Virus record (IMG/VR): IMGVR_UViG_3300001507_000013
DNA: 18,257 bases
Source of the DNA: a virus
Direction: 5' to 3' (one strand)
The position numbers and the translations under genes are program-made. This document shows, one piece after another, positions 1 to 18,257 of this stretch; position 1 is the first letter of the stretch, and every line of letters begins with the position of its first letter. The notes beneath the pieces are model-generated. The model searched no databases and was not told the origin of the DNA. It was given only the letters and a program-made list of their open reading frames with translations.

Positions 1-59
1 ATAAAAATTTTGAGTAAAAGGTCAAACAAAATACATTTAAATTTTACTATGGATTATGA
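1..59. repeat. Left inverted terminal repeat (59 bp)
   Basis: Bases 1-59 are identical to the reverse complement of 18199-18257, checked base by base. The first mismatch is at position 60. ITRs at both ends are typical of protein-primed linear phage genomes. Confidence 0.95.
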
Positions 60-129
60 TTAATAAACGATCATTATTTCTATTAAATATGTAATGTAAA
101 TTTTTTTCAAAAAAATATCGTCAAAACTA

Positions 130-158
130 TTGCAAAAAATTCACGCTTATTATATAAT
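130..158 (+). promoter_or_regulatory. Early sigma-A type promoter: TTGCAA, 17-nt spacer, TATAAT
   Basis: TTGCAA at 130-135 and TATAAT at 153-158 with exactly 17 nt between them. T7-C-A7 tracts at 101-115 lie where an UP element would sit. The first gene's RBS GGAGGTG is at 176-182. Confidence 0.7.
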
Positions 159-189
159 GTAATCAAGTTAGAAATGGAGGTGAAAAAAA

Positions 190-462
190 GTGACACCTGA
201 AAAAGGACAAGCATATACGGAAATGTTGCAACTATTTAATTTACTTCAACAATGGAATGATTTTTATACATCAGAAAATGCAAGTAATTTATTAGTTGCA
301 TGTCAACAATTATTAATTAATTACAATGACCCAGTCATTAAATTTATTAATGATGAAAATGAAGATAAATCACTACTAAGCTATTTAGCAGGTGATGACG
401 GATTATCACAATGGCAATTTTACAAAGGTTTTTATAATAATTACAACGTTCATATTTTTTAA
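190..462 (+). CDS. Hypothetical early protein, 90 aa, net acidic
   Basis: GTG start 7 nt after GGAGGTG. First gene after the left-end promoter. No motif recognised. Confidence 0.75.
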   Translation: MTPEKGQAYTEMLQLFNLLQQWNDFYTSENASNLLVACQQLLINYNDPVIKFINDENEDKSLLSYLAGDDGLSQWQFYKGFYNNYNVHIF

Positions 463-510
463 AAATAACATTTAATACTATATTCTAATAAATTAATGTG
501 AGGTGAACAT

Positions 511-726
511 ATGGACTACATTGATGTTGAAATCAAAGGTTTTACAGTCTACGCAAAAAATGATAGACATGAAGAATATGACTTTTTTATTACAAAACAA
601 GATTACAGAATAACTAAACGTGAAATATTACAACATATTCCAGAAGGACATACATTACTAGATAGCAAACGTACGTCAAAAATCATTACAGTAAGTTATG
701 ATGAATTATTAAAAATTGAAATTTAA
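511..726 (+). CDS. Hypothetical early protein, 71 aa
   Basis: ATG preceded by GAGGTG. Tightly packed with its neighbours. No motif recognised. Confidence 0.75.
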   Translation: MDYIDVEIKGFTVYAKNDRHEEYDFFITKQDYRITKREILQHIPEGHTLLDSKRTSKIITVSYDELLKIEI

Positions 727-741
727 AGGAGTTAATAAAAA

Positions 742-1134
742 ATGGCAAATGTAAATGAATTATTAAACAAATATTCTAACGGTGGCGCAAAATTTGAATA
801 CGACAATGAAAAAGAAAGAGAATATATCAAATTAGGTGAATTGGATATGTCAAAAACATACCCTATTGAAGCGTTATTCATCAATACGAAAGGTATATTT
901 GGTGACCAAGGTGTCATCATTAGTGGTGACTACATTGTCAACTTACCTAATCACTTAACAGAAATGATTGAAGATATGCGACAAGATAGTGAAATGGTTG
1001 ACGCAATTAATCAACGTTTATTTGATTTTGAAATTTATGAATTTGAATCTAAAAAATATAATCGTGTATCACACAGTATTAATTTAGTACCTAGCGAAAA
1101 TGTGAAAAAAGAGGCACAATCTGAAAAAAAGTAA
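742..1134 (+). CDS. Putative phage ssDNA-binding protein, 130 aa as encoded, apparently lacking its C-terminal tail
   Basis: AAGGAG RBS. It is the third gene of the left arm, where staphylococcal picoviruses carry their SSB (from memory). A stranded SSB-type tail ending DDDIPF lies just downstream in another frame (1143-1235). The function call is indirect. Confidence 0.5.
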   Translation: MANVNELLNKYSNGGAKFEYDNEKEREYIKLGELDMSKTYPIEALFINTKGIFGDQGVIISGDYIVNLPNHLTEMIEDMRQDSEMVDAINQRLFDFEIYEFESKKYNRVSHSINLVPSENVKKEAQSEKK

Positions 1135-1142
1135 AAAATTAG

Positions 1143-1235
1143 AAACGCAACCCGTTTGAACCTAATGACGGTCGAAGAGGTTTCTCAAAAGCAAATGGAC
1201 CAATAGAAATAACTGACGATGATATACCATTTTAA
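1143..1235 (+). pseudogene. Detached 3' coding remnant encoding an SSB C-terminal tail (KRNPFEPNDGRRGFSKANGPIEITDDDIPF*)
   Basis: Thirty sense codons with no start codon, in the frame of positions divisible by 3. TAG at 1140-1142 bounds it upstream. It ends in the canonical bacterial SSB tip DDDIPF, and a terminator follows directly. Confidence 0.6.
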
Positions 1236-1247
1236 ATACAACTAAAT

Positions 1248-1270
1248 AAAGGGGCTTTGTCCCCTTTTTT
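1248..1270 (+). terminator. Rho-independent terminator or attenuator after the first three genes
   Basis: AAAGGGG (1248-1254), loop CTTTGT, CCCCTTT, then a T6 run to 1270. The next gene's RBS follows at once with no room for a promoter, so downstream genes need read-through. Confidence 0.6.
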
Positions 1271-1287
1271 ATTATGGAGTGATAAAA

Positions 1288-1497
1288 ATGTTAGCGTTTG
1301 AAAAAAGTATTATTGATACAATAGAAAAAGATTATGCAAGAAACAAAGGTTTTATTATTCTTTGTCAAAGAAGTAAAGAATATTTAAGTCGTACATTAAA
1401 ATTTCTTGATGATATTAAATGTGAGTATATAACAATTACTGATAAAGACGGTACGTTTAATATTGTTATTAATTTAAATTCATATAAAGGGGTTTAG
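1288..1497 (+). CDS. Hypothetical protein, 69 aa
   Basis: ATG at 1288 lies 8 nt after GGAG (1276-1279). The GTG at 1279 used by the ORF track overlaps the RBS and is less likely. Confidence 0.65.
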   Translation: MLAFEKSIIDTIEKDYARNKGFIILCQRSKEYLSRTLKFLDDIKCEYITITDKDGTFNIVINLNSYKGV

Positions 1498-1500
1498 TTT

Positions 1501-1746
1501 ATGTTTGGTACAATTGTTACAATAGGATTATGTTTATATGGTATAATTGCATTAATACTTGTTTCAATCGTTAATTATAAAAGGAGCGATTACATGAATT
1601 TGATTAAAGCGTATTATAATATTGTTAATGCACTCAATGATTACGATTTAACAAAAGAACAAAGGGAAAAATTAGAAAATGCTTTATTTGAAATTACGCA
1701 TATTTTAAATGATTTAGAAAGCGAGGGAAAATATTTTGATAATTAA
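1501..1746 (+). CDS. Small membrane protein, 81 aa: one N-terminal TM helix plus a helical C-terminal part
   Basis: AAGGGG RBS. Hydrophobic stretch FGTIVTIGLCLYGIIALILVSIV at the N-terminus. The C-terminal part is charged and looks helical. Confidence 0.7.
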   Translation: MFGTIVTIGLCLYGIIALILVSIVNYKRSDYMNLIKAYYNIVNALNDYDLTKEQREKLENALFEITHILNDLESEGKYFDN

Positions 1747-2965
1747 ACATCAAATGAAATTACATTTAAATGAATTGGTTGATTGGGCATGGCGTAATGG
1801 TGTTACAACAGAAAAATTTCACTCAAATAATGGTTCATATGTCATATTCGACCATAGTGCAGTAGTAGAAACTTATATTATTAATAAAAATGATCTATTT
1901 AATGTGACAGAAGAAATTGAAATCACATTAGATAAACCGATTGACTATTTCCTAGAAAAAGATATGTATGGTAATTATCGTGAACATCAAAATATTGCTA
2001 TTAAGGATTTACTATTTTTAAATACAACGGTCAATATTTGGGTTATTAATGATGATAACTCACATATATTGATTTATAAAGACGGACAACTCATTGATGA
2101 ATATATGTATCATCAATTTGAATATGAAGCTAATCAGAATAAGCATATTTACCCACATAATAAAGCAAGTGGAACGTACCCACATAAAACAGAACAAAAC
2201 GTGACACCACCAAATAAGAAACCTGATACAAAACCCCTACCACCAGAAGATAATACACCAAAAGTAAGAACCATTAAAACATTAAATGGTACAGTGATGA
2301 AAGACTATACACCCGTTTCATCAATACAATATGTTAAATCTGTTGGAATCATTGGTGACAGTGTGGGTAAAGGTGCGCATGCTTCATATAACTTTGGTGA
2401 TTACATTAAAGAAAAAACAGGTGCAAAAATTCAAAACTTATCAGTAAGCAGCGCTACAATGAGTGAAGTTAAAGACAATAATATATTAAATCAAGCTAAA
2501 CAACTAAAAGATAATGAACTCGTGATTATACAGGGTACTGATGATGATTGGTTGTTTAATTCTAATACAGGTGTTGAAGTTGGTAATAAACTAACTGACA
2601 CAAAAACATATATTGGTGCATTTTATAAGGTTGTTGAAACGGTTAAAGAAAATAACCCAAAAGCTAAAATCGTTGTGATTACACCAACGAAACAAGCTAA
2701 AATTGATGATACAGGAAAAGTTATAAGACGTGATACAGATAAGAATAAAAAAGGTTACACATTAAAAAATTATGTTGATTCACAAGTGAAAGCAACTAAA
2801 GATTTAGGATTAGCCTTATATAATGCTTATGATGATTCATTAATCAATCCTTATAATGAAAAATTTAGACAATCGTCTATGAAAGACGGTTTACACCCAA
2901 CAAAATGGGGTCATGAAATGATGTATTATCGCATTGCAGAAACATATCATAAAAATTTTGATTGA
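1736..2965 (+). CDS. Two-domain protein, 409 aa: unknown N-terminal domain, Pro/Lys-rich linker, C-terminal SGNH/GDSL-family hydrolase
   Basis: SGNH blocks are readable: GIIGDSVGKG (block I, Ser nucleophile), IIQGTDDD (block III-like), DGLHPTKWGH (block V, DxxH). Linker is TPPNKKPDTKPLPPEDNTPK. TTG start 8 nt after GAGGG, overlapping the upstream stop. The first in-frame ATG (1754) has no RBS. Confidence 0.7.
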   Translation: MIIKHQMKLHLNELVDWAWRNGVTTEKFHSNNGSYVIFDHSAVVETYIINKNDLFNVTEEIEITLDKPIDYFLEKDMYGNYREHQNIAIKDLLFLNTTVNIWVINDDNSHILIYKDGQLIDEYMYHQFEYEANQNKHIYPHNKASGTYPHKTEQNVTPPNKKPDTKPLPPEDNTPKVRTIKTLNGTVMKDYTPVSSIQYVKSVGIIGDSVGKGAHASYNFGDYIKEKTGAKIQNLSVSSATMSEVKDNNILNQAKQLKDNELVIIQGTDDDWLFNSNTGVEVGNKLTDTKTYIGAFYKVVETVKENNPKAKIVVITPTKQAKIDDTGKVIRRDTDKNKKGYTLKNYVDSQVKATKDLGLALYNAYDDSLINPYNEKFRQSSMKDGLHPTKWGHEMMYYRIAETYHKNFD

Positions 2966-2975
2966 GGTGTAGACA

Positions 2976-3479
2976 ATGAAAAGAGGGAACAAAAGTAATC
3001 GTATTGCACGTTCAAATGCTTTTCGTGAAGCAACAACCAAAAAACAATCAACCTATGAACGTGACGGATTTGTTTTTTTATTTGATGATGAGGAATTACA
3101 AAAAGAATACATTCATGAATATAATCATTTTAACAACCTATTTGTTGAAAAAGGTAAAGTCAAATTACCCAAACCAAAAAAGATTGCATATATTGACGCT
3201 AAAAGTTTAGTGAGTGGTAAAAACCAAGAAAAGTTAACCGAAATAGAAAATGTCTATAAACAACTTGACTATGATTGGGAACAAAAAGGTAATATGCACA
3301 AACACCATTTATTCCAAGAAGCAGTTAAAGACAATGACGGTTCACAAGAAATATCACACTTTATTAAATCAACGGAAGAACTATTTAAAGAACTTGAAGA
3401 AGCTACAAAAGTAGACAGTATTGTAAATAAAAAACAAGTCAAATACAACGTTGTCTATTATGTTAGACGGGTGGGTTAA
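2976..3479 (+). CDS. Basic hypothetical protein, 167 aa; weak candidate for the terminal (priming) protein
   Basis: GAGGTG RBS. Lys/Arg-rich N-terminus MKRGNKSNRIARSNAFREATTKKQ. It lies in the replication/packaging block. No diagnostic motif, so the function is only a guess. Confidence 0.7.
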   Translation: MKRGNKSNRIARSNAFREATTKKQSTYERDGFVFLFDDEELQKEYIHEYNHFNNLFVEKGKVKLPKPKKIAYIDAKSLVSGKNQEKLTEIENVYKQLDYDWEQKGNMHKHHLFQEAVKDNDGSQEISHFIKSTEELFKELEEATKVDSIVNKKQVKYNVVYYVRRVG

Positions 3480-3481
3480 CT

Positions 3482-3541
3482 ATGTTTGAAACTGTTGATG
3501 ATATTATTGAATATTATTCAGATAAGGAGGTTAAAAAATGA
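3482..3541 (+). CDS. Possible 19-codon mini-ORF (MFETVDDIIEYYSDKEVKK) bridging two genes
   Basis: ATG lies 2 nt after the upstream TAA, with GGGTGGG 6 nt upstream. Its TGA overlaps the ATG of the packaging ATPase (ATGA). It fills the whole gap. Confidence 0.3.
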   Translation: MFETVDDIIEYYSDKEVKK

Positions 3542-4797
3542 AAAAGTCACGATTAAATGAAGTGAAAGACTATCAAAATTTTGTTACTAAGTTTAGACGT
3601 TCAATACCGAAACAATATAACCAAATTGAACTCGCTGATGACTTAATGAATTTAGATATTGATTTTTTAATTTCCATATCCAACCGTTCAGACGGTAAAA
3701 CATTCAACTATGTTGCATTTTTTATGAAGTTAGCTATTGATTTAGATATTAAGTTTACTTTACTCGCAAGACATCATACATTGCGTGACGCTTATCGTGA
3801 ATTACTTGAAAGAATATGTATTGAACAAAAACATTTTAATGATAAAGAGTTATTTTTTAGAAATACGCAAGATTATATTGCAGTGGGTTATGGTGATAAA
3901 GAAATTGGTATTATTACTCACCTTAATAATGCAACCGATTTAAAATATCATTCTAACTTTATGAAGAATTTTCCTATCATTATTTATGATGAGTTTTTAG
4001 CATTAGAAAGCGATTACCTCATAGATGAGTGGGAAAAGTTGAAAACCATATATGAAAGTATTGATCGTAACCATGGTAATATTGAATATATCAAAATACC
4101 TAAAATTGTATTACTAGGAAATGCAGTAAACTTTTCTAGTCCACTACTCGCAAACTTAAATATTTATGAACAATTACAACATCACTCAAAATTTGGTATG
4201 AATAGCAAACGTCAGTATAGTAATATCATGCTTGAGATGAGAAGAAATGAATTTTCTAATGAGAATCGTAACACACGTGCATTTAATACTGATGATGATT
4301 CTATGACAACAGGTGAATTTGATTTTAATACATTTAATTTAGCAGATGATTATTTGAGGGCGCACATATCAAGTAATGGAAACTTTTTCCATATCAAAAC
4401 ACCCTATAATTATATTAAAGTGATGTATAACTTAAATGATTATCAAACGAATATTAAAGTTGTACCCTATTCTGAAAATTACCAGTTTTGTACTGATGTA
4501 TCAGATGTTGAACATGGTGCATTATTTTTAAAAGATTCTTTTTATAAAGATAATCATCAAAGGCGTTATTATAACCCCTCAAATCTTCATTTTGATAATG
4601 CTTACAGTAAATCATTTATACTCAATGAAGATGATTTTATACATTTAAATATGAACAAGATTATAAAGTATCATTTAAAAACAGAACGTAACAAAAAAGG
4701 TTATCAACCTTTTGAACAAAAAGAAAAAATGTATCATGATAACTACATTGAAAGAACTAAAAAAAATCTAGTAAAATCATTTATAAGCAATGTGTAA
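3538..4797 (+). CDS. DNA encapsidation (packaging) ATPase, phi29 gp16-like, 419 aa
   Basis: AAGGAGG RBS. Walker A-like SNRSDGKT and Walker B PIIIYDEF. It sits directly upstream of the DNA polymerase, as in staphylococcal picoviruses. Confidence 0.8.
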   Translation: MKKSRLNEVKDYQNFVTKFRRSIPKQYNQIELADDLMNLDIDFLISISNRSDGKTFNYVAFFMKLAIDLDIKFTLLARHHTLRDAYRELLERICIEQKHFNDKELFFRNTQDYIAVGYGDKEIGIITHLNNATDLKYHSNFMKNFPIIIYDEFLALESDYLIDEWEKLKTIYESIDRNHGNIEYIKIPKIVLLGNAVNFSSPLLANLNIYEQLQHHSKFGMNSKRQYSNIMLEMRRNEFSNENRNTRAFNTDDDSMTTGEFDFNTFNLADDYLRAHISSNGNFFHIKTPYNYIKVMYNLNDYQTNIKVVPYSENYQFCTDVSDVEHGALFLKDSFYKDNHQRRYYNPSNLHFDNAYSKSFILNEDDFIHLNMNKIIKYHLKTERNKKGYQPFEQKEKMYHDNYIERTKKNLVKSFISNV

Positions 4798-4820
4798 AGT
4801 TTTTACATATTGCTTTTTTT
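4785..4820 (+). terminator. Rho-independent terminator after the packaging ATPase gene
   Basis: A 14-bp stem: AAGCAATGTGTAAA (4785-4798) pairs with TTTACATATTGCTT (4802-4815), with one G-U pair. Loop is 3 nt and a T7 run ends at 4820. The stop codon lies inside the stem. Confidence 0.65.
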
Positions 4821-4830
4821 ATGATATAAT
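4802..4830 (+). promoter_or_regulatory. Promoter for the DNA polymerase gene: TTTACA, 17-nt spacer, TGaTATAAT (extended -10)
   Basis: TTTACA at 4802-4807, TG at 4822-4823, TATAAT at 4825-4830. The -35 is the 3' arm of the upstream terminator hairpin. Confidence 0.65.
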
Positions 4831-4854
4831 GTTTTTTGATTAGAGGTGTAGAAC

Positions 4855-7146
4855 ATGGGATTATTAGAAGCAATGCAAAAACATAAAGGTCAAAAAAATT
4901 TATATCTTTATTGGGATATTGAAACATTAAACTATAATAAGGTAGCAGGAAGAGAAAAACCAACTAAATATAAAAATGTGACTTATAGTCTTGCTATTGG
5001 TTGGTATGACGGACAACATATTGATGTTGAAGTTTTTCCTAGTTTTAAAGCCTTTTATCAATCTTTTTTTGATTACGCCTCAAGACGTGATACGATTACG
5101 AAATCACAAACTACTATTAATATGATTGCACATAACTGTAATAAATACGATAATCATTTTTTACTTCACGATACAAAATATTATTTTAGTGATGATTTAG
5201 TGATAGAAAATTTATTTATGAAAAGTGCAGAAGATAACGAAAATACAATTAATATGAATGAAGCAAAATTATTATCAAAAGAAACAAATGTTATTTTAGA
5301 AAAACGTGTTAAATCAAGTATCAATTTAGATTTAATGATGTATTTAAAAGGATTTAAATTTAATATTATAGATAATTTTATGAAAACAAATACATCAATC
5401 GCTACATTAGGTAAAAAGCTCAAAGACGGTGGTTATATTAGTGAAGATGAATTAAAAACTGATTTTCAATATGATGTGTTTGATGTAGAACATGATATGA
5501 CAGATACACAAGCCTATGATTATGCTTATGAATGTTTTCATCAACTTACAGAATCACAAATGACCTATATTAGAAACGATGTCATTATTTTAGGTATGTG
5601 CCACATACATTATAGTGATATATTCCCTAATTTTGATTATAGTGCAATGACCTTTAGTGTTAATATTATGAAAAGTTATATCAATAATGAAACAACACGC
5701 TTACAATTATTAAACCAAAAAGGAAAGCAAAAAATATCATACACAGATTTTACTTTTTTTGATATGAATTTTTATGACTTTATTAAGGGTTTTTATCGTG
5801 GTGGATTAAATATGTATAATTCACGTTATGTTGATAAAATCATCAATGAGGAATGTTTTTCAATAGACATAAATAGTAGTTATCCCTATGTGATGTATCA
5901 TGAAAAATTACCGATGTATATTTATGATTTTGATGAATATGAACAACCGACAACGATACACATTGATTTAACCAATAAAGATTATTTTTCACTTTATAAA
6001 ATGGATAAGGTCACATTTAATCGTACTATTTTAAGAAATATTGAAAGTGATTTAATTAAGCAATGTCTTGTTAAATACTACAATAATGACAAAAAGTTTG
6101 TTAATATAAATACAAACACTTTACGCATGATTGAAGATTTAACGGGTTTAACTTTTGACAAAATAAAAGTGTTTGCTTTTGTGTGCTATGAATGTGAATA
6201 CTTTGGCGCTCGTGATATTATTCATCATAATTATTTCATCAAAACGCAAGGTAAATTAGATAAAAAAATCATTATGGATTCACCCTATAATTACACGATC
6301 ACTGATGAAGTCAATACACATACTTATTCAAAAGAAGAAATCATGTTAAGTAAAGTTGTTTTAAATGGTCTGTATGGTATACCTGCTTTACGGTCACATT
6401 TTAATTTGTTTAGACGTGATGAGGACGGTTTTTTAGTTAACCATGAAAATGGATATAAAAACAGTGAACGTAATTTATTATTTTCTACTTTTGTGACATC
6501 ACAAGCCCTTTATAATTTACTTGAACCATTAAAGTCTCTAACACAATCTGAAATAGATGACTGCTTTATATATTGTGATACTGACAGTTTATATTTAAAA
6601 TCAAAAATTAAACATAAATTAAATGATGAATTATTTGACCCTATTGCATTAGGTAAGTGGGATATAGAAAATCATGTCATTAAAAAAATGTATGTACTCA
6701 ATCATAAAAAGTACGCCTACCAAAAAGAAGATAACACAATTAAAATTGCCAGTGCAGGTATTCCATTAGACGCATTTAATAAGAATCAATCTTTTGAAAA
6801 TTTTATTAAAAATGATTTTCACCATAAAGCAATTGTGTATAACAATAAATCCATTTATAACGAACAAAAAACAATATCTATTTACCCGTCAAAAACATAT
6901 ATTGAAAAAGGTACGCCTTATGATTATTATTTCACTAAAGAATTAGAGGATAGAAAAGAAGATGTATTAAAACAAGCAAGACGTGAATATGATGATGTCA
7001 ATGACGATGATATATTATACATTGAAAGTGATGTTGGCGCATTTTCATTTAGTGATCTATTTCCTTATCAATTTGAAATTAAAAATAAATGTGATATTAA
7101 TATTTTATATATGGTTCATCAAGATATAAAAAATGACGCTACATGA
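4855..7146 (+). CDS. Protein-primed family-B DNA polymerase, 763 aa
   Basis: Exo I YWDIET, Exo II HNCNKYDNHF, Exo III YIRNDV, motif A DINSSYPY, motif B KVVLNGLYG, motif C YCDTDS and a KKY motif, all in canonical order. GAGGTG RBS. Confidence 0.95.
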   Translation: MGLLEAMQKHKGQKNLYLYWDIETLNYNKVAGREKPTKYKNVTYSLAIGWYDGQHIDVEVFPSFKAFYQSFFDYASRRDTITKSQTTINMIAHNCNKYDNHFLLHDTKYYFSDDLVIENLFMKSAEDNENTINMNEAKLLSKETNVILEKRVKSSINLDLMMYLKGFKFNIIDNFMKTNTSIATLGKKLKDGGYISEDELKTDFQYDVFDVEHDMTDTQAYDYAYECFHQLTESQMTYIRNDVIILGMCHIHYSDIFPNFDYSAMTFSVNIMKSYINNETTRLQLLNQKGKQKISYTDFTFFDMNFYDFIKGFYRGGLNMYNSRYVDKIINEECFSIDINSSYPYVMYHEKLPMYIYDFDEYEQPTTIHIDLTNKDYFSLYKMDKVTFNRTILRNIESDLIKQCLVKYYNNDKKFVNINTNTLRMIEDLTGLTFDKIKVFAFVCYECEYFGARDIIHHNYFIKTQGKLDKKIIMDSPYNYTITDEVNTHTYSKEEIMLSKVVLNGLYGIPALRSHFNLFRRDEDGFLVNHENGYKNSERNLLFSTFVTSQALYNLLEPLKSLTQSEIDDCFIYCDTDSLYLKSKIKHKLNDELFDPIALGKWDIENHVIKKMYVLNHKKYAYQKEDNTIKIASAGIPLDAFNKNQSFENFIKNDFHHKAIVYNNKSIYNEQKTISIYPSKTYIEKGTPYDYYFTKELEDRKEDVLKQARREYDDVNDDDILYIESDVGAFSFSDLFPYQFEIKNKCDINILYMVHQDIKNDAT

Positions 7147-7237
7147 TAGTAGCGTCTTTTTTTACGAGGTATAGTGACAAGTGACGTTTGCCATACGGAT
7201 TATGTTTTGTTGTTTATTTACTAGAATGTTCTAGCAT
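7128..7237 (-). ncRNA. Candidate small RNA of about 110 nt, from the 7244-7272 promoter to the bidirectional terminator
   Basis: A promoter-like element and an intrinsic terminator bracket a non-coding stretch. It holds a 5' hairpin CTAGAA-CA-TTCTAG and a GTCAC-TT-GTCAC direct repeat. The only ORF is 7 codons with no RBS. Confidence 0.25.
7135..7163. terminator. Bidirectional rho-independent terminator at the convergence point of the two arms
   Basis: GACGCTAC (7135-7142), 6-nt loop, GTAGCGTC (7149-7156). T7 follows on the + strand (7157-7163). A-T6 follows on the - strand (7134-7128). The polymerase stop codon is in the loop. Confidence 0.7.
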
Positions 7238-7243
7238 ACTTAT

Positions 7244-7272
7244 ATTATAGCATAATTTTTACTTAATGCCAC
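7244..7272 (-). promoter_or_regulatory. Candidate leftward promoter: GTGGCA, 17-nt spacer, TGcTATAAT
   Basis: On the - strand, GTGGCA is at 7272-7267, TG at 7252-7251 and TATAAT at 7249-7244. It lies at or after the stop of the last late gene and points into the intergenic gap. Confidence 0.4.
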
Positions 7273-8680
7273 TAAAAAACATAATATTATCCCCTGCATT
7301 TTCAGGTACACCGTCAATTAATGTATATTCAACAACACGACTCGGAGCCCAATACGGTGGCACGTTATAATTGGCTACTAAAAATGAACCGTCTTTGAAT
7401 ACTGCTACTACGACACCCGTATGTCCGACACCGGGTAATGAGGCTTGTAAATAAGGGGGTTTACTACTAAATCCATAGCCAACTGTTGGTCGGTGTGTGA
7501 CACGTGCACCACGATTACGATAAACCACCCACACACGTTGACCATTTGTAACTTGACCGTCGTCGGCAGGTTGAACTTTTCCATGTAATTGTGTCATATA
7601 ACACTGTGTCAATTCTGTACATTGACCTGTATTACCAAAACGTGGGAATGTATTCCCACTATTATTTAGATAACTAGGTTTAAATAGTGGCACGTCAATA
7701 GCGTCTTTATATTTTTGTGGTAATTGAGAATAAGTCCAGTTACCACCAATCACACGACCATTTTTTCCGTTTGGTGCAACTGATTTACCCCCTTTATCTG
7801 CGCCACCCTCACTATCATCGGCACCTGTATCTTTTCCACCACCCCCGTCGATTCTTGATATTAAGTCTTTCATTTCATCAAGTAATTTTTGATTCATATT
7901 TAAACGATAGGTGTTATTGTATGTTTTTGTAATGGTAAACATCTGATTAGAAAAAAATTTATCAGTACCAATAGAGTGCAAATCCCACTGCATACTGTCT
8001 TGTAATTTTTTAAGAAATTCCTCAAAGGCACGTGCGACAACATCAAGCCCACCACTAGAGCCACTAGAACTACTTGAACCACTGCTTGAACCTCCTTTTC
8101 CGTCTATTTTACCACCCCACGCGAGTATGGTGTTTGAAGCGTCTAAGAATGGATTTCCATAAGTTTGTACCCTATTATAACTAGCTTGTAACCCCTCAGG
8201 ATAATAAGCAGCCCAAGTTGCTGCAGCTGTTAATGGAATATAGGCACGACCGACTTTTCCATTTTTCATATTATGAGAAAAATCATAATTTCCTTTTGCT
8301 TTTACACTTGCAGGCACAAAGTCTACGGGATTTCCTGCGTCAATCCACGAGGGTGTACCTGCTTGACGAGATTGAGAAACAAGTTTACGTGCAACAAATT
8401 GTGCGTCTGATAAATAATTACCCTGTGGTGTTGTATGGTTAAGCCAACCCCAACTACCATTATAGCCCTCATTTTTTTCATAAGCACTAAATAATGCAGG
8501 TGATACCCCAATGCTTTTAACTGCACTCAAGACCTGCCTAATTTTACCTGAATCATTACCACACCATGCTTGAAATCGTCCTATGCCTTTGACTTTAGGT
8601 ACTAAATCATCAACACTTAATCCAAAATCATCATTTAAGTTAGAATGTATAAACTTGTCAATTTTTTCTTTATCATTCAT
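7259..8680 (-). CDS. Tail-associated peptidoglycan hydrolase (tail tip/spike lysin), 473 aa: N-terminal glycosidase-like domain, middle domain, C-terminal CHAP peptidase
   Basis: CHAP signature: NTGQCTEL (Cys), GVGHTGVV (His), ANYN. Two Gly/Ser-rich linkers (GGSSSGSSSSSGSSGG and DGGGGKDTGADDSEGGADKGG). It is the last late gene next to the holin, as for the P68-type tail spike. The N-terminal domain call is tentative. Confidence 0.8.
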   Translation of the reverse strand: MNDKEKIDKFIHSNLNDDFGLSVDDLVPKVKGIGRFQAWCGNDSGKIRQVLSAVKSIGVSPALFSAYEKNEGYNGSWGWLNHTTPQGNYLSDAQFVARKLVSQSRQAGTPSWIDAGNPVDFVPASVKAKGNYDFSHNMKNGKVGRAYIPLTAAATWAAYYPEGLQASYNRVQTYGNPFLDASNTILAWGGKIDGKGGSSSGSSSSSGSSGGLDVVARAFEEFLKKLQDSMQWDLHSIGTDKFFSNQMFTITKTYNNTYRLNMNQKLLDEMKDLISRIDGGGGKDTGADDSEGGADKGGKSVAPNGKNGRVIGGNWTYSQLPQKYKDAIDVPLFKPSYLNNSGNTFPRFGNTGQCTELTQCYMTQLHGKVQPADDGQVTNGQRVWVVYRNRGARVTHRPTVGYGFSSKPPYLQASLPGVGHTGVVVAVFKDGSFLVANYNVPPYWAPSRVVEYTLIDGVPENAGDNIMFFSGIK

Positions 8681-9095
8681 CTTTATCTACTTCTTTCATC
8701 GGTTTATTGTCACGACTACGAATGACTTTTAATTTTTCACCTATTTCTTCGGGAATCAGAACCCCCATTTCTGCACAGTTTTCAACAATAGATAATCCCT
8801 CATTCGCTATATAGAAAAAGATTGTTACCATTAATAAACCATTGTTTAGATTTAATATTTGGTCAATGATATTTGCTAAAATGATAATACAGAAAATGAG
8901 TATTTTACGACCAAATCCATACATGCTTTTTCTACTCCATAAATTTTTATTTTTAAAGGCTTTAGCTAAACCTGTAATAATATCAATTAACATTAATACC
9001 ATTAAAAAATACAGTAATTTTATATCACCTGCATATATAAATGTGTGAAAAGCGTCAGTTTGTGTATATTGTACGTGTAATTCACCTTTTTCCAT
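8673..9095 (-). CDS. Holin, 140 aa (phage_holin_4 / LL-H-type family)
   Basis: Three hydrophobic segments (LLYFLMVLMLIDIITGL, ILIFCIIILANII, LLMVTIFFYIA). It has the family hallmark NEGLSIVEN. The start is set at ATG 9095, just after the tail-knob stop. The longer track ORF starts at TTG inside the upstream gene. Confidence 0.8.
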   Translation of the reverse strand: MEKGELHVQYTQTDAFHTFIYAGDIKLLYFLMVLMLIDIITGLAKAFKNKNLWSRKSMYGFGRKILIFCIIILANIIDQILNLNNGLLMVTIFFYIANEGLSIVENCAEMGVLIPEEIGEKLKVIRSRDNKPMKEVDKDE

Positions 9096-9105
9096 TTTTT
9101 TAAAC

Positions 9106-10872
9106 CTACTTTCTAAATTTATTTTTAAATACATTTTGTGCCATTGGATTGTTTGTTCCGTCGTTATGCCAAAATCTGACACCCGTTTCAAGTAATACTT
9201 TTAACTGTTCTAAAAGCATAGGGTCGATACCGTCAATAGTATATGTACCTCTCATTCTTAAATAATTGCATACCGTCCATGAATCAATTGGAAACGGTGT
9301 ACCTGCTTGGTCGTTTGTTTCAAAACCTAACATGAAATAATAACGTTTAATATTATCCATATCGAAGGGTGCGGGTACACCAATTTTCATTGTTAATCCA
9401 TTAATACTATTTGCAATTTGGAACGCATTTCCCATTTGTGAACTTGTCACAGTAGGGGGTTGTAATGCTAAATCTTTATATTCTGCTCGTAATTCTTTAT
9501 AGTAATTATACTCATCATTAAATTTTGAAAATAATGCCGTTGGTGAAAGATTAGATCCAATGCTTACGGCGTCATAAAATCTTGATTTCAAATCATTACC
9601 ATTGACAACATTATTGATTCTATTAGATATTAAATTACTTTGTGCATTTTTTTGTTTATTAGCTTGTTGAGATTGTGCCAGTAATCCATTATCAATTAAA
9701 ATAGGGACTTCGGCAAAACTATCAAACGTGATAGCAGTATTTAAAAATGAACCTGTATCAATCAATATTGAATTATCACTTGCTTGTATTGGTTTTTCAT
9801 TGGGTGCGCTATTATAGTCAACAGGATAAATACGTACCTCATTATGATAACCAATAATAGATTTTGTTCTTAACTTAACCCCTGTTTTTTCTGTAATTTT
9901 TCCTGCGTCAAGTAATAAACTGTCACCATTCCATGAATAAATTTCAATTGTTAAATATTCATTTCTTACAAGATGTTTTAATTCATCTTGATTAGCATTA
10001 ATCATATATTGTAATCTTTCAAAAGGTACACGTAATTCTTTTAATTCCCATTCATTCGATAACTTTTCATTTTTTAGTGTCATTAAACCTTTAATATCTT
10101 CTTGTGTTTTGACTGCTTCTAAATCATCAATATTAATAAATGTAGCAGGTATTAAAATAATTTTTTGAAAGTTTTGCGTAATCCATGGATATTTACTCAT
10201 TTTATCCATAAATTCGTTAAAGTCTTTACGATTCATCACATACAGATTCACTGGACTTGTAATGTAATCGTAAGTAATCCCTTTTGATGATTCTAGGTTA
10301 GGCTCTTTTTTCGTACCAAACTTTTTAGATAAATCAGCACTTGATTGGAATAAAACAAGATTACCACCAAACTGTTCAAGATAATTATTTAAATAGTATT
10401 TGTTACTGGCTTTAATAACATCATCATTATTTCTCAGTGACGGTAACAAATAATTATAGACCTCACGTGGCAGGTGTTGACGTTCAACAAAAGCATTTTG
10501 TACTTGAGATAATACATTACCCTGTGTGTAAGTCATCACTGTATCAATGACTAAATACATTCGTGTCACATGGTCGTTGACATACTCAATTTGATTCACA
10601 AACGCATAATAACGTCTATTTTCAAAATCAGATTTAAACGTACAGTAATTAATCCCCTGTGCGTCTTGCCATGACATTTGTTCAAGATTCACCATGTTTC
10701 TATCACGTATAAAATTAAAAGGAATATTTTTATAATCAATCGCATTAAAATGATTTTCATTTAAAAAATAGTTGTCACGTTCATTGTTTGATGAAAAGTG
10801 AATTGTGTTTTGATAATCTGTCAGTGGTGTATTATAGAAAAATTTAAAATGTGTCAGTTTTCTATCTGCCAT
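9106..10872 (-). CDS. Tail knob protein (phi29 gp9-like distal tail tube), 588 aa
   Basis: AAGGAGG RBS. Size and position match the tail knob of phi29/P68-type phages. The call rests on synteny. Confidence 0.65.
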   Translation of the reverse strand: MADRKLTHFKFFYNTPLTDYQNTIHFSSNNERDNYFLNENHFNAIDYKNIPFNFIRDRNMVNLEQMSWQDAQGINYCTFKSDFENRRYYAFVNQIEYVNDHVTRMYLVIDTVMTYTQGNVLSQVQNAFVERQHLPREVYNYLLPSLRNNDDVIKASNKYYLNNYLEQFGGNLVLFQSSADLSKKFGTKKEPNLESSKGITYDYITSPVNLYVMNRKDFNEFMDKMSKYPWITQNFQKIILIPATFINIDDLEAVKTQEDIKGLMTLKNEKLSNEWELKELRVPFERLQYMINANQDELKHLVRNEYLTIEIYSWNGDSLLLDAGKITEKTGVKLRTKSIIGYHNEVRIYPVDYNSAPNEKPIQASDNSILIDTGSFLNTAITFDSFAEVPILIDNGLLAQSQQANKQKNAQSNLISNRINNVVNGNDLKSRFYDAVSIGSNLSPTALFSKFNDEYNYYKELRAEYKDLALQPPTVTSSQMGNAFQIANSINGLTMKIGVPAPFDMDNIKRYYFMLGFETNDQAGTPFPIDSWTVCNYLRMRGTYTIDGIDPMLLEQLKVLLETGVRFWHNDGTNNPMAQNVFKNKFRK

Positions 10873-10890
10873 AAAATAACCTCCTTATAT

Positions 10891-10921
10891 GTAAAAATAG
10901 ACACGCTTTCACGTGTCTATT
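10891..10921 (-). terminator. Intra-operon hairpin with a U-run (attenuator or terminator) upstream of the tail knob gene
   Basis: The - strand reads AATAGACACG-TGAAAG-CGTGTCTATT followed by TTTAC (a T5 run counting the last two stem Ts). The stem is a perfect 10 bp (10921-10912 with 10905-10896). Confidence 0.55.
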
Positions 10922-10931
10922 ATATCATAAT

Positions 10932-11735
10932 TTAATCCATAAATACGGTATTAATTGGACACCACTCATCGCCTGTTGGACTAGGGTAGGTTGTTCCCTC
11001 AATAACAACATCACCTGCACGCATAATTGTAATTCTTGTGTAGTAAATAGCACCTGATTTTTTACTTGTATTTTGAACATAGTAATGTGGATTTGTGAAC
11101 TCACCATTGATAGGTATTTTTCCTACTGTAATAGAATTACCTTTATAACCTTTTACTGCACCACGTAAAGCAACTGTTTTAATGCCTTTTACGTTAGTAA
11201 TTCGATATTGTGGTGGGTCGGTATGTGGTATTAACCCACTACCTGTGATTTTGATATTTTGCCAACCTGTATCTTCAATAGTAATACCATTGATTTTTTC
11301 CGTATTCGATTGAATTTTTTTATTTGTTTCTTCTATCTTTTCGTCTATCTTTTCGTTTAACGTTTTTTGTTCTTGTTTCAATTCGTCGATATTAATGGAA
11401 TCAATTTTTTGCTTCATTTCTTCTAAGTTGTAACTATTAAATTTTTCAGTAATTTCATTCACTTTTAATTTGTTATCTTCGACAGATGTTTCAATGACTT
11501 TGATTTTTTCTTCATTATCATAAATACGTTTTTCATTGTCTGATAATTTTTCTTGTACTTCTTGCATTTCATCTTGTAGTGGTTCGATACTTTCTAAATG
11601 AAGAAATCCGTTTTTAGTGTAAATATAAACATCACCGTCAACGGTTGAACATATATCATTTTCGTCAAGAAGATTTGTATTAAAATTTTGTAGGTTATAA
11701 ATATCTTTGACACTTCTTACAAATTTACTTGCCAT
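10932..11735 (-). CDS. Coiled-coil fibre protein, 267 aa (head-fibre/decoration-like)
   Basis: ATG at 11735 is preceded by GGAGG 9 nt upstream. The track start at 11774 has no RBS. A central region of about 100 aa is heptad-rich and charged (EKLSDNEKRIYDNEEKIKVIE...). The C-terminal part looks beta-rich. Size and build resemble phi29-type head fibres. Confidence 0.6.
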   Translation of the reverse strand: MASKFVRSVKDIYNLQNFNTNLLDENDICSTVDGDVYIYTKNGFLHLESIEPLQDEMQEVQEKLSDNEKRIYDNEEKIKVIETSVEDNKLKVNEITEKFNSYNLEEMKQKIDSINIDELKQEQKTLNEKIDEKIEETNKKIQSNTEKINGITIEDTGWQNIKITGSGLIPHTDPPQYRITNVKGIKTVALRGAVKGYKGNSITVGKIPINGEFTNPHYYVQNTSKKSGAIYYTRITIMRAGDVVIEGTTYPSPTGDEWCPINTVFMD

Positions 11736-12624
11736 GCTTTTCAACCTCCAATTTTCCCCAAAGATGTTTTTCATTTAGTATTTTTTCGTCTTTATCTTCA
11801 ATATGACCGATTGGCATATAGAAATATTTATCGCTTGAACCTTTTTTAGCGTATTTAAACTTAATCCACCATAATTTTGCTTGTTTATCTTTTATGATTT
11901 GATAAAACGGTACATATTCATTAGGTTGTATATATGAATCTTTATCAACCTCTTTTGCACTCATACCATAATCATATCTAGGAACAATCGGTAATGTATT
12001 TGTTTTATGAGCAGTAAATGTACCACGCCAATTATATTTAACGTATTTATTTTTACTCACTTGTGGTTTATCAGGTGTTTTTCCACCGTTTGCATAATGT
12101 TTAATACGAGAGATAAAGTAATCAATCAATTTTAATTGGTTTGCTCTTGTATTTGGTGCATTAACCCCTATGTGTATATCCCAACTACGATGAGGACAAG
12201 ACGTTGAAAAGTATTCACGATGTAGGTGAACCGTATTACGATTAATTGGTAAATTGTATGATTTCATCACATCGGCAACAACTTTAAAAGTAGCTTCTTC
12301 ATTTTTCATAAATGTTTCATCAGATATATGATTTGGATAACTTTCACAGACTTCAAAACCAATTAAATGTTGGTTTGCGTATTGATTTCCACAATGCCAC
12401 TCAACAAAATTTGTAGGGTGATACCATAAAACCTCATTACGATTGATATAAACTGAAGCCCAACCCTGTGTATACGACCCATTTTGTTCACGTGTATATA
12501 ACCAATTTAAATATTGACTAGGTGTCATACTTCCATAATCATTATGAATGACAACTCCGTCAATACTAGGTTTTTGACCTGTCAACTTTTTACCTTTAAT
12601 GTGGTTTGAATAAATATTTTTCAT
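11725..12624 (-). CDS. Endolysin: N-acetylmuramoyl-L-alanine amidase (Amidase_2/PGRP fold) plus C-terminal SH3b-like wall-binding domain, 299 aa
   Basis: Candidate Zn ligands are in VVIHNDYG and VHLHREYFSTSCPH. The WHCGN motif is present. The C-terminal 110 aa or so are Trp/Tyr/Lys-rich and SH3b-like. AAGGAGGT RBS. Confidence 0.8.
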   Translation of the reverse strand: MKNIYSNHIKGKKLTGQKPSIDGVVIHNDYGSMTPSQYLNWLYTREQNGSYTQGWASVYINRNEVLWYHPTNFVEWHCGNQYANQHLIGFEVCESYPNHISDETFMKNEEATFKVVADVMKSYNLPINRNTVHLHREYFSTSCPHRSWDIHIGVNAPNTRANQLKLIDYFISRIKHYANGGKTPDKPQVSKNKYVKYNWRGTFTAHKTNTLPIVPRYDYGMSAKEVDKDSYIQPNEYVPFYQIIKDKQAKLWWIKFKYAKKGSSDKYFYMPIGHIEDKDEKILNEKHLWGKLEVEKHGK

Positions 12625-12644
12625 TGTTTTACCTCCTTAAAATT

Positions 12645-12668
12645 AAGGATAGGCGAGTGCCTACCCTT
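12645..12668 (-). promoter_or_regulatory. GC-rich hairpin spanning the tail-fibre stop codon, just upstream of the endolysin RBS
   Basis: The - strand reads AAGGGTAGGC-ACTC-GCCTATCCTT (10 bp with one G-U pair), then AATTTTAAGGAGG. The U-run is too short for a strong terminator. Confidence 0.45.
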
Positions 12669-14490
12669 TTATAATGAACCCTTTACTATCCATTGTATTA
12701 GGTTCTATGTTTGTTGAATAACCATGGTCTTTATCTGTGAATATCCTACTACCATTATACACGTTATAAATGGTTTTGTTACTAGAAATATTTGAACCAA
12801 AGCAAGTTATTTCACCACCACGTGTTGCATAAACGGGTTCATTTTTAGTGCCTGAAATATTTGACGCTTCGGCAAACACTTTAGACGCATAAGCTAAAAT
12901 ACCAAAATCGCCACTACCTGTGATTGTGATTCTATCTGCAAATATTTGTCCTCCTCGTGTGGCTTCAATCCCGTTACGCCCTGCACGTTCAATCACTGCT
13001 TCATTAATAGAAATCACTGAACCATAAGCGAGTACGTTATCATCTTTTGAACGTGATACTTTCGCACCATATGCAGCGACATATCCGCCACGTGTAGATT
13101 CTAATCCACGACGACCGTTACCGTCACAATTAATTTCTTGACAATAAACATCACCTGCGTAGGCAAGTACACCATTACGTTTATTTCCATTCGTTGTTGA
13201 TAATCTTGCTTGTACAGTTGAACCATGTGTACATTGGATTCCGTCAAGTCCATTTTCATTCGCGTTACCACTTGTAAAATCAACTTTTGAGTTGTTACTT
13301 GCGATGACACCATGCCATTTATTACGTGAAGCAGTCGCCCCTGTGGCATCAATAGAACAACCCCTGTTTGCCATAATACCACTTGCACCACAACCATTAG
13401 CAATACCTTTATCAAAGTTAATATTAGATGAACGTGTTGCAATGACACCGTATGTTGTTTGTGAATTTGAACAATCACTACTTCTTAAATCAATATCACT
13501 TGACGCATAACTTACAACATTATCATCAATTGTATCAGTGATTTTACAGTTTCTTGCACTCGCTTGTGAACCTGTTGTCACCATTAAACCATGATGTCCG
13601 TTGAATCTTGCTTCTGTAAAATCAATATATCCACTTGCACCATGTGAAAAGTGTATACCAATTTCACCACAACGATTAACAGTCATATAGTTACCTGTTA
13701 ATGATGAATTAAATATTCTTAATCCGTCACCGTACATATTTTGTTGATTATTATATTCTTCTAATTGTTCTCTATTTCCATTATAGGAAAAATCACAATA
13801 GTTAGCTTGAATATGTGAACCATTGACACCACATAAACCAATAAAATTAAAGTGTGTAGATCCACCACGTTCAGTCATTTCAAACGTTGTATTATCCATT
13901 AAGAAACCACAATTAATGGTATCTGAAAAGTCTTTATTTTGTAGTTTAAAATCAATTTTAGGAAATGTAGAATTAATACCATAAAATAGTGGTTTTACTC
14001 TAAATATAGGATTTGTTTTAATCTCTATTTGTCTATTTAATTCTGTTTCATAGGCTTCAACAATGTCATTTTCTGATGTAATCGTAATGTGATTGTAACG
14101 CTTATCACGTAAAAATAATTGTTCACGCATCATATAATCTTTAAGTAAAATGACACGTATTGACTTAGGTTGAACAATTAAATTTTCAATGTAATCAAAA
14201 CAATGATTCAATGTGTCAAAATCACCTTTTTGTCCGACTGTATAAGTGACATCTGTATTTGATAATGTTAATGCGTCGTATGTTTCTTTCATTTTTTGTA
14301 TGTCATCTGCTAGTCCATTAACAAAATCACATAATTCAAAAATAAAACCATTAAAACGTGCTAAGTAATCATAATATGATTTTGAATTGGTATTATAATC
14401 TGCATTATCACTGTAAAATGGTTCACGATATATGCCACGACGATACCCGTATTCATTATTATAATTGATTCGACCATTATTTATATACAT
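12661..14490 (-). CDS. Tail fibre / receptor-binding protein with a right-handed parallel beta-helix, 609 aa (possible depolymerase)
   Basis: GGAGGAT RBS. Units of about 22 aa recur in the C-terminal two thirds, e.g. GRRGLESTRGGYV, GRNGIEATRGGQI, NEPVYATRGGEI, NGLDGIQCTHGS. It lies next to the collar genes, as for P68-type tail fibres. Confidence 0.8.
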   Translation of the reverse strand: MYINNGRINYNNEYGYRRGIYREPFYSDNADYNTNSKSYYDYLARFNGFIFELCDFVNGLADDIQKMKETYDALTLSNTDVTYTVGQKGDFDTLNHCFDYIENLIVQPKSIRVILLKDYMMREQLFLRDKRYNHITITSENDIVEAYETELNRQIEIKTNPIFRVKPLFYGINSTFPKIDFKLQNKDFSDTINCGFLMDNTTFEMTERGGSTHFNFIGLCGVNGSHIQANYCDFSYNGNREQLEEYNNQQNMYGDGLRIFNSSLTGNYMTVNRCGEIGIHFSHGASGYIDFTEARFNGHHGLMVTTGSQASARNCKITDTIDDNVVSYASSDIDLRSSDCSNSQTTYGVIATRSSNINFDKGIANGCGASGIMANRGCSIDATGATASRNKWHGVIASNNSKVDFTSGNANENGLDGIQCTHGSTVQARLSTTNGNKRNGVLAYAGDVYCQEINCDGNGRRGLESTRGGYVAAYGAKVSRSKDDNVLAYGSVISINEAVIERAGRNGIEATRGGQIFADRITITGSGDFGILAYASKVFAEASNISGTKNEPVYATRGGEITCFGSNISSNKTIYNVYNGSRIFTDKDHGYSTNIEPNTMDSKGFIIKG

Positions 14491-14501
14491 ATTTTATCCT
14501 C

Positions 14502-15353
14502 CTACCATATGTGTAAAAAACATTCTTTATCATATGTTTTAAATATTGTATCACGCATTGAATATAACTTTTGTAAGTTATCTATTAAGTATTGTTTTGT
14601 TAATCCTGTTCGATTCATTTCATTTTGTGATTGTGTATTACGTTTTGTATCACTTTCACCGTTTCTTAATGAATCAAACGTATTATCTTTTGTACCTGTT
14701 TTTTCTGATACTGTTTCACTTGTATTTTTATCTCTTGAAATCGTGTTTGTGTCTGCATAATCAAGCACTGTATTATCTACATCAATATTGACTTTTGACT
14801 GTGGTAGGGTAGATTCTGCAGTACGATTATCATCAAAACTTTTTGTGATTGTATCTTCATAGTCTTTATACTCTTCATGACCTTTGTCTTGTTGTCTGTC
14901 TTTAGTTTGACCCTGTTCGATTGCATTTTCAATCGCTTTACCTAAGTCTTGTGATTGTGTATCTGTGACTTGTTCAATATATTTATACATATCTGAACCA
15001 TAAACACGATAAATGTAATCTTCATGTGTCATTGTGATATATAAAACTTGACTTGCAAAGGCTTCTACTGTTTGTCTACCAATTTCACGATATAAAAAAC
15101 GTAATGTAAAACTTTCTTTAAAATATCGATCAATGCGTTCATCATTAAACATGAAACCTTTAAAAAATACCCTATCTACAATTTGTTTGACATCATCATC
15201 AAAATACAACATTTTTTGCATAAACGCATATTCTGAATTATTGAAACTAATTCTATCATTATTTACAAATTCATTTAGTCCTAAATGCTGCAATTCACTT
15301 TCAATGATTTCATATAACGTTGTTGTATATTTACTCACTCGAACCACCACCAA
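14502..15353 (-). CDS. Lower collar (tail connector) protein, about 278-283 aa; start codon uncertain
   Basis: There is no in-frame ATG before codon 45. Candidate starts are TTG 15353 and GTG 15350, 15347 or 15338. All lie inside the GGTGGTGG run that encodes the portal C-terminus and could double as the RBS. The call rests on synteny. Confidence 0.65.
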   Translation of the reverse strand: MVVVRVSKYTTTLYEIIESELQHLGLNEFVNNDRISFNNSEYAFMQKMLYFDDDVKQIVDRVFFKGFMFNDERIDRYFKESFTLRFLYREIGRQTVEAFASQVLYITMTHEDYIYRVYGSDMYKYIEQVTDTQSQDLGKAIENAIEQGQTKDRQQDKGHEEYKDYEDTITKSFDDNRTAESTLPQSKVNIDVDNTVLDYADTNTISRDKNTSETVSEKTGTKDNTFDSLRNGESDTKRNTQSQNEMNRTGLTKQYLIDNLQKLYSMRDTIFKTYDKECFLHIW

Positions 15354-16338
15354 TATTATCAGTCTTAAGATTCATAATATCCATTTCAGAAATAGCTTCA
15401 TCATCGTAATAGGCATGAATATCTAAATTGAATCGACGGTTTAACATTTCAAAAGGGTAGCGACCTCTTAAATAAATATTACTATTTGATGTAGTAAATG
15501 AACGGTTTGATTTGGCTTCAGTGTCACTTACACCACTTTCTTTATCTACTGCAAGTGAATTTACACCTAAGAAATTTGATAACTCACTGACTTTATTTTG
15601 ATATTCTCGTTTCATTTCAACTAAAGCAGTAGTTACAAAATCACTACCCAAGTCAATGATATCTTCTTCAGGGTCAATGTATTTATCTGTCTTAATAAAA
15701 GGTGCACCATTATACAATTTATTAATAAACTGATTAATCGTTTCATCTTGAATATCAGATAAAAATATTTTACTAAATTTAGACTGCATAATAAGTGAAA
15801 AGCGAGATAATATAATTTCAGCTAATTCATCACAATAATGTTCTATAATCTGATAATCATTATTTAAATTGACGGGTTTATTTCGTAATACAACAAAATC
15901 ACCACTTTGGCAGTTATCATAATATTCAATTTCTAAAGCATAATCAGGTCTTAAATAATCAGGAATAATAAATGTGATGTCATCTTGAGTTAATCTTTTA
16001 TTAAAAGTTAAATTGAAGTTATTTATAAAATCGTTACTATTTTTATAATACATTGATTGTATATAGCCTAATATCATAATAACACCATTTCTAGCTTTAC
16101 CAACAACAACTTGATACCCTTGTCTTAAAGCAATTTCAAGTTGTAAAAAATCAATTCCAACTGAATTTTGATTTGTATAATTAATAAGCAATGGTAAAAA
16201 TTCAACGTAACGATTAAAAATTAACCGACGAAAACGGTTTCTATGTTCCATTATTCGTCGGTCAATATTTTCAGTCAATTCAACTTTTAAACCAACATCT
16301 TTATTTTTTCCGATGTAATCGTTATCTAAATAACTCAT
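15331..16338 (-). CDS. Portal / upper collar protein, 335 aa
   Basis: AAGGAGGAC RBS. It lies directly downstream of the capsid gene. Size fits phi29-family connectors. The call rests on synteny. Confidence 0.75.
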   Translation of the reverse strand: MSYLDNDYIGKNKDVGLKVELTENIDRRIMEHRNRFRRLIFNRYVEFLPLLINYTNQNSVGIDFLQLEIALRQGYQVVVGKARNGVIMILGYIQSMYYKNSNDFINNFNLTFNKRLTQDDITFIIPDYLRPDYALEIEYYDNCQSGDFVVLRNKPVNLNNDYQIIEHYCDELAEIILSRFSLIMQSKFSKIFLSDIQDETINQFINKLYNGAPFIKTDKYIDPEEDIIDLGSDFVTTALVEMKREYQNKVSELSNFLGVNSLAVDKESGVSDTEAKSNRSFTTSNSNIYLRGRYPFEMLNRRFNLDIHAYYDDEAISEMDIMNLKTDNIGGGSSE

Positions 16339-16358
16339 GGTTTAAAAGTCCTCCTTTA

Positions 16359-17576
16359 TTATTCTGTTGCACCTGCGTCAGGTTGTTCCTTTGGTGCTTC
16401 TGTAATTAAGATTTTATTAAAGAATGGTGAGATAGCTTTGAATGAGTAATAATGAATCCAGTGTGTAACCTCATCAAATTCACCATTATAAAATGGTTCT
16501 TTTAACATGCCTTTAGTATTACGTTTATATTTAAGTGCATTAATATCAAAAATAAACGCAAACAATTCACCCTGTGGCTTGATTTCTTCAATGTTTCCTT
16601 TAAATTCTTTTAAATCAGATACATTAAATGTAAATACTGAACCAGTAGGGATAACATCACCAATCATAGCTTGATAATCACCAAAAGCACGTAAATAATT
16701 GATTGTATCTTCATTTGCTAAAGTAACATCTTTTGTTGTTTTATATACACCACCTAAATCATCAAAACTGATGATATGGTCTGTGAAGTCAATGCCTGCC
16801 ATTTGGAAAGTATTCGCAATTTTTGTATCAAGTAAATATGACTTAAGTGAATCAGTTGTTAAAATTGCAATATCACTTAATTTTGAAACAGTAGTATATT
16901 GACCTACTGAACCACCTGACGCTTTGTGTACTTCATTGTATTTTGCACTATTATTTTGCATATTTAAAATTGCTTCAAATACACGTTCTGTTAAATCTTC
17001 TTTTGATGAAGCAGTACGACGATTTGAATCTTGCAATTGATTAATTGCATAATCAACCATCATTGCACGTATTTCTTTTTCTTCTTGAACGTTAATATCT
17101 GAAATCTTTTTACGTAATACACCTAAAGCGTAATTTGTAGCGTCACCTAATGTTTGGAAATTAAAACGTACATCATTATTATTTAATGTGAATTTTTGTT
17201 TTTTAACAATTCCTGAACCATATAAACGTGTTGCCATTTGTGGATAATTACGTTTTAACATTAATTCTTCTGATTTAGATAAATTCATTTCAATTGGAAT
17301 TGTATCCATAATCACGTATTCTTCAGAATATTGTCCGATAAAGTCTTGTTCTTTTGCTAACCAGTTGAAACGATTTCCTAAAGCAATGTCAATCAATAAT
17401 GTTTCATTGATTTTAGGGAATAGGTATTTATTTACATATGTTTCAAACATTGTATTTACGTTTGACCAATTCTCACCAAAAGTCCATTGTTTACCATAAT
17501 CATGGTTAAAATCTTGTAATGACGCTTTTGTAGAATCTGCAATTAAAGTTGGTATATCTGTTTTTTTATCTGCCAT
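16359..17576 (-). CDS. Major capsid protein, 405 aa
   Basis: AGGAGGAT RBS. Position and size match the major capsid protein of P68-type phages (about 400 aa). Confidence 0.8.
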   Translation of the reverse strand: MADKKTDIPTLIADSTKASLQDFNHDYGKQWTFGENWSNVNTMFETYVNKYLFPKINETLLIDIALGNRFNWLAKEQDFIGQYSEEYVIMDTIPIEMNLSKSEELMLKRNYPQMATRLYGSGIVKKQKFTLNNNDVRFNFQTLGDATNYALGVLRKKISDINVQEEKEIRAMMVDYAINQLQDSNRRTASSKEDLTERVFEAILNMQNNSAKYNEVHKASGGSVGQYTTVSKLSDIAILTTDSLKSYLLDTKIANTFQMAGIDFTDHIISFDDLGGVYKTTKDVTLANEDTINYLRAFGDYQAMIGDVIPTGSVFTFNVSDLKEFKGNIEEIKPQGELFAFIFDINALKYKRNTKGMLKEPFYNGEFDEVTHWIHYYSFKAISPFFNKILITEAPKEQPDAGATE

Positions 17577-17588
17577 TGTTTAATCCTC

Positions 17589-17780
17589 CTATGCTTCTTG
17601 TACTGAATCATCGCTATATGATTGTTTTGTAAGTGAATGAACTTGTCGTCCGTATTCATCTTCAGATTTTGATGTACCAATACTCATATTTGCGTTTAAT
17701 TCTCTTGATTTATTTAATCGTGAATCTTCATAATTTGCATGTGTCATGCCACGCATTTCATTACCGTCAAAATTTGCCAT
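17589..17780 (-). CDS. Small capsid-associated protein, 63 aa (position matches the inner-capsid protein of P68-type phages)
   Basis: ATG at 17780 lies 8 nt after AAGGAG. The GTG at 17789 in the ORF track is unlikely. The function is positional only. Confidence 0.55.
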   Translation of the reverse strand: MANFDGNEMRGMTHANYEDSRLNKSRELNANMSIGTSKSEDEYGRQVHSLTKQSYSDDSVQEA

Positions 17781-17792
17781 TATTATCACTCC

Positions 17793-18119
17793 TTATAAAT
17801 TTAACATTTGTTTAATTTCTTCACTTGATTCGATACCGTCTGTTTCTTGATTGTCATCAACTTCAGTAGGTACTGTTTTATCTTCAAAATTTGGATCGCT
17901 TGATTCTTGCGTTGGTTGTGGTTGTGATTCTTGATTATTTAATCTTTGTTCTAAAGCAGTGACACGTTGTTCTAATTGTACAAAAGCTTCTGATTTTTCT
18001 TCAGTCACTTCTTTTTCAGGTTCAGTGACAACATCTTCTGCACTTTCAATTTTTTCTGCAGGTTGTTCAGTTGATTCTGTTTCAGGTTCTTCTTTAATGA
18101 TTTTTTCTTCTTCTGCCAT
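17793..18119 (-). CDS. Very acidic helical protein, 108 aa: scaffolding / inner-core-like
   Basis: ATG at 18119 (MAEEEK...) lies 9 nt after AGAGGTG. The track's TTG at 18158 lies in the 5' UTR. It is Glu/Asp-rich with a central helix (FVQLEQRVTALEQRL). It is the first late gene, like phi29 gp7. Confidence 0.6.
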   Translation of the reverse strand: MAEEEKIIKEEPETESTEQPAEKIESAEDVVTEPEKEVTEEKSEAFVQLEQRVTALEQRLNNQESQPQPTQESSDPNFEDKTVPTEVDDNQETDGIESSEEIKQMLNL

Positions 18120-18174
18120 TTTATTATACACCTCTTTATTTTTAAAAAATGTAAGCAAATTTTTGCTTGACTAT

Positions 18175-18204
18175 ATTATAACATAAAAATTTTCTCATTC
18201 ATAA
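18175..18204 (-). promoter_or_regulatory. Late-operon promoter with an extended -10 (TGtTATAAT) and a weak -35
   Basis: On the - strand, TATAAT is at 18180-18175 and TG at 18183-18182. The best -35 is only TTATGA or TATGAA (18198-18204), overlapping the inner edge of the right ITR. Confidence 0.55.
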
Positions 18205-18257
18205 TCCATAGTAAAATTTAAATGTATTTTGTTTGACCTTTTACTCAAAATTTTTAT
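18199..18257. repeat. Right inverted terminal repeat (59 bp)
   Basis: Exact reverse complement of bases 1-59. Confidence 0.95.

Follow-up and report, generated by a model that had tools for sequence, protein, structure and literature searches.

What is the C-terminal tip of a bacterial SSB doing behind, and out of frame with, the SSB gene of a staphylococcal podophage, and can the phage still make it? The question is raised by a stretch of 18,257 nucleotides (IMGVR_UViG_3300001507_000013; the window hereafter means this whole stretch), which represents the complete genome of an Andhra-like podophage (Rountreeviridae, Andhravirus) in a clean assembly. With this assignment the phage falls in a genus that infects coagulase-negative staphylococci, and its whole-genome identity is 96.6% to S-CoN_Ph28 and 95.7% to St 134. 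Identity of the window with JBug18 was considered and ruled out, with 1,074 coding differences from Andhra versus 705 for JBug18. An initial annotation had mapped the locus, and the coordinates that it gave were all correct on recheck. The elements are the following:

742 to 1134, plus strand: SSB core ORF, ending ...SEKK, with the stop TAA at 1132 to 1134
1111 to 1114, plus strand: Shine-Dalgarno-like GAGG on the 5' side of the heptamer, at a spacing of exactly 10 nt
1125 to 1131, plus strand: slippery heptamer A_AAA_AAG in X_XXY_YYZ phase (from the third base of GAA AAA AAG onward), adjoined by the 0-frame stop
1131 to 1142, plus strand: first codons read in the -1 frame upon slippage, GTA AAA AAT TAG (translated V, K, N, then stop), the TAG at 1140 to 1142 aligning with GAG (Glu) in relatives
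1143 to 1235, plus strand: stranded tail, 30 sense codons (1143 to 1232) translating to KRNPFEPNDGRRGFSKANGPIEITDDDIPF and a stop TAA (1233 to 1235), with the tip DDDIPF at 1215 to 1232
1159 to 1185, plus strand: in-frame 27-nt insertion in the tail linker (about EPNDGRRGF), unique to the window genome by alignment, with alignment-dependent boundaries
1248 to 1274, plus strand: intrinsic terminator, AAAGGGGCTTTGTCCCCTTT plus a T-run, beginning 13 nt past the tail stop, with the stem-loop at 1248 to 1267

The SSB ORF is the homologue of gp03; it encodes 130 aa, and its 3' end reads TCT GAA AAA AAG TAA. The encoded core is 91% identical to residues 1 to 130 of Andhra gp03 and has 105 homologues, and the SSB region of the window is at most 89.5% identical to relatives, i.e., more diverged than the genome overall. 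A Pfam search with the core returned no match, and neither did the core alone against PHROG; full-length Andhra gp03 matches phrog_378 (SSB) at 7e-13. The AF2 model of the core (pLDDT 81.5) shows weak OB-like resemblance, its top PDB match being the RPA70N OB fold with weak scores (E = 0.05, TM 0.37). The next gene, the gp04 homologue, begins at 1288.

We observe that the tail ends in ...ANGPIEITDDDIPF directly before its stop, with an acidic run and [I/L]-P-F at the C terminus and a linker before them, as in the C-terminal tip of bacterial SSBs (SSB-Ct). A 30-codon open stretch is by itself unremarkable (P about 0.1). The DDDIPF motif before the stop is not a chance match: D[DE]D[IL]PF with a stop behind it has a chance expectation of 3e-5 per window, and the motif was present in 0 of 300 shuffles. 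With tblastn, the 30-aa tail led to the C termini of OB-fold SSBs of staphylococcal siphophages. The phiSLT SSB (Pfam PF00436) ends in NPFANANGPIEISDDDLPF, the ssb product of S. epidermidis pSep6-3 (a 41-kb plasmid-like element) ends in NPFANANGPIDISDDDLPF, and the tail of podophage relatives reads RRNPFAHANGPIDISDDDLPF; window positions 1181 to 1236 share 82% nucleotide identity with the 3' end of the pSep6-3 ssb. Because it matches these three kinds of SSB end, the tail is, as far as its residues tell, the canonical staphylococcal SSB docking peptide, as the initial annotation had recognized in calling it a host-type tip, and identity to host-type tips suggests that it would bind the same partners.

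The likeness to the bacterial SSB-Ct (E. coli ...DDDIPF, Firmicutes ...DDDLPF) holds nearly residue for residue, and partly in DNA, over the NPFAxANGPI[D/E]ISDDDLPF of the staphylococcal siphophage and plasmid SSBs of phiSLT and pSep6-3. In contrast to those proteins, the core that belongs to this tail is no PF00436 OB-fold domain; it is an SSB core outside Pfam, of the kind typical for phi29-like phages, and in the window genome the tail is joined to no ORF. HMMER with the 30-aa tail against 1.8 billion representatives gave two uninformative matches only, and a PDB sequence search with the tail peptide gave no match. The terminator after the tail is kept in relatives.

With respect to frame, the initial annotation had placed the tail in a different frame from the ORF, which is right, and had missed that the frame entered at 1143 is the -1 frame of the SSB ORF, interrupted by the TAG alone. 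It had proposed to look in relatives for an ORF running continuously through DDDIPF, and such an ORF is the exception. A total of 68 out of 83 SSB clusters (independent assemblies) end in ...[E/G]KK at the A_AAA_AAG heptamer and a stop, and the others include 2 clusters with an in-frame A8, 3 to 4 of the A6 type and 8 with short in-frame tails and no heptamer. Among run-bearing clusters A7 makes up about 92%, in clades down to 65% identity, and A8 about 3%. Most of the roughly 45 loci that we fetched (six cultured phages from six laboratories, IMG/VR, ENA and Logan) have GAAAAAAAG-TAG, almost all of them with a -1 frame that runs open from the heptamer directly through the tail; the rest have either an A6 run or a tail in frame, the latter with A8 or without a heptamer. 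The conserved tail pattern of the relatives is ...RRNPF...PIDISD[D/E]D[L/I]PF followed by the stop. The most distant homologues are without an out-of-frame tail and without any tail. When the junction was compared across 17 relatives in GenBank, the differences were a poly-A length polymorphism:

A8, tail in frame: Andhra (169 aa) and Pontiff (155 aa)
A7, tail in the -1 frame: BESEP3, Pike, V1SC05, SeAlphi, St 134 and PSU3 (six laboratories), and the window
A6, tail in the +1 frame: among GenBank relatives, the S-CoN_Ph series only

The A6 state of the S-CoN_Ph series was considered as a true +1 arrangement and ruled out as an ONT artefact, because these genomes are ONT R9.4.1-only assemblies (PMC11001980) and the same alleles have A7 in independently assembled metagenome or Logan contigs (L047 for Ph28, L020 and L034 for Ph32). 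Two A6 Logan contigs stay unexplained. The out-of-frame tail is the natural norm of the genus, not an error. A homopolymer sequencing error in the window, the first explanation to have been offered, was rejected because A7 is the norm in independent assemblies and because, although the window has 19 homopolymers of at least 7 nt, its 19 other genes are all intact.

Across the genus, the pattern of differences indicates that the tail frame is under selection. We distinguished 21 tail haplotypes, all with lengths that are multiples of 3 (72, 75, 78 or 105 nt), in which the variable part is the middle, RNPF at the start and D[D/E]D[L/I]PF at the tip being conserved. Comparing the window tail with those of relatives gives pN/pS values of 0.04 to 0.68, below 0.36 in 13 of 14 comparisons, with, for instance, seven synonymous and one nonsynonymous difference from L045. 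The -1 frame is open into the tail in all but three of the other distinct haplotypes; that of the window fails. The L040-42 lineage is the only one with an internal TGA in the tail; it has lost one Asp, and the tips of its three contigs read PF, TF and SF, a decay that is expected, since it is what loss of translation predicts. In haplotypes without an internal stop the tip is always intact ([L/I]-[P/A]-F), mostly as PF and as AF in L060. The L043/44 clade, the core of which is only about 65% identical, has GAA AAA AAG TAG and keeps a divergent -1 tail, VDKNHRNPFSHATGSELENDDLPF, and in L049 a GAA-to-GGA change cuts the A-run to 6, yet A_AAA_AAG and an intact tail remain.

The surroundings of the heptamer carry further frameshift-like signals. 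A_AAA_AAG is invariant in every run-bearing allele, L049 included. GAGG stands at 10 nt in all alleles of the 129/130-aa class in the scan (12 distinct upstream contexts) and is absent from the 144/146-aa class and L043; L060 (128 aa) has GAGT there. In most relatives a hairpin of 8 bp, GAGCGACG-UAACC-CG(U)UCGCUC, begins 8 nt 3' of the heptamer, with 89.6% of cells paired and single-sequence z scores of -1.5 to -5.2, versus -0.7 in the window; at this position L043 forms a different hairpin, of 11 bp (z = -3.2). Covariation in the hairpin is weak: a single pair covaries, and in several alleles a pair is broken uncompensated. Rfam returned no frameshift element and no other relevant family. By inspection, the 138-aa class, which has a constitutive in-frame tail and no heptamer, is without the hairpin. 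The sites of A_AAA_AAG elsewhere in the genome are too few for a phase bias to be assessed.

In dnaX, an SD-like element lies 10 nt upstream of the heptamer. The relatives share with the tau/gamma arrangement of E. coli dnaX the same heptamer A_AAA_AAG, the SD-like element at that distance and a hairpin a few nucleotides downstream; both genes encode replication proteins, and in both a C-terminal region that binds partners would set the two products apart. The systems differ in that the shifted product of dnaX is short, whereas that of the Andhraviruses would be long and tailed. In addition, the 0-frame stop adjoins the heptamer in the Andhravirus SSB, for which we infer frameshifting from these features, and the window has a blocked -1 frame and no hairpin.

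The best explanation, to which we assign a probability of about 0.6, is that the genus has a frameshift-like layout and that in the window the route through it is closed. According to this explanation, the 3' end of the Andhravirus gp03 SSB gene would consist of a core ORF that stops after an in-phase A_AAA_AAG, about 25 to 30 codons in the -1 frame encoding the docking peptide NPF...PI[D/E]I[S/T]D[D/E]D[L/I]PF, and a terminator. In the relatives, most ribosomes would terminate and yield a tail-less SSB, and some would slip by -1 at the heptamer, in many alleles with help from GAGG and the hairpin, and would add the tail, producing a second isoform able to dock host SSB partners; this tailed isoform would yield the peptides VDNER / RNPFAHANGPIDISDDDLPF. 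In the window, a slip would read Val-Lys-Asn and then TAG, leaving the 130-aa SSB and at most a trace of a 133-aa product, and recombination or a single reversion could reactivate the intact tail.

A -1 frameshift is the favoured candidate for the genus in view of the invariant in-phase heptamer at the stop, the GAGG at a fixed distance, the positioned hairpin (in L043 a non-homologous one), the change to GGA in L049, the predominance of A7, tails that stay intact and the lack of frequent A7-to-A8 escapers in published assays. We consider it about an even bet that the relatives do frameshift here. Counted against recoding in the genus are the weak covariation, the missing GAGG in the 144/146-aa class, L043 and L060, the loss of the tail in the window and in L040-42, and the lack of any tail in distant homologues.

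Stranded SSB tails in this genus and their relevance to defence are already known, and the link to a staphylococcal nuclease-helicase that the initial annotation had raised is borne out: Nhi (SERP2475) blocks phages with a truncated gp03 SSB, and restoring the C terminus leads to resistance (Bari et al., bioRxiv 10.1101/776245). Andhra and Pontiff, which have full-length gp03, infect the Nhi-positive RP62a, and JBug18 (5-nt insertion) and Pike (1-nt deletion) have "truncated" SSBs and are completely blocked by Nhi (bioRxiv 10.1101/776245). Ten JBug18 recombinants gained resistance via 60 nt of Andhra, 1302 to 1362 (bioRxiv 10.1101/776245). We observe that the 1-nt deletion of Pike is the A7 state and that Andhra 1302 to 1362 is precisely the A-run and most of the tail. 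A 2026 review gives the trigger of Nhi as "phage SSB detection (truncated)" (PMC12904381). These papers treat the alleles as mutations, and neither their status as the natural majority nor a frameshift-like cassette is reported there. In the literature we found no report of the "truncated" state as the natural majority, of the frameshift-like cassette or of the Nhi-positive isolation host of the A8 phages, and no paper showing two protein products from one mRNA.

Both cultured A8 phages, Andhra and Pontiff, were isolated on the Nhi-positive host RP62a, and because of this their A8 runs may be selected escape variants. This enters a broader proposal that we make tentatively, at slightly less than even odds, in which the Andhraviruses would make two SSB isoforms by a dnaX-like -1 frameshift, the major one tail-less and the minor one tailed; the Nhi-sensitive "truncated" alleles would be the wild type, the A8 runs of Andhra and Pontiff would be escape variants from Nhi-positive hosts, and the window would be a natural knock-out of the frameshift isoform only. 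Counted against recoding in the genus is the observation that Pike (A7) is fully blocked by Nhi and the A8 phage Pontiff is not, so that any frameshift product of Pike would be insufficient to protect. The sensitivity of Pike also fits a scenario in which Nhi senses the tail-less isoform, and it is then neutral.

The same data can be read with no recoding at all. A7 would then be a plain truncation and the A-run a mutational switch, tailed at A8 and tail-less at A7 or A6, with the tail kept by periodic selection of A8 (e.g., in Nhi-positive hosts) or by recombination during co-infection, and the window would be an off-state allele with a second lesion. We regard this as unlikely. In its favour, a tail haplotype shared unchanged between A7 and A8 alleles is seen at least twice, A6, A7 and A8 are all present in assemblies, both cultured A8 phages come from the Nhi-positive RP62a, Pike acts as a null for Nhi resistance, and second tail lesions are found in two lineages. 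JBug18-Andhra hybrids, moreover, formed readily through recombination. The shared A7/A8 haplotypes mean that tail conservation could reflect occasional A8 phases or recombination; this and the ease of recombination also count against recoding in the genus. On the other hand, A7 is the modal state and the supposedly functional A8 is rare, and the statement that Nhi "completely protects" against Pike implies that frequent A7-to-A8 switching goes unobserved in laboratory work. Nor would a mere switch be expected to come with a heptamer exactly in X_XXY_YYZ phase, a GAGG at a fixed distance, a hairpin downstream and a GGA AAA AAG variant. Known contingency loci and cases of transcriptional slippage (Thermus dnaX A9, A-runs of IS elements) are alike in that the length of the A-run (6, 7 or 8) sets the downstream frame and that natural length variants exist. 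In contrast to them, the Andhravirus run is short for a polymerase to slip on efficiently, one lineage (L049) shortens the run to A6 but keeps the heptamer, and frequent switching is not evident in published plaque assays.

Returning to the frameshift-like layout, the window differs from its relatives in what follows the heptamer, reading GTA AAA AAT TAG AAA CGC where relatives have GTA GA[A/T] AA[C/T] GAG CGA CG[T/C]. A -1 slip on A_AAA_AAG would here give VKN and meet the TAG at 1140 to 1142, with the tail beginning at the very next codon, and the +1 frame meets a TGA at 1157 to 1159. Both arms of the hairpin are changed, with only AAACG/CGTTT left and no significant fold (z = -0.7). The lesion peculiar to the window consists of the TAG and the loss of the hairpin; the frame offset is no part of it. 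The initial annotation had stated that no single event joins the tail to the ORF, and this stands for the window genome, in which no start codon, frame-join or single recoding event was found that links them. Its smallest repair, two 1-nt deletions, gives way to another: T1140 to G, which restores the GAG of the relatives, together with either a -1 shift at the heptamer or a change from A7 to A8. Transcriptional slippage, also suggested there, does not rescue the tail, since any insertion of A still meets the TAG.

The window allele is a singleton and its TAG is without independent confirmation, as neither its junction nor the 27-nt insertion was found in viral_contigs or genome_contigs. No proteins with the tail of the window were found, and no internal duplication elsewhere in the window offers an origin for the insertion. 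The lesion could accordingly be an artefact or a mutation acquired in laboratory passage, the natural phage having GAG at 1140 to 1142 and an ordinary cassette; a junction and an insertion seen in no other assembly fit such an origin, as does the fact that a single G-to-T change explains the TAG. We consider it improbable, given that the assembly has no broken genes, that the TAG is a substitution outside a homopolymer, which is atypical of sequencing error, and that further differences, at several nearby positions and in the hairpin arms, fit an allele that is genuinely divergent.

It is less probable still, and in our view scarcely credible, that the window phage continues to make the tail, either by a -1 slip with read-through of the UAG or by a bypass from AAG (1129 to 1131) to AAA (1143 to 1145). 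The pristine 30 sense codons, the intact DDDIPF, the strong past purifying selection and the matched Lys take-off and landing codons flanking the stop codons would suit such a product. Against it, no suppressor tRNA encoded by the phage was found, there is no significant local structure, and the arrangement occurs in no relative, so that it bears no sign of selection. The bypass in particular, which had been put forward for this locus, finds nothing conserved to support a hop and would have to pass over four nearer AAA landing sites (1133 to 1138), all in unproductive frames. A genuine tail-less SSB, the one remaining initial explanation, is the best reading for the window: the phage very probably makes the tail-less SSB only, and its tail is most likely a recently silenced remnant that was translated until recently.

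With respect to defence, the window adds a new allele to a polymorphism whose relevance to defence is known. It shares with the Nhi-sensitive JBug18 and Pike alleles the gene, the genus and the out-of-frame C-terminal tail, and the junction of Pike is exactly A7; it differs in belonging to another phage and in a lesion that combines A7, the TAG in the -1 frame, the lost hairpin and the 27-nt insertion in the tail. JBug18 and Pike, taken as analogues, lead us to predict that the window phage is Nhi-sensitive.

The SSB's C terminus is already known to decide the outcome of Nhi defence in Andhra-like phages, and dnaX-like expression of a phage SSB as two isoforms is a testable and apparently unpublished hypothesis. 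The A-run also calls for caution in annotation, as ONT-only genomes miscall it. Should frameshifting not occur, the locus remains a clear defence-relevant homopolymer polymorphism. If the out-of-frame tail is the wild type by way of frameshifting, the ratio of tail-less to tailed SSB would be a tunable parameter at the interface between phage and defence, and the published contrast of "truncated versus full-length" would be re-read as "two isoforms versus one." The window would then serve as a natural control without the tailed isoform, and therapeutic Andhra-like phages could be typed or engineered (A7 to A8) for a host range that includes Nhi-positive S. epidermidis.

With respect to the identity of the window's SSB core (742-1131), we found no Pfam match, and the core alone gave no PHROG match. 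The AF2 model of the core has a pLDDT of 81.5, with the RPA70N OB fold as its best PDB neighbour (E = 0.05), which is not convincing. Because Pfam and PHROG matches are absent and structural neighbours unconvincing, the "SSB" label of this core is based mainly on annotation transfer together with the tail. Downstream of the core, a 27-nt insertion unique to the window gives rise to a weak local hairpin at 1149-1182 (AACC..UUUGA.CC / GGUCGAA..GGUU), whose 5' edge lies 6 nt past the -1-frame TAG; this hairpin is not significant compared with shuffled sequences (z = -0.7).

We observe that the A7 run is systematically called A6 in the ONT-only S-CoN_Ph assemblies, which comprise the following records and SSB loci:

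ONT-only S-CoN_Ph records in GenBank: OR354851-OR354858 and OR354840; loci L001, L005-7, L010-11, L014, L016-17 and L045

Broken ORFs are numerous in some of these assemblies (73 features in 18 kb for Ph35). Two records look like chimeric assemblies: Ph34 (25,977 bp) combines portions of two distinct Andhraviruses, and an Andhravirus fragment sits within the 88 kb of the Ph17 record. A6 alleles with intact +1-frame tails are also found outside the S-CoN study, in two Logan contigs (L058 in ERR10300147 and L059 in ERR12018801), where the shorter run may be either a real -1 length variant or an error. Separately, the homologues P0013, P0023 and P0065 derive from complete ~18-kb Andhravirus contigs deposited within bacterial assemblies or MAGs, under the labels Staphylococcus haemolyticus, Pseudomonas oryzihabitans and S. 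epidermidis; these are probably phage contigs swept along in binning.

The state of the tail differs among related SSBs. In three contigs encoding P0074 of the 129-aa clade (L040-L042), the -1-frame tail is interrupted by an internal TGA (FAQ[S/A]N*PIDITDDL[P/T/S]F), and two of these contigs show a decayed PF tip. The tail is intact in a sister allele, L049. Short acidic tails are encoded in frame in the S. aureus-type podophage SSBs (P0085-P0101) and in the 138-aa class (L026, L038, L039), ending in ...DNSEDNLAF, ...SEDTLPF or ...NDDLAF, and the poly-A heptamer is absent from both groups. In the most distant homologues (P0102-P0105, ending in ...WVEL*), a tail is absent from every frame.

In alleles of the 144/146-aa class (L002, L009 and others), the 12-nt sequence ACGTAACCCGTT occurs as a direct repeat ~60 nt before the tail, with one copy read in the 0 frame (QRNPLY) and the other within the -1-frame tail (RRNPFA), at a spacing of 59 nt. 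Loss of one repeat period fuses the tail in frame. The 149-aa homologue P0043, ending in ...EPEQRNPFDHANGPIDISDEDIPF, looks like precisely the product of such a one-period deletion between the two copies. With A8 and the heptamer-less lineages providing two routes to a tailed SSB, repeat-period deletion adds a third.

Follow-up and report, generated by a model that had tools for sequence, protein, structure and literature searches.

In the window, by which we mean the whole 18,257-nt stretch of Staphylococcus phage DNA that was analysed, the tail-lysin gene, which is the last late gene, and the DNA polymerase gene converge on a short intergenic gap. A sequence-only reading had proposed that the − strand of this gap holds a self-contained promoter-to-terminator unit encoding a small RNA. 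All sequence features named in that reading are in place, and the features that bear on our analysis are the following.

7147-7258: convergent intergenic gap of 112 nt between the tail-lysin and polymerase genes
7272-7267, − strand: −35-like hexamer GTGGCA, matching TTGACA at 4/6 positions, inside the last tail-lysin codons
7252-7244, − strand: extended −10 TGCTATAAT (TGcTATAAT), with a 17-nt spacer to the −35-like hexamer
7128-7237, − strand: predicted small RNA of 110 nt, from the A of an invariant AUG (7 nt past the −10) to the end of the U-tract
7219-7236, − strand: 5′-terminal hairpin UGCUAGAA-CA-UUCUAGUA, beginning at RNA nt 2 and containing CUAGAA-CA-UUCUAG (7234-7221)
7198-7219, − strand: conserved unpaired core AAAUAAA-CAAC-AAAACAUAAUC, 22 nt, shared with staphylococcal siphoviruses
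7169-7196, − strand: central hairpin GUA-U-GGCAA-ACGUCAC-UUGUC-ACUA-UAC, in Andhravirus only
7185-7174, − strand: repeat GUCAC-UU-GUCAC, seen in the sequence
7157-7174, − strand: CU-rich, anti-Shine-Dalgarno-like segment CUAUACCUC followed by an A-tract, complementary to GAGGUGUAG
7156-7135, − strand: bidirectional intrinsic terminator GACGCUAC-UAUCAU-GUAGCGUC, with an 8-bp stem and a 6-nt loop
7134-7128, − strand: terminator U-tract, A-U6, seen in the sequence
4843-4851, + strand: candidate target GAGGUGUAG, the ribosome-binding site of the DNA polymerase gene, identified by complementarity
2964-2972, + strand: candidate target GAGGUGUAG, the ribosome-binding site of the gp7-like terminal protein gene, identified by complementarity

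The promoter had been described as lying right after the stop codon of the last late gene. Its elements are there, but its position has to be corrected: the tail-lysin stop codon (7261-7259) falls within the promoter spacer, and the promoter overlaps the end of the gene, with the −35 hexamer in codons, where its conservation is confounded by lysin coding constraint (…FSGIK*). The sequence TGnTATAAT is invariant in 33/33 relatives checked (Andhravirus, Rosenblumvirus, and DSP1); the N of this element (C/T/A) varies among the same relatives, as do the upstream spacer and the 6-nt discriminator, and sequence conservation resumes exactly at the predicted +1 (AUGYUAG). Promoter-like sites are not enriched in the window (133 found compared to 126 expected in shuffled sequence), and TGNTATAAT occurs 5 times compared to 3.3 expected. 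Thus, conservation of TGnTATAAT, rather than the frequency of such sites, raises the promoter-to-terminator unit above chance. All 5 TGNTATAAT sites are oriented along the transcription of their own arm, and three of the other four precede genes (polymerase, tail knob, and first late gene). In the distant picovirus contigs L032–L034, the gap sequence is unrelated to that of the window, and a TTGACC-17-TGTTACAAT or TTGACC-17-TGGTATAAT promoter lies directly after the last late gene, aimed into the gap. These comparisons support a predicted promoter belonging to the unit itself and conserved as a promoter, as expected for an independently transcribed small RNA.

The predicted RNA folds with an energy of −26.7 kcal/mol (z = −4.7). 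Homologous units are 104–113 nt in Andhravirus and Rosenblumvirus and 89 nt in DSP1. Within Andhravirus, gap identity is 97–100%, whereas identity of the adjoining lysin gene falls to 77–88% relative to Andhra; compared to Rosenblumvirus SLPW, the gap forms a local peak of identity, at 0.78–0.82 versus 0.6–0.7 in the flanks. The sole − strand open reading frame in the gap has 7 codons (MLEHSSK), and from one relative to the next, open reading frames on either strand change in length and frame, which bears out the earlier statement that the unit has no plausible coding sequence. These differences, together with a spacer of 3–8 nt within the A-rich motif, indicate that the RNA is non-coding. A − strand peptide starting at the invariant AUG was considered and rejected, since its reading frame ranges from 4 to >35 codons among relatives. 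On the + strand, an open reading frame beginning MFC(Y/I)LF… initially appeared conserved. The + strand peptide (MFCCLFTRMF in the window, with MFC(Y/I)LF… elsewhere, including siphoviruses) was also rejected, because the 3–8 nt spacers are non-triplet and the peptide is absent in DSP1. Comparison across the subfamily therefore supports the proposed independent, non-coding promoter-to-terminator unit of ~110 nt as a prediction from sequence, and it is the only conserved non-coding transcription unit found in the genome. The genome records and papers on staphylococcal picoviruses that we consulted contain no annotation of an RNA gene, and we found no transcriptome of these phages in the literature.

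Minimum-free-energy and centroid folds of 13 representatives consist of a 5′ hairpin, 20–55 unpaired nucleotides, an optional small hairpin, and the terminator. The 5′ hairpin stem, UGCUAG/CUAGUA, is kept in all lineages around loops of 2–7 nt that vary in sequence. Its covariation is weak (a single double compensatory change, in DSP1; 67/500 shuffles), and this hairpin is conserved mainly as sequence. The CTAG…CTAG dyad is unlikely to be a protein operator, as its half-site spacing ranges from 2 to 7 nt. For the Andhravirus alignment, 98.6% of cells are paired, 0/500 shuffles were as good, and 8 pairs show double changes, all of them from one divergent genome, Ph36. Three of these double changes fall in the inner helix of the central hairpin, where pairing is kept and L017/L019 carry one-sided changes, and 5 fall in the terminator stem, which is 100% paired across Andhravirus. 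Rosenblumvirus and DSP1 have terminator stems that differ from the Andhravirus stem, and the central hairpin is missing from their folds. Covariation across related phages, put forward earlier as a check, thus upholds the central hairpin and the terminator and gives a weak result for the 5′ hairpin. An intrinsic terminator with covarying stems at a near-fixed distance is a further property expected of an independent small RNA. Read on the + strand, the same terminator closes the transcript of the polymerase gene, whose stop codon (7144-7146) it overlaps. The GUCAC-UU-GUCAC repeat noted in the sequence-only reading is present but not conserved, reading CGAUACUUGUCAC in several relatives, and was dropped as a meaningful element.

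Two features of the RNA are reported here for the first time: the complementarity of CUAUACCUC to GAGGUGUAG at ribosome-binding sites, and a core shared with siphoviruses. The window contains just two copies of GAGGUGUAG / GAGGTGTAG, one at the terminal-protein ribosome-binding site and one at that of the polymerase gene, and the only one-mismatch relatives of GAGGTGTAG are in the small RNA gene itself and at a site near the first late gene. Predicted pairing of CUAUACCUC with these two ribosome-binding sites, at −15.4 kcal/mol each, ranks as the top two among 20 translation-initiation regions. Among non-self partners in the early arm, the polymerase initiation region scores best, with z-scores of −3.3 in the window, −4.0 in Ph36, and −4.3 in DSP1. 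Values of −3 to −4 are modest, however, and any stretch containing CCUC will give a score with a Shine-Dalgarno site. Pairing of this kind is predicted for the window, Ph36, and DSP1, and in Andhra for the terminal-protein site alone; in Rosenblumvirus SLPW, it is not clearly retained, with the polymerase initiation region in fifth place or lower among partners. It had also been suggested that the RNA acts on the 3′ end of the polymerase gene, but the basis for this idea is only the overlap that any bidirectional terminator makes, and the complementarity lies instead at the polymerase and terminal-protein ribosome-binding sites.

The 22-nt core at 7198-7219 is unpaired in the minimum-free-energy and centroid folds of all lineages and near-invariant in picoviruses, and thus has the predicted properties of the conserved unpaired seed of a trans-acting small RNA. 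Staphylococcal siphoviruses (from S. epidermidis, S. aureus, S. chromogenes, S. pseudintermedius, and S. delphini) have an unannotated hairpin-motif-terminator module with the same conserved core, AAAUAAA-N3-8-AAAACAUAAUC, located between the late activator gene (ltr) and terS/HNH and always in the sense orientation relative to the activator gene and terS. Searches of six siphovirus module loci against Rfam gave no match, and comparison of picovirus early genes with siphovirus regulators using PHROGs and Pfam gave no common proteins. A scan of representative genome contigs for the exact motif returned 47 matches, all in non-Staphylococcus genera, which look like chance, and a search of a plasmid collection for the motif or its complement returned phage-like elements only. 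Within the phage, the A-rich motif has only 11-nt complements (1525-1535 in gp5; terminal repeats), a level expected by chance, and these were not retained as targets.

The motif has the CAU form in every phage of S. aureus, S. epidermidis, and S. chromogenes that was examined; the S. pseudintermedius picovirus DSP1, an S. delphini element, and three siphoviruses of S. pseudintermedius carry CAA. CAA therefore replaces CAU in both morphotypes among phages of the S. intermedius group, a host-linked difference that involves only two or three independent phage lineages and could instead have arisen by recombination between phages of one host. The complement of the motif reads GAUU-AUG-UUUU for the CAU form and GAUU-UUG-UUUU for the CAA form, a difference that raises the possibility that the motif covers the start codon of a host gene, AUG or UUG according to clade. 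It is conceivable, although we think it unlikely, that the 22-nt motif serves as a seed directed at the host, which unrelated phages of staphylococci, both picoviruses and several siphovirus genera, have placed independently in small terminator-bounded RNAs and tuned to the host clade; its target may then be the start codon of a single conserved host gene, reading AUG or UUG according to clade, that both phage types silence. The corresponding host sites would read GAUUAUGUUUU or GAUUUUGUUUU, with UUUAUUU 3–8 nt downstream.

Several other explanations of the locus have to be weighed. The sequence-only reading had raised an analogue of the phi29 prohead RNA (pRNA), and here the results are negative. 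A cmscan search of the whole window against Rfam at E ≤ 10 gave 8 weak matches, with 0 to pRNA (RF00044) and 0 in 7128-7272. Neither a helix joining the 5′ and 3′ ends nor a three-way junction is present in the minimum-free-energy and centroid folds of the 13 representatives, and inspection revealed no conserved loop-to-loop complementarity, as the loops of 2–7 nt vary with no matching change elsewhere. The unit, at 7128-7272 of the 18,257-bp genome, lies on the late strand in the convergent gap rather than at a genome end; the phi29 pRNA gene is at 147–320 bp, near the left genome end, and a review describes pRNA as known only from Bacillus phi29-like phages. A phi29-type packaging RNA was rejected on the basis of the Rfam scan and folding. 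A functional analogue bridging the packaging ATPase and the portal would suit phages that package protein-primed monomeric genomes by a phi29-like strategy, for which no pRNA has been described and whose one conserved non-coding unit is this one, and its mode of docking would not be predictable, as the packaging ATPase has no sequence match among solved structures. We nevertheless regard such an analogue as extremely improbable, because over half of the sequence outside the terminator is unpaired, the central hairpin is dispensed with in Rosenblumvirus and DSP1, and the best-conserved part is a single-stranded motif common to terminase-packaging siphoviruses that need no pRNA. This clear negative concerns the RNA and does not settle whether Rountreeviridae use a packaging RNA.

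A more serious contender, although still an unlikely one, is that the gap contains no separate gene and simply comprises the 3′ UTR of the late operon and the zone where its transcription terminates, with a promoter-like box of little or no activity and conserved parts that act in cis (3′-end stability, processing, or termination between convergent operons). Late transcripts must cross this sequence to reach the sole terminator, the siphovirus motif likewise sits just before the terminator ending the transcription unit of the activator gene, and promoter-like hexamers are common in an AT-rich genome. Against this idea, an invariant TG and TATAAT with a free N and variable neighbours is the pattern of a working extended −10, conservation begins exactly where transcription is predicted to start, and L032–L034, with an unrelated gap, again have a promoter after the last late gene. 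If the promoter is active, it might mainly drive antisense transcription, with read-through into the polymerase gene silencing early genes by antisense pairing or polymerase collision; only polymerase gene antisense lies downstream, and the interrupted − strand U-tract (A-U6) of this phage could weaken termination. The 8-bp stem is G+C-rich, many relatives have an uninterrupted U7, and antisense transcription would leave the constant RNA length and selection on the internal motifs unexplained, so that we judge it very improbable. Alternatively, the A-rich motif could be a DNA site for a host or phage protein (a bent, UP-like, or nucleoid protein site) shared with the region upstream of siphovirus late promoters, the RNA being incidental. 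In related phages, a terminator and an activator-dependent late promoter have been placed in the ltr–terS region, and late starts mapped in phi11, 80alpha, and phi55 lie 23–28 nt before terS. By analogy with these phages, we infer that the siphovirus motif lies ~55–75 bp upstream of the late start, which makes a DNA-level role possible there. This region is reported to be highly similar between phages with RinA proteins of differing specificity, which fits such a site, and the host-clade variant also fits a host DNA-binding protein. A spacing of 3–8 nt between the motif halves, however, shifts helical phasing and is hard to fit to a double-stranded site, in both phage types the motif invariably occupies the transcribed strand, with a hairpin before it and a terminator after it, and the picovirus has no promoter downstream of it. 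We therefore consider a DNA site improbable.

The reading that we prefer, with moderate confidence, is that the gap is a gene for a ~110-nt non-coding RNA that is conserved in staphylococcal picoviruses (Rakietenvirinae) and acts in trans as a base-pairing regulator, rather than as a phi29-type packaging RNA. Host sigma-A RNA polymerase would start at the extended −10 promoter overlapping the end of the last late gene and stop at the terminator shared with the polymerase gene, and late-operon transcripts would end at the same terminator, carrying the small RNA sequence as their 3′ UTR. One segment, the CU-rich stretch with its A-tract, would base-pair at the ribosome-binding sites of two phage mRNAs, those for the terminal protein and the DNA polymerase, and lower their translation. 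The other, the A-rich 22-nt stretch, differs between host clades and for this reason would most likely address a partner encoded by the host. The 17–18 kb genomes of staphylococcal picoviruses (P68, 44AHJD, Andhra, and relatives) are regarded as fully understood, which makes these phages leading candidates for phage therapy; a conserved small RNA would be an additional regulator in them. Should this RNA act at the ribosome-binding sites of the terminal-protein and polymerase genes, it would provide a simple device for limiting or timing the synthesis of replication proteins. A motif that is common to siphoviruses and varies with host clade points to a common host-side partner, which would link the picovirus RNA to an unexplained control region upstream of siphovirus terS.

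Like phi29 pRNA, the picovirus RNA is predicted to be a small non-coding RNA with a host-type promoter, encoded by a small podophage that uses protein priming and infects a Gram-positive host, and to be the sole RNA gene of its genome. In contrast to the compact three-way junction of phi29 pRNA, which is closed by a 5′/3′ helix, the picovirus RNA is mostly unpaired, and its conserved part is a single-stranded motif. With the siphovirus ltr–terS module it shares AAAUAAA-N3-8-AAAACA(U/A)AAUC, unpaired and on the transcribed strand, preceded by a hairpin and followed by an intrinsic terminator, with the same host-linked CAU/CAA variant. The terminator begins 4–5 nt past the motif in the siphovirus module but 41 nt past it in the picovirus RNA, and the siphovirus module precedes packaging genes, whereas the picovirus unit is flanked by lysin and polymerase genes. 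Thus, the two have the motif in common but are distinct elements; the siphovirus module also lacks the CU-rich segment, and its flanks are unrelated to the picovirus RNA. Type I 3′-UTR small RNAs of enterobacteria, such as DapZ and MicL, have their own promoter in or at the end of the upstream gene and share the operon terminator. The picovirus RNA resembles them in a predicted promoter that overlaps the 3′ end of the preceding gene, co-linearity with a 3′ UTR, a shared intrinsic terminator, and a conserved unpaired seed; it differs in being phage-encoded in a Gram-positive host, in having two candidate seeds, and in a bidirectional terminator shared with a convergent essential gene. Staphylococcal small RNAs such as RNAIII and RsaE pair with Shine-Dalgarno sequences through C-rich motifs, and the picovirus RNA likewise has an unpaired pyrimidine-rich stretch (ACCUC / CACCU) that complements GGAGG-type ribosome-binding sites, with pairing extended to GAGGUGUAG of two replication genes. 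Its motif is CUAUACCUC rather than UCCC, and its candidate targets are the phage's own genes.

The 18,257-bp record represents a complete Andhravirus genome (Rountreeviridae, Rakietenvirinae) from a picovirus of Staphylococcus epidermidis. Its identity is 96–100% with SeAlphi, S-CoN_Ph28/30, St 134, and BESEP3 and 92–97% with Andhra. Early genes on the + strand end with the DNA polymerase (4855–7146), late genes on the − strand run from the right end to the tail-tip lysin (8680–7259), and a 112-nt gap separates these convergent arms. The − strand of this gap carries a candidate unit for a 110-nt RNA (sRNA, 7128–7237) with the following elements.

7272–7267, − strand: −35-like GTGGCA
17 nt, − strand: spacer between GTGGCA and the −10
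7252–7244, − strand: extended −10, TGCTATAAT
7234–7221, − strand: hairpin CUAGAA-CA-UUCUAG
7185–7174, − strand: GUCAC-UU-GUCAC
7156–7135: bidirectional terminator, with A-U6 next on the − strand

All elements named in the sequence-only reading (promoter, 5′ hairpin, GUCAC repeat, and bidirectional terminator with A-U6) are present, and the sole reading frame in the unit is the 7-codon ORF that it described. Its placement of the promoter right after the lysin stop holds for the −10, which lies past the stop, but not for the −35, which is inside the last lysin codons, with the stop codon within the spacer. Considered alone, such a unit would not be surprising; promoter-like hexamer pairs are equally common in shuffled sequence (133 observed versus 126). 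The sequence TGNTATAAT occurs five times in the window (1539, 4822, 7244, 10919, and 18175) compared to 3.3 expected, each time oriented along transcription of its own arm. Three of the four other copies directly precede genes (polymerase, tail knob, and first late gene), and at least four sites are just upstream of a gene or the sRNA. This orientation and placement suggest that the extended −10 is the standard promoter type of the phage.

Homologous gaps were gathered from 33 phages and viral contigs, covering Andhravirus, Rosenblumvirus of S. aureus (SLPW, 66, SA46-CTH2, and others), and the S. pseudintermedius picovirus DSP1. TG and TATAAT were invariant in all 33, with C, T, or A as the N of TGn, whereas the stretch from the stop codon to the −10 took at least six forms and the six positions 3′ of the −10 were variable as well. 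Conserved sequence restarts at AUGYUAG, whose A is 7 nt past the −10, a typical spacing for a transcription start. Measured between this A and the last base of the U-tract, RNA length is 104–113 nt in all lineages but DSP1, where it is 89 nt. Inside Andhravirus the gap is 97–100% identical, whereas the adjacent lysin gene falls to 77–88% versus Andhra. Relative to SLPW, identity peaks locally in the 5′ half of the gap (0.78–0.82, flanks 0.6–0.7), compared to a genome-wide window identity of 0.42 with unaligned bases counted as mismatches. The proposal of an independent non-coding unit is supported by this comparison across 33 phages and contigs, with a constant promoter core and near-constant RNA length. 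We judge the unit a genuine conserved element, most probably a small RNA with transcription of its own.

Three more distant, uncultured picovirus contigs (polymerase 57–59% identical) have a longer convergent gap of 250–400 nt that is unrelated in sequence (L032, 3783–4040; L033, 3777–4200; L034, 3063–3330). An extended −10 promoter (TTGACC-17-TGTTACAAT or TGGTATAAT) straight after their last late gene is aimed at a strong terminator, so a small transcription unit keeps its location even where the sequence differs. These gaps also hold one or two copies of a structured ~80-nt element (GGAGACAUACAG…GAUGUUGACC) with compensatory changes between copies and no Rfam or tRNA match; its 3′ end provides the TTGACC box, and L033 has one copy on either side of the terminator.

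The predicted fold of the window RNA consists, 5′ to 3′, of a hairpin from nt 2, ~22 unpaired bases, a small central hairpin, and an A-tract with the terminator. Its folding energy was −26.7 kcal/mol (z = −4.7); the terminator accounts for most of this signal (z = −1.9 without it). In the Andhravirus alignment, 98.6% of cells were paired and eight pairs changed on both sides, a result reached by 0 of 500 shuffles; the divergent genome Ph36 alone supplies all eight double changes. The 5′ hairpin, with loops of 2–7 nt, is kept chiefly by sequence, with one double change (DSP1; 67 of 500 shuffles). The central hairpin is absent from Rosenblumvirus and DSP1 folds, which leave 40–55 nt unpaired. 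S-CoN_Ph35 (OR354858.1) alone showed a mismatch in the 5′ hairpin and a terminator insertion; its 18.4-kb record lists 73 CDS, polymerase and lysin being broken into many short ORFs, and sequencing errors are likely.

We lean toward a regulator that acts in trans by base pairing through two accessible segments. A purely cis-acting 3′ UTR is unlikely, a DNA-level site more so, and read-through antisense transcription is highly improbable. At the lysin gene end, AUUAUGUUUU (7276–7285, − strand) is complementary to AAAACAUAAU of the unpaired core motif ~65–70 nt downstream, so a long late transcript could fold the motif away, with the short RNA leaving it free.

For the base-pairing regulator, candidate targets are phage ribosome-binding sites. 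The segment GUCACUAUACCUCGUAAAAAAAG is predicted to pair at −15.4 kcal/mol with both the polymerase and terminal-protein initiation regions, the best two of 20 (background −5.9 ± 2.7). These genes (terminal protein gp7-like) share a nearly identical 19–20-nt initiation sequence, UUUUGAUU(A)GAGGUGUAGA (2956–2975 and 4834–4854). The genome contains just two copies of GAGGTGTAG, at 2964–2972 and 4843–4851, within the terminal-protein and polymerase sites, respectively; with one mismatch, it recurs in the sRNA gene and close to the first late gene. In sliding scans of the early arm, the top-ranked non-self partner was the polymerase site in the window (z = −3.3), DSP1 (−4.3), and Ph36 (−4.0); a U-to-C change in Ph36 replaces a G-U with a G-C pair. 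The terminal-protein site ranked second in Andhra. In SLPW, the polymerase site was not among the best partners, and manual alignment gives a possible pairing of another stretch, UACACAUUUUU, with AAAGGUGUGUA. This pairing is suggestive rather than proof, as any CCUC stretch favors Shine-Dalgarno sites.

The sequence-only reading had raised a phi29-type packaging RNA (pRNA), known from Bacillus phi29-like phages only (2024 review). Rfam 15 at E ≤ 10 gave no pRNA match, and no family at all within the unit region; the predicted folds have unpaired ends and no three-way junction, hairpin loops vary without partner changes, and the gene is not at the genome end. These results argue against a pRNA analogue, the least probable reading considered. 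No solved structure matches the packaging ATPase in sequence, so its domains are uninformative either way. The P68 and Andhra structure papers and the Andhra genome paper make no mention of any RNA, and we found no published description of this one in the literature searched. Two coding candidates were rejected: a − strand peptide from the invariant AUG, whose ORF ranges from 4 to >35 codons among relatives, and a + strand ORF (MFCCLFTRMF here), conserved at first look but broken by 3–8-nt spacers between motif halves and missing in DSP1.

A scan of IMG/VR for the unpaired core (7198–7219, − strand) as AAATAAA-N2-6-AAAACATAATC returned picoviruses, unrelated background, and ~45 contigs of 30–45 kb with a single common context, identified by BLAST as staphylococcal siphoviruses. 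These comprise Rockefellervirus (CNPH82, PH15, CNPx, phiIPLA5/7, 456, BE20, SAP3, and PMBT9), Phietavirus (EW), Coventryvirus (phiSP44-1, SpT152, and SpT252), and circular phage-like elements from S. chromogenes and S. delphini. The exact motif, with 20 specified bases, was absent from Staphylococcus representative genomes, and all 47 matches in 596 Gb fell in genera other than Staphylococcus. The siphovirus site is always an unannotated gap from a RinA/LtrC-type late activator gene (annotated 'transcriptional regulator' or 'sigma 70 factor') to terS or an HNH gene. The motif is on the sense strand, with a hairpin upstream and a strong terminator with a covarying stem 4–5 nt downstream, and stays constant while flanks differ between groups. 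This hairpin, AAAUAAA-N-AAAACA(U/A)AAUC, and terminator module (phage 456 contig L154, 2290–2755; also L117, L203–L208, L328, and L329) has no Rfam family, and its AUGAGU…CUC preceding the motif and its terminator stem are likewise conserved or covarying. The record OR842880.1, 'Xanthomonas phage SU1', matches the motif and terminator of this module at 88% over 51 nt (17219–17267) and may carry a wrong label or wrong sequence.

One motif position follows the host. DSP1 (AAAUAAAAUAUCCCAAAACAAAAUC), S. pseudintermedius siphoviruses (AAAUAAAAUACUCAAAACAAAAUC), and the S. delphini element (AAAUAAAACAUCAAAACAAAAUC) have CAA, whereas CAU is found in all phages examined from S. aureus, S. epidermidis, and S. 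chromogenes, whatever their morphotype; assuming one change per lineage in the 11-mer, the same position and base would coincide by chance ~1 time in 33. This split points to a partner differing between host clades or to segment exchange among phages sharing a host. The motif complement reads GAUU-AUG-UUUU (CAU) or GAUU-UUG-UUUU (CAA), and AUG and UUG are both start codons, which suggests, speculatively, pairing over a start codon. In phi11, 80alpha, and phi55, published work locates a terminator and an activator-dependent late promoter in the activator–terS region, finds this region highly similar between phages differing in activator specificity, and describes activation as seemingly 'more complex' than direct contact.
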